Of a stretch of DNA of 64,000 bases, positions 1 through 64,000 are shown piece by piece; the first letter of the stretch is position 1; every line of letters starts with the position of its first letter. Made by a program: the position numbers and the translations under genes. The notes beneath the pieces are model-generated. The model saw only the letters and a list, made by a program, of their open reading frames with translations. It searched no databases and was not told where the DNA came from. Source of the stretch: Spirochaetia bacterium. GTDB taxonomy: Bacteria; Spirochaetota; Spirochaetia; SZUA-6; Bin103. Where the stretch lies: NCBI GenBank assembly GCA_965208575.1, contig CBDBOV010000006.1, forward strand, positions 800,001 to 864,000, in the 5' to 3' direction.

Positions 1-1
1 C

Positions 2-1249
2 CTCGGCCTTTTCAGGATTATAGGTATATTCTTGCTTGACCTCGTCGGGCCACTCTGCATATGGCCAGGACCACCCGGTAGAACTTTGATGTACGTACCC
101 ATAAGGTGCTGGATCTCCCAACCCCTTGAAGTAGGTAGCGGAGATTGTCTCTCGGTCCACTGCCATCTGCAGTGCCTTGCGCACATTGAGGTCGGCAGTT
201 ATGGCAGGCGAGGCCACGTTCATGTACAAAACACCCGATGCAGGGTTGTAAACCGGCCACACGTCGATTTCAGGGCTGGTCTTCTGGAGGCTCTCCAAAT
301 CGTCGATAGATGTAATATACGCGTCGCCGACGTTACCCATCATGTCAACCTTACCCGTGCGCAGTGCCGCCAGACGTGCTGACATGTCCGGCATAAGGAG
401 GGACCTCAACTCATCAATATAGGGTAGGCGGTTGTCCGGGAATTTTTCGTCGTAGCCCCAGTAGTCAGGATTCTTCTGCCAGGTTGCCGAGCTACCCTCC
501 ACGAATTCTGTCAGTCTCCAGGGCCCGGTGCCGACCAGGTTTCTCCAGTTCTTGGCATCGCCGTACTCCTCGATTTGCTCAGGGGCGTGCACAAAAAAGT
601 AGCCGTTGAGAAATTTCCCGAGCACATCGAGGTGAGGCTTCGTCAGCTTAATCTCAACCGTCCATTGGTCGGTGGCCGTTACCGATTCGATACCTACACC
701 GCCGACGACCGCACCGACCGCGGCGTTCGGTCCGTCTTCGGTGAAATCGCCCAGACCGAAATAGCGGTGAAAGTTCCATTCGACGTCATCGGCATCGAAC
801 TGCCGACCGTTCATCGGCGCCTTGTCATGCCAGTGAACGCCCTGGCGGATGTTCCAGATAAACGTTGTGTCGTCGGGCATTGACCAGCTTTCAGCCAGAG
901 CCCCGGTAGTCATCTCCGGGGTCACAACGGAGTAAATTCTACCGTTCCATATGTCCCTGGATAGTCCCCAGTCGGCGAATGCGAGCCTTTCAACAACGCC
1001 ACCGATGAGGTGAGGCGCCCAGCCAAGATTCCACCAGTTGTCAGTACTCGGAGGAAAGACCGTAACGGCCGACGTGAGTGTCCCGCCATACTGTGGCGCG
1101 GTCCACGTCATGCCGGTGGCGGGGTCGAACACCGTTTCCTTCTCGGTAGCCGCCGCCGGCGCCTCTTCTGCGCCAGCGGCCCAGAGGCCGGTGGCGGTCA
1201 GAACGAGGACCAGTGCAACCACGAAGGTGGTGACTGTTACAATATTCAT
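2..1249 (-). CDS. ABC transporter substrate-binding protein, family 5 (Dpp/Opp-like); 3' end runs off the window
   Basis: Manually translated from ATG at 1249 (MNIVTVTTFVVALVLVLTATGLWAAGAEEAP...PQYGG...LAESWS...GVHWHDKAPMNGR...LVGTGP...KNPDYWGYDEKFPDNRLPYID...VRKALQMA). Open to the window edge; paralog of 16403-18208. Not in the ORF track because it has no stop in the window. Confidence 0.93.
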   Translation of the reverse strand, partial: MNIVTVTTFVVALVLVLTATGLWAAGAEEAPAAATEKETVFDPATGMTWTAPQYGGTLTSAVTVFPPSTDNWWNLGWAPHLIGGVVERLAFADWGLSRDIWNGRIYSVVTPEMTTGALAESWSMPDDTTFIWNIRQGVHWHDKAPMNGRQFDADDVEWNFHRYFGLGDFTEDGPNAAVGAVVGGVGIESVTATDQWTVEIKLTKPHLDVLGKFLNGYFFVHAPEQIEEYGDAKNWRNLVGTGPWRLTEFVEGSSATWQKNPDYWGYDEKFPDNRLPYIDELRSLLMPDMSARLAALRTGKVDMMGNVGDAYITSIDDLESLQKTSPEIDVWPVYNPASGVLYMNVASPAITADLNVRKALQMAVDRETISATYFKGLGDPAPYGYVHQSSTGWSWPYAEWPDEVKQEYTYNPEKAE

Positions 1250-1271
1250 ACGTAACTCCGTAGCTGATTTC

Positions 1272-1428
1272 TGAGAGTATTGCGTAGCGCCGTGCCGCTC
1301 CCTGGCTACTCTCGCGCCCGCAACGCGGGCGGCCGGCCAGACAGAGTCGAATTTGTGAAGCGCGCGGCGTGGGACTCACCGGGTACACGCCGCGCGCGCG
1401 TGCGGTTCTTTCAGTATCATCCTGCACC
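1272..1428 (-). ncRNA. Candidate structured 5' leader (copy A) of SBP gene
   Basis: Reverse complement aligns colinearly with 16213-16380, also upstream of an SBP gene. Conserved stems: GCGCGCGGCGTG/CACGCCGCGCGC, CGCCCGC/GCGGGCG and GAGAGTA/TACTCTC. Confidence 0.55.
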
Positions 1429-1531
1429 CTTGGGGCGCGGCCGCCGGAGGACACGGCGAACCCCAGTGAACCGTATGCTCACACGCGCGGGCAAACGTGT
1501 CAACCACACGCCCGACGCGGTGCCCGGGCCA

Positions 1532-1858
1532 TCAGTCACAGCCGGTTGCGCGAGCGAGGGCGAGACAGACCTGGCGCATCTTGCCCTCCGGGAGGCGCCC
1601 GATGAAACGGCTCAGCCGTGCCTGGTCTACCGTCTGCACGTGATCGAGGTTGGCGGCCGAGGCCCGCTTGAGGCCCACGTCTATGCCGACCGCCACCTCG
1701 GCGGGGGAACCGTGGATGGTCGAGGTAATGGGAGCGACCATCACGGTGTGCAGCAGCGGGATCACCTCCTGGCGGCTGATGATCACCACCGGCCGCCGCT
1801 TGTCCGGTGCCTTGAACGTGTACTGCCAGATCTCGCCTCGATTCAGCCGCCCGGCCAC
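1532..1858 (-). CDS. PemK/MazF-family type II toxin (endoribonuclease)
   Basis: RGEIW...KRRPVVIIS...VMVAPIT...NLDHVQTVDQARL motifs; 108 aa; overlaps the upstream antitoxin gene. Confidence 0.92.
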   Translation of the reverse strand: MAGRLNRGEIWQYTFKAPDKRRPVVIISRQEVIPLLHTVMVAPITSTIHGSPAEVAVGIDVGLKRASAANLDHVQTVDQARLSRFIGRLPEGKMRQVCLALARATGCD

Positions 1859-2082
1859 GAGCCTTCCTCACCCCAGCCGGCCAATTCCTCGCCGCCGCCG
1901 CCGCGGAGCCCGCCCGCGTAGGCGGCGCGGTACTGCTCGGCGATCAGGTGCCGCTGTCTGCGTTGCAGAAATTCCGCCGCCGCGCGCCGCAGAATCGCCG
2001 ACCGCCCCTCCCGGCGCACCTCCTCCGACGCGTCGAGCCGCGCCAGCAGCGCCTCGTCGAACATCACCTGTATAGGTTTCAT
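1843..2082 (-). CDS. Ribbon-helix-helix (CopG-like) antitoxin
   Basis: MKPIQVMFDEALLARLD...RSAILRRAAAEFL RHH pattern with C-terminal YRAAY...W; directly upstream of and overlapping the toxin. Confidence 0.85.
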   Translation of the reverse strand: MKPIQVMFDEALLARLDASEEVRREGRSAILRRAAAEFLQRRQRHLIAEQYRAAYAGGLRGGGGEELAGWGEEGSWPGG

Positions 2083-2134
2083 CCATATAATATACGTGGG
2101 TCATATGCATACATCCAGGTAGCCTGAATTGGAG

Positions 2135-2164
2135 TTGACCGTCGACGGCGATGAGAAGTATAAG
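2135..2164 (+). promoter_or_regulatory. Putative sigma70 promoter
   Basis: TTGACC-N18-TATAAG ahead of SD AAAGGAGG and the SBP start. Confidence 0.4.
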
Positions 2165-2232
2165 GCGGGAAAATGGCATGGGACGGGTCGGCCGGACCAT
2201 GCACAGCAAACATCAAAGGAGGAGCGAATTTG

Positions 2233-4050
2233 ATGCTTCTTTCATTCAGGAGGGCGGCGGCAGTCGGGCTCGGGCTCATGCTTGCGGCGACCGCCCTGTG
2301 GGCTTCGGCCGCAGAGGAATCCTCCGCCGAGGCAGAGTTCGTCGAGGTAGAGCTCGCCAAGCTCGACGGCACCACCATGACCCGGCAGTTCGAGAAACCC
2401 CGCTACGGCGGCACGATCACCATGAACCGGGAGATCCTGCTGGTCTCGTTTTCGCTCTGGGATCCGAGGGGCGGTGGTGGACCGCATGAGCTGGCCAACA
2501 TCCAGATAACCAACCAGCGCCTCACGCAGCTCGACTGGGCTCGTGGTCCGTCCGGCACCGGTGACTACCCGGTGCGGTCCTACGTGGCGTCGTTCCCACC
2601 GAACCTGGCAGTTCCCATGCTGGCGGAGAGCTGGACGCGTCCCAACGCCACCTCGATGGTGTTCAAGTTGCGCGAAGGTGTGCACTTCTGGGAGAAAGGG
2701 GACATCGCGGAGCCGAACCCCGGGCTTGAAGCTGACTACGGGCGCGAGCTGACCGCCCATGACGTGGTCTTTTCGAAGAACACGATGAACTGGTTCCAGG
2801 TGGGCCAACCCGGCATTCCCACCTATACCGCCCTCGACGACCACACCCTGGAGATGTCGTGGCCCACGCCGGACCCGCTCCTGGCGGCCTTCCAGTGGTC
2901 GATGTTCCTGTTCGTCTTCAACGGGGGTATGGCGAACATCCCCGAGGACGACTGGGGCGACTGGCGAAACGCACTCGGTACCGGCTCCTACATCCCGACC
3001 GACTACGTGCCCGGCAGTACCGTCACCTACAAGCGCAATCCCAACTACTGGGAGAACGATCCGATTCACCCCGAGAATCGGCTGCCCTACGCTGACAACC
3101 TCCGCATCGTCGACTTCGACGACGAGGCGGCGATCATCGCAGCGCTGCGGGCCGGCCAACTCGACCTGACCAACGGCCTCGGCTCAACCGGCAAGTGGGG
3201 GACACAGCTCAAGGAGACGAACCCCGAGATTGGCCAAGCCCCCGCCGCCCCGACCCCTACGGTCTGGGTGCCGCGCGTGGATCTGCCGGACAACCCGTTC
3301 AGTGACATCAAGGTGCGGCAGGCGCTCATGATGTCCATTCCGCGCGACGAGGTCGTCGCGGACTTCTACGGCGGATTCGCGCTTCCGTTTGCCTATCCGA
3401 CGTTTCCTCACTTCCCGGATTACTTCGTCGCGTACGAGGATCTGCCGACCGAGCCGATGCTGCCCGGTTCGTGCGCCAGTGCTCGCGATGTGGTGACGTA
3501 CCTTCCCGACAAGGCGCGCGAGTGCCTCGCCGCGGCGGGGTACCCGGACGGCTTCGAGTTCGACCTGTGGACGCCGCCGGGTGAGGCCGAGTTCAACGAG
3601 CTGTACCAGGGTTACTGGAACGAGGTGGGCATCCGTGCCAACCTCAAGGTAGTCGAGCTCGCGGTGTGGCAGTCGGTCAAGGACCGGGAGGACCACCTCG
3701 GACTGACGAGCTGGACCCCGGGCATGTGGGCGCATCAGCACGAGCTGCTGTTCAATCAGCTGGTCAGCAACGCCACGGTCAACAGCGCGCGGACGGACGA
3801 CCCGATGTACGACGCGATCGCCGAGCTGGTCACCACGGAGCTCGACGAAGAGAAGAGGATCGCGGCGTGGCAGGAGTTCTTTCCCAAGGCGCTGGAGCAT
3901 ACCGTGTATCCACACGGCGTCCCGTTCGACAAGCTGACGTTCTGGAACCCATGGGTGAAGGGATACAGTGGAGAGATGAGCAACGTCGGCATCCAGGGCT
4001 GGCACTCGGTGGCCAAGAACATCTGGATCGACCAGTCGATGCAGCCGTAG
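2233..4050 (+). CDS. ABC transporter substrate-binding protein, family 5
   Basis: Signal peptide ...ALWASAAEE; KPRYGG, LAESW, LGTGSY, RNPNYW, VRQALM motifs. Start set from SD AAAGGAGG (TTG 2230 or ATG 2233). Confidence 0.93.
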   Translation: MLLSFRRAAAVGLGLMLAATALWASAAEESSAEAEFVEVELAKLDGTTMTRQFEKPRYGGTITMNREILLVSFSLWDPRGGGGPHELANIQITNQRLTQLDWARGPSGTGDYPVRSYVASFPPNLAVPMLAESWTRPNATSMVFKLREGVHFWEKGDIAEPNPGLEADYGRELTAHDVVFSKNTMNWFQVGQPGIPTYTALDDHTLEMSWPTPDPLLAAFQWSMFLFVFNGGMANIPEDDWGDWRNALGTGSYIPTDYVPGSTVTYKRNPNYWENDPIHPENRLPYADNLRIVDFDDEAAIIAALRAGQLDLTNGLGSTGKWGTQLKETNPEIGQAPAAPTPTVWVPRVDLPDNPFSDIKVRQALMMSIPRDEVVADFYGGFALPFAYPTFPHFPDYFVAYEDLPTEPMLPGSCASARDVVTYLPDKARECLAAAGYPDGFEFDLWTPPGEAEFNELYQGYWNEVGIRANLKVVELAVWQSVKDREDHLGLTSWTPGMWAHQHELLFNQLVSNATVNSARTDDPMYDAIAELVTTELDEEKRIAAWQEFFPKALEHTVYPHGVPFDKLTFWNPWVKGYSGEMSNVGIQGWHSVAKNIWIDQSMQP

Positions 4051-4084
4051 TGGCCTTTCTTGGCACTGCGATAAGCTGACCACG

Positions 4085-4119
4085 GGTTGGCGCGGTTCCT
4101 TCGGGGACCGTCGCCAACC
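4085..4119 (+). terminator. Stem-loop after SBP gene
   Basis: GGTTGGCG-CGGTTCC-TTCG-GGGACCG-T-CGCCAACC; homologous hairpin at 6314-6355. Confidence 0.55.
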
Positions 4120-4238
4120 TTGTGTATCCAATCCTCGAAGCCGGCACAGCCTGGACAAGTCAGCGCAGTGGCCGGTCGGCGGTCACGGTCGGTGACCTCG
4201 GTCAGCCCCACCCACCCGTCGCGGCAGCTACCGGCACG

Positions 4239-4268
4239 TTGACAGGGGTTTGGCCGGATCGCTATATT
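4239..4268 (+). promoter_or_regulatory. Putative sigma70 promoter
   Basis: TTGACA-N18-TATATT, about 190 nt upstream of the SBP start at 4459. Confidence 0.5.
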
Positions 4269-4458
4269 CCGGGGCGGCCGTCAAGGCCGGTAATGCCGGA
4301 AACGCCGGCAAAACGAGGCACAAGCAAACCTTGGTTCCTGAGAGCGATGTTGCCGTCCCCGGGGCGACCGTCCGACGGGGCGGGAGTCGGCCGACGCGCG
4401 GGCGTGGGGCGGGAACTGGCGGAACATGCGCGATACACACAAAGGGAGAGCAAATTTG

Positions 4459-6282
4459 ATGCTTATTTCGATCAGGAGGGCGGCGGCAGTCATGCTCGGG
4501 CTCGGACTCGTGCTGACGTCGACTGCCCTGTGGGCTTCGGCCGCGGAGGAAGCCTCCGCCGAGGCAGAGTTCGTCGACCTGGAGCTCACCAAGCTCGACG
4601 GCAGCACCATGACGAGGAACTACGAGAAGCCTCGCTACGGTGGCACCATCACCATGAACCGCGAGATCCTGCTGGTCTCGTTCTCTCTGTGGGATCCACG
4701 GAGCGGTGGCGGACCCCACGAGCTGGCGAATGTCCAGGTAACCAACCAGCGCCTCTCGCAGTTGGACTGGGCACATGGTCCGTCCGGTACCGGTGAATAC
4801 GACGTGCGGCAGTATACCGCGGCGAACCCACCAGCCCTGGCTGTTCCCATGCTGGCGGAGAGCTGGACAATCCCCAATCCGACCTCGATGGTGTTCAAGA
4901 TGCGCGAAGGCGTTCACTTCTGGGCGGAAGAAGACGTAGCGCAGGCGAATCCCGGGCTACAGGCTGACTACGGGCGCGAGCTGACTGCCCATGACGTGGT
5001 CTTCTCGAAAAACACGTCGAACTGGTACCGGCAGGGCATGCCCGGCATAGCCACCTATACCGCCCTCGACGACCACACCCTGGAGGTGTCGTGGCCTGAG
5101 CCCGACCCACTCCTCGAGGCTTTCAAGTTGTCGATGTACCTGTTCATCTTCAACGGCGGGATGGCGAACATCCCGGAGGGCGATTGGGGGGACTGGCAAA
5201 ACGCACTCGGTACCGGCTCCTACATCCCCACGGACTACGTGCCGGGCAGCAGCGTTACGTACAAGCGCAATCCCAACTACTGGGAGAACGATCCGATTCA
5301 CCCCGAGAATCGGCTGCCCTACGCTGACAACCTGCGCATCGTCGACTTCGACGACGAGGCGTCGATCATCGCCGCGTTGCGGGCTGGTCAGATCGACCTG
5401 ACCAACGGCCTCGGCTCGTCGGGCAAGTGGGGGCTGCAGCTCAAGGACACGAACCCCGAGATTGGCCAGGCGCCCGCCGCCCCGACCCCTACGGTCTGGG
5501 TGCCACGCGTGGACCTGCCAGACAGCCCGTTCAGTGACATCAAGGTGCGGCAGGCGCTGATGATGTCCATTCCGCGCGACGAGGTGGTCAAGGACTTCTA
5601 TGGCGGGTTCGCAGTTCCGTACTCGTATCCGACGTTTCCCGCGTTCCCGGATTACTTCGTCGCGTACGACCAACTGCCAACCGAGCCCATGCTGCCTGGT
5701 TCGTGCGCCAGCGCGCGCGACGTGGTCACCTACAATCCCGACAAGGCGAGGGATTGTCTCGCTCAGGCAGGGTTCCCCGACGGCTTCGAGTTCGACCTGT
5801 GGACGCCGCCGGGTGAGGCCGAGTTCAACGAGCTCTACCAGGGTTACTGGAACGAGGTGGGCATCCGCGCCAACCTCAAGGTGGTCGAGGGCGCGGTGTG
5901 GCAATCGGTCAAGGACCGGGAGGACCACCTCGGGCTGGCGAGCTGGACGCCGGGCATGTGGCAGCACCATTACGAGCTGCTTTTCAATCAGCTGACCAGC
6001 AACGCCACGGTCAACAGCGCACGGACGTCCGAACCGATGTACGACGCGATCGCCGCGGTTGTGACTACCGAGTTCGACGAACAGAAGCGGATCGCGGCGT
6101 ATCGGGAGTTCTTTCCCAAGGCGCTGGAGGATAGCGCGTATCCGCACGGCGTCGCGTTCGACAAGCTGACGTTCTGGAACCCATGGGTGAAGGGATACAG
6201 CGGAGAGATGAGCAACGTCGGCATCCAGGGCTGGCACTCGGTGGCCAAGAACATCTGGATCGACCAGGCGATGCAGCCGTAG
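4459..6282 (+). CDS. ABC transporter substrate-binding protein, family 5 (close tandem paralog of 2233-4050)
   Basis: Colinear and highly similar to the preceding SBP, with long identical stretches. Confidence 0.93.
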   Translation: MLISIRRAAAVMLGLGLVLTSTALWASAAEEASAEAEFVDLELTKLDGSTMTRNYEKPRYGGTITMNREILLVSFSLWDPRSGGGPHELANVQVTNQRLSQLDWAHGPSGTGEYDVRQYTAANPPALAVPMLAESWTIPNPTSMVFKMREGVHFWAEEDVAQANPGLQADYGRELTAHDVVFSKNTSNWYRQGMPGIATYTALDDHTLEVSWPEPDPLLEAFKLSMYLFIFNGGMANIPEGDWGDWQNALGTGSYIPTDYVPGSSVTYKRNPNYWENDPIHPENRLPYADNLRIVDFDDEASIIAALRAGQIDLTNGLGSSGKWGLQLKDTNPEIGQAPAAPTPTVWVPRVDLPDSPFSDIKVRQALMMSIPRDEVVKDFYGGFAVPYSYPTFPAFPDYFVAYDQLPTEPMLPGSCASARDVVTYNPDKARDCLAQAGFPDGFEFDLWTPPGEAEFNELYQGYWNEVGIRANLKVVEGAVWQSVKDREDHLGLASWTPGMWQHHYELLFNQLTSNATVNSARTSEPMYDAIAAVVTTEFDEQKRIAAYREFFPKALEDSAYPHGVAFDKLTFWNPWVKGYSGEMSNVGIQGWHSVAKNIWIDQAMQP

Positions 6283-6313
6283 TGGCCCAATTGGCACTGC
6301 GATAGCTGACCAC

Positions 6314-6361
6314 GGGGTTGGCGGAGTTTCCTTTTCGGGAAGCGTCGCCAGCCCCTTTCTT
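6314..6361 (+). terminator. Hairpin with T-rich tail between SBP and permease
   Basis: GGGGTTGGCG...CGCCAGCCCC followed by TTTCTT. Confidence 0.55.
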
Positions 6362-6382
6362 TGAAGCGGCAACCATAGCTTG

Positions 6383-7384
6383 ATGACTGCCTACATCATC
6401 AGACGGGTCGTTCTGATCATTCCCACGCTGTTCATCGTCTCGCTGCTGGCGTTCTTCCTGATTCGCTGGATTCCCGGCGACGTCATCGACCTGATGGTGG
6501 CGATCATGCAGCAGTACGTGTCCCTTGGAACCACGACCACGGACTTGGTGGGCAGCAGCGAGGAGGTTGTGGAGCAACTGGCGCAGACCCTGCGCGAACA
6601 GCTTGGACTGGATGTCCCGGCGCACATTCAGTACGTGCGCTGGCTCGGGGAACTGTTCCAGGGCCGGCTCGGAGATTCGCTGTGGACCAGGCAGCCGGTC
6701 GGAACGGACATCCTGTTCCGCCTGCCGATATCTCTCCAGCTCGGCCTGATGGCGATCATCTTCGCGCTGGTGATTGCGCTGCCGGTAGGCATTATTTCCG
6801 GGATCCGGCCCGACTCCGGCACCGACCAGGTTCTGCGCAGCTTCGCCATTCTGCTGGTTACCGTTCCCGCCTTCTGGCTGGGCACCATGGTGGTGGTCTA
6901 CCCGGCGCTGTGGTGGAGTTGGGCGCCGCCCTTGTTCTTCGTCCGATTCGGCGACGATCCGCTCGGCAACCTGGCCCAGATGTTCGTGCCGTCACTCATC
7001 CAGGGGATGCTGCTGTCGGGAATCATAATGCGATTTACGCGCACCATGATGCTGGAGGTGCTGCGCCAGGACTACGTCCGCACGGCGTGGGCGAAGGGGC
7101 TGCGCGAGCGGGTGCTGGTGATGCGCCACGTCCTCAAGAATGCCACGATTCCGGTGATCACGATGATCGGACTGCAGTTGCCGGTGCTGATTGGCGGCGC
7201 CGTGATCGTGGAGAAGATCTTCAACATACCGGGCCTCGGATCGCTGATAATCGAAGCACTCGAGAAGCGTGACTACCCCATCGTCACCGCCGTGAACCTG
7301 CTCATGGCGGGGGTCGTGCTCGTCGTCAACGTCCTGATCGACATCAGCTACGCTTGGCTCGACCCGCGGATCCGCTACGACTGA
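6383..7384 (+). CDS. Peptide/nickel ABC permease, DppB/OppB-like
   Basis: YIIRR...IPGD N-terminus; RTMMLEVLRQDYVRTAWAKGL EAA loop; LDPRIRY C-terminus. Confidence 0.95.
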   Translation: MTAYIIRRVVLIIPTLFIVSLLAFFLIRWIPGDVIDLMVAIMQQYVSLGTTTTDLVGSSEEVVEQLAQTLREQLGLDVPAHIQYVRWLGELFQGRLGDSLWTRQPVGTDILFRLPISLQLGLMAIIFALVIALPVGIISGIRPDSGTDQVLRSFAILLVTVPAFWLGTMVVVYPALWWSWAPPLFFVRFGDDPLGNLAQMFVPSLIQGMLLSGIIMRFTRTMMLEVLRQDYVRTAWAKGLRERVLVMRHVLKNATIPVITMIGLQLPVLIGGAVIVEKIFNIPGLGSLIIEALEKRDYPIVTAVNLLMAGVVLVVNVLIDISYAWLDPRIRYD

Positions 7385-8325
7385 TGGCTGACCCCGTGGC
7401 GCCCAAGGCGCCGGCCGCCGCTCAGCACGCGCGTACGTCACTCCTGCGCCAGACCCTCTCCCGGTTGTTCCGGGAGAAGAAGCTGGGCGCCGTCGGGCTG
7501 ATCATCATGGTGCTGTTCCTGCTGATCGGCATCTTCGCGGACGTGCTTGCCACCCACGACATGTTCGAGCAGAACGTCCCGCGGCGCCTGGAAGGGCCAT
7601 CGTCCGACTATCCCCTGGGCACCGATCAGTTTGGGCGCGACGTGTACAGCCGGGTGGTGCAGGGTGCCCGCGTCTCGATGCTGGTCGGCCTCGCCTCCAG
7701 CCTGGTTGCGGTGGTAGTCGCCACCGTGTTCGGACTCCTGCTGGGGTACTTCGGCGGTGTGGCGGATTTGATCGGGCAGAGGGTGGTGGATGCCGTGCAG
7801 GCGTTTCCGTGGCTATTCCTGATCATCACGGTGATGTCGCTGCTGGGACCAGGCATCCCGCAGGTGATCATCGTCCTGGGCGTACCCTGGGGCATCGTCA
7901 ACATCAGGACCGTGCGCAGCGTCGTGCTGAGCGTGAAGGAGACCCCCTACGTGGAGGCGGCGCGGGCGACCGGGGCCGGCACCCTGCGCATACTCGCGCG
8001 CCACATCGCGCCGCAGCTCGTGGCGCCGATGATCGTCCTGTTCACGGTTTCGGTGGGCGGCAACATCCTCGCCGAGGCGTCGGTGAGCTTCCTCGGCTTC
8101 GGCATACCGCCGCCGCAGCCGAGCTGGGGCAGCATGCTGAGCATCGAGGGCCGTTCCTACATGCTGGAGGCGCCGTTGTTGGCGTTCTGGCCCGGCCTGT
8201 GCCTGGCGATCGTGGTGTTCGGCATCAACATGTTCGGCGACGCGCTGCGCGACCTGCTCGATCCCCGCCTGCGCGGCGGCATCGGCCGCTTCGGCGCCGA
8301 GGCCCCGTCCACCAACCGCAAGTAA
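7384..8325 (+). CDS. Peptide/nickel ABC permease, DppC/OppC-like
   Basis: LGTDQFGRD, YVEAARATGA, PSWGSML, FGDALRDLLDPR; TGATG coupling with the upstream gene. Confidence 0.95.
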   Translation: MADPVAPKAPAAAQHARTSLLRQTLSRLFREKKLGAVGLIIMVLFLLIGIFADVLATHDMFEQNVPRRLEGPSSDYPLGTDQFGRDVYSRVVQGARVSMLVGLASSLVAVVVATVFGLLLGYFGGVADLIGQRVVDAVQAFPWLFLIITVMSLLGPGIPQVIIVLGVPWGIVNIRTVRSVVLSVKETPYVEAARATGAGTLRILARHIAPQLVAPMIVLFTVSVGGNILAEASVSFLGFGIPPPQPSWGSMLSIEGRSYMLEAPLLAFWPGLCLAIVVFGINMFGDALRDLLDPRLRGGIGRFGAEAPSTNRK

Positions 8326-8439
8326 CGGCGCGGCGGCGCGGCGGCGCGGCGAGTTCTGCTTGACCGGCACGGCGTTGCCATGCTATGAGACTGCCAATCG
8401 AACTCGGGAGGATACCCGAGTGAAAAGGAGGCAGATAGC

Positions 8440-10254
8440 GTGACTATTTGCAAATGGAAGGCACTGTTCGCCGTGGCGGCGGCCGTGTTGCTGACGGCAA
8501 TCGGCGCCTGGGCCACTCCCGCCGCGGAGGAAGGGTCCGACGCTGCCATGTCGCCCTCGGACATCGACACCGTTCCGGTCTATGGCGGCAATCTCACCAC
8601 CGCCGACAACACCTGGTCGAGCGTCTGGGACCCGACGGTGCTCATTCACGGCATCCAGGTGGTGCCGGCCATCTACGATCAGTTGTTCGAGTACGACATC
8701 ACCCAGGGGCCACGCGGCACCGGCGAGTGGGGGTTGAACGACTTCAACTGGCAGAATCCCAACGTGATCACGTTCCAGGTCATCGAGTCCAACACGGTAC
8801 TGAGCCCGACCCAGTTGCGGTGGAAGATTCGCAGGGGCATCCACTACCACGACCGGCCGCCGGCCAACGGCAGAGAGATGACCGTGGAAGACGTGCTCGT
8901 CACGTGGGAGCACGTTACCGCGGAGCCAAGATCCGGCCTGATGTACAAGGGCGACGAGCTCCTCAAGATGACCGCCGATCCGAACGACCCCTGGGCGATC
9001 AACGTCGAACTGGCGGCGCCCGACAGCCTGGGTCTGTGGGTCTATCTCACCAGTGCCCTGAACGGCGTTCTGCCGGCCGAGTGGTGGCGGGATGACTCCA
9101 TCAACCGGGAGGACTGGCGCAGCCACATGGGATCGGGGCCGTTCTGGCCCATCGACGTCGTCGAGGGCAGCCACATTACCTACACCAGGAACCCCAACTA
9201 CTGGCAGACCGATCCTCTGAATCCCGGTAACCAGTTGCCGTACCTGGACACCATGCAGATCATCTCCTTCGCCGATGGCGCGGCGCGGATCGCGGCCCTG
9301 CGCAGCGGCAAGCTCGACCGCCAGGTGCAAAACGGCCTGACGCCCACGCAGATTGACGATCTGAGGCGGAGCAACCCGGAAATACGAACCAACGAGACGT
9401 GGGCCCACGGGCAGTATGCTGCGTTGCGTGCCGACCTGGCGCCGTGGAACGACATCCGCGTGCGGCAGGCGGCGATGCTCGCCATCGACCACGAGGCGCT
9501 CCGGGACTTCTTCACGCCGGAGCACTACCACTACCCGGGGTTCCCCGTGAAGCGGTCAGCCGGGAAGCCCCAGTACCATACCAGGGAGGAGCTGGCCGCG
9601 GTGCGTCCTGACCTCGCCCGGTTGTACGAATACCATCCCGACGAGGCCGAGCGGCTTCTCGACGAGGCCGGATACCCGCGTGGCGAGGACGGCATCCGTT
9701 TCGAGACCACCTTCATTACCGACTCCGGGCTCGATGAGAACTACCCCGCGTATTTTGCGTACTTCGAGGACGTCGGCATCCGGGTCAACATGGACCCGAT
9801 CCCGAACGGCGGCCACTGGGGCATGATCGGCGGTGCGGACGGTCCGAACGACGAGCACTTTACCGGCTTGGCGTTTCACAATGCCGGCGGCACCAGCTTC
9901 TCGGTCCTGGCCACACACTTCTGGAACGCACCGTATCGGCCGTTCTACAGCATGGGCCGTATCCAGGGTTCTCCCGAGGCCCTCGAGGTGGAGCGATTGT
10001 TCAACGAGGTCAACCTGCTCGAGGCCAACACTCCCGAGTGGACCGACGCGCTTCTGGATCTGGTCTTCTACTGGCAGGAGCAGCTCTGGTTCCTGGACTT
10101 CGGCGCCGTCCACGAGTACATGGCATGGCAGCCGTGGGTGAAGGGAAAAGAGGGCATGAGCGGACTGCAGACCTACCAGTACCACTTCACCAAGTACTTC
10201 TGGATCGACGCGGCCCTGAAGAAGGAGCTCAGCGGGCGCGACGCGGACGAATAG
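8440..10254 (+). CDS. ABC transporter substrate-binding protein, family 5
   Basis: SD AAGGAGG before GTG; signal peptide; PVYGG, GIHYHDRPPANGRE, MGSGPF, RNPNYW, VRQAAM. Confidence 0.92.
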   Translation: MTICKWKALFAVAAAVLLTAIGAWATPAAEEGSDAAMSPSDIDTVPVYGGNLTTADNTWSSVWDPTVLIHGIQVVPAIYDQLFEYDITQGPRGTGEWGLNDFNWQNPNVITFQVIESNTVLSPTQLRWKIRRGIHYHDRPPANGREMTVEDVLVTWEHVTAEPRSGLMYKGDELLKMTADPNDPWAINVELAAPDSLGLWVYLTSALNGVLPAEWWRDDSINREDWRSHMGSGPFWPIDVVEGSHITYTRNPNYWQTDPLNPGNQLPYLDTMQIISFADGAARIAALRSGKLDRQVQNGLTPTQIDDLRRSNPEIRTNETWAHGQYAALRADLAPWNDIRVRQAAMLAIDHEALRDFFTPEHYHYPGFPVKRSAGKPQYHTREELAAVRPDLARLYEYHPDEAERLLDEAGYPRGEDGIRFETTFITDSGLDENYPAYFAYFEDVGIRVNMDPIPNGGHWGMIGGADGPNDEHFTGLAFHNAGGTSFSVLATHFWNAPYRPFYSMGRIQGSPEALEVERLFNEVNLLEANTPEWTDALLDLVFYWQEQLWFLDFGAVHEYMAWQPWVKGKEGMSGLQTYQYHFTKYFWIDAALKKELSGRDADE

Positions 10255-10337
10255 CGTCCCTCTCTGATCTGATCCGTCTGATCTGATCTGAGCGTTCGCG
10301 GGGGCTGGGCCGGCTGGTCTGGCCCCCGTTTTCGCGC

Positions 10338-11285
10338 ATGCAAGCCTACATCCTCAGGAGACTGCTGCTGATCGTGCCGACGATGCTGATCGTCAGCCTG
10401 ATCGTGTTCCTCTCGATGCGCCTCATCCCCGGGGACGTGCTCGATTACATGGTCTCCCTCAGGTACATGTCCGCGGGAGCCATGGAGGCTCTGCGCGAGC
10501 AGCTTGGCCTGAATCTGCCCGCTCACGTCCAGTACGGCCGCTGGATCTCCGGCGTCCTTCAGGGCGACTTCGGTGACACGCTGCTCACCAACCTCGCGGT
10601 CGAAGAGGTAATCATCGAGCGGCTGCCGAGGTCGCTGGAACTGGGTGCCCTATCGCTGGTGTTCGCGCTGGTGATAGCGTTGCCCGTGGGTATCTACTCC
10701 GGTCTGAAGCCGGAGTCTGCCGGTGACCAGATACTGCGCAGCGTCGCCATTGCTTTCATCTGCATTCCCAGCTTCTGGCTGGGGACGATGATTCTGGTTC
10801 TGCCGGCGGTCTGGTGGCGGTGGTCGCCGCCGATGTACTGGGTATCTTTCTGGGACAATCCGCTCGGCAATCTCGCCATGTTCATCATCCCCGCCATCGT
10901 TCTGGGAATGTGGCTGTCCGGGGTCACCATGCGCTTGACCCGGACGATGATGCTGGAGGTTATGCGGCAGGACTATATCCGCACCGCGTGGGCAAAGGGG
11001 CTCAGGGAGCGGATGGTCGTGTTACGGCACGCGCTGAAGAATGCGCTGAACCCGGTGCTTACCACGATCGGCCTGCAGTTGCCGGTCCTGATCGGCGGCG
11101 CGGTGGTGGTGGAGCACATATTCAACATACCCGGCATCGGCTCGCTGGTGGTAAGAACGCTGGAGCAACGCGACTATCCCCTGCTGGCGGGACTGAATAT
11201 GATGATGGCGGGATTCGTGTTGCTCGTGAACGTCATCGTCGACATCAGCTACGCCTGGCTCGACCCGCGGATCCAGTACAAGTGA
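10338..11285 (+). CDS. ABC permease, DppB/OppB-like
   Basis: YILRR...IPGD; EVMRQDYIRTAWAKGL; LDPRIQY. Confidence 0.95.
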   Translation: MQAYILRRLLLIVPTMLIVSLIVFLSMRLIPGDVLDYMVSLRYMSAGAMEALREQLGLNLPAHVQYGRWISGVLQGDFGDTLLTNLAVEEVIIERLPRSLELGALSLVFALVIALPVGIYSGLKPESAGDQILRSVAIAFICIPSFWLGTMILVLPAVWWRWSPPMYWVSFWDNPLGNLAMFIIPAIVLGMWLSGVTMRLTRTMMLEVMRQDYIRTAWAKGLRERMVVLRHALKNALNPVLTTIGLQLPVLIGGAVVVEHIFNIPGIGSLVVRTLEQRDYPLLAGLNMMMAGFVLLVNVIVDISYAWLDPRIQYK

Positions 11286-12235
11286 GCGGTTCGGCAGCTC
11301 CGAAGGCTGGTCCAAGAAAAGGGTCGCTTCGCGACCTGCTGCCGCGGCTGTTCCGGGAGAAGAAGCTTGGCGCCGTCGGGTTGATCATCGTACTGGTGTT
11401 CTTCCTGGTGGGCGTGTTTGCCGACCTGCTCGCCACCCACGACCTCAGAGACCAGAACCTCAGGCGCGCGCTCGAAGGACCATCGGCCGAGTTTCCGCTC
11501 GGCACCGACCAATTTGGCCGCGACCTGCTCACTCGCGTCATTCACGGGGCGCGCGTCTCCATGATCGTGGGAGTGGGAGCCGTCGCCATCGGCCTGGTCA
11601 TCGCGCTGTTCTTCGGCCTGTTGTCCGGTTACTGGGTCGGTACGTTCGACCTGGTCGTGCAGCGATTCGTCGATGCGTGGCTCACCTTCCCGTGGCTGTT
11701 CATCGTGCTGACCGTGATGTCGCTGCTGGGACAGGGAATGGTGCCGATGATCGTCGTCCTCGGCGCGTTCACGGGTATCGGCAACATCCGCACCGTACGG
11801 GGCGTGGTGCTGGGCACCAAGGAGCACCCGTACGTGGAGGCGGCGCGGGCGGTCGGCTGCCCCACCTGGAGGATCCTCCTCACCCACGTCCTGCCGCAGG
11901 TGTGGCCGCCGGTTATCGTGGTCTTTACCATTTCTCTGGGTGCGGTGATTCTGAGCGAGTCGACCATCAGCTTCCTCGGTTTCGGGATTCCGCCGCCGCA
12001 GCCGAGCTGGGGCGGCATGCTGAGCCTCGAAGGCCGGCGCTACATGGAGCGGGCGCCGCTGCTGGCGATCTGGCCCGGCCTGTCCCTCGCCATCGTCGTG
12101 TTCGGGATCAACATGTTCGGCGATGCGTTGCGAGACCTGCTCGATCCCCGCCTGTCGGGTGGCACCGGCCGCATCGGGGCGGCGAACGTGAAGCAGGCCG
12201 CAGAGGCCCCCGGCAAGCACGCGAACCGTAGGTGA
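11282..12235 (+). CDS. ABC permease, DppC/OppC-like
   Basis: 3' part of ORF 10814-12235; GTG overlaps the upstream stop (GTGA); LGTDQFGRD, YVEAARAVG, FGDALRDLLDPR. Confidence 0.93.
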   Translation: MSGSAAPKAGPRKGSLRDLLPRLFREKKLGAVGLIIVLVFFLVGVFADLLATHDLRDQNLRRALEGPSAEFPLGTDQFGRDLLTRVIHGARVSMIVGVGAVAIGLVIALFFGLLSGYWVGTFDLVVQRFVDAWLTFPWLFIVLTVMSLLGQGMVPMIVVLGAFTGIGNIRTVRGVVLGTKEHPYVEAARAVGCPTWRILLTHVLPQVWPPVIVVFTISLGAVILSESTISFLGFGIPPPQPSWGGMLSLEGRRYMERAPLLAIWPGLSLAIVVFGINMFGDALRDLLDPRLSGGTGRIGAANVKQAAEAPGKHANRR

Positions 12236-12278
12236 GCGGTAGTTACAGCGGGCGCAGCATCGGGTTACAGTGTACGCA

Positions 12279-13223
12279 ATGGGAGCCAGGATCAATCGCA
12301 CCATCGAGCTGCTGGAGGATGGGCAGCCGATCTACTATGTGGGTGGGCACACCGGCCTTGCCGGCACCTTTCACCGGCGTCCGAAGGGCACGCTTACCGC
12401 AAGCCACACCCCGGTCCTGACCTACGAACAGGGCCGGACCGACGCTTCGCACTGGGCCGACTACATCAACGTCGGCTTCGAGCACGGGGCGTTCAACGTG
12501 GCGGGGCTCGACGACTACCTGCACGGCATGGTGGACGCGGGGCCGACACGCAGCGGCCACCGCACGCCGACCATCATCGTGGAGGCGCCGGTCAACGGCA
12601 TCTCGCGCGCGGTGGTGGAGGCCAACGCGTGGCAGTGCCAGCAGCTCCTCGCGCGCGGCGTGCACGGCATCATCCTGTGCAAGGCCAACACGCCGGACGC
12701 GGTGGCGGCGTTCGTGGAGGCGTGCCGCTACCCGATCAACCGTCTCGGCGTCGGCACCGGCCTCGGCACCGGCATGCGCGGCATCGCCTCGGAGGACAGC
12801 GCCGGCCACGTGTGGGGCCTGGACGCGAACGCCTACATCGAGAAGGCCGATCCGTGGCCGCTGAATCCCGACGGCGAGCTGTTCCTGGGGATCAAGATCG
12901 AGTCCAAGGCGGCGCTGCCCTACGTCGAGGAGATCATGCAGGTGCCGGGCGTCGGGTTCGCGGAGGTGGGCCCCGGCGACATGGCGCTGACGCTCGGAAT
13001 CCGCTCGCTGTCCGATCCGTGGCCGCAGGAGATGGTGGAGATCGAACAGCGCGTCAAGGCGGCGTGTGAGGCGAGCGGGGTATACTTCCACCCGTTTACC
13101 GGGTATGCCGCGCCGGCCGACTTTCCCGCGTTGATCGACGCCGGGGCGCTGGTGATCACCGCCCCCGATGAAGAGATAGCCCGCGTCGGGCGCGCCCACT
13201 CGGGGCGCACGATGCCGGTATAG
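12279..13223 (+). CDS. HpcH/HpaI aldolase/citrate-lyase family protein
   Basis: FEHGAF, LLARGVHGIILC, IKIES, EVGPGDMAL motifs. Start probably ATG 12279 (leaderless). Confidence 0.75.
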   Translation: MGARINRTIELLEDGQPIYYVGGHTGLAGTFHRRPKGTLTASHTPVLTYEQGRTDASHWADYINVGFEHGAFNVAGLDDYLHGMVDAGPTRSGHRTPTIIVEAPVNGISRAVVEANAWQCQQLLARGVHGIILCKANTPDAVAAFVEACRYPINRLGVGTGLGTGMRGIASEDSAGHVWGLDANAYIEKADPWPLNPDGELFLGIKIESKAALPYVEEIMQVPGVGFAEVGPGDMALTLGIRSLSDPWPQEMVEIEQRVKAACEASGVYFHPFTGYAAPADFPALIDAGALVITAPDEEIARVGRAHSGRTMPV

Positions 13224-13251
13224 GGTACAGTCCGAAAGAGGAGGAGAAAAC

Positions 13252-13677
13252 ATGTCCAGTTCCGGAGTCAAGTTCCATCACATTCACCTGATCAGCGAGG
13301 ATCCGCACGCCGCGGCCCGCTTTTACGAGAACATCCTCGGCGGCGCCATCACCGGCGAAGCCGACGTGATGGGGGCGCCGCAGGTCACCGTGGATCTCGG
13401 CGGCATGCTGCTGCTGATCCGCGGCCGCCGGCCGGGCGAGGCGCCGACGGGAAACAGCCAGCCGATGCAGCAGTTCGAGGGCTTCGTGAGCCACAACGGG
13501 TGGGGCACCGACCACTTCGGCTACGCGTACGAGGGCGACCTGCTGGCATTCTGCGAGGAGATCCGCGCCAAGGGCGCCACCTTCGCCGCCGAACCGTGGG
13601 AATTCGCCCCCGGTCACCCGATCTGCTTCCTGCAGGCCCCCGACAACGTCACCATCGAGCTGATGCAGACGCAGTAG
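13252..13677 (+). CDS. VOC/glyoxalase family protein
   Basis: FHHIHL...AARFYENILG...DHFG...FLQAPDNVTIEL; SD GAGGAG. Confidence 0.88.
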   Translation: MSSSGVKFHHIHLISEDPHAAARFYENILGGAITGEADVMGAPQVTVDLGGMLLLIRGRRPGEAPTGNSQPMQQFEGFVSHNGWGTDHFGYAYEGDLLAFCEEIRAKGATFAAEPWEFAPGHPICFLQAPDNVTIELMQTQ

Positions 13678-13767
13678 CGCCCCGAACCCGCCGCCTGCGG
13701 CGACGCTTCCGGCCCAACCGGCCTACCGCCGGTCCTCCGGCGGGGGCCGGCCGCGGAGGTGGCACGG

Positions 13768-15528
13768 TCACCGCTGCACGGCGTCGGAGTACACCATCTC
13801 CCAGCCGTGGAACACCACGATCAGGCCGATGAAGCGCACCCCCGGATACTGCCGCGCCAACCGCTCGTCCGCCAGGTAGCGCAGGAGTTGCGCCCGCGCC
13901 TCCTCGGCCGCCGTCGTCACCGCGGCCTGATCCGCGGACTCGGAACGCGCGCGATACTTGAGTTCGATCAGGTAGCCGCGCTGCAGGTGTGGATAGCGAG
14001 CCACCAGCGGTTCCAGCGCGATGTCGGCGTGCCCCTTGCCCAGCTCCACCTCGGAGCGGAACACGTAGTAGTCCGCCACGCTCAGGTAGGCGGCCAGGAA
14101 CCCCTGTATTACCTTCTCGCCGCCGATGTAGTCGCGGATCCCGGTCTGCCGCGCGACCGCCTCGCTCAGGAACTCCAGCACCGGCCGCCACTCGCCCTCG
14201 GTGGCCATCCGCAACATCAACTGCTCGAACCGGAACAGGTTGATCGAAAACACCTCCACGTCGCGGTAAGCGTCGCGCAGGAAGCCGTACATCAGCCGCT
14301 TCACGGTCTGGTTCGGAATCGCCAGCCGCGGCATCATGCCCTGCACGTCGCGGATGCTCAGCAGCCCGAAGTAGTGCATCAAGGACAGGAAGTTCTCCGG
14401 CTCGGAGAGCTCCGCCAGCGGAAAGCCGGGCGTGATGCGGGTGTCCACCTGCTCCTCGCCGATGACGTCGCGCAGCAGGTCGAAGTTGCCGTTCAGTTGC
14501 CGGCCGGTCACCAGCAGGTGGCGCAGCTTGCCGTAGTCGATGCGCACGTTGGTGTCGATCAGGTACTCCGGCACGTCACGGTTGGGCATGGAGTGCTTCA
14601 GGTAATAGAGCACCATGTCGGAGTTGTACAGATCGGTGTCGGCGGTCGTGGCGAACCGGTAGCCATTGTACCACTGGCCCATGATGCCCATGGCGGTAGC
14701 GACCTCCTGGTTGAACACGCCCAAGTCCCGATAGGTCTCGACCAATTGTCGCACCTCCGGCTCGGTGAAGCCGACCATCTCGTTGAAGTCCGGTTCCAGG
14801 CTGATGTTGGTGCCGATGTTGAAGCCGCTGGTCACGTCGTCCATGGTGACCGGCGACACGCCGGTGATGAACAGGCGCTCCAGGCCGCCGCCGGTGCGCC
14901 CCGCCCCGGACTTCAGGGTGGCGAAGAAGTTGCGGTAGAAGCCGCCGCCGCCGTGGGTGAAGGAGTGGAACGCCTCCGCGCCGTGGTACGCGAGCACGGT
15001 GTTGGCGAAGTTGTCGTACTCGTCGATGATCACGTACAGTGGGATGTCGTGGTCGCCCGCGTAGCGGAACAGCTCTGCCAGCTTGCCGGCGATGGAGGGC
15101 GGCGCCAGGATGTCCCGCATCGCCGTTTCGGGAAACAGGTCGGGATGACGCCGCAGTGTCCCGCGGAGTTCTATCAGACAGTAGGTTTCGAACTCTCGCT
15201 CCAGGGTGTCGAGCGCGTCGTTGACGTTTGAAAAGTCGAAGCGCAGGGTGACGTAGCGGCTCTGTTCCCCGGTCGGATGCTGCCCGATGTCTGTGCCGGC
15301 GAAAGTGGCGTCGAAGCCGTCCGCCCAGAAGCGGTCGTAGTAGTTCTCCAAGACCGACGCCCAGAGGGACTTGCCGAACCGGCGTGGACGGATCAGGAAG
15401 GCGTAGCGCTCCTCCTCCAGGCGGCGCAGGAAGGGGGTCTTGTCGACATACAGCCACCGGTTCAGGCGGATACGCCTGAAGTCGGCCTCGCCGTAGGGAA
15501 TGCGCGGGTGCGTGGGTGGCGTGCTCAC
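13768..15528 (-). CDS. AAA-ATPase-like protein with C-terminal PD-(D/E)XK nuclease domain
   Basis: IPYGEADF, YVDKT, RPRRFGKS (Walker A), IIDEYD (Walker B), WYNGY, IPN, and C-terminal GHADI...LIELK. Confidence 0.9.
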   Translation of the reverse strand: MSTPPTHPRIPYGEADFRRIRLNRWLYVDKTPFLRRLEEERYAFLIRPRRFGKSLWASVLENYYDRFWADGFDATFAGTDIGQHPTGEQSRYVTLRFDFSNVNDALDTLEREFETYCLIELRGTLRRHPDLFPETAMRDILAPPSIAGKLAELFRYAGDHDIPLYVIIDEYDNFANTVLAYHGAEAFHSFTHGGGGFYRNFFATLKSGAGRTGGGLERLFITGVSPVTMDDVTSGFNIGTNISLEPDFNEMVGFTEPEVRQLVETYRDLGVFNQEVATAMGIMGQWYNGYRFATTADTDLYNSDMVLYYLKHSMPNRDVPEYLIDTNVRIDYGKLRHLLVTGRQLNGNFDLLRDVIGEEQVDTRITPGFPLAELSEPENFLSLMHYFGLLSIRDVQGMMPRLAIPNQTVKRLMYGFLRDAYRDVEVFSINLFRFEQLMLRMATEGEWRPVLEFLSEAVARQTGIRDYIGGEKVIQGFLAAYLSVADYYVFRSEVELGKGHADIALEPLVARYPHLQRGYLIELKYRARSESADQAAVTTAAEEARAQLLRYLADERLARQYPGVRFIGLIVVFHGWEMVYSDAVQR

Positions 15529-15772
15529 TACCGTACCGTACTGACTCTATCGCCTCCAAGGTGCGACGCGCAATCGAGCCGCCAAGGGCGGCACGGTCAC
15601 TCTGCGAAACGGACGACGACGGCCGGTCGGTTGCGTCCGCCGAGTCCGCGCGCGCTTGACACCTCCAGGCGCGCGTGAAACGATGACTACGTCAAGGATT
15701 GAACGGATGTGGATCATGAGTCATCACGACCGACTGCATAGTAACCGGTCGGCAGTGACGCAGCCGGCGCAT

Positions 15773-15793
15773 CCCCCCCCCCCCCCCCCCCCC
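15773..15793. repeat. C21 homopolymer (G21 on the minus strand)
   Basis: Counted directly; intergenic. Confidence 0.9.
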
Positions 15794-16212
15794 GGGTCGG
15801 GCGGACAACTACTTGAATCACAAGCAATAATCGCTCAGGCTGAGCGCTCTGCGGCCTTCGTCTTCAGCTTCCGCGTAGCGGCCCGCTACCTGTTGTGCCG
15901 CCTCAGTCCACGTTCGCTCACCGGCCGCGGCAACGGTCAGGGACCCCCGTCCGCTGAACCGCGGCATCTTTTCCCGTCGCGCTGCTCGAAATTCCTCAAA
16001 TGCGCGCTCCAACGCACTCGACCCGCCCTCCGGGCGCAGTGTCCGAGCCGCGTCCTGGTGGCGTGGATTCTCCACCGCCCGGCTACTCAAGGAACGCGTG
16101 GCCGAACATACCCCCATCTACGCCTCACCGCTTCTACGCAGGCTACGCTGCCTGACTCCGGGACCTCATGGGTCGCGAGCAAACACCCTGCCGGCGTTCC
16201 CGGCGCACGCGA

Positions 16213-16380
16213 GGTGCGAGTCATACTCAAAGAACCACTCCCGCGCGCGGCGTGAGCCCGGGTGAACCCGGTGAGTCACACGCCGCGCGCTTCAGGAAGT
16301 TGACTCTTATCTGGCTGGCCGCCTGCGTTGCGGGCGCGAGAGTAGCCACGGAGCGACAAGTCGCTCCCCAATACTCTCAA
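16213..16380 (+). ncRNA. Candidate structured 5' leader (copy B) of SBP gene
   Basis: Homologous to 1272-1428 (minus strand). Stems 16243-16254/16279-16290, CGCCTGC/GCGGGCG, GAGAGTA 16338-16344/TACTCTC 16372-16378, inner GGAGCGAC/GTCGCTCC. Confidence 0.55.
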
Positions 16381-16402
16381 CATTCCATCGAAGGAAGACA
16401 CG

Positions 16403-18208
16403 ATGAAGATATTCTTCACCCGGACTTTCGCGGTTGCGGTAGTCCTGGTGCTGACCGCAACCGGCCTCTGGGCCGCCGGCGCAGAAGAGGCGCCGGCAGC
16501 CGCCGCCGACAAGCAGTATGTGACCGACCCCACCACCGGCAAGGTGGTGTCCGCGCCAGAGTATGGCGGGACAATAACCTACGCGCTATCAACAGACCTT
16601 CCGGGACCTGACACCGTGCTCACTGGTGGAGCGGCGGCTCACTCCGCCGGTCCCGTTGTAGAGAAGCTGGGCGCCGCAGACTGGGCAGCTCCCAGGGACA
16701 TGTTCTCGTTCAACATCTATGAACTCAATATTCCTGCTAACACGAGAGGGGTGCTGGCGGAGAGCTGGTCGCAACCCGACCCACTGACGTATATCATCAA
16801 AGTCCGCCAGGGCGTTCACTGGCATGATAAGGCACCGATGAACGGCCGGGAGCTGACTGCCGAGGATGTCGAGTACAACTTTCATCGTATGGTGGGTATA
16901 GGTAGCGGTTTCACCGAGAAGAGCCCTATGGCTTATAGCTTCCGAGCTGGGGAATTCGACTCGATAACGGCCACCGACCAATCGACGGTTGTTTTTAGGA
17001 TGAACAAGCCCCGCCTCAGTGCGCTGGCTTCTATCCTCGACGACTGGTCTGCCTGGATATATCCCCCCGAGGTGATCAAGGAACACGGGGATGTTTCGGA
17101 TTGGAGAAACCTCGTCGGAACCGGACCCATGATGATGACTGGCTGGACCAAAGACAGCTCTCGCACCTATGAGAGGAATCCGGACTACTGGGGCTACGAC
17201 GAGAAATACCCCGAGAACCGCTTGCCCTACATTGACCGGCTGAGGGGCCTGGTTATGCCCGAAGTCGCAACACGAACGGCTGCACTGCGCTCGGGTCAGG
17301 TTGATTACGTAGGTGCGCTCGGCTTAACTTCATTGAGGAATCTCGACCAGGTAGAGAGCCTCCAGCGCACCAACCCCGAAATCCTGATATCGTCGTATAC
17401 GTTTCGGAATGATGGTGCTGTTGGGTTGAACGTTCAGCTAGAGCCCTTTGACGACATCAGAGTGCGCAAGGCCATGCAGATGGCAATAAACCTCGATGAA
17501 ATCAACAATTCCTACTTTGGAGGGTTTGGAGATACGACGCCTCAGGGGAAGGTAAGCAGGTCTTATACAGCGGCTGTCACCCAATTCGAAGATTGGCCCG
17601 AAGATGTCAAGAAGGTCTTTGACTACGACCCGGAAGGTGCCGAAGCGTTGCTTGATGAGGCCGGTTATCCTCGCGGCGCCGACGGTATCAGATTCAAGAC
17701 CAGGTTCTTGCATCTCGAGCGGTACGATTTGAACTATACGCAATTGATCACTTCATACTGGAACAAGATTGGCATCGATGTAGTAGACATTGCGGTAGAA
17801 CCATCACCTGCATTTGGCGCCAGAAGAACTGCCAAGGATTACGAACTGATCAATCACGAGTTGGCCAACTATGGGGATCCCATAAACCACATGACGCATT
17901 ATTCGAATCGGGAGAGCAACCCATACGGGGCGCATTCCAATGTCAACGACCCCGATTATGAGGCCATGCTTGAGGCTGCCGAAGCCGCTACCACTATTGA
18001 GGAGCAGCACAGGTTAGTTCGAGAGTTGAATCAATATGGGATTGAGAAGTTCTGGATGATATGGACTCCTAATGGTCCACAATTCAACGCGATCCAACCG
18101 TGGATCATAGGTTTCAACAACGAAAACTGGATGGGTAACGGTCAAGTCCTGGTAGTGTTCACCCGTCTGTGGATTGACCAGGATCTGAAGACGGAGATGG
18201 GTTATTAG
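16403..18208 (+). CDS. ABC transporter substrate-binding protein, family 5
   Basis: Signal ...TGLWAAGAEE; PEYGG, LAESWS, GVHWHDKAPMNGRE, LVGTGP, RNPDYW, VRKAMQ. Confidence 0.94.
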   Translation: MKIFFTRTFAVAVVLVLTATGLWAAGAEEAPAAAADKQYVTDPTTGKVVSAPEYGGTITYALSTDLPGPDTVLTGGAAAHSAGPVVEKLGAADWAAPRDMFSFNIYELNIPANTRGVLAESWSQPDPLTYIIKVRQGVHWHDKAPMNGRELTAEDVEYNFHRMVGIGSGFTEKSPMAYSFRAGEFDSITATDQSTVVFRMNKPRLSALASILDDWSAWIYPPEVIKEHGDVSDWRNLVGTGPMMMTGWTKDSSRTYERNPDYWGYDEKYPENRLPYIDRLRGLVMPEVATRTAALRSGQVDYVGALGLTSLRNLDQVESLQRTNPEILISSYTFRNDGAVGLNVQLEPFDDIRVRKAMQMAINLDEINNSYFGGFGDTTPQGKVSRSYTAAVTQFEDWPEDVKKVFDYDPEGAEALLDEAGYPRGADGIRFKTRFLHLERYDLNYTQLITSYWNKIGIDVVDIAVEPSPAFGARRTAKDYELINHELANYGDPINHMTHYSNRESNPYGAHSNVNDPDYEAMLEAAEAATTIEEQHRLVRELNQYGIEKFWMIWTPNGPQFNAIQPWIIGFNNENWMGNGQVLVVFTRLWIDQDLKTEMGY

Positions 18209-18238
18209 GGGGTTCGCCCTCCTGATTTCACTTAGAAT

Positions 18239-18297
18239 GGAGCTGGGAAAGCGCGCGCTTCCGAGCGGCTTCCGAGCGCCGCTCCCGGCTCCTTTTT
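18239..18297 (+). terminator. Hairpin with T5 tail between SBP and permease
   Basis: GGAGCTGGGA...TCCCGGCTCC followed by TTTTT. Confidence 0.55.
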
Positions 18298-18316
18298 CAT
18301 TGCGTAGGGTGTCCGC

Positions 18317-19279
18317 ATGAGAGCCTATATCATTAGGCGGTTGTTGCTGATCGTGCCGACGCTGTTCATTTTGAGCATCCTGGTCTTTCTCTCGGTACGC
18401 TTCATCCCCGGCGATGTCATCGACGTCCTGATCGGCAGGATGGCAACGTTCAATGTGCAATGGGACGTAGACCGTGAAGCTCTCGAGCGAATGCTGGGAT
18501 TGGACGTGCCTGTCTACGTGCAGTATGGACGCTGGATAGGAGGTATCATCCTGGACGGCAGCCTTGGCGAATCCCTGTTTACCAGAGACTCGGTGGAACA
18601 GGCGATATTGGAGAGACTGCCGGTCACCCTTGAGCTCGGTTTCATGGCAATCTTCATCGGGCTCGTGATCGCGCTGCCGGTGGGCATCTACTCGGCGATG
18701 CGCCAGGATACCGCAGCCGACTTCCTGGGGCGCTCGGTCGCCATCATCGGTCTGGCCACGCCGAACTTCTGGCTCGGCATCATGGTCATGATCTACCCGA
18801 CCATCTGGTGGGGCTGGGCGCCGCCGCTGGAGCTGGTTACTTTTCCAGAAGACCCGCTGGGCAATCTGGCGGTGTTCATCATTCCCAGCCTGATTCTGGG
18901 TACCGCCGCGGCTGCCGGCACCATGCGGATGACGCGCACCATGATGCTGGAGGTGCTGAGGCAGGATTATGTCAGGACGGCTTGGTCGAAGGGTCTGAAG
19001 GAGCGTGTGGTCGTCATGCGCCACGCGGTCAAGAACGCACTCATCCCGGTGGTGTCGCTGATCGGCCTGCAGTTGCCGATCCTGGTGGGGGGCGCCGTGA
19101 TCATGGAGAACATCTTCAACCTGCCGGGCCTCGGCCGTCTCTTGCTGAGTGCCCTCAATGAGCGAGACTATCCGATGGTCTCCGGAATCAACCTGTTTTT
19201 CGCCGCTGGGGTGGTGGTGATCAATCTGCTCATCGACGTGCTCTACGCGATCCTCGATCCCCGGGTCCGCTATGACTGA
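18317..19279 (+). CDS. ABC permease, DppB/OppB-like
   Basis: YIIRR...IPGD; EVLRQDYVRTAWSKGL; LDPRVRY. Confidence 0.95.
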   Translation: MRAYIIRRLLLIVPTLFILSILVFLSVRFIPGDVIDVLIGRMATFNVQWDVDREALERMLGLDVPVYVQYGRWIGGIILDGSLGESLFTRDSVEQAILERLPVTLELGFMAIFIGLVIALPVGIYSAMRQDTAADFLGRSVAIIGLATPNFWLGIMVMIYPTIWWGWAPPLELVTFPEDPLGNLAVFIIPSLILGTAAAAGTMRMTRTMMLEVLRQDYVRTAWSKGLKERVVVMRHAVKNALIPVVSLIGLQLPILVGGAVIMENIFNLPGLGRLLLSALNERDYPMVSGINLFFAAGVVVINLLIDVLYAILDPRVRYD

Positions 19280-19358
19280 GTTGTTTCACACGCTGGTCAA
19301 AGCGAAGCCGTGGAGCGTCATCGCCGGGCTGGTCGTCAATGCCCTGGGGGCGCTATGA
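19272..19358 (+). other. 28-codon mini-ORF; diverged duplicate of the downstream permease N-terminus
   Basis: MTELFHTLVKAKPWSVIAGLVVNALGAL* versus MTEFLTRLVKEKPLSIVAGVVIM; overlaps both neighbouring genes. Confidence 0.6.
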
Positions 19359-20230
19359 CTGAATTCCTTACAAGGCTGGTCAAGGAGAAGCCACTGAGCA
19401 TCGTCGCCGGGGTGGTCATCATGTTGTTGATCCTGGTGGCGATCTTTGCCGATGTTCTGGCCCCGTACCCGCATGACGAAGTCAACATCGTGGACCGGAT
19501 GCAGCCGCCCTCCAACCGGTATCTGTTGGGCACCGACCAGTTGGGGCGCGACCTGCTCAGCCGCCTCGTGTTCGGCGCCCGGATTTCGCTGACCGTCGGC
19601 TTGGCGGCGACCACGGTCAACGTCGTGGTGGCGGTGCTGATCGGCGGCATCTCGGGATTCTTCGGCGGCAGACTGGACCTGGCGATGCAGCGCTTCGTCG
19701 ACGCCTGGATGGCGTTCCCGGGCCTGCTGCTGTTGCTCACCATCATGTCGCTGGTGGGGCGGGGGCTGCCGCAGATCATCGTGGTGCTGGGGGTAACGGG
19801 CGGCATCGGCGGCTCGCGAGTGGTCCGCGGCGCGGTGATCGGCGTCAAGGAGAATGCCTACTTTCAGGCGGCCGAGGCGATCGGCGGCACCCGGTGGAGA
19901 ACCCTGATCCATCACGTCCTGCCCAACATCGCGGCTCCGGTGATCATCATCTTCACCATCAACGTGGGTGGCGTGATCATCAGCGAGGCTGCGCTGAGCT
20001 TCCTGGGATTCGGGCTGCCGATCTCGGTGCCGAGCTGGGGCGGGATGCTGAGCCGGGAAGGGCGCGAGTTCATGGAGGTGGCGCCGCGGCTGGCGCTGTG
20101 GCCGGGGCTGTGCCTGACGATTGTCGTGTACTGCCTGAACATGTTCGGCGACGCGGTGCGCGACCTGCTCGACCCGCGGCTGCGGGGCGGCGGCGGCCGT
20201 CTCGGCGCCGATCGCGCTGCGTCAGTGTAG
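19355..20230 (+). CDS. ABC permease, DppC/OppC-like
   Basis: LGTDQLGRD, YFQAAEAIG, PSWGGML, FGDAVRDLLDPR; start taken at ATG 19355. Confidence 0.94.
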   Translation: MTEFLTRLVKEKPLSIVAGVVIMLLILVAIFADVLAPYPHDEVNIVDRMQPPSNRYLLGTDQLGRDLLSRLVFGARISLTVGLAATTVNVVVAVLIGGISGFFGGRLDLAMQRFVDAWMAFPGLLLLLTIMSLVGRGLPQIIVVLGVTGGIGGSRVVRGAVIGVKENAYFQAAEAIGGTRWRTLIHHVLPNIAAPVIIIFTINVGGVIISEAALSFLGFGLPISVPSWGGMLSREGREFMEVAPRLALWPGLCLTIVVYCLNMFGDAVRDLLDPRLRGGGGRLGADRAASV

Positions 20231-20546
20231 GGTAGCCCGCTGATCGGGCGGCTGTGAGGCGGGCAGCCGCGCGCCGTGCGTGAACGAGACGGTGGGCGCG
20301 CCGATCTGGAAGCGAGAGCGCACTTCCGCCGCAACGGCATCGCAGAACACCAACTCCGGATGGCTGCAGGGGACGATGGAGAACCACCGGGAGCAGGAGC
20401 GTGACACGGGGCGGACTTTATGCAGTAGCGGCGACGCGGTAAGATGAGGCGATGGTGCACCGTGACGACACGGCGGTTGACAGCCCGGCAGGGCGAAAGA
20501 CGGCTGTGTCAGGCTGCATGACTCCAGCGGGTAACAGGATCTACCA

Positions 20547-22094
20547 ATGACGCGACGACGGCTGCCCATCGGCATCCAGACCTTCCGCGAGTTGCGCGAA
20601 GAGGACTGCTACTACGTGGACAAGACCGGCTACATCGATCGGCTGCGCCACGAAGGCAAGCATTATTTCCTGTCGCGCCCGCGGCGGTTCGGCAAGAGCC
20701 TGTTCCTGGACACGCTGAAGGAGCTGTTCGAAGGCAGCGAGGAGCTGTTCGCGGGGCTCTACATACACGACCGCCACGACTGGTCGGAGCGCCATCCGGT
20801 GGTGCGGCTGAGTTTCGGCGGCAGCAGCTTCACGGAGCCCGCACATCTGCACGCCAACGTGCTGGCGCAGTTGGAGGGGGCGGCGGAAGAGCACGGTGTG
20901 AACGTGCGCTACGCCACTGCGCCGGAGCGGTTCGCGCATCTGCTCAGGACTGTGCACGCACGCGCCGGGCAGCGCGTGGTGGTGCTTGTCGACGAGTATG
21001 ACAAGCCGATCCTGGACGCGCTGGAGACGCCGGAGGTGGCGCGCGCCAACCGCGGCTATCTGCGCGGGCTGTACGGCGTGATCAAGGACAGCGACGCGCA
21101 CGTGCGGTTCGCGTTTCTCACGGGCATCAGCAAGTTCTCGAAAGTCAATCTCTTTTCGCAACTGAACAACCTCACCGACATCACGCTGGATCCGGTGTAC
21201 TCCTCGATCTGCGGCTACACGGAGGGTGACCTGGAGACGGTGTTCGCCCCGGAACTGGCCGGCCTGGATCGAGAGCGGGTACGCGAGTGGTACAATGGCT
21301 ATAGTTGGCTGGGCACGGAGAAGGTGTACAACCCGTACGACGTGCTGCTGCTGTTTCGCCGCCGCAAGTTCGCCGCCCACTGGTTCGAAACCGGGACGCC
21401 GGCGTTTCTGGTGGACACGCTGTTTCAGCGACGGGTGGCGTCGGTGTCACTGGACCAGAAGGTGAGCACGGAGGAACTGCTGTCGACGTTCGACGTAGAC
21501 CGAATCGGCACCGAGGCGTTACTGTTCCAGACTGGCTACCTGACGATTACGGGGGAAGAGGAACTGGGCGGGGAGGCGCTGTATCGGCTGGGCTATCCGA
21601 ACCGGGAGGTGCGGCAGAGTCTGAACCGGGTGCTGCTACGCCATCTCGTGCAGGACGCGGAGGGGCAGACGGCCAACAGCATCCGCCTGGCGCGACTGCT
21701 GGATGCGCACGACTGCACCGGCCTGAAGGAACTGTTCCACGCCTTCTTCGCGAGCATTCCGTATCAGTGGTACACGAACAACCACATCGCCGACTACGAG
21801 GGCTTCTACGCGAGCGTGTTCTACTCCTACTTCGCCGCGCTGGGGTATGAGATCGCGGTGGAGGAATCGAGCAGCCACGGGCGGCTGGACATGGCGGTGC
21901 GCACGAGCGGGCACGTGTACCTGTTCGAGTTCAAGGTGGTGGAGATGGCGCCGCCGGGGTCTGCGTTGGCGCAACTCCAGAGCCGGGACTACGCGGCCAA
22001 GTACCGTCACTTGAACGAACCGATCCACCTGGTCGCCGTGGAGTTCAGCCGCGAGACGCGCAACGTGACGGCGTTCGAGGTGGCCGACGGCTGA
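20547..22094 (+). CDS. AAA-ATPase-like protein with PD-(D/E)XK nuclease domain
   Basis: LPIGIQTF, YYVDKT, SRPRRFGKS, LVDEYDKP, WYNGY, YNPY, YPNREV, GRLDM...LFEFK. Confidence 0.92.
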   Translation: MTRRRLPIGIQTFRELREEDCYYVDKTGYIDRLRHEGKHYFLSRPRRFGKSLFLDTLKELFEGSEELFAGLYIHDRHDWSERHPVVRLSFGGSSFTEPAHLHANVLAQLEGAAEEHGVNVRYATAPERFAHLLRTVHARAGQRVVVLVDEYDKPILDALETPEVARANRGYLRGLYGVIKDSDAHVRFAFLTGISKFSKVNLFSQLNNLTDITLDPVYSSICGYTEGDLETVFAPELAGLDRERVREWYNGYSWLGTEKVYNPYDVLLLFRRRKFAAHWFETGTPAFLVDTLFQRRVASVSLDQKVSTEELLSTFDVDRIGTEALLFQTGYLTITGEEELGGEALYRLGYPNREVRQSLNRVLLRHLVQDAEGQTANSIRLARLLDAHDCTGLKELFHAFFASIPYQWYTNNHIADYEGFYASVFYSYFAALGYEIAVEESSSHGRLDMAVRTSGHVYLFEFKVVEMAPPGSALAQLQSRDYAAKYRHLNEPIHLVAVEFSRETRNVTAFEVADG

Positions 22095-22109
22095 CGCCGG
22101 CGCGGCCGG

Positions 22110-23297
22110 TCAGCGTGCGAGTACGGACGGGGCCAGGTCGCCGATCGAGGAGTTGAGGTCGTCGTCCTGGTTCGGGCAGGAGGAGTCGACGTGGCCCGGG
22201 TTGGCGGTCGGGGGCAGCGGCGTGTCGTACTGGTAGCCGGGCTCGGTCTGCTGCCGCTTCCAGGTGGCGCGCAACTCCCGGAACGCCGCGACCGCGTTCT
22301 TCGCCACCGGCAGGTCGAACTCGATCGCCCTGCGCAGCTTGCGCAGGTTGTAGCACGGCACGCCGGCGTACATGTGGTGCTCCAGGTGCCAGTTCATGCG
22401 CCAGTACATGAACGACGACACCGGGTCGAGCCAGATGCTGCGCGTGCACTTGCGGAAGTCGGCCACGTTGTCGCGCAGCCCGCAGTGCATCGGCAGGAAC
22501 ACGAACAGGCGCCACCAGTTCGCCAGAAACCGGGACAGCGTGATGAACACCGGCAGCAGCCAGAGCTGAAACACGATCGCGGCCGCGATCACCGCGGCGT
22601 GGAACAGCAGGATCTTGCGCGCCCAGCGCACCGACTTGATGCGTTCCTCGGGATGCGCCTCGTACAGCGCCGCCATCCACTCGTGGGCGTCCGGCGTCAG
22701 CGGCTCGGTGTCGCCGGCGGCGTCCTTGGCCGGCGGCTTGCCGAGCGCGGTGTTGATGGTGTCCCTTACCCGTGGGATCAGTCCGTCGCAGCCCGGCCCG
22801 CCGGTCAGGTTGACGCAGAACAACTGGATGATGAACAGCACGCGCACCGCCGCCGACTGCGGCAACACCACTTCGCGGTCGCCCTCGGGGTGCAGCGTGT
22901 AGCGGTGGTGGTAGGTGTGGCTGAGCGCGTAATCGTCCGGGTTGAAGAAGGTGATCAGCGAGAACAGGCGCAGGAAGAACCGGTTCAGCGCCTTGGTGCG
23001 GAACACGGTGCCGTGATCGAGTTCGTGCGACGCCGCCCCCAGAAAGCAGGAGTAGGTGCCGTACGCGAACAGCGAGACGGCGAACAGCGCCCACTGCCGC
23101 TGGGCGAAGAAGTAGTACGTCAGCAGGGCGGTGCCGGCCAGGTAGCCGATCACCCCCAGCGCCTGCCACCAGCCCTGCAGGTCGCTGCGCCGCATGAGCT
23201 GCCGCAGCAGCCCCGGATCGATCGGGCTCCGATACCACTTGACGCGCAGCGTACGGCGCACGTCGGCCAGGGGAGGACGCGTAATGCTCACAACCAC
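22110..23297 (-). CDS. Fatty acid desaturase-family (membrane di-iron) protein
   Basis: Three His boxes HELDH, HTYHH and HLEHH plus hydrophobic segments. Confidence 0.88.
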   Translation of the reverse strand: MVVSITRPPLADVRRTLRVKWYRSPIDPGLLRQLMRRSDLQGWWQALGVIGYLAGTALLTYYFFAQRQWALFAVSLFAYGTYSCFLGAASHELDHGTVFRTKALNRFFLRLFSLITFFNPDDYALSHTYHHRYTLHPEGDREVVLPQSAAVRVLFIIQLFCVNLTGGPGCDGLIPRVRDTINTALGKPPAKDAAGDTEPLTPDAHEWMAALYEAHPEERIKSVRWARKILLFHAAVIAAAIVFQLWLLPVFITLSRFLANWWRLFVFLPMHCGLRDNVADFRKCTRSIWLDPVSSFMYWRMNWHLEHHMYAGVPCYNLRKLRRAIEFDLPVAKNAVAAFRELRATWKRQQTEPGYQYDTPLPPTANPGHVDSSCPNQDDDLNSSIGDLAPSVLAR

Positions 23298-23378
23298 CAG
23301 CGTTTACAACCCGGTGCCCCGGCTGTCAAGTCCCTTGTGGTGTGGTGGTGGTGTGCCGGGCGGCGGGTGGCGGCGTGG

Positions 23379-25115
23379 TCAGGATCCACGCGCGATGGTC
23401 AGCAGGTGGCCGGGCTCGATGCCGGGGACGGCGGAGGTGGCGCCGTCGGGCCAGGTCACGGTGAGCGCCAGCGGTCCTGGATCGGCGGGGAGCCCGAAGT
23501 GGACGCGGGCCGGCTCGCTCGACAGGTAGCCGCTGGCCACACGCACCTCGCGCAGGTAGGTGGCGGACGTGGAGGCGAGCTGCAGCCGGGCGCCAATCGC
23601 GCGCGGGTTGGGCGAGCCGGGCCAGCGCAGGTCGACTTCGACGCTGGTGCCTGGCGCGCCGGCGGTGGCGCCGCACACCTGGTTCTCGAACAGGATCGCC
23701 GGGGCGGCGACGTTGTTCACCACCAGGTCGAGGTCGCCGTCCAGGTCGAGGTCGGCCATCGCCATGCCGCGCCCGCCCTCGGTGGCGGCCAGCCCCCACT
23801 CCGGGGCCGGCATGAAGCCTGCGGCGCCGGTGTTGCGCAGCGCCTGGTTCTCTTCGATCAGCTCGGCGCCGGGCAAGTGTTCGAACACCATGCCGATCAT
23901 GCCGTTGACGGCGTACACGTCGAGCAGGCCGTCGTGGTCCAGGTCGCCGAACTGCACCGACCAGGTCCAGCCGGTGGCGGCCAGCCCGCGCTCCGGCGCC
24001 CGGTTGACGTAGCTGCCGTCCGCGGCGCGCACCTGCAGCACGTTGGCCACAATCTGCACCTCGTCGCCCTGCTCGGGGCGCTGCCCGTTCCAGATCGGCG
24101 CCCACTCTGCGTCCACGTCGGCGCCCTCGCGGTAGGGCTGCATGTCCGCCGCCAGCAGCTCGACGGTGCCGTCGTTGTCGACGTCGCCCTCGGCGTAGCC
24201 CATGGTGTTGAAGGTGGTGTGTAGGAACGGCTGCCCCAGGCGCCAGCCGAACTCGGTGTTCAGGTAGACGTAGTCTGGGGTGTCGTAGTCGTTGCCGACC
24301 AGGATGTCGCGGCGGCCGTCGTGGTCCAGGTCGAGCAGTGCGATCGCCAGCGCCTCCGCCTGGCGCGCCAGCGGAAACGAGCGCAGCCGCTCGCCGGTGT
24401 TCTCGTAGTAGAACACGCCGCCGTCGAGCGGCGTCCTGGTGTCGGTGCCGGCGGCGAAGTTGAGGTACACCTCCCGCATGCGCAGCTTCTCCAGTTCGGC
24501 GTCGTACGACGCGCCCACCAGGTCCAGGTCGAGGTCGCCGTCCAGGTCGGCCCAGGCCATGGCGTAGATCGGGAACCAGCTAATGAAGTCCGCGTCGTCC
24601 GGCACCGCCGCGAAGGAGCGCTCGCCCACCCCGCGCCACCACTGCGGCCGCCGGCCGGAGCGGGTCACCGCCAGGTCCATGGCGCCGTCGCCGTCCAGGT
24701 CGAGCGCGTTGATCGCGCGCGTGGCCTCCGCAGCCATCTCGACGCGCTCGAAGCGCAGCCCGCCGCGGTTCCACAGCAGCGTGACCGGGGCGCGCAGTCC
24801 GGCGAGGGCGATGTCGATCAGGCCGTCGCCGTCCAGGTCGGCGAGCGCCACGCCGGCGCCGTTGCCGTCGAACATCAACGGCGGGTCGCCCTCCATCAGC
24901 GTGGCGTGGGGCAGGTCGTGGCGCACGAACCCTCCGCTGCACGCCGGCGCGGCCGCCCACGGGGTGCGCGCAACCTCCACCGGCACCACCTCGGCGCCGG
25001 CCGCGGCCGCGGCAAGCAGTCCGGCCAGCGCCACGGCGGCGCCGACAACGCCCGGCGAGGCAAGGTTGCGCGGCCTGCAGCCGAGGATGGCAGGAATGCC
25101 GGTGCAGCGGGTCAC
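23379..25115 (-). CDS. CRTAC1-like secreted protein (FG-GAP/VCBS repeats plus ASPIC/UnbV); start uncertain
   Basis: Repeated DxDxDGxxD Ca-binding motifs; C-terminal NPRAIGAR...GYLSS...VHFGL...VTWPDG; hydrophobic signal-like segment near 25000-25050. Confidence 0.85.
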   Translation of the reverse strand: MTRCTGIPAILGCRPRNLASPGVVGAAVALAGLLAAAAAGAEVVPVEVARTPWAAAPACSGGFVRHDLPHATLMEGDPPLMFDGNGAGVALADLDGDGLIDIALAGLRAPVTLLWNRGGLRFERVEMAAEATRAINALDLDGDGAMDLAVTRSGRRPQWWRGVGERSFAAVPDDADFISWFPIYAMAWADLDGDLDLDLVGASYDAELEKLRMREVYLNFAAGTDTRTPLDGGVFYYENTGERLRSFPLARQAEALAIALLDLDHDGRRDILVGNDYDTPDYVYLNTEFGWRLGQPFLHTTFNTMGYAEGDVDNDGTVELLAADMQPYREGADVDAEWAPIWNGQRPEQGDEVQIVANVLQVRAADGSYVNRAPERGLAATGWTWSVQFGDLDHDGLLDVYAVNGMIGMVFEHLPGAELIEENQALRNTGAAGFMPAPEWGLAATEGGRGMAMADLDLDGDLDLVVNNVAAPAILFENQVCGATAGAPGTSVEVDLRWPGSPNPRAIGARLQLASTSATYLREVRVASGYLSSEPARVHFGLPADPGPLALTVTWPDGATSAVPGIEPGHLLTIARGS

Positions 25116-25173
25116 AACGCAAGCAAGGATGCCACACTCGCACTCCGGTGGACACCGGGAATGGCTGGGGCGG

Positions 25174-25227
25174 GCGGGTGGGCCCGGGTGAGTCGGGTGA
25201 GTCGACGCGCGGTTGCGCGTCACCCGC
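25174..25227 (+). ncRNA. Diverged third instance of the SBP leader core hairpin
   Basis: Stem GCGGGTG/CACCCGC encloses GCCCGGGTGAGTCGGGTGAGTC, compared with GCGGCGTG-AGCCCGGGTGAACCCGGTGAGTCA-CACGCCGC in copy B; about 160-210 nt upstream of the SBP start. Confidence 0.4.
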
Positions 25228-25383
25228 GGCGGGTATAGGATGGGGGCTTTACACGGGAGGCGTGCGCTTGGGGGAGCGGTTCGGCGTTGCCGTGGCCGCG
25301 TACTTGGCCCGACGCGGGCGCAGGCGCGCAGCACAGCACTCCACGTCATCGAGATCGGGATCCACTCCCGAGGGAGTCAACGC

Positions 25384-27168
25384 ATGTACATGCGAGTAAT
25401 GAGGCAGGCTCTGGTCATCGTCACGGTGATCGCGGTTGCCGCGACTGGCGCCTGGGCCGCCGGCGAGGATGAAGAGGGATCCGAAGCGATGGCCGAGAAG
25501 GCGATGGTCACCGACCCGAGCAGCGGCAAGCAGTTCACCGCGCCGCAGTACGGTGGAACGATTACCATCGCACACTTTGCCCACACACTGGCAGTGGACA
25601 CCTACAGCGGCGGCCCCGCCGTCACCCACATTGCCGGCGTCGTCGAGAAGCTGGCGATGATGGACTGGGCGGTGGACCGCGACACCTGGGCGCTCAACTG
25701 CTTCTGCGGTCCGATCGAGTACATGCGCGGCCAGCTTGCGGAGAGCTGGGAGCAAACCGATCCCGTGACCGTAACCGTCAAGCTGCGCCCCGACATCTAC
25801 TGGCAAGACAAGGAGCCGGTGAACGGGCGCCAGTTCGTGGCCGACGACGTGGTCTACAACTACACCCGCTACATCGGCCTCGGCGACGGCGATGCCAGCC
25901 CGTTCATCGATCGGCTCGGCAACATGTCGTGGGATTCGATCACCGCGCCCGACGATCACACGGTGGTGTTCAAGCTTCAGGAGCCGCACGCGTGGTTCCT
26001 GTACGACCTGTTGTGGCACGAGGTCACTGCGATTTACGCGCCGGAGGTGATTGAGGCGGGCAACGTGACCGATTGGGAGGCTCTGGTGGGGACCGGCCCG
26101 TTCATGCTGACCGATGTCCAGGAGGGCAGCAGCCTGGCCTGGGAGCGGAACCCGAACTACTGGGGCCACGACGAGAAGTATCCGGAGAATCAGCTTCCCT
26201 ACCCGGATGCGTTGAAGGCGCTCGTCATACCGGAGCCGGGCACCCGTCTGGCGGCATTCCGTACCGGCCAGATCGACCTCGGGTTCTCCCAGCACGGTGC
26301 GTCGATCCGTACCCCGGGCGACCTGGAGGGGCTGCTGCGCACCAATCCCGACATGCAGTACGGAATCTACAACTTCCGCAGCGACTACCTGTTCATGATC
26401 AACGTCGAGAACCCGCCCCTGGACGACATTCGGGTGCGGCGGGCGCTGCAGCTCGCGATCAACCTGGATGAGATCAACGACGCGCTTTACGACGGGCAGG
26501 GCAACGCCACGCCGCGCTCGATGAGTGCGCACGTCTGGGTGCCCCCGTACGAGGAGTGGCCGGAAGAGTTGCAGTTCTACTTCAAGTACAACCCCGAGCA
26601 CGCGGAGGAGCTGTTGGACGAGGCGGGTCTGCCGCGCGGCGCCGATGGCACGCGGGTGACGATCGGCGCACTTATCGGCGGCGTCGGCACGCTCGACGCC
26701 ACCTACTGGGAGCTGGTGCAGGGCTATTACGCGGACATCGGCGTTGAGCTGGAGCTGCAACCCGAGGATGGCTCGATCTACGCCGACCGGATGGCGGCGG
26801 TCCAGTACGACCTCGGCATGTCGGAAGGAACCAGCCAGATGATCGAGGAGCACCTGGTGGGCCGGTTCTACGGCGACGGCACCAACCAATGGCAACCCAA
26901 TACCGTCGACCCCGAGTACAACGCGCTGATCGAGGAGATGCGCGCGGCCACCACGCTCGACAAGTACGCCGAGCTTTGGGGCGTGGCGAACCTGTTCCTG
27001 TTGGAGAAGCAGTGGATCATCACCGCGGTGGAACCGCCGCAGTGGAACATCGTCCAGCCGTGGATCCAGGGCTGGAACGGCGAGAACATGCTCGGCCGCC
27101 ACCAGTACGTCGAGCTCTACGGGCGCCTCTGGATCGACCAGGATCTCAAGGATCACTACTTGAACTAG
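25384..27168 (+). CDS. ABC transporter substrate-binding protein, family 5
   Basis: SD GGGAG before ATG 25384; signal ...TGAWAAGEDE; PQYGG, LAESWE, LVGTGPF, RNPNYW, VRRALQ. Confidence 0.93.
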   Translation: MYMRVMRQALVIVTVIAVAATGAWAAGEDEEGSEAMAEKAMVTDPSSGKQFTAPQYGGTITIAHFAHTLAVDTYSGGPAVTHIAGVVEKLAMMDWAVDRDTWALNCFCGPIEYMRGQLAESWEQTDPVTVTVKLRPDIYWQDKEPVNGRQFVADDVVYNYTRYIGLGDGDASPFIDRLGNMSWDSITAPDDHTVVFKLQEPHAWFLYDLLWHEVTAIYAPEVIEAGNVTDWEALVGTGPFMLTDVQEGSSLAWERNPNYWGHDEKYPENQLPYPDALKALVIPEPGTRLAAFRTGQIDLGFSQHGASIRTPGDLEGLLRTNPDMQYGIYNFRSDYLFMINVENPPLDDIRVRRALQLAINLDEINDALYDGQGNATPRSMSAHVWVPPYEEWPEELQFYFKYNPEHAEELLDEAGLPRGADGTRVTIGALIGGVGTLDATYWELVQGYYADIGVELELQPEDGSIYADRMAAVQYDLGMSEGTSQMIEEHLVGRFYGDGTNQWQPNTVDPEYNALIEEMRAATTLDKYAELWGVANLFLLEKQWIITAVEPPQWNIVQPWIQGWNGENMLGRHQYVELYGRLWIDQDLKDHYLN

Positions 27169-27176
27169 GCCTGGTC

Positions 27177-27219
27177 GAAGGCCGCGTTGCCCGCATGTTT
27201 CTCGGGTGACGCGGCCTTC
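27177..27219 (+). terminator. Strong intercistronic hairpin between SBP and permease
   Basis: GAAGGCCGCGTTGCCCG...CGGGTGACGCGGCCTTC, with no T tail. Confidence 0.5.
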
Positions 27220-27233
27220 AGGCGCCGCCAGTC

Positions 27234-28202
27234 ATGACCGCATACCTGATACGGAGGGTTCTCCTCCTGGTCCCCACGGTGTTCCTGGTGACCGTGCTGG
27301 TGTTCCTGATGGTGCGGTTCATCCCGGGGGACGTGATCGACATGATGGCGGAGCGGGCGATGCGCACCGGCGGCGGATCCTTCATGGTGGATCGCGAGGC
27401 ACTGGAGAAGGCGCTGGGACTGGACAAGCCCGTGCACGAGCAGTACGCGGTCTGGATCGGGAACATCGTCTTCAAGGGTACGTTCGGGATGCCGTTGACC
27501 GGCGGCAGCTACCTGATCGAGGAACGGATCGCGCGCCGGCTGCCGATTACCGCCGAACTGGGCATCCTGGCGCTGCTGATACAGTTGGCCATCGCGCTGC
27601 CGGTTGGCGTGTACTCGGCGGTGCGCCAGGACACCGGCGGCGACTACGCCGCCCGCACCGCCGCCGTGATCGGGCTGGCCGCGCCCAATTTCTGGCTGGC
27701 GATGCTGATCATCATCTTTCCCTCGATCTGGTTCCAGTGGCAGCCCCCGATCGAGCACGTGTCGTTCGGCGCCGACCCGCTCGGCAACCTGTACTTCTTC
27801 CTGTTTCCGGCGCTGATTCTGGGCACGGCCGGGTCGGCCGGCCTGATGCGGCTGACCCGCACCATGATGCTGGAGGTGTTGCGCCAGGATTACATCCGCA
27901 CCGCGTGGGCGAAGGGACTCAGGGAACGGGTGGTGGTGGTGCGGCACGCGATCAAGAACGCGTTCATTCCGGTCGCCACTTCGATCGGGATGGACCTGCC
28001 AAGGCTGGTCGGAGGGGCGGTGATCATCGAGAACGTGTTCAATATTCCGGGCTTGGGGCGCCTCGCCGTCGACGCGCTGCAGTTGCGCGACTATCCGACC
28101 ATATCCGCATTGAACCTGGTTGCCGCGCTCACGATTACCGGGGTCAACCTGATGGTGGACCTGGTCTATCCCTATCTCGACCCCCGCATCCGGTACCGGT
28201 AG
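27234..28202 (+). CDS. ABC permease, DppB/OppB-like
   Basis: YLIRR...IPGD; EVLRQDYIRTAWAKGL; LDPRIRY. Confidence 0.95.
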   Translation: MTAYLIRRVLLLVPTVFLVTVLVFLMVRFIPGDVIDMMAERAMRTGGGSFMVDREALEKALGLDKPVHEQYAVWIGNIVFKGTFGMPLTGGSYLIEERIARRLPITAELGILALLIQLAIALPVGVYSAVRQDTGGDYAARTAAVIGLAAPNFWLAMLIIIFPSIWFQWQPPIEHVSFGADPLGNLYFFLFPALILGTAGSAGLMRLTRTMMLEVLRQDYIRTAWAKGLRERVVVVRHAIKNAFIPVATSIGMDLPRLVGGAVIIENVFNIPGLGRLAVDALQLRDYPTISALNLVAALTITGVNLMVDLVYPYLDPRIRYR

Positions 28203-28210
28203 GGCCTGCG

Positions 28211-29119
28211 ATGGCGACGTCGACAGAGCAGGCCGGCCGCAACGTCTCGAACGTGCCCGCGCGCCGGCACCCGGGCGTGCTGTTTCTGCGCAAGCTGGCC
28301 CGGAAGCGTCTCGGCATGGGCGGCGCCGTGGTCGTGCTGCTGCTGATCCTGGTTGCCGTGTTCGCGGAGCAGATCGCACCGTACCACTTCAACGAACGCA
28401 ACATCGGCAACCGCCTGCAGGCGCCGTCGGCAGAGCACTGGCTCGGCACCGACCAGATCGGTCGCGACGTGCTCAGCCGCCTGATCGTGGGCGCGCGGCT
28501 GTCGCTGCTGGTCGGGTTGGGCGCGACGCTGCTGGGGGTGGTCACGTCGCTGTTCCTGGGCACCCTGTCGGGGTTCGTCGGCGGCAAGCTGGACATGACC
28601 ATTCAGCGCTTCGTGGACGCGGCGATGACCATTCCCGACCTGTTGGTGTTGCTGACCATGCTGACGATCTTCGGGCGCGGACTGCTGCAGTTCATCCTGG
28701 TGATCGGTATCTGGGGCGCCATCGGCGGCTCGCGTACCATCCGCAGCGCCGTCATCGCGATCAAGGAGAACGCCTACTTCGAGTCCGCGCGGGCGGCCGG
28801 GTCGCCGGTCTCGCGCACCCTGTTGCGGCACGTGGTCCCGAACCTGATGCCGCTGGTCATCATCGGCTTCACCGGCGGCATCGGCTACAACATTCTCACC
28901 GCTGCCGGGCTCAGCTTCCTCGGCTTCGGCCTGGACATCGGCACCCCGGACTGGGGCAGCATGCTGAGCCGTGAGGGCCGCGCGTACATGGAGTCGGCGT
29001 GGTGGCTGGCGATGTGGCCCGGCCTGCTGCTGACCATCGCCATCTTCAGCTTCAACATGTTCGGCGACGCGCTGCGCGACCTGCTCGACCCCCGCCTGCG
29101 CGGCGCCAACGTGCGCTAA
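28211..29119 (+). CDS. ABC permease, DppC/OppC-like
   Basis: 3' part of ORF 27206-29119; WLGTDQIGRD, YFESARAAG, PDWGSML, FGDALRDLLDPR. Confidence 0.94.
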   Translation: MATSTEQAGRNVSNVPARRHPGVLFLRKLARKRLGMGGAVVVLLLILVAVFAEQIAPYHFNERNIGNRLQAPSAEHWLGTDQIGRDVLSRLIVGARLSLLVGLGATLLGVVTSLFLGTLSGFVGGKLDMTIQRFVDAAMTIPDLLVLLTMLTIFGRGLLQFILVIGIWGAIGGSRTIRSAVIAIKENAYFESARAAGSPVSRTLLRHVVPNLMPLVIIGFTGGIGYNILTAAGLSFLGFGLDIGTPDWGSMLSREGRAYMESAWWLAMWPGLLLTIAIFSFNMFGDALRDLLDPRLRGANVR

Positions 29120-29203
29120 CAGCCCGTGGTGGAACACCGGCTGCATTCGAGCGGCGCTGCATCCGCCGCTGTCGGTGCGACGCCGGGTTCCACCCTGGGT
29201 TGC
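29119..29203 (-). repeat. Palindromic MITE-like repeat, internally deleted copy
   Basis: Reverse complement matches both ends of 30226-30388 (GGTGGAACCCGGCGTCGCACCGAsAGCGGCG ... GATGCAnCGCCGCnCGAATGnAGCCGG) but lacks the middle ~75 bp. Confidence 0.75.
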
Positions 29204-29408
29204 CACTAGCATGGTGTCCCGCACCTTCTTGCGTGTGCGCCGCGCGCCGGGGGACGGTCACGGCCCCGACGAGGTGACCGCAGGACTACGCCGCCGGCCT
29301 GCTCCCGCTGCGGCCAGCCCCGTGCGCGGCACTGCGCCGCCGGCGGTGGCTTCACTGCAGCCGCCCGTTTCGTTTGCAAAGCGACTTCCGGGCCACCAGG
29401 CTGGCACG

Positions 29409-32400
29409 ATGGTGGCGCTGGCGCTGCGCAGCGCGAGATTTGCCCTGAGCACGGTGACCGGCAAGCGGCGCGTCATCGGAATCGTGCTGCTGCTCGCGCT
29501 GCTGATTCCGTTCTTTGCGCTCAATCGGCTGCCCAAGCTGGACACCGTGCGCGCCGACCTGGCGCTGGCGCTGGCGCCCACCGCGGAGTGCTTTCAGGGG
29601 TTCTGCATCGAGCGCGAGCCCGAGTCCACCTTCCTGCAGCGCTGGTGGCGGTTCTCGCTCACCTACCTGCAACTGGTCACCGCCGGCATGGTGTTCGCGT
29701 TCCTGGCGGGTGGCATCGCCGAGACCTTCCTGATGCCCGCGCCCGCCACCGGCGGCGCCGGATCGCCGCGGCTGCTCGGGGGGCGCTGGGGCCGCATCCT
29801 GAAGGGGCTCGGCATGGGCCCGGTGGTGAACCTGTGCTCAGCGTGTATCGTTCCCGTGTCGAGCGCCATGCACCGGCGCGGGCTCGGCATCGAGGGGTCG
29901 CTGGCGCTGGTGCACGGGTCGGCGACCCTCAACGTGCCCTCGCTGCTGATGATCGCGGTGGTGTTCTCGCCGCTGCTCGGCGCCAGCCGGCTCGCGCTCG
30001 GGCTGACGGCGGCCTTCCTGCTCGGCCCGCTGGTGCTGTGGGTGGCGCGGACGGCTGCCGCGCGACCGGCCGCCTGGGCGGCCTCGGCCGAGGAGGCGGC
30101 GTGCGCGCTGCCGGCGTGGGGGGATGGCGGCGTCCCGGGCGAGCCGCGGCGCCAGGGGTCGGAGGAGCAGACTTCCGCCACCGGGCGTCCCGAAACCAAA
30201 GCCGCCGGCGCCCCATCCGGGTCTCGCAGCCCGTGGTGGAACCCGGCGTCGCACCGAGAGCGGCGAGGCGCCCGCCTGGCAGGGCGCGACGAAACGAGCA
30301 TTTCGGGCATGGGTGAGCGAGCCGCAACGCAGCCAGCCGGGAGGATGCATCGCCGCGCGAATGGAGCCGGAGTTTCGCCACCGGCCGCTGGCGCGCGACC
30401 GGACGCCTGGGCAGCCGCGCCCAAGGATGCGGCGTGTGAGCTGCCGGGATGGGGGCCGCACGGCGCCCCAGGTGGACCAGAGCGGCAGGAGGCCGGGCAG
30501 CACAACTTCGCGAGCGGGCGCCTCGAGATCGTCGCTGGCGGCATCGCCTCCGGGTGTGCCCAAACCGTCGCCGGCGGCGCGGCTTTCGGCCCAACCCGGC
30601 CTGCGCCGGGAGCGTTCCGCAAGCCGGCAGACTCGTGGGCCGCGGTCGCGGTGGCCGGCGTGCGGCAGTGGGCGCGCGCCACCGGGCGCCTGGTGGTGCA
30701 GATGGCGCCGCTGATGGTGGTAGCGGGCTTCGCCAGCGGTGCGGCGATCCAGCTCCTGCAGCCGGAGACGGTCGACGCCTACCTCGGCGACAGCCTCTCG
30801 GGGGTGCTGGCGGCGGCCACCCTGGGCGTGCTGATCAACGTGCCGCTGCTGTTCGAGATTCCGCTGGTCGCGCTGCTGTTGGTGCTGGGGGCGGGGGCGG
30901 CGCCGAGCGCGGCGCTGCTGTTCGCCGCCGCGGCCGGGGGACCGATCACGTTCTGGGGGCTGGCGCGGACGGTCGGCCGCCGCGGCATCGCGGCCTACGC
31001 GGCCGGCACCTGGGCGATCGCCGTGCTGGGCGGGCTGCTGGTGCTGGCGGTGAGCACGCAGTTCCCGGCCCTGCCGCCGTTGCGGGCGGCGATGGTGCCG
31101 GCGGCGCCGCCCGCCGTGAAGCAGACCCCGGCGGGGCCGACCCACGCGCGCCCGGCGGACGCGGTGCCGCTGGAGTTCCGCGACGTCAGCGTCGCCGCCG
31201 GGGTGTCCGGCGACATCTACCACTCCATCGCGACCCACAGTTTGGGCGTGAACTGGATCGACGTGAACCGGGACGGCTGGCCCGACCTGTTCGCGGTGCG
31301 CGGCGATGCCGGGCTCGCACCGCGCCTGTTTCTGAACCGCGGCGACGGCAGCTTCGAGCCGCGCCATGACCTGCTGCCGGAGTTGCCCGCCATGGAGATG
31401 TCGGGCTCGGTGTTCGCCGACTACGACAACGACGGCGACGACGACATCTACGTGTACACCGACCACCCGGAGTGGAGCCTGCAGGGATACAACGCGCCCG
31501 ACGGGCCGCCCAACCTGCTGCTCAAGAATCTTTTCTCCGAGCACGGCGGCCGCCTGCCTGCCGCCGGGCCGTTGTTCGCGGAGGTGGCCGCGGCCGCCGG
31601 AGTGGACGACCTGGCGCCGGCTCCGTTCGGGGAGCTGCCGGCGTACCGCACCAAGGCGGCCAACTGGCTCGACTACGACCGCGACGGCTGCGTCGACCTG
31701 TACGTCGGCCACATCGTGATCAACAACGAGGCGGACCCGGCCAACCGCGACCGCCTGTTTCACAACGAGTGCGACGGCACCTTCACCGATGCCACCGACC
31801 ACGCGCTGCCCCTGACCGCCGACTATCGCGCCGCGCTGGTGGTGTACGGCGCCCACCTCGACGACGACCTGTGGCCCGACCTGTACGTGGTGAACGTGGC
31901 CGGCAACGGCGCCAACCGGACGCTGCACACCGACCAGGTCTACCGCAACCGGGGCGGCCGCTTCGTGCAGGTGTTCGCCGACTGGCCGTGGATCGGCGAC
32001 GACGCGCAGGCGGGCATGGGCATCGCCGCCGCCGACGTCGACCTGAACGGCACCTGGGACCTGTACATCACCGACCTGCTGGACGCCACCACGCTGGAGC
32101 GTCCCCCGGGCGGCAACGTGCTGTACCTGGGCGACGCGTCGGGGGCCTGGGCCGACAACAAGGCGGCCGGCGCCGGCGTGGCGGGCACCGATTCGTGGGG
32201 CATCAACTTCCTGGACGCCGACCACGACGGCTGGGAGGACCTTTACGTCGCCACCATGGTGCACCTCAACGACGAGTTGCTGTACGCAAACAATCGCAAC
32301 GGCACCTTCACCAACGTGGCGGCGCAGGCCGGCTACGACGGCTACGACACCGGCGCCAGCCGCGGCAGCGCGGTGGCCGACTACGACGGCGACGGCGACC

Positions 32401-32837
32401 TCGACATCGCGGTCGTCAACCAGCATGAGCCGCACTGCGCGGAGGGTCCTCCCCCATCCTGCTCGCTGCAACTGCTGCGCAACGACACGGCGACCGCGGG
32501 CAACTGGCTCAAGCTGCGCCTGACCGGCACCGCCAGCAACCGCAGCGCCATCGGCGCCCTGGTGCGGGTACAGGCTGGGCCGCTCCGGCTGATGCGACAG
32601 GTCACCGGCGGCTCCAGCGGCCACTCCCAGAACAGCCTGGTGGTGCACTTCGGCCTCGGCCGGGCGGAGGTGGTCGACCGGGTGGAGATCCTGTGGCCGT
32701 CCGGGGCGCGCACGAACTGGAGCGCGCAGCCGTCCGATACGCTGATCGACGTGGTCGAGGGCCGGGCGTGCGCGGACGGGCAGCGCGCCGAGTGCGTGGA
32801 AACGGCTCCAGGTATCGAGGACCGCCAACCAAGCTAA
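29409..32837 (+). CDS. Fusion of DUF318/ArsP-like permease and CRTAC1-like (FG-GAP plus ASPIC/UnbV) domain
   Basis: N-terminal multi-TM region with [13 protein letters not shown] and [11 protein letters not shown]; low-complexity loop; then DxNx[11 protein letters not shown] repeats and NRSAIGA...VHFGLG...EILWPSG. Start uncertain. Confidence 0.8.
30226..30388 (+). repeat. Palindromic MITE-like repeat inserted in-frame in a CDS
   Basis: Imperfect terminal IR GCAGCCCGTGGTGGAAC-CCGGC / GCCGGAGTTTCGCCACCGGCCGC; homologous to intergenic copies at 54041-54198 and 29119-29203. Confidence 0.75.
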
Positions 32838-34129
32838 AAGGTGAGGTTGACCGGCGGGCAGGAGGGATCGGTCACCGCGCACTGGCCGAGTTGGCCGTGG
32901 TCGTTGCTGCCCCAGCCCCACAGGGTGCCGTCGGTCTTCAGCGCCACGGTGCCGTGGCCGGCGGCGGCGACCGCGTGCCAGTCGTCGTCCCAGGTCCAGC
33001 TCCACAGGTCCCGGAACCGCTTCACCCGATCCGGCGTGAGCCGGCGCCGGACCGTCCACCGCTGCCCGAGCTGGCCGCGGTTGTTCAGCCCCCACGCCCA
33101 CAGGGTGCCGTCGCTGCGCAGCCCCACGGTGTGCGCCTCGCCGGCCGCCACCGCTCGCCAGTCCGAACCGGATCGCACCCGTACCGGCTCGGGGCGGTCG
33201 GTGGTGCTGCCGTCGCCGAGCTGGCCGGTGCCGTTTGCGCCCCAGGCCCACAGCGTACCGTCGGCACGCACGGCAACGGTGTGGGCCTCGCCGGCCGCCA
33301 CCGCGCTCCAGTCCGCCCGCGTTCCCACCTGCACCGGTTCGGGGCGGTCGGCGGTGCTGCCGTCGCCGAGCTGACCGCTCCAGTTGGCGCCCCAGGTCCA
33401 CAGCGTGCCGTCGGCACGCAGGGCAACGGAGTGGGCCTCACCGGCGGCCACCACGCGCCAGTCGGCGCGCGCACCCACCCGTACCGGGCTCGACCGGTTC
33501 TCCCACCCGCCGTCGCCGAGCTGACCGAGGTCGTTGCGCCCCCACGTCCACAGCGTGCCGTCACGGCGCACGGCGACGGTGTGCCCGAAGCCGGCGGCCG
33601 CGGCCCGCCACCTGCCGCCGCCGGCCACCTGCACCGGGCTCGATCGGTCGGTGGTGGTGGCGTCGCCGAGCTGGCCGGCGCCGTTGGAGCCCCACGCCCA
33701 CAGCGTGCCGTTGCTCCGCACCGCGACGGTGTGCACCGCTCCGGCGGCCACAGTTCGCCACCTGCTTCCCGCGCCCACCTGCACCGGACTGGCGCGGTCG
33801 GTAGTGGAACCGTCGCCGAGCTGGCCGGACGAGTTCCGGCCCCAGGCCCAAAGCGCGCCGTCGCTCTTCAGCACGAAGGTGTGCGAGGACGCCGCCGCGA
33901 CCGCGCTCACGGTCGTCGCGCAGACGCCTCCGAGGCCGAGCGCGCACCGCACCTGCAAGCAGCCCGCCAGGCTCGCAAGTGCCGGAACGGCCGCCACCGC
34001 CAGGAGCACCAGGCGCCCGGTCCCAAACCCGACGTGCCTAGACCAGGCCGTCCGAGACCGGGCGAAGAATGGCGGCGAACCGCGTCCGGCACTGGCTGCA
34101 ATAGTGCTGGCTGCAATAGTGCTGGACAT
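32834..34129 (-). CDS. RCC1-repeat (beta-propeller) protein
   Basis: About 7 tandem ~50-aa repeats VAAGxxHTVAxRxDGTLWxWGxNxxGQLGDG. Confidence 0.9.
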
Positions 34130-34242
34130 CCGGTTCGGCCTACCCGTTCACAAGGTGCAAGTCAAGAGGCCGCGGGTGCCAGGGGGTGCCAAGGACCGCG
34201 TGAGCGGCCCTGCCGGTCCCGGGTACGTTACGGTGGCGGAGG

Positions 34243-35829
34243 TTAACGGTAGTCGCCGACCTCGTTCAGGAAGCGGCTGTGCGCCGCGTGGTGCAGCTCG
34301 ACGTAGCGGTCGATGCCCATGTTCTTCATCTGCTGTACGTAGCCGTCCCACTCCTTGTCGATATCGCCGGCGCCGGTGATCCAGCGCGCCTGGTTGGTCT
34401 TCCAGAGCTTCTCGATGTCGGTGCGCAGGGTGTTGACCTCGGTCTGCTCGTCGGAGGCGAACTCCGCGCGCACCCACTGTTCCTTGGCCTTGAAGCGCAC
34501 GTAGTGCTCGTAGTACTGGTCGAACAGGAACTGGGTGGCCGTATCCATGGCCAGATTGGGCCCGAAGTCCTCCTCGCGGAAGATGCTCGGGAAGGTACCG
34601 GCGGTGGCAATCTGCGCGCGCCGCTCGGGATCGATCGGCTGCGGCACCCACACGCCGTTCTCCTGCGCGATGCCCTCGGGCGCGAACCCGAACTGCGCCT
34701 GCACGCTGTTCTCGAGCGTGTAGAAGCGGTCCACGAACGCCATGGTGTGCTCGGGATAGGGGTTGACGTCGGTCATGAACCACACGTTCTTGATCGCCAG
34801 CCGGCCCGGATGCACCCACATCTCCGGCTCGTAGCCGGGTGCGCGCAGCGGCGGGATCGACTCGAACTCGCCGCGGTTGGCGGTGGCATCGTTGACCGGG
34901 GTGAACCCGCGGCGGGCGATCACGAAGCCGTAGATGTTGCCGGACGGGTCATCCACCTTGGCGTTGAAGTCGTTGGAGTTCATGGTGAAGCTCTCCGGGT
35001 CGATCAGCCCCTCGCTGTACAGGTCGGCCATGTAGGTGATCAGGTCGCGGTAGCCCTGCGTGATCGGTGCGAAGTAGGCCTGGCCGTCGCGGATCGCGAT
35101 GCCGTTCTTGGTCGGCATGCCCCAGATTCCGTACATCGAGCGCAGGTGCTGGGCGAAGCCGTCGTTGACCACGAACGCGAACGGAATCTCGTCCGCCTTT
35201 CCGTTGCCGTTGGGGTCGCCGTCCCGGAACGCGATCAGCACGTCGCGCAGCTCGCCGGTGGTGGTCGGCGCTTCCAGGCCCAGGGCATCGAGCCAGCGCC
35301 GGTTGATCATGTAGTTCTGTTCCAGGTAGTTGGACTCCAGAAAGTGGAACCGCGCCAGCGCCTGCATCTGGCCCTGCGGGTTGAGCATGTAGGCCAGCGC
35401 CTCCGGCTTCTCGGCAAAGATGCGATCCAGGTTCGGGGTGTAGCCCTTGCCGAGGTGCGGACGCAGGTCGGCCACCACGCCGTTCTGCAGCATCCCGGCG
35501 ATCAGGTTCTTGTGCCCGCCGGCGACGCCGAACATCATGTCCGGGGAGTTGTCGGACGCGAACACGATCGGCATTTGCTCGGCGCCCATCCACACCCACT
35601 CCAGGTTCACGCCGGTGGGCGCGCCCCAACTCTGCACCCACGGGTTGTCGGTGGGATCGTGGCTCCAGGTATGGCCGGCCAGCATCGAAATGGCAGGCTC
35701 GACCGGAAAAATGCCCGCAGCCGTCGGTTCGTCCGCCGAGGCTCCACGCTCGGCGGAACCCCAAGCGAACAGCGCCGCCGGCGCCGCCAGAAACGCCGCG
35801 GCACAGACCGCGTTCAGGAGATTCGTCAT
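34243..35829 (-). CDS. Extracellular solute-binding protein (carbohydrate ABC, family 1-like)
   Basis: Start MTNLL (TGATG overlap with the upstream gene); INRRWLDALGL, PTTTGEL, DPNGNGKADEIP, LYSEGLID; near-duplicate of 36773-38362. Confidence 0.9.
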   Translation of the reverse strand: MTNLLNAVCAAAFLAAPAALFAWGSAERGASADEPTAAGIFPVEPAISMLAGHTWSHDPTDNPWVQSWGAPTGVNLEWVWMGAEQMPIVFASDNSPDMMFGVAGGHKNLIAGMLQNGVVADLRPHLGKGYTPNLDRIFAEKPEALAYMLNPQGQMQALARFHFLESNYLEQNYMINRRWLDALGLEAPTTTGELRDVLIAFRDGDPNGNGKADEIPFAFVVNDGFAQHLRSMYGIWGMPTKNGIAIRDGQAYFAPITQGYRDLITYMADLYSEGLIDPESFTMNSNDFNAKVDDPSGNIYGFVIARRGFTPVNDATANRGEFESIPPLRAPGYEPEMWVHPGRLAIKNVWFMTDVNPYPEHTMAFVDRFYTLENSVQAQFGFAPEGIAQENGVWVPQPIDPERRAQIATAGTFPSIFREEDFGPNLAMDTATQFLFDQYYEHYVRFKAKEQWVRAEFASDEQTEVNTLRTDIEKLWKTNQARWITGAGDIDKEWDGYVQQMKNMGIDRYVELHHAAHSRFLNEVGDYR

Positions 35830-36680
35830 CAGTAGCTTCCCTGCGGCACGCCGGCCCAGCGCCGCTCCCATTCGGCGTAGCGGACGACCGCCGCCGGATC
35901 GCGCGGACTGCGGGCGACGAAGCCCTTGTCGCGGCCCGACTCGGTGGCATGGTCGGTGGCCTCGTAGCGGACGTCGAGCGACCAGCGCACCGCGTCGGAG
36001 TGGTTGGACAGCGCGCGATGCGGGGTCTTCTCGGTAAAGCACAGCAGGTCGCCCGGTTGCATCTCGACGGACACGCCGTTCAGGGCCTGGCGGTCCTGCG
36101 GCGAGAGCCCGAGGAAGCCGGTCTCCTCGTCGTGGTGGCCGGCGAACAACGGACCGCGGTGCATGCGCGGCGCCACCTGCAGGCAACTGTTGAGCTCACC
36201 GACCGCCTGCAGCGGGTACCACAGCGAGAGCACGTGGCCGTCCGCGGCGTCCGGGTAGTACTGGGCGTCCTGGTGCCACGGGGTGCGGGTCCAGGCCTGG
36301 TCGGGCAGCTTGGGCCGGGCGTTGAAGATGCCGTGCACGGAAACCTCCGGCGTGCCGAGCAGGCCCTCGGCCACGTCCAGGAGCGCCGGGTGCACCAGGA
36401 TGCGGTACATCTCCGGGCTCACCAGGTCGCGCCGCGGGCTGCGGCTGTACTTGGGCCGGCCGGCATCGTGCCACACCTGCACCAGGCGGTGCCCGAAGTC
36501 GAGATCCTTGCGCGGATCCGCGATGCGTCCTTCGCCGAGCCACTGCTCGATCGTCTCGTCGGCCCAGCGCCCGAGAACGTGCCCGGTAAGGCGCAGGAGG
36601 TCGCGCGGCAACACCCCGCGCAGGTGCAGGTAGCCTTCGCGGCGATAGAGATCTCTTTGCTGCGTGGTAACGGTCAGCAG
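35829..36680 (-). CDS. Phytanoyl-CoA dioxygenase (PhyH) family 2OG-Fe(II) oxygenase; start uncertain
   Basis: YRREGYL, WHQD, SCLQVAP, GDLLCF, TPHRA...N, RWSLDVRY. No ATG/GTG/TTG near the expected N-terminus; CTG at 36680 proposed. Confidence 0.85.
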   Translation of the reverse strand: MLTVTTQQRDLYRREGYLHLRGVLPRDLLRLTGHVLGRWADETIEQWLGEGRIADPRKDLDFGHRLVQVWHDAGRPKYSRSPRRDLVSPEMYRILVHPALLDVAEGLLGTPEVSVHGIFNARPKLPDQAWTRTPWHQDAQYYPDAADGHVLSLWYPLQAVGELNSCLQVAPRMHRGPLFAGHHDEETGFLGLSPQDRQALNGVSVEMQPGDLLCFTEKTPHRALSNHSDAVRWSLDVRYEATDHATESGRDKGFVARSPRDPAAVVRYAEWERRWAGVPQGSY

Positions 36681-36772
36681 GGTCGCCCCCGGATCAATGG
36701 ATGGGATGGGCCGGCAGACTGCGCACGCAGCCCGCCGGCCATCCCGGGGTTCGAAAGACGGTTCTGAACGAT

Positions 36773-38362
36773 CTAACGGTAGTCGCCGACCTCGTTCAGG
36801 AAGCGGCTGTGCGCCGCGTGGTGCAACTCGACGTAGCGGTCGATGCCCATGTTCTTCATCTGCTTCACGTAGTCGTCCCACTCCCGGTCGATGTCGCCGG
36901 CGCCGGTGATCCAGCGCGCCTGGTTGGTCTTCCAGAGCTTTTCGATATCGGTGCGCAGGGTGTTGACCTCGGTCTGCTCGTCGGAGGCGAACTCGGCGCG
37001 CACCCACTGTTCCTTCGCCTTGTACTGCACGTAGTGATCGTAATACTGGTCATACAGGAACTGGGTGGCCGTATCCATGGCGATGTTGGGACCGAAATCC
37101 TCCTCGCGGAAGATGCTCGGGAACGTCCCCTGAGTGGCGATCTGTGCGCGGCGTTCGGGATCGATCGGCTGCGGAACCCACACGCCGCCCTCCTGCGCCA
37201 CGCCTTCCGGTGCGAACCCGTACTGCGCCTGCACGCTGTTCTCGAGCGTGTAGAAGCGGTCCACGAACGCCATGGTGTGCTGGGGATAGGGGTTGACGTC
37301 GGTCATGAACCACACGTTCTTGATCGCCAGCCGGCCCGGATGCACCCACATCTCCGGCTCGTAGCCGGGCGCGCGCAGCGGCGGAATCGACTCGAACTCG
37401 CCGCGGTTGGCGGTGGCGTCGTTGACCGGCGTGAAGCCGCGCCGCGCGACCACGAAGCCGTAGATGTTGCCGGACGGATCGTCCACCTTGGCGTTGAAGT
37501 CGTTCGAGTTCATGGTGAAGCTCTCCGGGTCGATCAGCCCCTCGCTGTACAGGTCGGCCATGTAGGTAATCAGGTCGCGGTAGCCCTGCGTGATCGGTGC
37601 GAAGTAGGCCTGGCCGTCGCGGATCGCGATGCCGTTCTTGGTCGGCATGCCCCAGATGCCGTACATTGAGCGCAGGTGCTGGGCGAACCCGTCGTTGACC
37701 ACGAACGCGAACGGAATCTCGTCCGCCTTGCCGTTGCCGTTGGGGTCGCCGTCGCGGAACGCGATCAGCACGTCGCGCAGCTCGCCGGTGGTGGTCGGCG
37801 CGTCCAGGCCCAGCGCGTCGAGCCAGCGCCGGTTGATCATGTAGTTCTGCTCCAGGTAGTTGGACTCCAGGAACAGGAACCGCGCCAACGCCTGCATCTG
37901 ACCCTGCGGGTTCATCATGTAGGCCAGCGCCTCCGGCTTCTCGGCGAAGATCCGGTCCAGGTTCGGCGTGTAGCCCTTGCCGAGGTGCTGGCGAAGGTCG
38001 GTTACCACGCCCTCCTGCAGCAACTGCGCGATCAGGTTCTTGTGCAGGCCGGTGACGCCGAACATCATCGCCGGGTAGTCGTCCGACGCGAACACGATCG
38101 ACATCTTCTCGGTGCTGTCCATCAGCACCCACTCCAGGTTGACGCCGGTCGGTGCGGCCCAGCTCTGGATCCAGGGGTTGTCCTCCGGATCATGCGTCCA
38201 GGTATGGCCGGCCACCATGGTGATGGCTGGCTCGACCGGGAATATGCCGGGCGCGGTCAGCTCGTCCGCCGAGGCGGCCTCCTCGCCGGCCGCCGCCGCG
38301 AACAGGGCCGCCGGGGTTGCCAGCAGCGCCGCGGCGCAGATAAATGTGAATGCTTTTCTCAT
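36773..38362 (-). CDS. Extracellular solute-binding protein (carbohydrate ABC, family 1-like)
   Basis: SD AAGGAGGA before ATG 38362 (MRKAF...LFAAAAGEE); same motifs as 34243-35829. Confidence 0.92.
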   Translation of the reverse strand: MRKAFTFICAAALLATPAALFAAAAGEEAASADELTAPGIFPVEPAITMVAGHTWTHDPEDNPWIQSWAAPTGVNLEWVLMDSTEKMSIVFASDDYPAMMFGVTGLHKNLIAQLLQEGVVTDLRQHLGKGYTPNLDRIFAEKPEALAYMMNPQGQMQALARFLFLESNYLEQNYMINRRWLDALGLDAPTTTGELRDVLIAFRDGDPNGNGKADEIPFAFVVNDGFAQHLRSMYGIWGMPTKNGIAIRDGQAYFAPITQGYRDLITYMADLYSEGLIDPESFTMNSNDFNAKVDDPSGNIYGFVVARRGFTPVNDATANRGEFESIPPLRAPGYEPEMWVHPGRLAIKNVWFMTDVNPYPQHTMAFVDRFYTLENSVQAQYGFAPEGVAQEGGVWVPQPIDPERRAQIATQGTFPSIFREEDFGPNIAMDTATQFLYDQYYDHYVQYKAKEQWVRAEFASDEQTEVNTLRTDIEKLWKTNQARWITGAGDIDREWDDYVKQMKNMGIDRYVELHHAAHSRFLNEVGDYR

Positions 38363-38441
38363 TGCATCCTCCTTGTGGTGATATGTCCCGCGCAGGCGGG
38401 ACCCGTTGCCGTTACGGCTCAATACGGCTTGCGGAACAGGG

Positions 38442-39344
38442 TTATCCCTTTATGGAACCCACCATGATGCCCTTGACGAAATGGCGTTGAATGAAGGGGT
38501 AGAGGATCATCAGCGGGGCAATGGCTACCACTATCGTACCATAGCGCAGCAGATCCGCCAAAACCTGGCGGCGCTGGATCTCCTCGGGCGAAAGCGCCTC
38601 CAGGCCCTCGCCGCCGCCTGACAGGAGCTGGTTGAGAATGAGCATGCGCCGCAACACGAGCTGCAGCGGGTACTTGGCCTGGTCGTTGATGAACAGCAGG
38701 GCGTGGAAGAACGCATTCCAGTTCTGCACCACGTTGAACAGCACCACGATGGCGATGATCGCCTGCCCCACCGGCAGCACGATGCTGATGAAGAAGCGCG
38801 TGTTGGTGCAGCCGTCGAGCTGCGCCGACTCCAGCAGCTCGTCGGGGATGTTGGACTGGAAGAAGGTGCGCGCCACGATCAGGTTGAACACGTTGACGGC
38901 GTTGGGCAGCATCAGCGACCAGATCGAGTCCTTCAGGCCGAGCTTGAGCACGACCACGTAGAACGGAATGATGCCGCCGGTAAAGTACAGGGTGAACACG
39001 AAGTAGAACATGATCAGCCCGCGCCAGCGCATGTCGCGGCGCGACAGCGCGTAGGCGGCGGGAATGGTGAGCACCAGCGACACGACGGTCTGGCCGACCG
39101 CGTAGACGAGCGAGTTGCGGTAGCCGATCATGATGCGCTTGTCGCGCAGGATGTAGGAATAGCCTTCCACGTTGAAGCCCTCCGGCCACAGGTAGACGTG
39201 GCCGGCGGACACCAGGGTCGGCGAGCTGACCGACGCGATCACCACGAAGTAGACCGGATACAGGGTGGCCACCAGGATCACCGCGAGCATGGCCACGTTG
39301 ACGCGGTCGAACAGCCGGTCGGCGCGGCTGCGGAAATCTACCAA
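38442..39344 (-). CDS. Carbohydrate ABC permease (MalG-like)
   Basis: AAYALSR, GGIIPFY, IPDELLESAQLDG EAA loop, PFIQRHFVKGIMVGSIKG; TTG start assumed. Confidence 0.93.
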   Translation of the reverse strand: MVDFRSRADRLFDRVNVAMLAVILVATLYPVYFVVIASVSSPTLVSAGHVYLWPEGFNVEGYSYILRDKRIMIGYRNSLVYAVGQTVVSLVLTIPAAYALSRRDMRWRGLIMFYFVFTLYFTGGIIPFYVVVLKLGLKDSIWSLMLPNAVNVFNLIVARTFFQSNIPDELLESAQLDGCTNTRFFISIVLPVGQAIIAIVVLFNVVQNWNAFFHALLFINDQAKYPLQLVLRRMLILNQLLSGGGEGLEALSPEEIQRRQVLADLLRYGTIVVAIAPLMILYPFIQRHFVKGIMVGSIKG

Positions 39345-39351
39345 CGCGGCG

Positions 39352-40326
39352 CTACCACAGCGAGGCCTGGCCGACGCGGCGCGCAAGCCGGTTGGCCAGC
39401 ACCAGGATCGCGAAGTTGACCACGGTTTCCAGCAGGCCCACCGCGGTGGCGTAGTCGTACTGCGACTGCAGGATGCCGGAGCGGTAGGTGTAGGTGGCCA
39501 CCACCTCCAGGGTGGAGAGGTTGAGGTCGTTCTGCATCAGCAGCACCTTCTCGAAACCGATGGTCAGGAGCTGGCCGAGGCGCATGATGAACAGGATCAC
39601 GATGGTGGGCATGATCCACGGGATGTCGACGTGCCAGATGATCTGCGGCTTGTTGGCGCCGTCGCAGAATGCCGCCTCGCGCAACGACGGATCGACCGCG
39701 CTCAGGGCGGCCAGGAAGATGATCGCGTTGAAACCGGCGTTCTGCCACAGCTCCGACAGCACGAACAGCGACGGCCCCCAGGCCGGGCTGGCCATGAAGA
39801 AGATCGCCTCCCCGCCGAGCAACCGGATGATCGAGTTGACCACGCCGATGCGCGGGCTCAGGAAGAAGTACATGATGCTGACCACCACCACCGTCGAGAT
39901 GAAGTGCGGGGCGTAGGTGACCATCTGCACGCTCTTCTTGAAGAAGCGGCTGCGCGCCTCGTTGATCATCAGCGCCAGCGCCAGCGGGATCGGCCAGGTG
40001 GCGAGGCTGTACAGCGAGATGACGATGGTGTTGCGGATGACCGGGATGAAGTAGGCGGAGTTGAAGAAGCGGATGAAGTGGGCGAACTCGTTCCACTCCG
40101 GCGCCGAGCGCCCGGTGCGCAGCGAGAAGCCGTCGGTGAACGCGATGCGCAGCCCGTAGATCGGCAGGTAGCGGAACAGCAGCACGTGGATGATGGCCGG
40201 CAGCACGAATGCGTACAACTCCCACGAGCGCAGCAGGTAGCGCACCGTCTCGTGAATCCGCTCAGCCGCCGACCGGCGGTGCAGTTCTCCCGCCACCCCG
40301 GTTGTGTCAGTCCTGTCCTTGGCCAT
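39352..40326 (-). CDS. Carbohydrate ABC permease (MalF/LplB-like)
   Basis: FRYLPIYG, YAPHFISTVVV, DPSLREAAFCDGA, GFEKVLLMQN. Confidence 0.93.
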   Translation of the reverse strand: MAKDRTDTTGVAGELHRRSAAERIHETVRYLLRSWELYAFVLPAIIHVLLFRYLPIYGLRIAFTDGFSLRTGRSAPEWNEFAHFIRFFNSAYFIPVIRNTIVISLYSLATWPIPLALALMINEARSRFFKKSVQMVTYAPHFISTVVVVSIMYFFLSPRIGVVNSIIRLLGGEAIFFMASPAWGPSLFVLSELWQNAGFNAIIFLAALSAVDPSLREAAFCDGANKPQIIWHVDIPWIMPTIVILFIMRLGQLLTIGFEKVLLMQNDLNLSTLEVVATYTYRSGILQSQYDYATAVGLLETVVNFAILVLANRLARRVGQASLW

Positions 40327-40391
40327 GGTCGTATTGAGTGACGCGCCACCTTACCGGCGACCGCCGTGACTCGCAAGGCAGTTGCGCCGCC

Positions 40392-40507
40392 ATCGAGTAG
40401 TGCCACTTCACCACGATCGACTCGTTTCGCGTGGTCCGATGCCTTCATCGTCAACGTCCGCCGCGGCGCCGACCAGGGCCTGGCAGGCGCCGAGCGCCGA
40501 CGCCGGC
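40392..40507 (+). pseudogene. Decayed internal fragment of a PhyH-like gene
   Basis: Aligns with 49742-49855 (IESRHFTTIDAFEWSDAFIVNFRRGADQPWQ), with a stop codon and frameshifts. Confidence 0.75.
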
Positions 40508-40768
40508 AACAGCCTGGCGGACATTCTCGCCCCGCGAACCGCGCCGCCGGAGGTGCATGATCTTCCCAAGCGTCTCGCACCCGCATGACAGTGGTGTACT
40601 ACGCGGTAGAGGGCGACACGGATGTGCCCGTCGCTGAGCACCTGATTCGACTGGTCGGGCTTTACCCCCGCGCCACGCGGGTGGCTGGGGGCAAGTCCCA
40701 ACTTGACGCACGGATTCCGGCTCTCAATCGGTCCGGTGTTGCGCTCAACTGGTTGATCCTGCGGGATC
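40505..40768 (+). pseudogene. Remnant of an AAA ATPase / DUF4276(Toprim-like) gene pair
   Basis: ...GNSLADILAPRTAP...* followed by ATGA-coupled MTVVYYAVEGDTDVPVAEHLI...GGKSQLDARIPALN...WLILRD, after which similarity is lost. Family call is from motif memory. Confidence 0.55.
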
Positions 40769-40800
40769 CACCGCCGGCACGACCGCCGAGACGGCGCGCC

Positions 40801-41652
40801 TCAGTAGGGTGGCGCCTCAAACGCGGGGGCGACTTCGCCGCGCAGCAGCCGCGCCGCGTACTCCCACTCGAACGGCGACTCCAGGAAGCGCCGGCGGCCG
40901 TTGCGCACGTCGAAGCCGATGCCGGCCGCCTGCGGGAAGTGGCTGTAGATCATCAGCCGCCGCGGCCGGCCGGAGTCGTTGACGCGGGAGTTGTGCACCA
41001 GCAGCGCGTGGAACAGCATCACCGACCCCGCCGGAGCGAGGATGTCCTGGCCGCCCTGCAGGTCGATCAGGTCGGCGCGCACCTGCAAGTCGCCGTTCGG
41101 CAGCCGCTCGTGCTCCAGGTGAGTGCGGTGGCTGCCGGACCACACCCGCAATGGGCCCGACTCCGGCGTGCAGTCGTCCATCGTCACCGCGGACGAGACG
41201 ATGCTCTGCGGATAGTCCTGCGCCTTGTAGTAGGCCCAGTCACTGTGTACGGGGAAGCGCGTGTCGGCGCGTGCCGGCCGCAGGTCGGGCAGCGGCTCGG
41301 CGAGCGGCTGCTTGTAGTTGAGCTTCTCTTCCATCAGCACCGGCTCGTCGCCCATGAGCTGGCGCATCGGTCCGAGCAGGCGCTCGTCCGCGGCCACCTC
41401 GCTCAGGTAGAGGGACAGGTCGTTGATCGGCTGGATCTTGCGCACCATCTGGCGGCCCGCCTCGTCCTGCGTCAGGTCGAGTCGCCCACTGGTGCGGTCC
41501 AGGGCAAGCGACGAGTTGATCACCAGCTCCAGGATGCGATCCGCCTCGCCGCGCATGCGCGCCACTTCCGCCGCCTCGAACGCCGCGGAAAGCACCAGGT
41601 AGCCCTGCTGTGCGAACTGCGCGAGCTGCCCCGCATCGAGTAGTTTCGACAT
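40801..41652 (-). CDS. PhyH-family 2OG-Fe(II) dioxygenase
   Basis: FAQQGYL, EKLNYK, VHSD, GPLRVWSGSH, GSVMLFH, VHNS..N, RR. Confidence 0.9.
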   Translation of the reverse strand: MSKLLDAGQLAQFAQQGYLVLSAAFEAAEVARMRGEADRILELVINSSLALDRTSGRLDLTQDEAGRQMVRKIQPINDLSLYLSEVAADERLLGPMRQLMGDEPVLMEEKLNYKQPLAEPLPDLRPARADTRFPVHSDWAYYKAQDYPQSIVSSAVTMDDCTPESGPLRVWSGSHRTHLEHERLPNGDLQVRADLIDLQGGQDILAPAGSVMLFHALLVHNSRVNDSGRPRRLMIYSHFPQAAGIGFDVRNGRRRFLESPFEWEYAARLLRGEVAPAFEAPPY

Positions 41653-41711
41653 GTGCCCACCATAGCGCGCCGGATACGGCCGCGCATATCGCCGCGTGCC
41701 CGGCCAGCAAT

Positions 41712-41745
41712 CTTGAAAAACAGGAATGCCATTGCTATTTTTCGA
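41712..41745 (+). promoter_or_regulatory. Promoter overlapped by an inverted repeat (operator-like)
   Basis: TTGAAA-N17-TATTTT (extended TG), 6 nt before ATG; palindrome CTTGAAAAAcAGgAATG-c-CATTgCTaTTTTTCGAG. Confidence 0.55.
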
Positions 41746-41747
41746 GG

Positions 41748-42995
41748 ATGAACTACCGGGAGCGCCACCTTGAGCGCAGGCTGTCCCGCTTGCGAAGCGC
41801 GGTTCCCGTAGTCCTGGTAATCGGCGCGCGCCAGTCTGGCAAGAGCACCCTGCTGGCGCACGTGGCGCCGCGAGCGGCTCGCGTGGTATTCGACCCGGTG
41901 ATCGACATCGGCAACGCGCGGGACGACCCCGAGTTGTTCCTGGACCAGTATCGCCCGCCGCTGATTCTGGACGAGGTGCAGTATGTGCCCGACCTGCTGG
42001 CGGTGATCAAGCGGCGCGTCGACGAGGACGGTGCACCGGGCCAATTCCTGCTGACCGGCTCCATGAACCTGATGCTGCTTCGGTCGGTCAGCGAGAGCAT
42101 GGCAGGCCGGGTTGCCGTGCTTGACCTTCCCTTTCTGTCGTTGGCCGAACGCTGCGGCCGCGCGGCGACCGCAGAAGTCTGGGTCGAAGACCTGTTCGCA
42201 TCAGATCCGCTGTCACGGCTGCGCAGGCGGGAACGTCTGCCTTCGCGAGCGATCGAGGCGACGCTGGCAGCACGCCTGTGGCGGGGCGGGTTCCCCAGGC
42301 ACCTGGACCACGACGACGAGATTCTTCCCGATCTGTTGGCGTCCTACATGCGAACGTACGTTGAGCGCGACGTGCGCCGCGTCGCCGCGGTGGAAGACGC
42401 CGGCTTGTTCACCCGCTTCGTCGGCCTGTGCGCGGCCCACACCGGCCAGGAAATCAACCACAGCCAGCTCGGGCGAGAGCTCGGCATCACCTACCAGACT
42501 TCACAACGCTGGCTGGGTATCCTGCAGGCCACCTTCCAATGGCTGGAGGTACCGGCGTTCTCCGCCAATCCCACGAAACGGGTTTCCAAGCGGCCAAAGG
42601 GGTACTTCGCGGACACCGGTCTGGCCGCGTGGACGCAGCGCATTTCCAGCCCGGAGGCGCTGTTCACGAATCCCATGCTCGGTGCTCTATTCGAGACGCA
42701 CGTGGTGCTTGACCTCCTCAAGCAAACGCACGCGATGGCGCACCCCCCGCGTGCCCACCACTGGCGGCTGCACTCGGGTGCGGAGGTGGACCTGATCCTG
42801 GAACGCGACGGGGTGCTGGTCGCCATCGAGGCGAAGAGCAGGTCGCGCGTGACACGTGCCGACACCCGTGGCATTCGTGCCTTCCGCGACTCCCACCCGC
42901 GGTTGCGGCACGGCACAGGCGTGGTGGTGGCCGCGGTCCGAGAAGTCACCCTGCTCGGCGACAACATCGTCGCCGTACCGTACGACCTCGCCTGA
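41748..42995 (+). CDS. AAA+ ATPase (AAA_14) with DUF4143 domain
   Basis: GARQSGKST, ILDEVQ, LLTGS, ESMAGR, GGFP, TYVERD, KRPKGYFADTG, GALFE, EVDLIL, IEAKS. Confidence 0.92.
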   Translation: MNYRERHLERRLSRLRSAVPVVLVIGARQSGKSTLLAHVAPRAARVVFDPVIDIGNARDDPELFLDQYRPPLILDEVQYVPDLLAVIKRRVDEDGAPGQFLLTGSMNLMLLRSVSESMAGRVAVLDLPFLSLAERCGRAATAEVWVEDLFASDPLSRLRRRERLPSRAIEATLAARLWRGGFPRHLDHDDEILPDLLASYMRTYVERDVRRVAAVEDAGLFTRFVGLCAAHTGQEINHSQLGRELGITYQTSQRWLGILQATFQWLEVPAFSANPTKRVSKRPKGYFADTGLAAWTQRISSPEALFTNPMLGALFETHVVLDLLKQTHAMAHPPRAHHWRLHSGAEVDLILERDGVLVAIEAKSRSRVTRADTRGIRAFRDSHPRLRHGTGVVVAAVREVTLLGDNIVAVPYDLA

Positions 42996-43036
42996 CCCTC
43001 GACGGTGACCGGGCACTGAGCGGCCTGGCGCCCGGG

Positions 43037-44200
43037 TCAACGGGGCTGGCGGAGGATGAGGTGCACCGGGCCGATGAGGCCGGAGGGGAGCTGGGCGCCT
43101 TCGTAAGCGTTGGCCATGCTGTTGGTGACCCGTACCTCCAGGCGGTGTGGTCCCGCCGCTACCGGCCCGGTAAGCGGGATACGGTGTGGAGCCCACATGC
43201 GCACCCCGGCGAGTTCTCCATCGAGAGACGCCTCGGCGATATCGCCCACGTCGCCGAGGTCGAGATCCAGCCGGTCCGCCGCGCCCGGCAGGTCGAACAC
43301 GGCCCGGTAGCACAGCGTGCCGGAAAACAGCTCAAGGCCGGGGTGCCGCGACCAGTCGCCGAGTTCCAGGCCGGGAACTGGGTCATCACCCTCGCCTGAC
43401 ACCTGCCATCGCAGGTCGAGCGGCAGCCGCCGTTCGTGGTACTCCTCCGCAACCGCAGCAGGTGCGGCTTCGGCCGCCCGGTCGACTGCCAGCACCACGC
43501 TCTCCCGACGCGGCAGGTGCAGCGCAACCGCCATCCCGTCCCCCGTGGTCCTGGCGCGCGCGGCGCGGCGCGTGCCGGCCAGCGCGTCCCAGCACTCGAC
43601 GCGTCCGCCCGTATGCAGCCACACCTCGCCGTCGATCGTGTCGCCGCCCTCGTTGACCAGCAGGTAGAAATCGATGCCGGCCTTGCGGTAGTGGATGAAG
43701 CGCAGGTCGGGGTGCGGCGGATCGAGGCGCAGGTCGGCAGCGATCAGCCCCGCGAGGCGGTCGGGCAGGTCCATTCCGTCAGTGAATTCGAGCAGGTGTC
43801 CACCGGCGGCCGAGAACTCGTTCAGCACGCGGCGCGCCTTCCCGTCGAGCACCGGGTTTCCCTCCATCACCACGGCACGGTACGTCTGCGTACCGGCGGC
43901 GAGCGTCGCGCCCTCCACCGACGCCTCCGCAAGCGCGCGTTCGTCCAGGTAGAGGAAGTCGATCTGCCTCTGGTAGAGCTGCTTCGCGGCCTGCCAGGGG
44001 ATGGCGTTGCCGTCGCCGAGGATCGCGACGTCGCACACCTGCTCGCCGTCGCACAGCAGCCAGCTCAGCCGCTGCGCGTAGCGGTTGAGCAGGCCGACGT
44101 AGGGGCGCCACGTGTTGTGCAGGCACAGATCCGGCTCGCTCTCCCAGGCGCGCCGGGCGCGGATCGAGTAGAACACCGCGTGCGGATCGATCAGGTTGTT
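43037..44200 (-). pseudogene. N-terminally truncated glycoside hydrolase (GH106/GH2-like C-terminal part)
   Basis: NLIDPHAVFYS, QIDFLYLDE, FYLLVNE, WDALAG, FSGTLCY, LDLGDV, LEVRVTNS, PSGLIGPV; begins abruptly after a vapC remnant. Confidence 0.6.
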
Positions 44201-44209
44201 GCAGATACG

Positions 44210-44335
44210 TCAACTCGACGCCGATGCGAGCGGATTCACCCAGCGGACACCGGCGAAGCGACTGAAATCCGCATCGCTGGAGTAGACCTCGACGCCGTAC
44301 GCGTACAGCAGGAGGTCGACGTCGGGGACGATCAC
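44210..44335 (-). pseudogene. VapC (PIN) toxin remnant with internal in-frame deletion
   Basis: MIVPDVDLLLYAY|GVEVYSSDADFSRFAGVRWVNPL: typical PIN N- and C-terminal motifs joined directly (41 aa). Confidence 0.7.
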
Positions 44336-45159
44336 CGCTCTGCCCGCAGCTTCTCGATCACGGCATCGTCCTCCAGCTCGTCGGCCAGCTTGTTGAACGA
44401 TGCGACGTCGATGCCGGACCGCAGCGACGTCCTGGTGCCGAGGTAGGCGTCGCGCACCTCGCGGTTGGCCTTGAGGTCGGCGACCGGGCCTTCCAGAACC
44501 ACGCGGCCCTGCTCGATCACGTAGCCGTAGCGGGCGACGTCGAGCGCCAGCACGGCGTTCTGCTCCACCAGCAGGATAGACACGCCGCGGTCGCGGTTGA
44601 TGCGCGCGATGCCGGCGAATACCTCTTCCCGAAGGCGGGGCGCGAGGCCCAGCGAGGGCTCGTCGAGCAGCATCACCAGAGGCTCGGTGAGCAGGGCGCG
44701 GCCGATGGCCAGCATCTGCTGCTCGCCCCCGGACAGGTAGCCGGCGCGGTGGTTGCGGCGCGCCGCCAGCAGCGGGAAGAGCTGGTAGACGGCTTCGATC
44801 CCGCCCGGGGGCCGCGCGCGGCGCCCGACCATTGCCCAGGCTGCCGCGCGCAGGTTTTCGTCGACGGTGAGGTCGGTGAACAGGCGGCGGCCCTCCGGCA
44901 CCGCGACCAGGCGGCGGCGCGCCAGCCGATGCGGCGCCACACCATCCACGCGCCGTCCGTCCAGCGTGATCAAGCCGGCCGTGAGGCGGCCCCGCTCGTA
45001 CGGCAGCAGCCCGGCGATGGCGCGCAGGGTAGTGGTCTTGCCGGCGCCGTTGGCACCCAGCAACGCCACGATGCGCCCGGTCGGCACGCGCAGCGAAAGG
45101 CCGCGCAACACCGGCGCCCCCTGCCCGTACACTGCCTCGATGGCGTTTACTTCAAGCAA
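44332..45159 (-). CDS. Branched-chain-type ABC ATPase (LivF-like) with foreign C-terminal tail
   Basis: GANGAGKTT, VPEGRR, LSGGEQQMLAIGRAL, LDEPSLGLAP, VEQN, AYLG, then 34 extra residues. Confidence 0.92.
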   Translation of the reverse strand: MLEVNAIEAVYGQGAPVLRGLSLRVPTGRIVALLGANGAGKTTTLRAIAGLLPYERGRLTAGLITLDGRRVDGVAPHRLARRRLVAVPEGRRLFTDLTVDENLRAAAWAMVGRRARPPGGIEAVYQLFPLLAARRNHRAGYLSGGEQQMLAIGRALLTEPLVMLLDEPSLGLAPRLREEVFAGIARINRDRGVSILLVEQNAVLALDVARYGYVIEQGRVVLEGPVADLKANREVRDAYLGTRTSLRSGIDVASFNKLADELEDDAVIEKLRAER

Positions 45160-45310
45160 GGGGCAAGGTCACCCGACCGGGCGGCGACGGCGGGCGTCCG
45201 ACGACGGGCGCAATGTGAGCCGCCCGGTGTGCCGCACCCGCGCGCCGGCCTGACCAACCTTCGCCGCCGCGCCGCCGCGAGGAAGCGGTCGGATCAGCCG
45301 TCGGAACGAT

Positions 45311-46528
45311 TCAATCGTCGAGGACGATCCAGTCGGACACCGGGTCCATGCGCCCGGTGGCGGAGTTGCCCTTGTAGATGCGCCCGACCGGGATCGAGTT
45401 GTTCCGGAACGTCACCGGCACGCCGATCAGGCCGCCGGTGTCCCAGTCCTTGATCCCGTCCAGGGTGGCCTTCAGGTTGTCGCCGGTCAGCTCCAGGCCG
45501 GCGTCCATGGTACGCTTGATCACCTCGGTCAGAATCATGCCGGAGAACCACGCCTGCAGCGCATAGGTCGGCACGTACTCTACTCCTTGCGATTGCGCGA
45601 CCTGGGCAATCAACCGCAGCGTCGCGGACTCCTCCTGCTCCCAGTAGTAGCGGTACGGAAACACGCCCATGTAGCGGTCGGCGAGCGGGCCGAGCTGCCG
45701 GATGATCAGCGGCTCCATGGCCCAGAACGTGCCCATGAACATGGCATCGACGCCGGTCTGCGCCGCCTGCACCATCACTTCCGGCCACACCGTGGCAACG
45801 TAGCCGTGGAAGATCACGTAGTCGGGCTGTGCGCGGCGCAGCTTGAGCACCTCGGGGGCCACGTCGATGCCGGCCGGCTGGGTCTCGATCTCGGCGACGA
45901 TCTCGATGCCGAGTTGCGCGGCGCGCTCCTTGGCGTACGGGATCGGGTCGCGGCCGAACTCCAGGTTGGAGTAGAACAGCGCCACGCGCGGCGCCGCGCC
46001 GCCGGTGCCGCCCTGCCCGGCGATGTACTCCAGCAGCATGCCGACCATCTCGGCGTAGGTGGGCCCGGTCAGGAACTGGTAGGGAAACCTGTCCGGATCG
46101 GCAAGCACGGTGGCCAGCGAGCTGCCGCCCATCAGCACCTTGTAGCGCTCGTTGACCTCCGGCGCCGACAGCAGCGCAAAGCCGGTCGAGTCGCCGTAGA
46201 AGGCCACCACCTCTTCTTCCTCGGCCATGACCTGCTTGAACACCGCCAGCGACTGCTCCGGCATCGAGCCGGAGTCATGACTCGCCAGCCGCACCGGCCG
46301 GCCGTTGATGCCGCCGGTGGCGTTCAGGTAGCCGAGGTAGGCGCCCATGCCGAGACTGCCAAGCTCGCCCGCCTGGGCGTAGATGCCGGTCAACGGTATC
46401 GATGCGCCCCACACGATCTCGTGCTCGTCCGCAACCAGCGGCACCGCCGCCCCGATCAGTGCGGCGGCCAACGCCAGCGCCACGTTGCGGGCCATGCCCC
46501 GCACGAGTCCCACTCTTCTGCTCTTCAT
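45311..46528 (-). CDS. ABC substrate-binding protein, Liv-like (periplasmic binding protein type 1)
   Basis: Signal peptide; IPLTGIYA, GGINGRPV; located in a Liv-like operon. Confidence 0.88.
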   Translation of the reverse strand: MKSRRVGLVRGMARNVALALAAALIGAAVPLVADEHEIVWGASIPLTGIYAQAGELGSLGMGAYLGYLNATGGINGRPVRLASHDSGSMPEQSLAVFKQVMAEEEEVVAFYGDSTGFALLSAPEVNERYKVLMGGSSLATVLADPDRFPYQFLTGPTYAEMVGMLLEYIAGQGGTGGAAPRVALFYSNLEFGRDPIPYAKERAAQLGIEIVAEIETQPAGIDVAPEVLKLRRAQPDYVIFHGYVATVWPEVMVQAAQTGVDAMFMGTFWAMEPLIIRQLGPLADRYMGVFPYRYYWEQEESATLRLIAQVAQSQGVEYVPTYALQAWFSGMILTEVIKRTMDAGLELTGDNLKATLDGIKDWDTGGLIGVPVTFRNNSIPVGRIYKGNSATGRMDPVSDWIVLDD

Positions 46529-46532
46529 CCGG

Positions 46533-47606
46533 TTACTCCTTCGCCGCGGTTTTGAGCTTCAACCGCTTTCTGATTCGATTGATGATACCAGCCAGGCCGC
46601 CCGGCTCAAAGATCAGGAACAGCACGATCAACAGACCGAACAGCACCTCGCGCACGGGCGCCAGGAGGCCGGCCGCAAGCGGCCCGAACACGCCGGCGAC
46701 CGCGGCAAGCGCCGCCGGCGTGGCGGTCATGAAGATAGCACCAAGCAGGACACCCTGTACAGTTCCCATGCCGCCCACCACGATCGCCGTCAGGTAGAAC
46801 AGCGAGAGCTGGAAGCCGAACTGGCCGGGGGTCACCACCTTGTAGAAGTAGGCCATGAAGCCGCCCGCGAGGCCGGCAAAGAAGGAGCTGACGCCGAACG
46901 CGGCAAGCTGGTAGCGGCGCGGGTCGACGCCGAGCACCTCGGCGGCGCTGTCGCGGTCGCGCATGGCGATGAAGGCGCGCCCGGCGCGGGTGCGGAACAG
47001 GTTGCGCGTGAACAGCAGGGCCGCCACCGCGACCGCCGTGATCGGGTAGTACATCTCGCGCTCGGTGCTCATCTGCAGACCGGCAATCTGCGCCGGCGCG
47101 ACGTTGGTGCCGCCGCGCCCGCCGGTGACCGGCTCCCACGCGTTGAACACGAAGCCCAGAATGAACTGCGCCGCGAGCGTGGCGATGGCCAGGTACAGCC
47201 CCTTGATGCGCAGCGACGGCAGCCCGGTCGCCATCCCCGCACCGGCGGCCAGCAGACCCGCCATCAGCAGGCACAGGGAGGACGGCAGCCCCAGGTTGGC
47301 GCTGAACCACGCCACGCCGTACGCGCCCACCCCCATGAAAGCGGCGTGGCCGAGCGAAATGAGTCCCGCGTAACCGGTCAGCACGTTCAGACCCACGGCG
47401 CTGATCACGATGATCCCGAACAGGCACGCCACGTGCAGGTGATAGCTGTTGCCGAACAGCGGAATCCCCGCCAGCACCGCCGCCGCCAGCAGCGTGCCGG
47501 CCGCGCTCTTCGCGGTCAGGCCCGGGCGCGCATGCGTGCGACCGGTCGCCGCGCCGCCCGCACCCTGCACTGCAGAGGCCGCACGCGCCGGGCCCGGTGC
47601 GGTCAC
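46533..47606 (-). CDS. Branched-chain ABC permease (LivM-like)
   Basis: GLNVLTGYAGLISLGHAAF, RIKGLYLAIATLA, GRAFIAMRD, VVGGMG; GTG overlaps the upstream stop. Confidence 0.92.
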   Translation of the reverse strand: MTAPGPARAASAVQGAGGAATGRTHARPGLTAKSAAGTLLAAAVLAGIPLFGNSYHLHVACLFGIIVISAVGLNVLTGYAGLISLGHAAFMGVGAYGVAWFSANLGLPSSLCLLMAGLLAAGAGMATGLPSLRIKGLYLAIATLAAQFILGFVFNAWEPVTGGRGGTNVAPAQIAGLQMSTEREMYYPITAVAVAALLFTRNLFRTRAGRAFIAMRDRDSAAEVLGVDPRRYQLAAFGVSSFFAGLAGGFMAYFYKVVTPGQFGFQLSLFYLTAIVVGGMGTVQGVLLGAIFMTATPAALAAVAGVFGPLAAGLLAPVREVLFGLLIVLFLIFEPGGLAGIINRIRKRLKLKTAAKE

Positions 47607-48475
47607 AGCCGCTCCACCCGCGGCGCGCCGAGCAGGCCGTGCGGACGCACCATCAGGATGGTCAGCAGCACCAGGAACGGTACCACGTCCTTGTAGGAGG
47701 CACCCAGGTAGAAACCGGTGACCGCTTCCAGCCAGCCGACGATCAGTCCGGCCAGTATGGCGCCGGCCAGACTGTCGAGGCCGCCGAGAATCACCACCGC
47801 CAGCACTGACAGCCCGATCCGTCCCATGTTGGGATTGAGCGTGGTGACCGAGCCCACCACGATGCCGGCCAGGGCAGCGGTCGCCGCGGCGCACGCCCAG
47901 GTCACGCTGAACATCGCCGGCACGTTGATGCCCAGCGAGCTCGCGGCCACCTGGTCCGACGCGGTGGCGCGCATCGCCAGCCCGAGGTTGGTAACCTTGA
48001 ACAGCACCCGGAACACCGCCACGGCGGCCAGCGCGAGCAGCGCGCCGTAGCCGGTGTTGGCGGGGATGTACATCGCCCCGAGGACAATCGGTTGCTGCGG
48101 AAATATGTCCGGCATGAAGAAGTCGCGCGCCGTCCACACGAGCTGCACCAGGCCGTGCAGGACCGCCGCCAGGCCGAAGGTCGCCATTACCGCCACGGTC
48201 TGCGAGCGACCCTCCAGCGGGCGCAGCAGGAGGCGCTCCACGACGGTCCCGAGCAGCGCCGTTGCGACGACTGCCAGCGGCAGCGCCGCCCACCAGGGCA
48301 GGTCCAGCTGCGCCGCGCCGGTGAAGTAGCAGTAAGCCCCGAACATCATGATGTTGCCGTGCGCGAAGTTCACGATGCGGGTGGCGCGGTACACGATCAC
48401 GTAGCCGAGGCCGATCAGGCCGTACACGCCCCCGGCCGCCAACCCGACCAGGCTTATCTCGAGCAGAAACTCCAT
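47603..48475 (-). CDS. Branched-chain ABC permease (LivH-like)
   Basis: IVNFAHG, GLAMRATA, VILGGLDS, RPHGLLG. Confidence 0.93.
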   Translation of the reverse strand: MEFLLEISLVGLAAGGVYGLIGLGYVIVYRATRIVNFAHGNIMMFGAYCYFTGAAQLDLPWWAALPLAVVATALLGTVVERLLLRPLEGRSQTVAVMATFGLAAVLHGLVQLVWTARDFFMPDIFPQQPIVLGAMYIPANTGYGALLALAAVAVFRVLFKVTNLGLAMRATASDQVAASSLGINVPAMFSVTWACAAATAALAGIVVGSVTTLNPNMGRIGLSVLAVVILGGLDSLAGAILAGLIVGWLEAVTGFYLGASYKDVVPFLVLLTILMVRPHGLLGAPRVERL

Positions 48476-48488
48476 CAGCGGCGGTCCG

Positions 48489-49286
48489 TTACGACGCCTG
48501 CTCCGCCTCGGCGCCGAGATAGGCGGCGATCACCGCCGGGTCCTCGCGTACCCGCTCCGGCGTGCCGGCCGCGATCACCCGCCCGAAGTCCAGCACCACA
48601 ACCTGGTCGGCCAGGTCCATCACCACGTGCATGTCGTGTTCCACCAGCAGCACCGTGATACCGCGCAGCCGCTGCAGGTCACGGATCAGGCGCATCATCT
48701 GCTCCCGGTCGCCGTGGGCCAAGCCGGCGGCCGGTTCGTCCAGCAGCAGCAGCCGCGGCTGCATGGCGATCGCCCGCGCCAGTTCGACGCGCTTGCGCAG
48801 CCCGTAGGGCAGCGCCGCCGCGGACTCCCCGAGAATCTCGCGGATGCCGAGCAGGTCGGCCACCTCCTCGTTGATGTACTCCTCCAAGCGCCGCTCCTCG
48901 CGCCGTGCCCGCCCCAGGTACAGCCCGCCGGCCAGCAGCCCGCTGCGCAGGTGCACGTGGCGGCCGAGCTTGACGTTGTCCAGCACCGACATGCTCGGAA
49001 ACAGCGCGATGTTCTGGAACGTGCGCGCCACGCCCAGCGCCGCACGGCGCGCTGCCGGCAGGCGGGTCACATCCGCGCCCGCGAACACGATCCGGCCGGC
49101 GTGCGGCCGGTAGCTGCCCGACACCGAGTTGAACAGGCTCGTCTTGCCGGCGCCATTGGGCCCGATGATGGCGGTGATGCCGCCCTCCGGGACCTGCAGC
49201 GACACCTCGTCGAGCACCGCCAGCCCGCCGAACTGCAGGCACAGGCCGTCCACTTCCAGGAGGTAGCTGGTGACCACGTTGCTCAT
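48489..49286 (-). CDS. Branched-chain ABC ATPase (LivG-like)
   Basis: FGGL, IIGPNGAGKTS, ARTFQN, LPYG, LDEPAAG, VEHDM, VIAAYLG. Confidence 0.93.
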   Translation of the reverse strand: MSNVVTSYLLEVDGLCLQFGGLAVLDEVSLQVPEGGITAIIGPNGAGKTSLFNSVSGSYRPHAGRIVFAGADVTRLPAARRAALGVARTFQNIALFPSMSVLDNVKLGRHVHLRSGLLAGGLYLGRARREERRLEEYINEEVADLLGIREILGESAAALPYGLRKRVELARAIAMQPRLLLLDEPAAGLAHGDREQMMRLIRDLQRLRGITVLLVEHDMHVVMDLADQVVVLDFGRVIAAGTPERVREDPAVIAAYLGAEAEQAS

Positions 49287-49456
49287 GAGTGGGCGGGGTC
49301 AGTAGACGTGTACACGGGATCGGACGTCAACCATGGCCGGGCCGTGTTACCGTAGAGCGAGCCGTTCACCCGGTGTCGACGCGGCACTTACCTTGCGCAT
49401 CCGCTCGGGAGCGGCCATCCGGTGTAGGATGCCCGGCCGAAGGCGGTGATGTTGCG

Positions 49457-50329
49457 ATGACTTCCCTTGCCACGCTGACCGGCGAGCAGGCCGATCACTT
49501 CGTGGAGCACGGCTACGTGGTGGTGCCCGACTGTCTGGACCCCGGCCTGGCACGGCGCTGGACCGACCTGGCCTGCCGCCGGCTCGGCTACGACCGGGCG
49601 GATGCGGCGACCTGGGCGGAGGAGATCGTGTGGATGGACCGCCACACCACCGCGCCGGTGAGTGACATCTCGCCTCGAGGCTGGGGCGCGCTGTGCGACG
49701 TGGTGGGCGGCGAGGAGCGTATCGACCCACGGGTGTACGAGATCGAGTCGCGGCACTTCACCACCATCGATGCATTCGAGTGGTCGGACGCGTTCATCGT
49801 CAACTTCCGGCGCGGAGCCGACCAGCCGTGGCAGCCGCCGGGACCCGATGTCCCCGGCTGGCACAAGGACGGCAGCTACTTCCGCCACTTCCTCGACAGC
49901 CGCGAGCAGGCGCTGCTCACCGTGCTGCTGTGGTCGGAAGTAGCGCCGCGCGGCGGCGGCACCTTCATTGCGCCCGACTCGGTCGGAGTGGTTGCCCGCT
50001 ACCTGGCGGAGCGTCCCGAGGGGGCCTCGCCCGGCGCGTTCGGGGAACTGATCCGGGAGTGCCGCGAGTTCGTGGAGTTGACCGGCCCGCCCGGCACGCT
50101 GGTGATCCTGCACCCGTTCATGCTGCACGCCTCCTCCAACAACCACTCCGGGCGCCCGCGCTTCATGTCCAATCCGCCGATGGTCCTGCGCGAGCCGCTC
50201 AACCTGCAGCGCGACGACGCCGGCGATTACTCGCTCCTGGAACGCACCACCCTGCACGCCCTGGGCGTCCCGCACTGCGACTTCCGCCCGTCAGTGCCGC
50301 GCGAGTCGTACTGGAAGCAGATCCGGTAG
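49457..50329 (+). CDS. PhyH-like 2OG-Fe(II) dioxygenase
   Basis: FVEHGY, WHKDG, GGTF, HPFMLHASS.N, RFMSN. Confidence 0.82.
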   Translation: MTSLATLTGEQADHFVEHGYVVVPDCLDPGLARRWTDLACRRLGYDRADAATWAEEIVWMDRHTTAPVSDISPRGWGALCDVVGGEERIDPRVYEIESRHFTTIDAFEWSDAFIVNFRRGADQPWQPPGPDVPGWHKDGSYFRHFLDSREQALLTVLLWSEVAPRGGGTFIAPDSVGVVARYLAERPEGASPGAFGELIRECREFVELTGPPGTLVILHPFMLHASSNNHSGRPRFMSNPPMVLREPLNLQRDDAGDYSLLERTTLHALGVPHCDFRPSVPRESYWKQIR

Positions 50330-50367
50330 CTTTACGCGCGCCGCGGTTTGACGGCAAGGTGGGACGG

Positions 50368-51138
50368 GTGAAGCACAACACCATGAAGCGCAAGATGCTC
50401 GCCGGTGAGCCGGTGGTCGGCGCGGAGCTGGCGATCGGCTGCCCGCTGGTCGGCGAGATGTTCTCGCTGGCCGGGTTCGACTTCGTCCAGGTGGACTGCC
50501 AGCACGGCGTGTGGGACGACACCACCGCCATGCAGGCGCTGCACCACATACTCATCGGACCGGCGACGCCGTCGGTGCGGGTGCCGGACAACGACTACGC
50601 GGCGATCGGCCGGCTCCTCGACCGCGGCGCGCTCAGCATCATCGTGCCGATGGTCAACACTCCCGCCGAGGCGCGGCGCGCGGTCGACGCGGTGCGCTAC
50701 CCGCCGCTGGGCAAGCGCTCCGGCGGCGGCCCCACCGGCTACCTGAGCTACGGCAGCGACTATTCCGCCCGCGCCAACGAAGAGGTGCTGCTGATGGTGC
50801 AGATCGAGACCGCGCAAGCGGCGGAGGCGGCAGAGGAGATCCTCGGCGTGGACGGGGTCGACGGCTGCATGATAGGCCCAGGCGACCTGAGCCGCACCAT
50901 GGGCGTCGACCTGAGCAAGCCGGCGGACCGGGACCGGCATGCCGGCGTGATCCGCGAGGTGCGCGAGACCTGCGTGCGGGTGGGCAAGCTGCCCGGCATC
51001 GCCACCGGCGGACGCGGCGCCGAGCAGTGCCTGAAGGACGGTTTCCTGTTCGTGCTCGCCGTGGGCGACTACGCGTTCCTGAACCAGGGCGCCCACGACG
51101 TGGTGGAGTGGCTCAACGGAGTGCGCGCCGCCGGCTGA
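50368..51138 (+). CDS. HpcH/HpaI aldolase family protein
   Basis: GFDFVQVDCQHG, VRVP, LDRGA, VPMVN, RYPPLGKRS, VQIET, IGPGDLS. Confidence 0.92.
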   Translation: MKHNTMKRKMLAGEPVVGAELAIGCPLVGEMFSLAGFDFVQVDCQHGVWDDTTAMQALHHILIGPATPSVRVPDNDYAAIGRLLDRGALSIIVPMVNTPAEARRAVDAVRYPPLGKRSGGGPTGYLSYGSDYSARANEEVLLMVQIETAQAAEAAEEILGVDGVDGCMIGPGDLSRTMGVDLSKPADRDRHAGVIREVRETCVRVGKLPGIATGGRGAEQCLKDGFLFVLAVGDYAFLNQGAHDVVEWLNGVRAAG

Positions 51139-51279
51139 CTCGCCTTGCAACGCAGTACCGCCGCGCGCCGGGAGTCGACGCGCGGCGGTGAGGGAGGGGA
51201 ACTCCCCGGCTCGGCGACGGCGTGCCGGGCGGCGGCGGACGCCGCCGCGGCGACGCCGCACCGCCGGGCCGGGACGGCG

Positions 51280-52173
51280 CTACATGGCGCCTTGCGGGCT
51301 TGCCTCCGGGGCAGCCTCAGGCTGAGGCGCATCCGGCTGCATGTGCCGGAAGTTGCGCCGCATCTGTTCGAAGCGTTCGCGGTTGCGCTCCCACCACTCC
51401 TGCATCGCCTCCGGATCCAGGTCGCCGCGCCCGAACGCGCGCATCTGGAAGAAAGGCCAGGGGCGGTAGCGCAGGCCGAGCATCGCCGTGCCGGTCTCCG
51501 GGTGCTCGCCCAGGGTCACCGCGGCGCTCATCGCCTCGCCGGCGCGCTCGTAGTCGAGGCTGATGCTGGCGCCGGGCTCGAAGCCGCCGATCACCTCGGC
51601 CAGGTTGCCCGCCGTCTCGCTCAGCTCGGTACCGTCGACGGCGGTGATCCAGTCGCCGGGCTGTAGACCCGCCGCGGCGGCCGGGCTGTCGGGAACCACC
51701 TCCATCACGATGGCGCCGGGGGCCGCGAGCTCCTCGAAGGAGAACTCGCCGGCATCGGGAGCCATCTCCCCGTCCTTATCGTGCGGCTCCTCGGCCATGC
51801 CGAGCTGCTCCGGCTGCGGCCCGGCGTTGGACACCATCAGCCCGAGACGGGGGCGCCCCCACACGTAGGCGATCGCCACGACCTGGTCGATCATCTCGTC
51901 GCCGCGCGTGATGGCGAGCGTGACCTCGGCGTGCTCGGCGTCGGCCAGCGCCCCGGTCAGGTCGCCGATGTGCGCCACCGGCAGACCGTCGATCCCTACG
52001 ATCAGGTCGCCGCGTTGCACACCCGCCGCCGCCGCAGGACCGTTGGGGTCGACGTCCGTAACCAGGACACCGGGCGGTGCATCCGTGTCCGCCGCCAGCG
52101 GCATAACGGCCACCAGCAGGACGGCCGCCGCTGCGGCGGCCCTTGTCATCAATCTCATATTCCGTACCTCCAT
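51280..52173 (-). CDS. Secreted tandem-PDZ-domain protein
   Basis: Signal peptide; two GVLV..V.P.GPAAAAG...GD.I..DG PDZ motifs; no protease domain visible. Confidence 0.82.
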   Translation of the reverse strand: MEVRNMRLMTRAAAAAAVLLVAVMPLAADTDAPPGVLVTDVDPNGPAAAAGVQRGDLIVGIDGLPVAHIGDLTGALADAEHAEVTLAITRGDEMIDQVVAIAYVWGRPRLGLMVSNAGPQPEQLGMAEEPHDKDGEMAPDAGEFSFEELAAPGAIVMEVVPDSPAAAAGLQPGDWITAVDGTELSETAGNLAEVIGGFEPGASISLDYERAGEAMSAAVTLGEHPETGTAMLGLRYRPWPFFQMRAFGRGDLDPEAMQEWWERNRERFEQMRRNFRHMQPDAPQPEAAPEASPQGAM

Positions 52174-52281
52174 GCGATCGATGTGAAAGTGATGCAGGGA
52201 AACGTACCCGGCCAGTTTTATTGGGCAGTAAAACGACGGTTACAATTTCGCAACACTGCGTCCGGCGCGGATTCTCGTACG

Positions 52282-53115
52282 CTATCCGGTGCCGAGCATC
52301 ACCTCGAGCTGGTCGTGCGGCTTGTAGTAGTCGGTGGCGATGTAGTCGTCGCCCATGTCGCCGAGCAGGCGGCGGCGGCGCGCCGGCATGCGCGCGAGCA
52401 CTTCGGCGGGCGCCTTCTCGTAGTCGTAGGGGCGGCACCACATCTGGCCGTAGCGGAAGGTCACGCTGCGCCGCACCGAGTCGCCGTGGTTGGGAGCGAC
52501 GCTGTGCCACAGGCTGTGCGGAAAGATCGCCACGTCGCCGGCCTGCACGCGGAGCTGGATCGCCCCGTCCGGGTCTACGCCGGCGGCAAACCCGGCCTCG
52601 GGAAACTCACGGCGGTGGCTGCCGGGCACCAGGCAGAAGTTGGCGCGGTCCGGGTCCGGGATGTCGGTCAGGAAGAACTGCACCTTGAAGTTCAGCGGCA
52701 GGCTGTCGTCGGTGACGCGGATCTGCTGCAGCGAGCGCCCGGCGTCGGTGTGCCACCGGAAGTCGGACTCGCGGCCCGCGGGACGCACGTAGATCTGCGT
52801 GCCCATGAGCTGCAGGTAGGGGCCCATCAGCCCCAGGATGGTGGGGAACGTGCCGGGGTGATCGATCAGGTCGTCCAGGCCGGCGGTGCGCCAGATCGCC
52901 TGCACAATGGTGTAGGAGCCGGGATGCGCGAAGCCCGGATCCGCCTCGTAGGCGGCGATCACGTCGTCGGCGGCGGCCAGGAAGGCGGCGGCCTGATCGC
53001 GGGAAATGGCCTGGCGCAGCAGCAGGTAGCCCTGCTCGCGCCACTGGGCAAGCACGTCCTCGCCGACGGCGGCGGCGGTTTCGGTGGCGGTTTCGGTGGC
53101 TGAAATGGCTGACAT
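52282..53115 (-). CDS. PhyH-family 2OG-Fe(II) dioxygenase
   Basis: WREQGYL, WHTD, LVPGSH, AGDVAIF, LWHSV..N, RRSV. Confidence 0.9.
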   Translation of the reverse strand: MSAISATETATETAAAVGEDVLAQWREQGYLLLRQAISRDQAAAFLAAADDVIAAYEADPGFAHPGSYTIVQAIWRTAGLDDLIDHPGTFPTILGLMGPYLQLMGTQIYVRPAGRESDFRWHTDAGRSLQQIRVTDDSLPLNFKVQFFLTDIPDPDRANFCLVPGSHRREFPEAGFAAGVDPDGAIQLRVQAGDVAIFPHSLWHSVAPNHGDSVRRSVTFRYGQMWCRPYDYEKAPAEVLARMPARRRRLLGDMGDDYIATDYYKPHDQLEVMLGTG

Positions 53116-53121
53116 ATCCCG

Positions 53122-53131
53122 ATTCTATCAT
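53122..53131. promoter_or_regulatory. Overlapping divergent -10 elements (bidirectional leaderless promoter)
   Basis: TAGAAT (minus, 53122-53127) is 6 nt from ATG 53115; TATCAT (plus, 53126-53131) is 7 nt from ATG 53139. Confidence 0.55.
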
Positions 53132-53138
53132 CTTCGGT

Positions 53139-54041
53139 ATGCTCGTCACGCTGATGAATACCGACCGCGAAGCTGCCCGCATCGCCAGCCTGCTGGAGCA
53201 GCAGAACTACATCGCCGACGACGCCATCGTCACCTCGTTGCTGATCGCGGAACTGTTGCGCAAGCCGCTGCTGGTGGAGGGGCCCGCCGGCGTCGGCAAG
53301 ACCGAAATCGCGAAGGTGATGGCGCGCGCGCTGGATACCGACCTGATCCGCCTGCAGTGCTACGAGGGGCTGGACGCTAGCACCGCGCTGTACGAGTGGG
53401 ACTACAAGCGCCAGTTGCTGCACATCCGCCTGAGCGAACACGACAGCGCCTCGGTGGCCGAGCGGGAACGGCAACTGTTTGACGAGCGCTACCTGCTCAA
53501 GCGTCCCCTGCTGCAGGCGATCACCCACCACCGCAGCCCGGTGCTGCTGGTGGACGAGCTGGACCGCGCCGACGAGGAGTTCGAGGCGTTCCTGCTGGAG
53601 GTGCTGTCCGACTGGCAGATTTCGATTCCCGAGCTGGGCACCGTGAGCGCCCGCCACGTGCCGTACGTGGTGGTAACCAGCAACCGCACGCGCGACCTGT
53701 CGGACGCGGTGCGGCGGCGCTGCCTGTACCTGTGGATCGACTACCCCGACTTCGCCAAGGAACTGGCCATCGTACGGCGCCGCGTGCCGGGCATCGACCG
53801 GCACCTGGCCGAACAGATCTGCCGCTTCGTGGAGGCGGCGCGCCGCGAGCCGCTGGAGAAGGTTCCGGGCGTCGCCGAGACGCTGGACTGGGCATCCACG
53901 CTGGTGGCGCTGCACCGCGACCACCTCGACGAGGCGACGGTGGCGGCCACGCTCGGCGTGCTGTTCAAGAGCCAGGACGACGTCACCGGAGTGCGCCGCC
54001 GCACCGGCGGGATGCTGGCCGCCCTGGCGGCGTCAGACTAG
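53139..54041 (+). CDS. MoxR-family AAA+ ATPase (CoxD-like)
   Basis: EGPAGVGKTE, RLQCYEGLD, LVDELDRADEEFEAFLLE, SNRTRDLSDAVRRRC, PGVAETLDW. Confidence 0.93.
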   Translation: MLVTLMNTDREAARIASLLEQQNYIADDAIVTSLLIAELLRKPLLVEGPAGVGKTEIAKVMARALDTDLIRLQCYEGLDASTALYEWDYKRQLLHIRLSEHDSASVAERERQLFDERYLLKRPLLQAITHHRSPVLLVDELDRADEEFEAFLLEVLSDWQISIPELGTVSARHVPYVVVTSNRTRDLSDAVRRRCLYLWIDYPDFAKELAIVRRRVPGIDRHLAEQICRFVEAARREPLEKVPGVAETLDWASTLVALHRDHLDEATVAATLGVLFKSQDDVTGVRRRTGGMLAALAASD

Positions 54042-54198
54042 CGGCCGGTGGTGAAACCCTCGGTTGGACCCACAGCGGCGCCGTGCCCGGCCGGCAGGGC
54101 GCGGCGATCGAGCCTGTCGGGCACGGGCGGGCAAGCAGCGGCGCGGCCGGCAGCGATGCATCCGCGTTCGACGCAGCCGGAGTTTCGCCGCCGGCGGC
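54041..54198 (+). repeat. Palindromic MITE-like repeat, full-length intergenic copy
   Basis: GCGGCCGGTGGTGAAACCC...GCCGGAGTTTCGCCGCCGGCGGC; colinear with 30226-30388; starts at the last base of the upstream TAG stop. Confidence 0.72.
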
Positions 54199-54310
54199 CA
54201 GGCGCCGGCGGCGGCAGCACGCATAGCCCCTCCTGCGCCGCGCACTGGCCGGCGGACGGCGGGCGCCGGGGCCGTCGCGAGCGCGGCGCCGTGCGGAGTG
54301 CGGCGCGACA

Positions 54311-55465
54311 GTGAGCGCACCGAGCCGGGCGCCGCTCGCGGAACGCGCCCTGTCGGCGCGGGTGGTCGGCTTTTGCCGCCACCTGCGGGAGGCGGGAATC
54401 GCGCTGGGGCTGGGCGAACAGGCTGACGCGGCGCGAGCGGCCGCGGTGGCCCTGCGCGACCCGCAGCGGTTTCGGATGGCGCTGCGCGCCACCACCGCCA
54501 AGAACCGCGACGAACAGGAGATCTTCGACGCGTGTTACGCGGCCTACTGGGACAACCTCGTGGAGGCGGACTTCACCGACCCGGACCCGGCAGAGAGCGT
54601 CCTGCCGCCGTTGCGGATCCCGCGGCGCGGCAAGCAGTCGGTGCAGTACGAGGGAGACTCCTCGCTGGCCGGCGACCGGGAGGTGTCGGCCGCCGCCTAC
54701 AGCCCGCAACAGGTGCCGGCGCGCACCGACTTCGCGCTGCTGAGCACGGACGAGCTGGAGCAGATGTCGCACCTGCTGCTGGCCATCGGCCGGCAACTGG
54801 CCCGCTCCCTGTCGCGCCGCTTCCAGCCCGGTACGCGCGGCGTCCGGCTCGACCTGCGCCGCACCCTGCGCGCCGGGTTGCGGTCGGGCGAGCTGCTCGA
54901 CCTGGCGCTGCTGCGCCGCCGCCAGCGGCGGCTGAAGCTGGCGCTGATCTGCGACGTCAGCAAGTCGATGGACCTGTACAGCCGTTTCCTGATCCAGTTC
55001 ATGTTCGCCTTCCAGCGCGCCTACCGGCGCATCGAGACATTCGTGTTCAGCACCGGCCTGCACCGCATCACCGACCAGCTCCGCGGCCCCAACCTGACCG
55101 CCGCCCTCGACCGCCTGTCCGCGACCGTGCCGGAGTGGTCCGGCGGCACCCGCATCGGCGCATCGCTCGAACGCTACCTGGACGATTACGGCCGCACCGC
55201 CCTCGACCGGCGCACCGTGGTGACCATCCTGAGCGACGGCTGGGACACCGGCGACATCGACCTGCTGAGTCGCTGCATGGAGGAGATCCAGCGCCGCGCC
55301 GCCCTGGTCATCTGGCTCAACCCCCTGCTCGGCAACACCGGCTATCGCCCGCAGACGCGCGGCATGCAGGCTGCCCTGCCGTTCGTGGACGTGTTCGCCG
55401 CCGCCCACAACGCCGCCAGCCTGCGCCGCCTCGCCACCACCCTCGCCGGCCAACGCACCGGGTAG
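54311..55465 (+). CDS. VWA domain protein (CoxE-like)
   Basis: LDLRRTLR, ICDVSKSM (MIDAS-like), FVFSTGL, WSGGTRIG, ILSDGWD, WLNP. Confidence 0.92.
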   Translation: MSAPSRAPLAERALSARVVGFCRHLREAGIALGLGEQADAARAAAVALRDPQRFRMALRATTAKNRDEQEIFDACYAAYWDNLVEADFTDPDPAESVLPPLRIPRRGKQSVQYEGDSSLAGDREVSAAAYSPQQVPARTDFALLSTDELEQMSHLLLAIGRQLARSLSRRFQPGTRGVRLDLRRTLRAGLRSGELLDLALLRRRQRRLKLALICDVSKSMDLYSRFLIQFMFAFQRAYRRIETFVFSTGLHRITDQLRGPNLTAALDRLSATVPEWSGGTRIGASLERYLDDYGRTALDRRTVVTILSDGWDTGDIDLLSRCMEEIQRRAALVIWLNPLLGNTGYRPQTRGMQAALPFVDVFAAAHNAASLRRLATTLAGQRTG

Positions 55466-55490
55466 CCTGGTCCGAAAAAGCCAGCCGGTA

Positions 55491-55510
55491 GCCGATGCTT
55501 CGGCATCGGT
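55491..55510. terminator. Hairpin with C(TTCG)G loop between convergent genes
   Basis: GCCGATGC-TTCG-GCATCGGT. Confidence 0.5.
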
Positions 55511-55575
55511 ATTCATCGTCTTCCATGGCACGGAGTGACCGTACAGACTCCGCCGGAAGATCGGTTCGGCAGCCG

Positions 55576-56016
55576 TCAGCCCTGCGAATCCGGCGGCGGG
55601 GCCAGGAGGGTCTCGAAGTCCGCCAGCAGCTTCGGCAGCACCTGGTTCATCTTGCCCATCTGCCGGTAGACGGTCGCATCATCAAGGCCGACGTATTCGT
55701 GCGCAAGCACGTTTCGGAACCCTCCCAGGCCGCGCAACTCGCGGTAGCGCTCCTCGGTCAGAAATCCACCGCGGTGCGCATTGGACAGCACGTCCTCATA
55801 CGTATCGCTGACGATCTCCTGTTTGGCGCTCAGCAGGTGATCCAGGATGTCCAGGGCGGCTTCGGCTGTGAGATGGAGCAGCCGTTCCACGGCATAGCGC
55901 GTGGTGCGGTCCGCCAGGTATTCATCCAGAGACAGGTCACGCCACTGCGCCAGATCGCGCTGATACTCGCGCAGCTTCTCCAGCCGCTTCGCGACGCTGT
56001 CAGGCCGGTAGACCAC
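55576..56016 (-). CDS. hepT: HepT-like (DUF86/HEPN) toxin, type VII TA
   Basis: YAVERLL...GFRNVLAHEY (RX4H); overlaps the upstream nucleotidyltransferase. Confidence 0.88.
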   Translation of the reverse strand: MVYRPDSVAKRLEKLREYQRDLAQWRDLSLDEYLADRTTRYAVERLLHLTAEAALDILDHLLSAKQEIVSDTYEDVLSNAHRGGFLTEERYRELRGLGGFRNVLAHEYVGLDDATVYRQMGKMNQVLPKLLADFETLLAPPPDSQG

Positions 56017-56440
56017 TGCGCCGGCTCCTGCGCCGCCGAAGGTAGAGCATGTGGTCGCGGTAGTGCAGCGTCAGGCGGCGCTCCAGGCCGTTCAGGCGGT
56101 CGGCGTCTCGATAGTGCAGCAGCCTGCCGTCGCGAATGACCGAAAACGCGACTACCGGATCGGCCTGGTTGAGCCAGACGAGATCGAGTCGGTCGGACCG
56201 CAGCAGACGTACGAATTCCGCGTGCAGCGCCAGCAGGTCGTCGCCCGTGAATCCGCTGCCGGTGTAGACCGCCGCGTCGAGATCGGAGTCGGGGGTCGCA
56301 GTTTCACTCGTGCGCGAACCGAACAGGTAGAACGCCTCGATCCGCCGGTCGGCCGCTGCTACCGGCAGCAGCAGATCGACACACCGGCGCGTCGACCACC
56401 TGATCGGACGTGTTCTGCTCCAGCGTTCCCGCACCGCCAT
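56000..56440 (-). CDS. mntA: MntA-like minimal nucleotidyltransferase antitoxin
   Basis: YLFGS-X10-DLD motif, LDLVWLN, VIRDGRLL. Confidence 0.87.
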   Translation of the reverse strand: MAVRERWSRTRPIRWSTRRCVDLLLPVAAADRRIEAFYLFGSRTSETATPDSDLDAAVYTGSGFTGDDLLALHAEFVRLLRSDRLDLVWLNQADPVVAFSVIRDGRLLHYRDADRLNGLERRLTLHYRDHMLYLRRRRSRRSGLPA

Positions 56441-56621
56441 GCGACATCCACCCTGCCGCCATCGTAGCCCGGATCCCGCCTTGCCCGCCACCGGGCGCAT
56501 TGACTCATCGAAAATCTAACCGTAGCGAAAGCATGCCTCATCTAAAAATCTAACCGAACGGGCTGGACCTTCCGGGTCCGGTTGGAGCCTCTCCGAGGGA
56601 CGTGAGGAGGTTCCGGAGGAG

Positions 56622-57896
56622 ATGGGGTTGAAGATGAGTTCAAGGCGAGAGCTCACCGAGCAGCACGCGCAGCGGTATCGTCGGGCGGGCAAGAAGGAGA
56701 AGGGGCGCATACTCGACGAGTTCGTCGAGTCGACCGGGTACCAGCGCAAGTACGCGATCCATCTGTTGACCTGGTGGGGACGGACCCGCATGGTGCGAGT
56801 CGACGGCACACTGGTGAAGCTGGTGGTCGGGCGTCCGCGGCCTGCCCAGCGCCGCGTGCGACCGCGGCGCTACGACCAGGAGGTGCTGGTCGCTCTGAAG
56901 CTGATCTGGTACGTGTTCGACTGCATGTGCGGCAAGCGCCTGGTGGTCGTGCTGCGCACCATGCTGCCGACGCTGGAGTCGTTCGGCGAGATCGAGCTGA
57001 CCGCAGCGGTGCGCGGCAAGCTGCAGACCATCAGCGCCGCGACCATCGACCGGCTGCTGCAGCAGGAGCGCGCACGGCTGCGCCTGAAGGGTCGCACGCA
57101 CACCAAGCCGGGCACCCTCCTGAAGGATCAGATCGCGATCCGAACCTTCGCTGACTGGGACGAGCAGGAGCCGGGCTTCTTCGAGATCGACTTGGTGGGC
57201 CATGAAGGCGGCAACGCGTCAGGCGACTTCTGCCACACGCTCACCATCACCGACGTTGACACCGGCTGGGTCGACCTGTACGGCGTGCAGAACAAGGCGC
57301 AGCGCTGGACCCACGAGGCGATCGACGCTGCCCGGCAGAGCCTGCCGATCGTGATGCGGGGGATCGACACCGACAACGGCAGCGAGTTCATCAATCATCA
57401 TTTGCTGCGCTATTGCGAAGCGCACGGCATCACGTTCACTCGGGGTCGCCCGCATCGCAAGAACGACACCTGCTACGTCGAGCAGAAGAATGGCCACGTG
57501 GTGCGACGGGCGGTCGGCCACCTGCGTTACGACACCGACCGGGAACTGGCTGCCCTCAACGCGATATACCGCCCGCTGTGCCTGCTGGTGAACTTCTTCT
57601 ATCCCTCGGTGAAGCTGGTGAAGAAAACCCGCACCGGCAGCAAGGTGCGCCGCATCTATGACGACCCGCAGACGCCGTATCACCGCATGCTGGCCTCCGA
57701 GTCGGTGAGCGAGAAGGTGAAGAACCGCCTCAAGCAGCAGTACGCGACGTTGAATCCGGTCGCCCTCAAGCGCGAGCTGACCAGGTTGACCGAGGATCTG
57801 CTGCAGCTGAACGTCAGCAAGACCGCCAAGGCCGCACCAAGCACGGTGCAAACACCGAGCGAGGAGCGTGGTGGCAGCGGTCGCACGGCAAAATGA
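56622..57896 (+). CDS. DDE/integrase-core (rve) transposase
   Basis: RYRRAGKKEKGRILDEF N-terminus; EIDLVGH, IDTDNGSEF, FTRGRPHRKNDTCYVEQKN. Confidence 0.92.
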   Translation: MGLKMSSRRELTEQHAQRYRRAGKKEKGRILDEFVESTGYQRKYAIHLLTWWGRTRMVRVDGTLVKLVVGRPRPAQRRVRPRRYDQEVLVALKLIWYVFDCMCGKRLVVVLRTMLPTLESFGEIELTAAVRGKLQTISAATIDRLLQQERARLRLKGRTHTKPGTLLKDQIAIRTFADWDEQEPGFFEIDLVGHEGGNASGDFCHTLTITDVDTGWVDLYGVQNKAQRWTHEAIDAARQSLPIVMRGIDTDNGSEFINHHLLRYCEAHGITFTRGRPHRKNDTCYVEQKNGHVVRRAVGHLRYDTDRELAALNAIYRPLCLLVNFFYPSVKLVKKTRTGSKVRRIYDDPQTPYHRMLASESVSEKVKNRLKQQYATLNPVALKRELTRLTEDLLQLNVSKTAKAAPSTVQTPSEERGGSGRTAK

Positions 57897-57910
57897 CCCT
57901 CTCAGGCGGG

Positions 57911-58020
57911 TCTGACGGTCGATAATCGGAGAATGGGCGGTCAGCGATGAGAAAACGTCGCCTCAGCCGCGCTGTAAGGCCCCTCCACGACACGAGGTGG
58001 TGTCTGGATACCCCCGTGTC
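57911..58020 (+). repeat. ~110-bp direct repeat, copy 1
   Basis: Matches 59883-59992; the 3' ~65 bp is nearly identical and includes a GACACG...CGTGTC hairpin. Confidence 0.85.
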
Positions 58021-58038
58021 TATGCATAACCATGCAAT

Positions 58039-59600
58039 TCAGTGCAACTTTATCCGCGACCGTAAGCCGGGTGGCGGAGTCCCGGTGCCGTCCCTGCAGT
58101 GCCTCGGCGAGGCGATTGCGGACCGCTGCCAGCCGGCTGCGTACCCGCCTGATGCTCTTTTCCAGGGCCCGGCGCACCGGTTCACGACCCGTGCGTCGGG
58201 CTCCGGCGGCGCAAGGTCATGGCTCGGCAGCGCGTCAAGGTTGAACTGCTCGCGCAGGTACTTGAAGAAGTTCTCCTGCGACCAGCGCGAGAACATGGCG
58301 CCGGCGACCTGCGCCAACGGCATCTGCGGGTGCGTGGTGATCACCGCCACCTGACGACCGTTGGCCAGACGCCGCCGGATCTGGCGCACCACCAGCCCGT
58401 TGCGCAGCATGATCGGCTGCTCGGCCAGATCAACCGCAGTCGTGCTGGTGCCGGCGGGACCATGGATCGGTACCTCGAAGGTGTGGAAGTCTTCCGGCAG
58501 CCAGTCCGCGCCGTTGAAGTTCTTGTGCCAGGTGATGCAGGCGATGCCACGCCGGGCCAGGCGCTTGAACAGGTCCGGGCTCCAGCCCTCGCGGTCGAAC
58601 ACCAGGGTCAGCTGCGGGGTACCGGCCGGTGCTCCGGTCAGGTCGGGGGCCGCTTCGGTCACCACCCCCAGGTGCTGCAACTGCGGCACCACGTCGTGCT
58701 TGATCGCATTCACCGGCTTCGGGTCCAGCGCCTTGTGCAGGCACAGCAGCGGTGCGCCGCCGAGGGCGTTGATCCAGTAGCTCACCGACGCCGGCAGACA
58801 CAGCTTCTGGCGTGCGACGAAGTGTTTCGGCAACCGCCCGTTGCGCCCGGTGTACACCTTCACGTGGCCATCCACGGCCAGCGTCGTCCAGTCGTCGTCG
58901 TGCTCGCTGGCCCAGGTACGCGCCAGTACCGATTGCCAATCGCGCACGGTGTGCTCGGCGCTGGCCAGCAGCCTGATCTTGCGGCGCAGCGTCTTGGTCT
59001 CCGGACAGCGGTCGAGGCCGAGGATGGCGCCCCACTCGCCGGGTGCCTGGTAGCGCAGGCTCTCGGGGTTGCGCACCCGGGCCAGGGTCATGCAGGCGAC
59101 GAACAGGAGGATGGTGGTCAGGCCGTAGAATCCGGCCGGCAGGCGGAACAGGCGGTTGGCGGCGGTGAGCAGGCCCTCGCGCAGCAGCATCGCCAGTGCG
59201 GCCAGCACGCCGCCGCCAGCGACCGCGTGGGCGGGCTCGACGAACGCTGGTGTGGCCTCGGTCAGCAGGCCGGCTCTGGCGAGCGTGCGGCGTTCCACGT
59301 CGCGCGCCGCGCGGCCCATGGGCGCGTGCTTGTCGCGGGCGTCGCGGCTGGCGCGCTCAGTGGCGACCGCCGGGTCGCTGACCGCGGCGGCGGTGCTGAC
59401 CGGGTGATCAGTGGTGGTGGCCGCCGGCGCAACCTCGGCGCTGGCGGCGGGCTCCCGGGTGGGATCTGTGATGACGCCGGCGCGGCGGTTCTCGTTGAAG
59501 GTGCTCACCGGGATGCCGAGTTCGCGAGCGCAGGCTGAGCCGCTCATCCCGGAAGCGAGCAGCTTGGCTGCCTGGTCCGCCATCTCGGCGTCGTCCACGG
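58039..59600 (-). pseudogene. Degenerate second transposase (HTH plus putative DDE), frameshifted near 58180 and truncated
   Basis: HTH (ACARELGIPVST), GGVLAAL, LGLDRCPETKTLRRK, VDGHVKVY, VFDREGWS, RWSQENFFKY; the continuation RRALEKSIRR lies in another frame (ORF 57941-58177). Confidence 0.78.
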
Positions 59601-59882
59601 TGGCCTCCACGGCACCGCGCCGGCTGACTCCGGTCGGGCTACGCCCTCCGTCCGTCAGCGGGGTACAGCATCTCCTCCGCCCCGTTCGATCCCGACGGCT
59701 CCGGTGTCGCAACCTCGTCGCCTACCCCGTCCCGGCGGTGGGGAATTGTCATGACCCTGCCCCGGGCAACGCACCTCGGTGCAGTTGTCCGGGGCGCCTC
59801 GCTCCGTGCGCTCCGCAGCAACCTGCGCGCCGCTCGCGGCGTGGGCGGCATCACCCGGCTCGGCAAATGACTTCTGAGCGTC

Positions 59883-59992
59883 TCTGACGCCCGTATATCC
59901 GTGAGCCAGACGGTCGGCGTCAAGAAATGTCGCCTCAGCCGCGCTGTAAGGCCTCTCCGCGACACGAGGTGGTGTCTGGACATCCCCGTGTC
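59883..59992 (+). repeat. ~110-bp direct repeat, copy 2
   Basis: Matches 57911-58020 at offset 1972. Confidence 0.85.
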
Positions 59993-60169
59993 ACCAGCAC
60001 CGAAGTCGCCTCCAGACCCGTCCGCCCCCTCTTCGGTCAGCGACACGACACGGCACCGACCACCTCCCTGCCGTTGACGCCTCCTCATCCGCGCCGACCA
60101 ACCAGATACGCCCCCGGTCGCGTTGGTGTGCTTGAATCAACCCGGCCGGTCGCCCAGCAGCCTATCCAC

Positions 60170-60178
60170 TTATCCACA
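60170..60178 (+). promoter_or_regulatory. Consensus DnaA box
   Basis: TTATCCACA, preceded by near-match CTATCCACT. Confidence 0.4.
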
Positions 60179-60357
60179 ATTTATGAGTCTCCCCCCTCGC
60201 GCTCCCCCCTCGTTCTCCGCCTCCCTTTCGGTTAGATTCTTACGTGAGGCACGCTCACCGTAAGGTTAGATTTTTACGTGAGGCAATAGGCCGGGCGCAA
60301 CGTGCGGCAACGTACGGCTGCGACACGAAACACGGGCGAGCGGCTATGATGCAGGCG

Positions 60358-61869
60358 ATGAGTGACAGCCCTGAACGAAGCGATTCCCTCGCCCGGCTGA
60401 AGCAGCTCGACCGCGAGATTCACCTGCTCGAGCACGTGGCCGGCCTGCTGCAGTGGGACCAGGAGACCTGCATGCCGCCCGCCGGGATCGACGAACGTGC
60501 CGACCAGCTTGCGCTGCTGGAGGGCGAGGTGCACGCGCGCCGCACCACCAGCGAGATGGGCGACCTGATCGCCGCGGCCGAGTCGCGTTCCGACCTGACC
60601 GAACCGGACCGGGCGCTGGTGCGCGAACTGCGCCGCGGCTACGACCGCGCCACCCGGCTGCCGGGAGACCTGGTGAAGGCGATGGCGCGGCAGAGCAGCG
60701 TGAACCACGCCAGTTGGGGGGAAGCGCGCGCCAAGTCCGACTTCTCGATCTTCCGCGCCGACCTGGAGCACACCCTGAAGCTCACCCGCGAAAAGGCGGA
60801 CTGCCTGGGGTTCGAGGACACCCGCTACGACCCGCTGCTGGACGAGTTCGAGCCGTGGATGACGACGGCGGAGCTGCGCGGCGTCCTGGACGCGCTGCGC
60901 GCGCCGCTGGTGGACCTGCTCGGGCGCATCACCGGCTCCGGCGTGCCGATCGACGACAGCGTGCTGCGGCGCGACTACGACGTGGCCGCGCAACGCGCGT
61001 TCAGCGACCACCTGCTGGCGGCGTTGGGTTTCTCGTCCGACACCGGACGGCTGGACGTGTCGGCGCACCCCTTCTCCACCACCCTCGGCGCCGCCGACGG
61101 CCGCCTGACCACGCGCTTCTACCCCAACCTGCTGAGCGCGAGCATCTTCGGCACCATCCACGAGTGCGGCCACGGCCTGCACGGCCTCGGGGTGGCGCCG
61201 GAGCTGGCCACCACCGAGCTGGGCGACGGCACCTCGCTCGGCATCTGCGAGTCGCAGTCGCGCTTCTGGGAGAACCTGATTGCCCGCCGGCGCGCCTTCT
61301 GGGAGCACTTCTACCCCGAGTTGCAGCCGCGCTTCCCGGCGCTCGCCGACGTGGGCCTGGACCAGTTCTACCGCGCCGTGAACGCGGTGCAGCCGTCACT
61401 GATCCGCGTGGAGGCGGACGAGGTGACCTACAACCTGCACATCCTGTTGCGCTTCGGCCTGGAACGGCGCCTGGTGGACGGCGAGATCGAGGTGGCCGAC
61501 CTGCCGGAGGCGTGGCGGGAGGAGTCGAGGGAACTGCTCGGCATCGTTCCGGAGCAGGACGCCGACGGCGTGCTGCAGGACATCCACTGGTCGATGTTCC
61601 TGATCGGCTACTTCCCCACCTACAGCCTGGGCAACCTGTACAGCGCGCAGTTTCACGCCGCCATGGCGGGCGACATCGGCGACTGGGAGGAGCAGGTGCG
61701 GTGCGGCGAGTTCGCGCACATCCTGGACTGGCTGCGGGAGCGGATCCACCGCCACGGACGGGTATACTCGGCCACCGACATCTGCCGGCAGGTCACCGGC
61801 GAGCCGCTGAACGCGCGCTACTTCCTGGACTACCTGGAAGGCAAGTTCGGCGAGCTGTACCGCCTGTAG
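60358..61869 (+). CDS. Carboxypeptidase, M32 (Taq) family
   Basis: LLQWDQET, YDPLLDEFEP, SAHPF, HECGH, ESQSRFWEN, IRVEADEVTYNLH, GVLQDIHWS, GYFPTYSLG. Start set at ATG 60358 because the longer ORF start lies inside the IS end. Confidence 0.95.
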   Translation: MSDSPERSDSLARLKQLDREIHLLEHVAGLLQWDQETCMPPAGIDERADQLALLEGEVHARRTTSEMGDLIAAAESRSDLTEPDRALVRELRRGYDRATRLPGDLVKAMARQSSVNHASWGEARAKSDFSIFRADLEHTLKLTREKADCLGFEDTRYDPLLDEFEPWMTTAELRGVLDALRAPLVDLLGRITGSGVPIDDSVLRRDYDVAAQRAFSDHLLAALGFSSDTGRLDVSAHPFSTTLGAADGRLTTRFYPNLLSASIFGTIHECGHGLHGLGVAPELATTELGDGTSLGICESQSRFWENLIARRRAFWEHFYPELQPRFPALADVGLDQFYRAVNAVQPSLIRVEADEVTYNLHILLRFGLERRLVDGEIEVADLPEAWREESRELLGIVPEQDADGVLQDIHWSMFLIGYFPTYSLGNLYSAQFHAAMAGDIGDWEEQVRCGEFAHILDWLRERIHRHGRVYSATDICRQVTGEPLNARYFLDYLEGKFGELYRL

Positions 61870-62158
61870 CCGGCGCGGAACGGATGCGCGCACCGGCAAT
61901 CGAACTCGCGGCGATCTCCTGGCCGGTGCCGCGCGGCAACGCCGGACCGGCGAACCGCGAGCGGTGCGAGCGCGGTGACGACAGCGAGCACCGTGTGTGG
62001 ACCGGGAGTGCCAGGAACGCGGCCGCCGCGGTTGCTGACGGCGCCGGCCCGGTACGCCCGGACGAGCCGCGGACGAGCGGCGGCTCGCGCGCCCTTGCGG
62101 CTGTTCCCGGCAGGCCGCGGCGAGCGTCAGGCCCGCGCTTGGCGGGGAGTACGGCCCC

Positions 62159-63094
62159 GTGAGCCGGCACCCGGCCGTGGCCGTCGGCGCCTGGTGGCTG
62201 GCGGTTCGCCCGCGCACGCTGTGGGCGGCGGTGGCGCCGGTGCTGGCCGGCAGCGCGCTGGCGCTGTGGCACGGCTCCCTGGCGCTGCCGTGGGCGCTGG
62301 TGGCGCTGGCCGGCGCGCTGCTGATCCAGGTCGGCTGCAACCTGCACAACGACTGGGCCGACGCCCGCCACGGCGCCGACACCGCGGACCGGGTCGGTCC
62401 GACGCGGGTGACACAGGCGGGACTGATCCCGCCCCGGCAGGTGCTGGCTGGCGCGCTGGTGATGTTTGCCGGCGCCGCCGCCCTGGGGGTGGCGGGGGTC
62501 GCGCGCGCCGGCTGGCCGCTGGCGGTGCTTCTGGCCGCCTGCGTCGCGGCCGCGATCAGCTATACCGGCGGTCCGCGACCGCTCGGCTACCTCGGCCTCG
62601 GCGACCTGCTGGTGCTGGTGTTCTTCGGCCCGGTGGCGGTCGGCGCCACCTACTACCTGCAGACGCTGGCGCTGCCGCCGCTGGTGCTCGCCGTCGGCCT
62701 GGGGCCCGGCCTGCTGGCTACCGCCATCCTGGTGGTCAACAACCTGCGCGACCGCGCCACCGACGAGCAGGCCGGCAAGCGCACGCTGGCGGTCCGCTTC
62801 GGCGACCGCTTCGCGCGCGCCGAGTACCTGGCCTGCCTGCTGGCAGGCGTCCTGCTGCCGCCGGTGACGCTCCTGGCCGCCGGCACCGGCGGCGCACGCT
62901 GGCCGGCGGCGCTGCCGCTCCTGGCGCTCATTCCGGCCGTCCGGTTGAACGCCCGGCTGCGCACGACCCGGCCCGGCCCGGAGTTGAACCCCCTGCTCGC
63001 CCGCACCGCCCAGCTACTCCTGCTGCAGGCCGTCCTGCTGCTCGCCGGCGCCGCCGTGGCCGCGCTTGCAGGCCTGGCGCGCGCGGTCTCATGA
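62159..63094 (+). CDS. menA: 1,4-dihydroxy-2-naphthoate polyprenyltransferase
   Basis: RPRTL, NDWAD...GAD, YTGGP, GLGD, VVNNLRD...D...GKRTLAV. Confidence 0.92.
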   Translation: MSRHPAVAVGAWWLAVRPRTLWAAVAPVLAGSALALWHGSLALPWALVALAGALLIQVGCNLHNDWADARHGADTADRVGPTRVTQAGLIPPRQVLAGALVMFAGAAALGVAGVARAGWPLAVLLAACVAAAISYTGGPRPLGYLGLGDLLVLVFFGPVAVGATYYLQTLALPPLVLAVGLGPGLLATAILVVNNLRDRATDEQAGKRTLAVRFGDRFARAEYLACLLAGVLLPPVTLLAAGTGGARWPAALPLLALIPAVRLNARLRTTRPGPELNPLLARTAQLLLLQAVLLLAGAAVAALAGLARAVS

Positions 63095-63383
63095 CCCGTT
63101 CCGGCCGGCTCGTCCCCGTGGTCCCGGGCACCGTACAGGTTGAGCGGCGCCTGCCCGGCCGCGGAGCCGCGTGCGCCGGCGTGGCCGGGACGGACGCGAC
63201 CGGCTCGACCGTCGCTTTCGCGCGCGACTACCCCGCGCGCATCGCGGCCGCGAGGTGCGCCGCAGCCTCGGCAGGAACACCGCGAACGGCGCCTCCGACG
63301 CCCGCCGCCGCATGCCACGCAGCGCGCACCGAGTCAGGCCCGGGCGCGCCGGTACCGCGGCAGACCCCACGCGGGGAGCGGGC

Positions 63384-64000
63384 ATGACCGGGTCGGGCGA
63401 CCCGCTTGCCGCGCTCGCGCCGGAAGGCACGCTCGACCTGACCGCTCTCGGTAAGCGCTACGGGCCGGCCCCTGCGATGCGGTGGCGTGGACACACCGTC
63501 AGCTACGCGGCGTACGCGCGGCGCGCAGCGCAAGCCGCCGCCGCGCTGTGTGTTGACGGTGTGAAGCCGAAGCACCGCGTCGCGCTGCCCGCCGAGCTCG
63601 ACCCCCCAACCTGGGCCGCTACCCTGCTGGGCGTGCTCGCCACCGGCGCGCTGGCGGTGCTGCTGCCCGCACGCGCCGCGCCGCGCGAACGGCAACGGCT
63701 GCTGCAACGGACCGGGGCGTTCGAGTGGCGTCCGCCGTCGGCGTCTGCGACCGGGGCGCCGGCCGCCCCGCTACGCATAGCCACTCAGCGTCCCGCCACG
63801 GTGGTGTTCACCTCAGGCTCCTCCGGTGCGGCCAAGGCGGTGGTGCACAGCACCGCCAATCACCTGTACAACGCCGCCGGCTCGGCGGCCAACATCCCGC
63901 TCGGACCGGACGACGCCTGGCTGGTGGCGTTGCCGCTCAGTCACGTGGCCGGGCTCAGCATCCTGTTTCGTACCCTCGGCTCCGGCGCCTGCGCCCTGTT
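63384..64000 (+). CDS. menE: o-succinylbenzoate-CoA ligase (AMP-binding), partial at the window end
   Basis: Manual translation from ATG 63384: TVVFTSGSSGAAKAVVHS...WLVALPLSHVAGLSILFR; downstream of menA. Confidence 0.78.
   Translation, partial: MTGSGDPLAALAPEGTLDLTALGKRYGPAPAMRWRGHTVSYAAYARRAAQAAAALCVDGVKPKHRVALPAELDPPTWAATLLGVLATGALAVLLPARAAPRERQRLLQRTGAFEWRPPSASATGAPAAPLRIATQRPATVVFTSGSSGAAKAVVHSTANHLYNAAGSAANIPLGPDDAWLVALPLSHVAGLSILFRTLGSGACAL

Follow-up and report, generated by a model that had tools for sequence, protein, structure and literature searches.

A folded 5' leader opening with a short reading frame heads about 60 nutrient-uptake operons in a single genus of uncultured spirochaetes from sponges

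The leader and the uptake genes behind it

The window analyzed in this study, a 64,000-nucleotide stretch of DNA from a Spirochaetia bacterium, contains an operon for a family-5 binding protein and two permeases, which is preceded by a folded leader at positions 16213-16402. A second copy of the leader is located on the minus strand, upstream of another binding-protein gene. The features of both copies are listed in Table 1. As the initial annotation had reported, the two leaders align colinearly (mean column identity of 83% in an alignment of 343 columns that takes in the flanks and the signal peptide), and the proteins behind them are more diverged, the two binding proteins being 49% identical over 418 residues. 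All five stems and elements named in that annotation were found at their places, including the P1 loop of variable length and the downstream GACUC (16302-16306 in the copy at 16213-16402).

P1 encloses the conserved loop GGUGAGUCA; the P1 loop as a whole varies in length between copies but keeps GGUGAGUC. The optional hairpin inside it, P1a, has three pairs changed on both sides and is absent from some copies. P2 crosses P4, which results in an H-type pseudoknot; the consensus of the P2 3' arm is GCCAG, and the final pair is mismatched in the copy at 16213-16402. The same copy has GUC where the upstream reading frame would start, with an in-frame GUG at 16214-16216, and its frame ends with UGA (16253-16255) at the apex of P1. 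In the second copy the stop falls in GGUGAGUC, and the short P1 loop gives the frame a length of 14 codons. The candidate promoter of the second copy is situated about 47 nt 5' of its upstream-frame ATG. The hairpin at 16190..16204 is common only to subsets of the copies, the upstream blocks differing between copy subfamilies, and it represents the 5'-proximal hairpin of the transcript or else the terminal part of the upstream unit.

Table 1. Features of the two leader copies in the window and of the genes behind them
Feature	Position	Strand	Remarks
Upstream hairpin GCCGG-CGUUC-CCGGC	16190..16204	+	from sequence; directly 5' of Shine-Dalgarno-like site
Shine-Dalgarno-like GAGGU of upstream frame	16211..16215	+	consensus AGGAGGU, 5-6 nt before start
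Upstream reading frame	16220..16255	+	11 codons + stop; family consensus MILKEPHARAA-stop
P1, 12-bp stem	16243-16254 with 16279-16290	+	96-97% of cells pair
P1a, optional hairpin inside P1	16258-16262 with 16267-16271	+	CCGGG, loop UGAA, CCCGG
PK1, candidate pseudoknot	16273-16278 with 16301-16306	+	loop GAGUC(A) with (U)GACUC
P2	16315-16319 with 16345-16349	+	CUGGC with GCCAC; 88-94% of cells pair
P3, hairpin CGCCUGC-GUU-GCGGGCG	16320..16336	+	95% of cells pair
P4	16338-16344 with 16372-16378	+	GAGAGUA with UACUCUC; 4 pairs changed on both sides
P5, inside P4	16350-16356 with 16361-16367	+	GGAGCGA, loop CAAG, UCGCUCC
Operon Shine-Dalgarno site AAGGAAG and binding-protein ATG (16403)	16391..16405	+	
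Operon behind leader	16403..20230	+	binding protein, then two permeases
Family-5 binding protein	16403-18208	+	Pfam PF00496, E = 8.8e-63
Permeases	18317-19279 and 19310-20230	+	PF00528 on both
Second class A copy	1250..1430	-	
Second copy, upstream frame	1420-1376	-	ATG, 14 codons
Second copy, P1	1397-1386 with 1371-1360	-	
Second copy, P2	1340-1336 with 1306-1302	-	
Second copy, P3	1331-1315	-	
Second copy, P4	1313-1307 with 1279-1273	-	
Second copy, P5	1301-1284	-	
Second copy, Shine-Dalgarno site	1259-1256	-	
Binding-protein gene behind second copy	2..1249	-	extends beyond window
Candidate sigma-70-type promoter, second copy	1475..1503	-	TTGACA, 17 nt, GAGCAT; loose pattern match only

Copies, operons and host range

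About 61 copies of the leader, that at 16213-16402 included, are present in the 6.5-Mb genome (61 by blastn, 63 matches by nhmmer), and nearly all of them precede operons for family-5 binding proteins and permeases. A distance rule flagged 59 of 200 binding-protein-like ORFs as leader-bearing and missed two more, and a permease ORF was present within 3 kb downstream of all full-length class A genes (54/54). A second class of leaders, class B, was represented by 24 copies in a search with an nhmmer profile and shares the 3' half of class A, with its P2/P4 pseudoknot; ten of the 24 open with a Shine-Dalgarno site and an ORF of one to three sense codons. Both classes were detected in one genus only, with about 300 copies over six genomes, and the copy numbers of both track the expansion of the binding-protein family. 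The leader of the single-copy relative in genome G009 is plain and about 45 nt long; locus L212 of genome G010 was left out, as the upstream region of the gene is not shown there.

The folded leader, about 190 bases long, opens with an 11-codon frame, heads about 60 nutrient-uptake operons in uncultured spirochaetes of a single sponge-associated genus, and matches no described RNA family. It probably determines the way in which these operons are expressed. In the parts of the literature covered by our search, no publication describing this leader was found.

Folding and covariation

The predicted folding energy of 16211-16405 was -85.8 kcal/mol, as compared with -67.1 +/- 4.0 kcal/mol for 200 shuffled sequences (z = -4.63; 0/200 as low). 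RNAalifold, applied to the MAFFT alignment, predicted P1 and P3 only, and the other helices were therefore written by hand and tested by pair counts. In a MAFFT-only alignment of 52 distinct copies from the same genome, 90.8% of cells pair and both-sided changes were found in 17 of 43 pairs (7.6 +/- 1.9 in shuffled controls, 0/500; 8-12 in slid controls). For 76 distinct sequences from eight genomes the corresponding values were 93.2% and 20 of 49 pairs (8.1 +/- 1.9 shuffled, 0/500; 6-12 slid); the shuffle counts are not probabilities, since the sequences are paralogues or close kin with recombining leaders. The covariation that the initial annotation had asked for thus exceeds both the shuffled and the slid controls.

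G-U pairs were plentiful on the sense strand only (29+29 in P3 and 23/76 in P5). P3 also has four pairs changed on both sides, and the second pair of P5 is mismatched in 29 of the 76 sequences. PK1 was left outside the covariance model; 89-95% of its cells pair, with both-sided changes in just two pairs, i.e. little covariation, and the case for this putative helix comes mostly from conserved sequence. The model-based alignment admitted matches at E <= 1e-20. In model searches the P1 palindrome attracted weak matches on the opposite strand.

The P2/P4 pseudoknot is retained in class B with a different sequence (87% of cells pair). Double changes were counted in 28 class B cells as compared with 9.6 +/- 3.6 expected (0/500), and both the class B equivalent of P2 (CCCUCGC/GCGAGGG) and P4 covary. 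Both the pairing data and the operon context bear out the proposal of a conserved, structured, sense-strand RNA leader in front of uptake operons that form an expanded family.

The upstream reading frame

The 5' part of the leader had initially been described as an nATACT -10-like hexamer followed by AAAGAACC. This stretch, which is contained in contigs from RNA libraries, is more convincingly interpreted as the codons of a frame led by a Shine-Dalgarno site, nATACT being codons 1-3 of MILKEPHARAA-stop. GGAGG, a strong Shine-Dalgarno site, is located 5-6 nt before the start, which is NTG in 66 of 76 sequences (ATG 52, GTG 7, TTG 4, CTG 3) and is missing in the other ten, including the window copy at 16220. 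The frame has 11 codons in 57/76 sequences, and the stop codon lies at the P1 apex in 57/76. The tree-aware minimum numbers of changes at positions 1, 2 and 3 were 5, 2 and 28 for codons 4-6 (binomial p = 2e-8) and 16, 6 and 5 for the start codon. Judged by this pattern of substitutions, the upstream frame evolves in the manner of a coding sequence.

It is very improbable that the element acts at the DNA level, with GATACT as a -10 box, the P1 palindrome as an operator, and stems that are absent or irrelevant in the RNA. GATACT agrees with TATAAT at four of six positions, P1 is a perfect inverted repeat, and only 1 of 53 copies has a match to a strict sigma-70 pattern in the 150 nt upstream. 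However, a -35 box is lacking at 17 nt, where the region is variable, and position 2 of the hexamer, which is essential, is G in 10 of 76 sequences. The third-position periodicity is located downstream of the supposed box, and the G-U pairs of the sense strand would correspond to A-C mismatches in the opposite strand or at the DNA level. RNA contigs span ATGATACTC and P1, and class B has a Shine-Dalgarno site and a start without GATACT. A promoter scan of 16150-16240 identified no promoter-like site.

The RNA data are Logan contigs, which are broken at repeats and may contain DNA; contigs from four sponge metatranscriptome studies cover the leader, with summed depths that mix many paralogues and give no start, strand or level. 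In two runs the depth was 0 at 15900-16142 and 4-12 on a unique part of the gene, and loose contig ends read ...ATGATACTCAAAGAACCG before 16242.

Search for known RNA families and for a switch

A search of the whole window against Rfam returned no matches at the gathering score, and no covariance model among the 4227 families of Rfam 15 matched the leader. With the threshold relaxed to E <= 10, just two matches were obtained for the region 15900-16700, namely mir-3017, which falls on the palindrome in the opposite strand (E = 0.54), and Scr6925 (E = 8.7). The glycine riboswitch, of which the initial annotation had recognized some words, was not matched even at this threshold, and none of 20 leaders, eight from class A and twelve from class B, matched an Rfam family at E <= 1.

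In common with riboswitches in general, the leader has a covarying, structured domain in a 5' leader. A metabolite-binding riboswitch, in which the P2/P4 module or the P1 domain would be the aptamer for a global-state molecule switching all of the operons, is in keeping with the conserved, covarying, pseudoknotted architecture, with the few unpaired letters kept in both classes (GG after P2, and GGCA), and with the element always residing in the 5' leader of transport operons. Nevertheless, this explanation is quite unlikely, as the element is limited to one genus and matches no Rfam family, and as no expression platform was found, either a terminator or a helix that hides the Shine-Dalgarno site in competition with an aptamer. 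Moreover, few unpaired positions are invariant, because P3, P5 and the P2-P4 loop are freely variable or missing in some class B forms, and a perfect 12-bp stem such as P1 is unusual in an aptamer.

No terminator-like site was found on the + strand of 15600-16450, and P1 is followed by CUUC or GUCAC, with no U run as in trp-type terminators. A helix sequestering the operon Shine-Dalgarno site received no support. P6, a hairpin (CAUACG/CGUAUG) that would cover the Shine-Dalgarno site and AUG, occurs in some subtypes but was rejected as a feature of the family, as 57.6% of cells pair over all sequences, a value reached in 55 of 500 shuffles. Also rejected was an anti-Shine-Dalgarno pairing of UACUCUC with GGAG, which cannot form with the AAGGAAG-type sites of many copies. 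Another candidate, 5' AUACUC (codons 2-3 of the upstream frame) with GAGAGUA, showed no co-variation in copies with altered P4 and was rejected as well. Constrained folding of five copies with the upstream frame blocked left P3-P5 and the ribosome-binding region unchanged, i.e. no switch was observed. The initial interpretation was supported as to a structured leader that is absent from Rfam, and was not supported as to the -10 hexamer and the alternative ACUCU/AGAGU pairing.

Conservation and exchange of the leader

The mean pairwise identity of the leader core was 0.82 (820 pairs, 41 paralogues), a conservation that is inflated by concerted evolution, because leader identity is uncorrelated with protein identity (r = 0.05). 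It was 0.53 for the spacer to the ATG, and 0.72 and 0.58 for four-fold sites of the signal peptide and of the mature protein, respectively. The comparison with neighboring synonymous sites, which the initial annotation had set against simple recent duplication, therefore came out in favor of the leader core. These identities suggest that the conservation of the leader reflects selection, beyond the mere youth of the copies. Orthologues swap leaders by recombination inside the signal peptide, and leader and signal peptide travel between orthologues as one 5' cassette.

The leader may alternatively be a constitutive expression or stability cassette, in which a 5' ribosome and stable hairpins would protect a long-lived, highly translated mRNA in response to no signal, and which would be copied with each operon duplication and homogenized by gene conversion. 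This is a possibility, albeit a fairly unlikely one. The exchange of leader and signal peptide as one unit, the likewise raised four-fold sites of the signal peptide, the strong Shine-Dalgarno site and tiny frame in both classes, the presence of RNase Y (665 bits), and the plain leader of the single-copy relative are consistent with it. A strong AGGAGGU is present in the leader; in a STAB-SD element such a site would lie close to the 5' end of the transcript. RNase J is the 5' exonuclease that is blocked by a classical STAB-SD element, and no match to RNase J (TIGR00649) was found in this genome, which is 95% complete; this weakens the STAB-SD/RNase J model. RNase E/G had no match in the genome either. 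In addition, selection on the peptide letters K-E-P would be needless for mere ribosome loading, the spacer within the cassette is not homogenized, and the covarying pseudoknots exceed a protective hairpin in complexity.

Proposed coupling of translation and folding

With moderate confidence, we interpret the leader as a lineage-specific, multi-copy, cis-acting 5' family in which coupling between translation and folding sets operon expression. The anatomy from 5' to 3' is a strong Shine-Dalgarno site; a probably translated 11-codon frame, the 3' half of which forms the 5' arm of P1; P1 itself, a 12-bp GC stem with the stop codon of the frame at its apex and a loop able to pair with the downstream GACUC (PK1); and a 3' pseudoknotted module in which P2 crosses P4 and which also contains the P3 and P5 hairpins, ending about 20-25 nt before the operon ribosome-binding site. 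Translation of the frame and folding of the leader would be mutually exclusive, because a ribosome on the upstream frame would have to melt P1 and cover the PK1 strand. The coupling would provide one common post-transcriptional setting for all cassette-bearing operons, which would act on translation efficiency or mRNA life-time and respond to the translation state.

It is decidedly unlikely that the leader peptide itself is the sensor, for a small molecule or for the state of the translation apparatus, through arrest of the ribosome by the nascent chain. The ribosome would stall on Lys-Glu-Pro or on the UGA of the P1 apex, which would hold P1 and PK1 open and re-set the downstream P2/P4 pseudoknot. 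If so, a peptide signal would be read about 60 times per genome, or about 85 times with the class B start-stop variants, and a nutrient-uptake regulon would have been built from copies of a cis-sensor, not from a trans-acting regulator.

Such a trans-acting factor, an RNA-binding protein or small RNA docking on P4, the P1 loop or the C/A-rich spacer and uniting the operons in one regulon, appears unlikely. P4 (GAGAG/CUCUC) and the loop GGUGAGUCA retain their sequence and not just their pairing, and a common input to about 85 operons with diverged binding proteins would suit a global regulator, for which GcvB-type control, which acts on binding-protein mRNAs, provides a precedent. However, no candidate factor was identified. 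A CsrA-bound leader was rejected, as PF02599 had no matches in the genome (95% complete). A docking site would also leave the coding-type evolution of the upstream frame unexplained.

Comparison with known regulatory leaders

Several known systems resemble the leader in part. In ermC/cat-86 translation attenuation a Shine-Dalgarno-led short peptide is likewise encoded in one arm of a hairpin, and the leader ribosome remodels the RNA because that arm lies within the coding region. The spirochaete leader also has a Shine-Dalgarno-led short frame overlapping the first hairpin arm, but no alternative pairing that would free the ribosome-binding site of the main gene, and no helix hiding that site, was found. 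It is also far longer, has two candidate pseudoknots and about 61 copies per genome, and precedes uptake operons instead of resistance genes. The trp, his and pheST attenuators and the TnaC, SecM and SpeFL arrest peptides share with it a conserved small frame under peptide-letter selection, and in TnaC the stop codon is likewise located at a structural element. In contrast to these, the spirochaete leader has neither a hairpin with a U-tract nor a run of regulatory codons; for tandem codons of the trp type, MILKEPHARAA repeats only Ala.

The SAM-II, preQ1-II and fluoride riboswitches also have an H-type pseudoknot, covariation and a place in the 5' leader of transport genes, whereas the spirochaete leader matches 0 of 4227 families, occurs in a single genus and has hardly any unpaired positions that are invariant. 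As with T-box leaders, one cis-acting architecture is repeated before many functionally related operons. Unlike T-boxes, it has no specifier or tRNA logic, its copy number is higher (61 + 24 in 6.5 Mb), and its copies head paralogous operons and have spread by duplication and recombination. In the vsp and vlp lipoprotein cassettes of Mycoplasma a near-constant 5' UTR and signal peptide are likewise joined to fast-diverging mature parts, and cassettes are exchanged by recombination. These cassettes encode surface antigens, whereas the spirochaete products are transport proteins, each copy keeps its own cassette and operon, and no inversion or single expression site was seen.

Implications for the symbiont

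If the leader works by the proposed coupling, one RNA device would govern about 85 ABC-uptake operons per genome, an unusually high number for any cis-regulatory RNA. The symbiont would then enlarge its transporter set by duplication with all new copies under one control, on a diet of organic matter derived from the host or from sea water. The family, with about 300 copies in six genomes, two classes sharing a module, and both start-codon-bearing and start-less copies, constitutes a natural mutagenesis series for the interplay of upstream-frame translation and pseudoknot folding. It also documents the exchange of 5' cassettes within a conserved signal-peptide tract.

A family of structured leaders heads uptake operons

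The initial annotation had described a conserved leader, colinear between two family-5 binding-protein genes. Alignment confirmed that 16213-16402 (+) is colinear with the leader of the gene starting at 1249 (-), with every listed element in its place, while the proteins behind the two leaders share 49% identity over 418 residues. The pair proved to belong to a large family, termed class A. In their own genome (G000, 6.5 Mb, 67% G+C), blastn with 190 nt matched 61 places and an nhmmer profile gave 63 matches, and directly 3' of nearly all copies lie ORFs of about 600 residues with a near-constant signal peptide. A distance rule assigned the leader to 59 binding-protein ORFs and missed 2 more owing to long open frames. 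Since a permease ORF was located on the same strand within 3 kb downstream in all 54 full-length class A genes, every leader heads an entire uptake operon.

Massive amplification of the ABC uptake system is evident in G000, with 200 family-5 binding-protein-like ORFs (about 115 in the close subfamily) and 365 permease-like ORFs. Two leader fragments with no binding-protein gene behind them are truncated or orphan copies, and the window operon is flanked by two AAA-ATPase_like plus PDDEXK_9 genes.

Features of the leaders and their surroundings (window positions unless a contig or homologue locus is named)
Feature	Location	Strand	Description
Family-5 binding protein	16403-20230 (operon)	+	First gene; PF00496, E = 8.8e-63; then two permeases
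AAA-ATPase_like + PDDEXK_9	13768-15528	-	PF09820, PF08011
AAA-ATPase_like + PDDEXK_9	20547-22094	+	PF09820, PF08011
P1			12-bp stem, optional inner hairpin P1a
PK1	16273-16277; 16302-16306	+	P1 loop GAGUC and downstream GACUC
P2			CUGGC/GCCAG
P4			GAGAGUA/UACUCUC
P3, P5			Two further helices among the seven assigned
Upstream-frame start position	16220-16222	+	GUC; in-frame GUG at 16214
Second GAGUCA	16219-16224	+	Pairs with UGACUC, 16301-16306
Candidate promoter	1503-1475	-	TTGACA-N17-GAGCAT, loose pattern match
Leader fragments	G000 C3:637081-636953; G000 C4:527332-527372		No binding-protein gene behind
Tandem-repeat leaders	L093:45-100; G000 C6:513-523 kb; G000 C3:649-662 kb		
RNase Y	G000 C5:760620-762131		665 bits

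RNA structure and covariation

The folding energy of the 195-nt window leader is -85.8 kcal/mol, compared with -67.1 +/- 4.0 in 200 shuffles (z = -4.63), and its minimum-energy fold recovers P1, P1a, P3, P4 and P5. Seven helices were assigned on A2, an alignment of 53 full-length copies made with MAFFT only. P2 crosses P4, whose 5' arm abuts the 3' arm of P2, forming an H-type pseudoknot. In A2, 90.8% of cells are paired and both-side changes occur in 17 of 43 pairs, against 7.6 +/- 1.9 in shuffles (0/500 as high; because the aligned sequences are paralogues and close kin, this and the other shuffle counts are not probabilities) and 8-12 in slid controls. In A4, which comprises 76 distinct sequences drawn from 8 genomes, 93.2% of cells are paired and 20 of 49 pairs show both-side changes (shuffles 8.1 +/- 1.9, 0/500 as high; slid controls 6-12), with the limit that A4 was aligned with R1, a covariance model built from the nested helices, and is therefore fitted to them. 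P2 and PK1, which lie outside R1, are together paired in 92% of A4 cells, and 4 of their pairs show both-side changes (9/500 shuffles as high); support for PK1 is mainly conserved sequence.

The leader is a multi-copy, structured, sense-strand RNA, and its P2/P4 pseudoknot covaries and is common to both leader classes. P3 and P5 are rich in U-G/G-U pairs, which would be A-C mismatches on the opposite strand, and this points to the sense-strand RNA as the paired molecule; that the element acts instead at the DNA level is very improbable.

In 29 of the 76 sequences GCUAC replaces GCUCC, which leaves a G-A mismatch at the second pair of P5; the GCUAC of these copies could pair with GUAGC across the P4/P2 junction, a possible alternative fold. 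In the window copy only, a mutated start region makes a second GAGUCA, which pairs nested in the minimum-energy fold and competes with PK1. Both PK1 strands are also GANTC sites, and two alignment rows (L004 and L026) retain GANTC with PK1 complementarity broken, a DNA-methylation reading being conceivable.

An upstream reading frame at the 5' end of class A leaders

Across the 76 distinct sequences, the start position follows AGGAGGU at a distance of 5-6 nt and reads ATG in 52, GTG in 7, TTG in 4 and CTG in 3; an NTG start is absent in 10, the window copy among them. The frame has 11 codons (MILKEPHARAA-stop) in 57 of the 76, with its UGA stop at the P1 apex; where the P1 loop is short, the frame runs on to the following in-frame UGA, within the conserved GGUGAGUC. 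Codon changes were counted as minima on a tree from the remaining leader sequence. Codons 4-6 (Lys, Glu, Pro) require at least 5, 2 and 28 changes at positions 1, 2 and 3 (p = 2e-8), and the start codon 16, 6 and 5. The short frame evolves as coding, and this pattern of substitutions is that of a translated frame with selection on its peptide. The 'nATACT' hexamer, previously read as a -10 box, consists of the third base of this frame's start codon followed by codons 2-3.

Class B leaders

Close paralogues without a class A leader bear other leaders, including a second class (class B) of 24 copies by nhmmer profile, which is unlike class A in sequence but has a common plan. Its order is a 5' arm CCCUCGC, a variable hairpin, CGAGAGUG, immediately the 3' arm GCGAGGG, GG..GGCA.. 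and CACUCUCG, the last about 20 nt 5' of the ribosome-binding site. In a MAFFT alignment of 25 rows, the 24 copies plus the leader of a G001 orthologue (L093), 87% of cells in the crossing helices are paired, with 28 double-change cells compared with 9.6 +/- 3.6 in shuffles (0/500) and 2-10 in slid controls. A strong Shine-Dalgarno site with an ORF of 1-3 sense codons (such as M*, MSM* and VKK*) was found in 10/24 copies and a Shine-Dalgarno site with no NTG in range in 4/24; one further copy has the start-stop TTG-TAG. Other binding-protein leaders carry tandem short repeats far upstream, as CTACCCGA units or 10-base CTCCGTCCTG units.

Conservation, distribution and exchange of leaders

Mean pairwise identity over 820 pairs of 41 paralogues is 0.82 in the leader core, above the 0.72 of adjacent four-fold sites (first 36 codons), a comparison that the initial annotation had proposed; the core-to-ATG spacer reaches 0.53. 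Judged by these identities, the core is a conservation island, more than a young duplicate. The mature proteins are 0.46 identical in amino acids, yet 0.58 at four-fold sites of shared residues (chance 0.28); this fast protein divergence relative to silent sites might be a sign of diversifying selection acting on ligand specificity.

R1, for which no more than 24 candidates were scored in any genome, matched 8 of 101 genomes (its own and 7 of 10 others of the genus), none of 13 sister-genus genomes and none of the remainder. A strict pattern for both classes gave 30, 39, 20, 55, 18, 3 and 1 matches in G000, G001, G003, G005, G006, G007 and G008, and 0-1 in each of the other 94 (reversed-pattern controls 0-2). 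The binding-protein subfamily (E <= 1e-60) has 117 members in G001 and 26 in G007, a single one in each of G009 and G010, and none in G011. Upstream of the G009 member stand a plain promoter, TTGACG-N17-TACGGT, and a leader about 45 nt long. The relatives are recorded as 'MAG: Spirochaetia bacterium'.

Among 80 homologue loci R1 matched 12, of which 10 lie on Spirochaetia-labelled chromosomes and two on short contigs, 'Candidatus Tectimicrobiota' (L149) and 'bacterium RHO3_bin_31' (L119). Homologues with 58-63% identity in MAGs labelled Dehalococcoidia, Acidobacteriota and others lack the leader. Seven loci (L097, L104, L109, L130, L131, L149, L159) in MAGs labelled Dehalococcoidia, Gammaproteobacteria, Acidobacteriota, Tectimicrobiota or Chloroflexota encode proteins 41-63% identical to the window's, and L149 bears a class A leader. 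Such homologues may stem from transfer among co-habiting symbionts or from mis-binning.

In G001, the orthologue of the window gene (88% identity; L093) is preceded by a class B leader and differs at its N-terminus. Between 16403-16500 and L093:501-600, DNA likeness starts no earlier than CTGACCGCAACCGGCCTCTGGGC, within the signal peptide, placing a recombination breakpoint in the hydrophobic region of that peptide; leaders have therefore been swapped among paralogues by recombination there. This swapping explains why leader and protein identity are uncorrelated (r = 0.05), and concerted evolution adds to leader conservation. An unregulated expression cassette might be exchanged in the same manner; with a frame evolving as coding and a covarying pseudoknot also to be accommodated, that reading is unlikely, though the strongest of the rivals.

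RNA contigs and promoters

Related sequence is present in sponge metatranscriptome runs, and Logan contigs from four runs in four studies (>=90% likeness) span leader and gene. In two runs depth is 0 at 15900-16142 and 4-12 on the unique gene part 16629-16709; in the other two it is about 10-30 versus 62-96. Contigs reaching 16242 extend upstream as ...ATGATACTCAAAGAACCG, so that RNA-library contigs include both P1 and the upstream reading frame, with DNA carry-over possible. A strict sigma-70 pattern, taken from promoters before other G000 leaders, occurs within 150 nt upstream of only 1/53 class A copies; five copies have looser matches at a distance of 60-90 nt, one of them being the candidate at 1503-1475 (-). 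The promoter scan detected no promoter-like site at 16150-16240.

Possible mode of action

The leaders, including the window copy, have no match in Rfam, and no paper on this leader was found in the literature, part of which was available. A ligand-sensing riboswitch, suggested by the conserved structure, is improbable: no terminator-like site was found 3' of P1 or P3, no conserved helix covers the ribosome-binding site, and constrained folding gave no switch. The observation of the initial annotation is confirmed and widened, and its interpretation is supported in part: the structured leader of uptake operons stands, separated from its -10 box. The leader is a new genus-restricted family, to which no canonical riboswitch or attenuator design tested applies.

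A ribosome translating the upstream frame would have to open P1 and cover the PK1 5' strand, so that translation of the frame and folding of the leader would be mutually exclusive; in class B, the strand covered would be the P2 5' arm, where the frame lies near it. Such coupling might provide one common post-transcriptional setting for all operons. We consider this coupled leader, as a whole, somewhat favoured, with high confidence in what the element is and low confidence in how it works. The structure might instead be the site of a trans-acting factor, which is decidedly unlikely; CsrA had no match in G000 (95% complete). RNase J and RNase E/G were unmatched there as well. For the coupled leader, candidate outputs would be translation rate, decay by RNase Y, which G000 encodes, or both.
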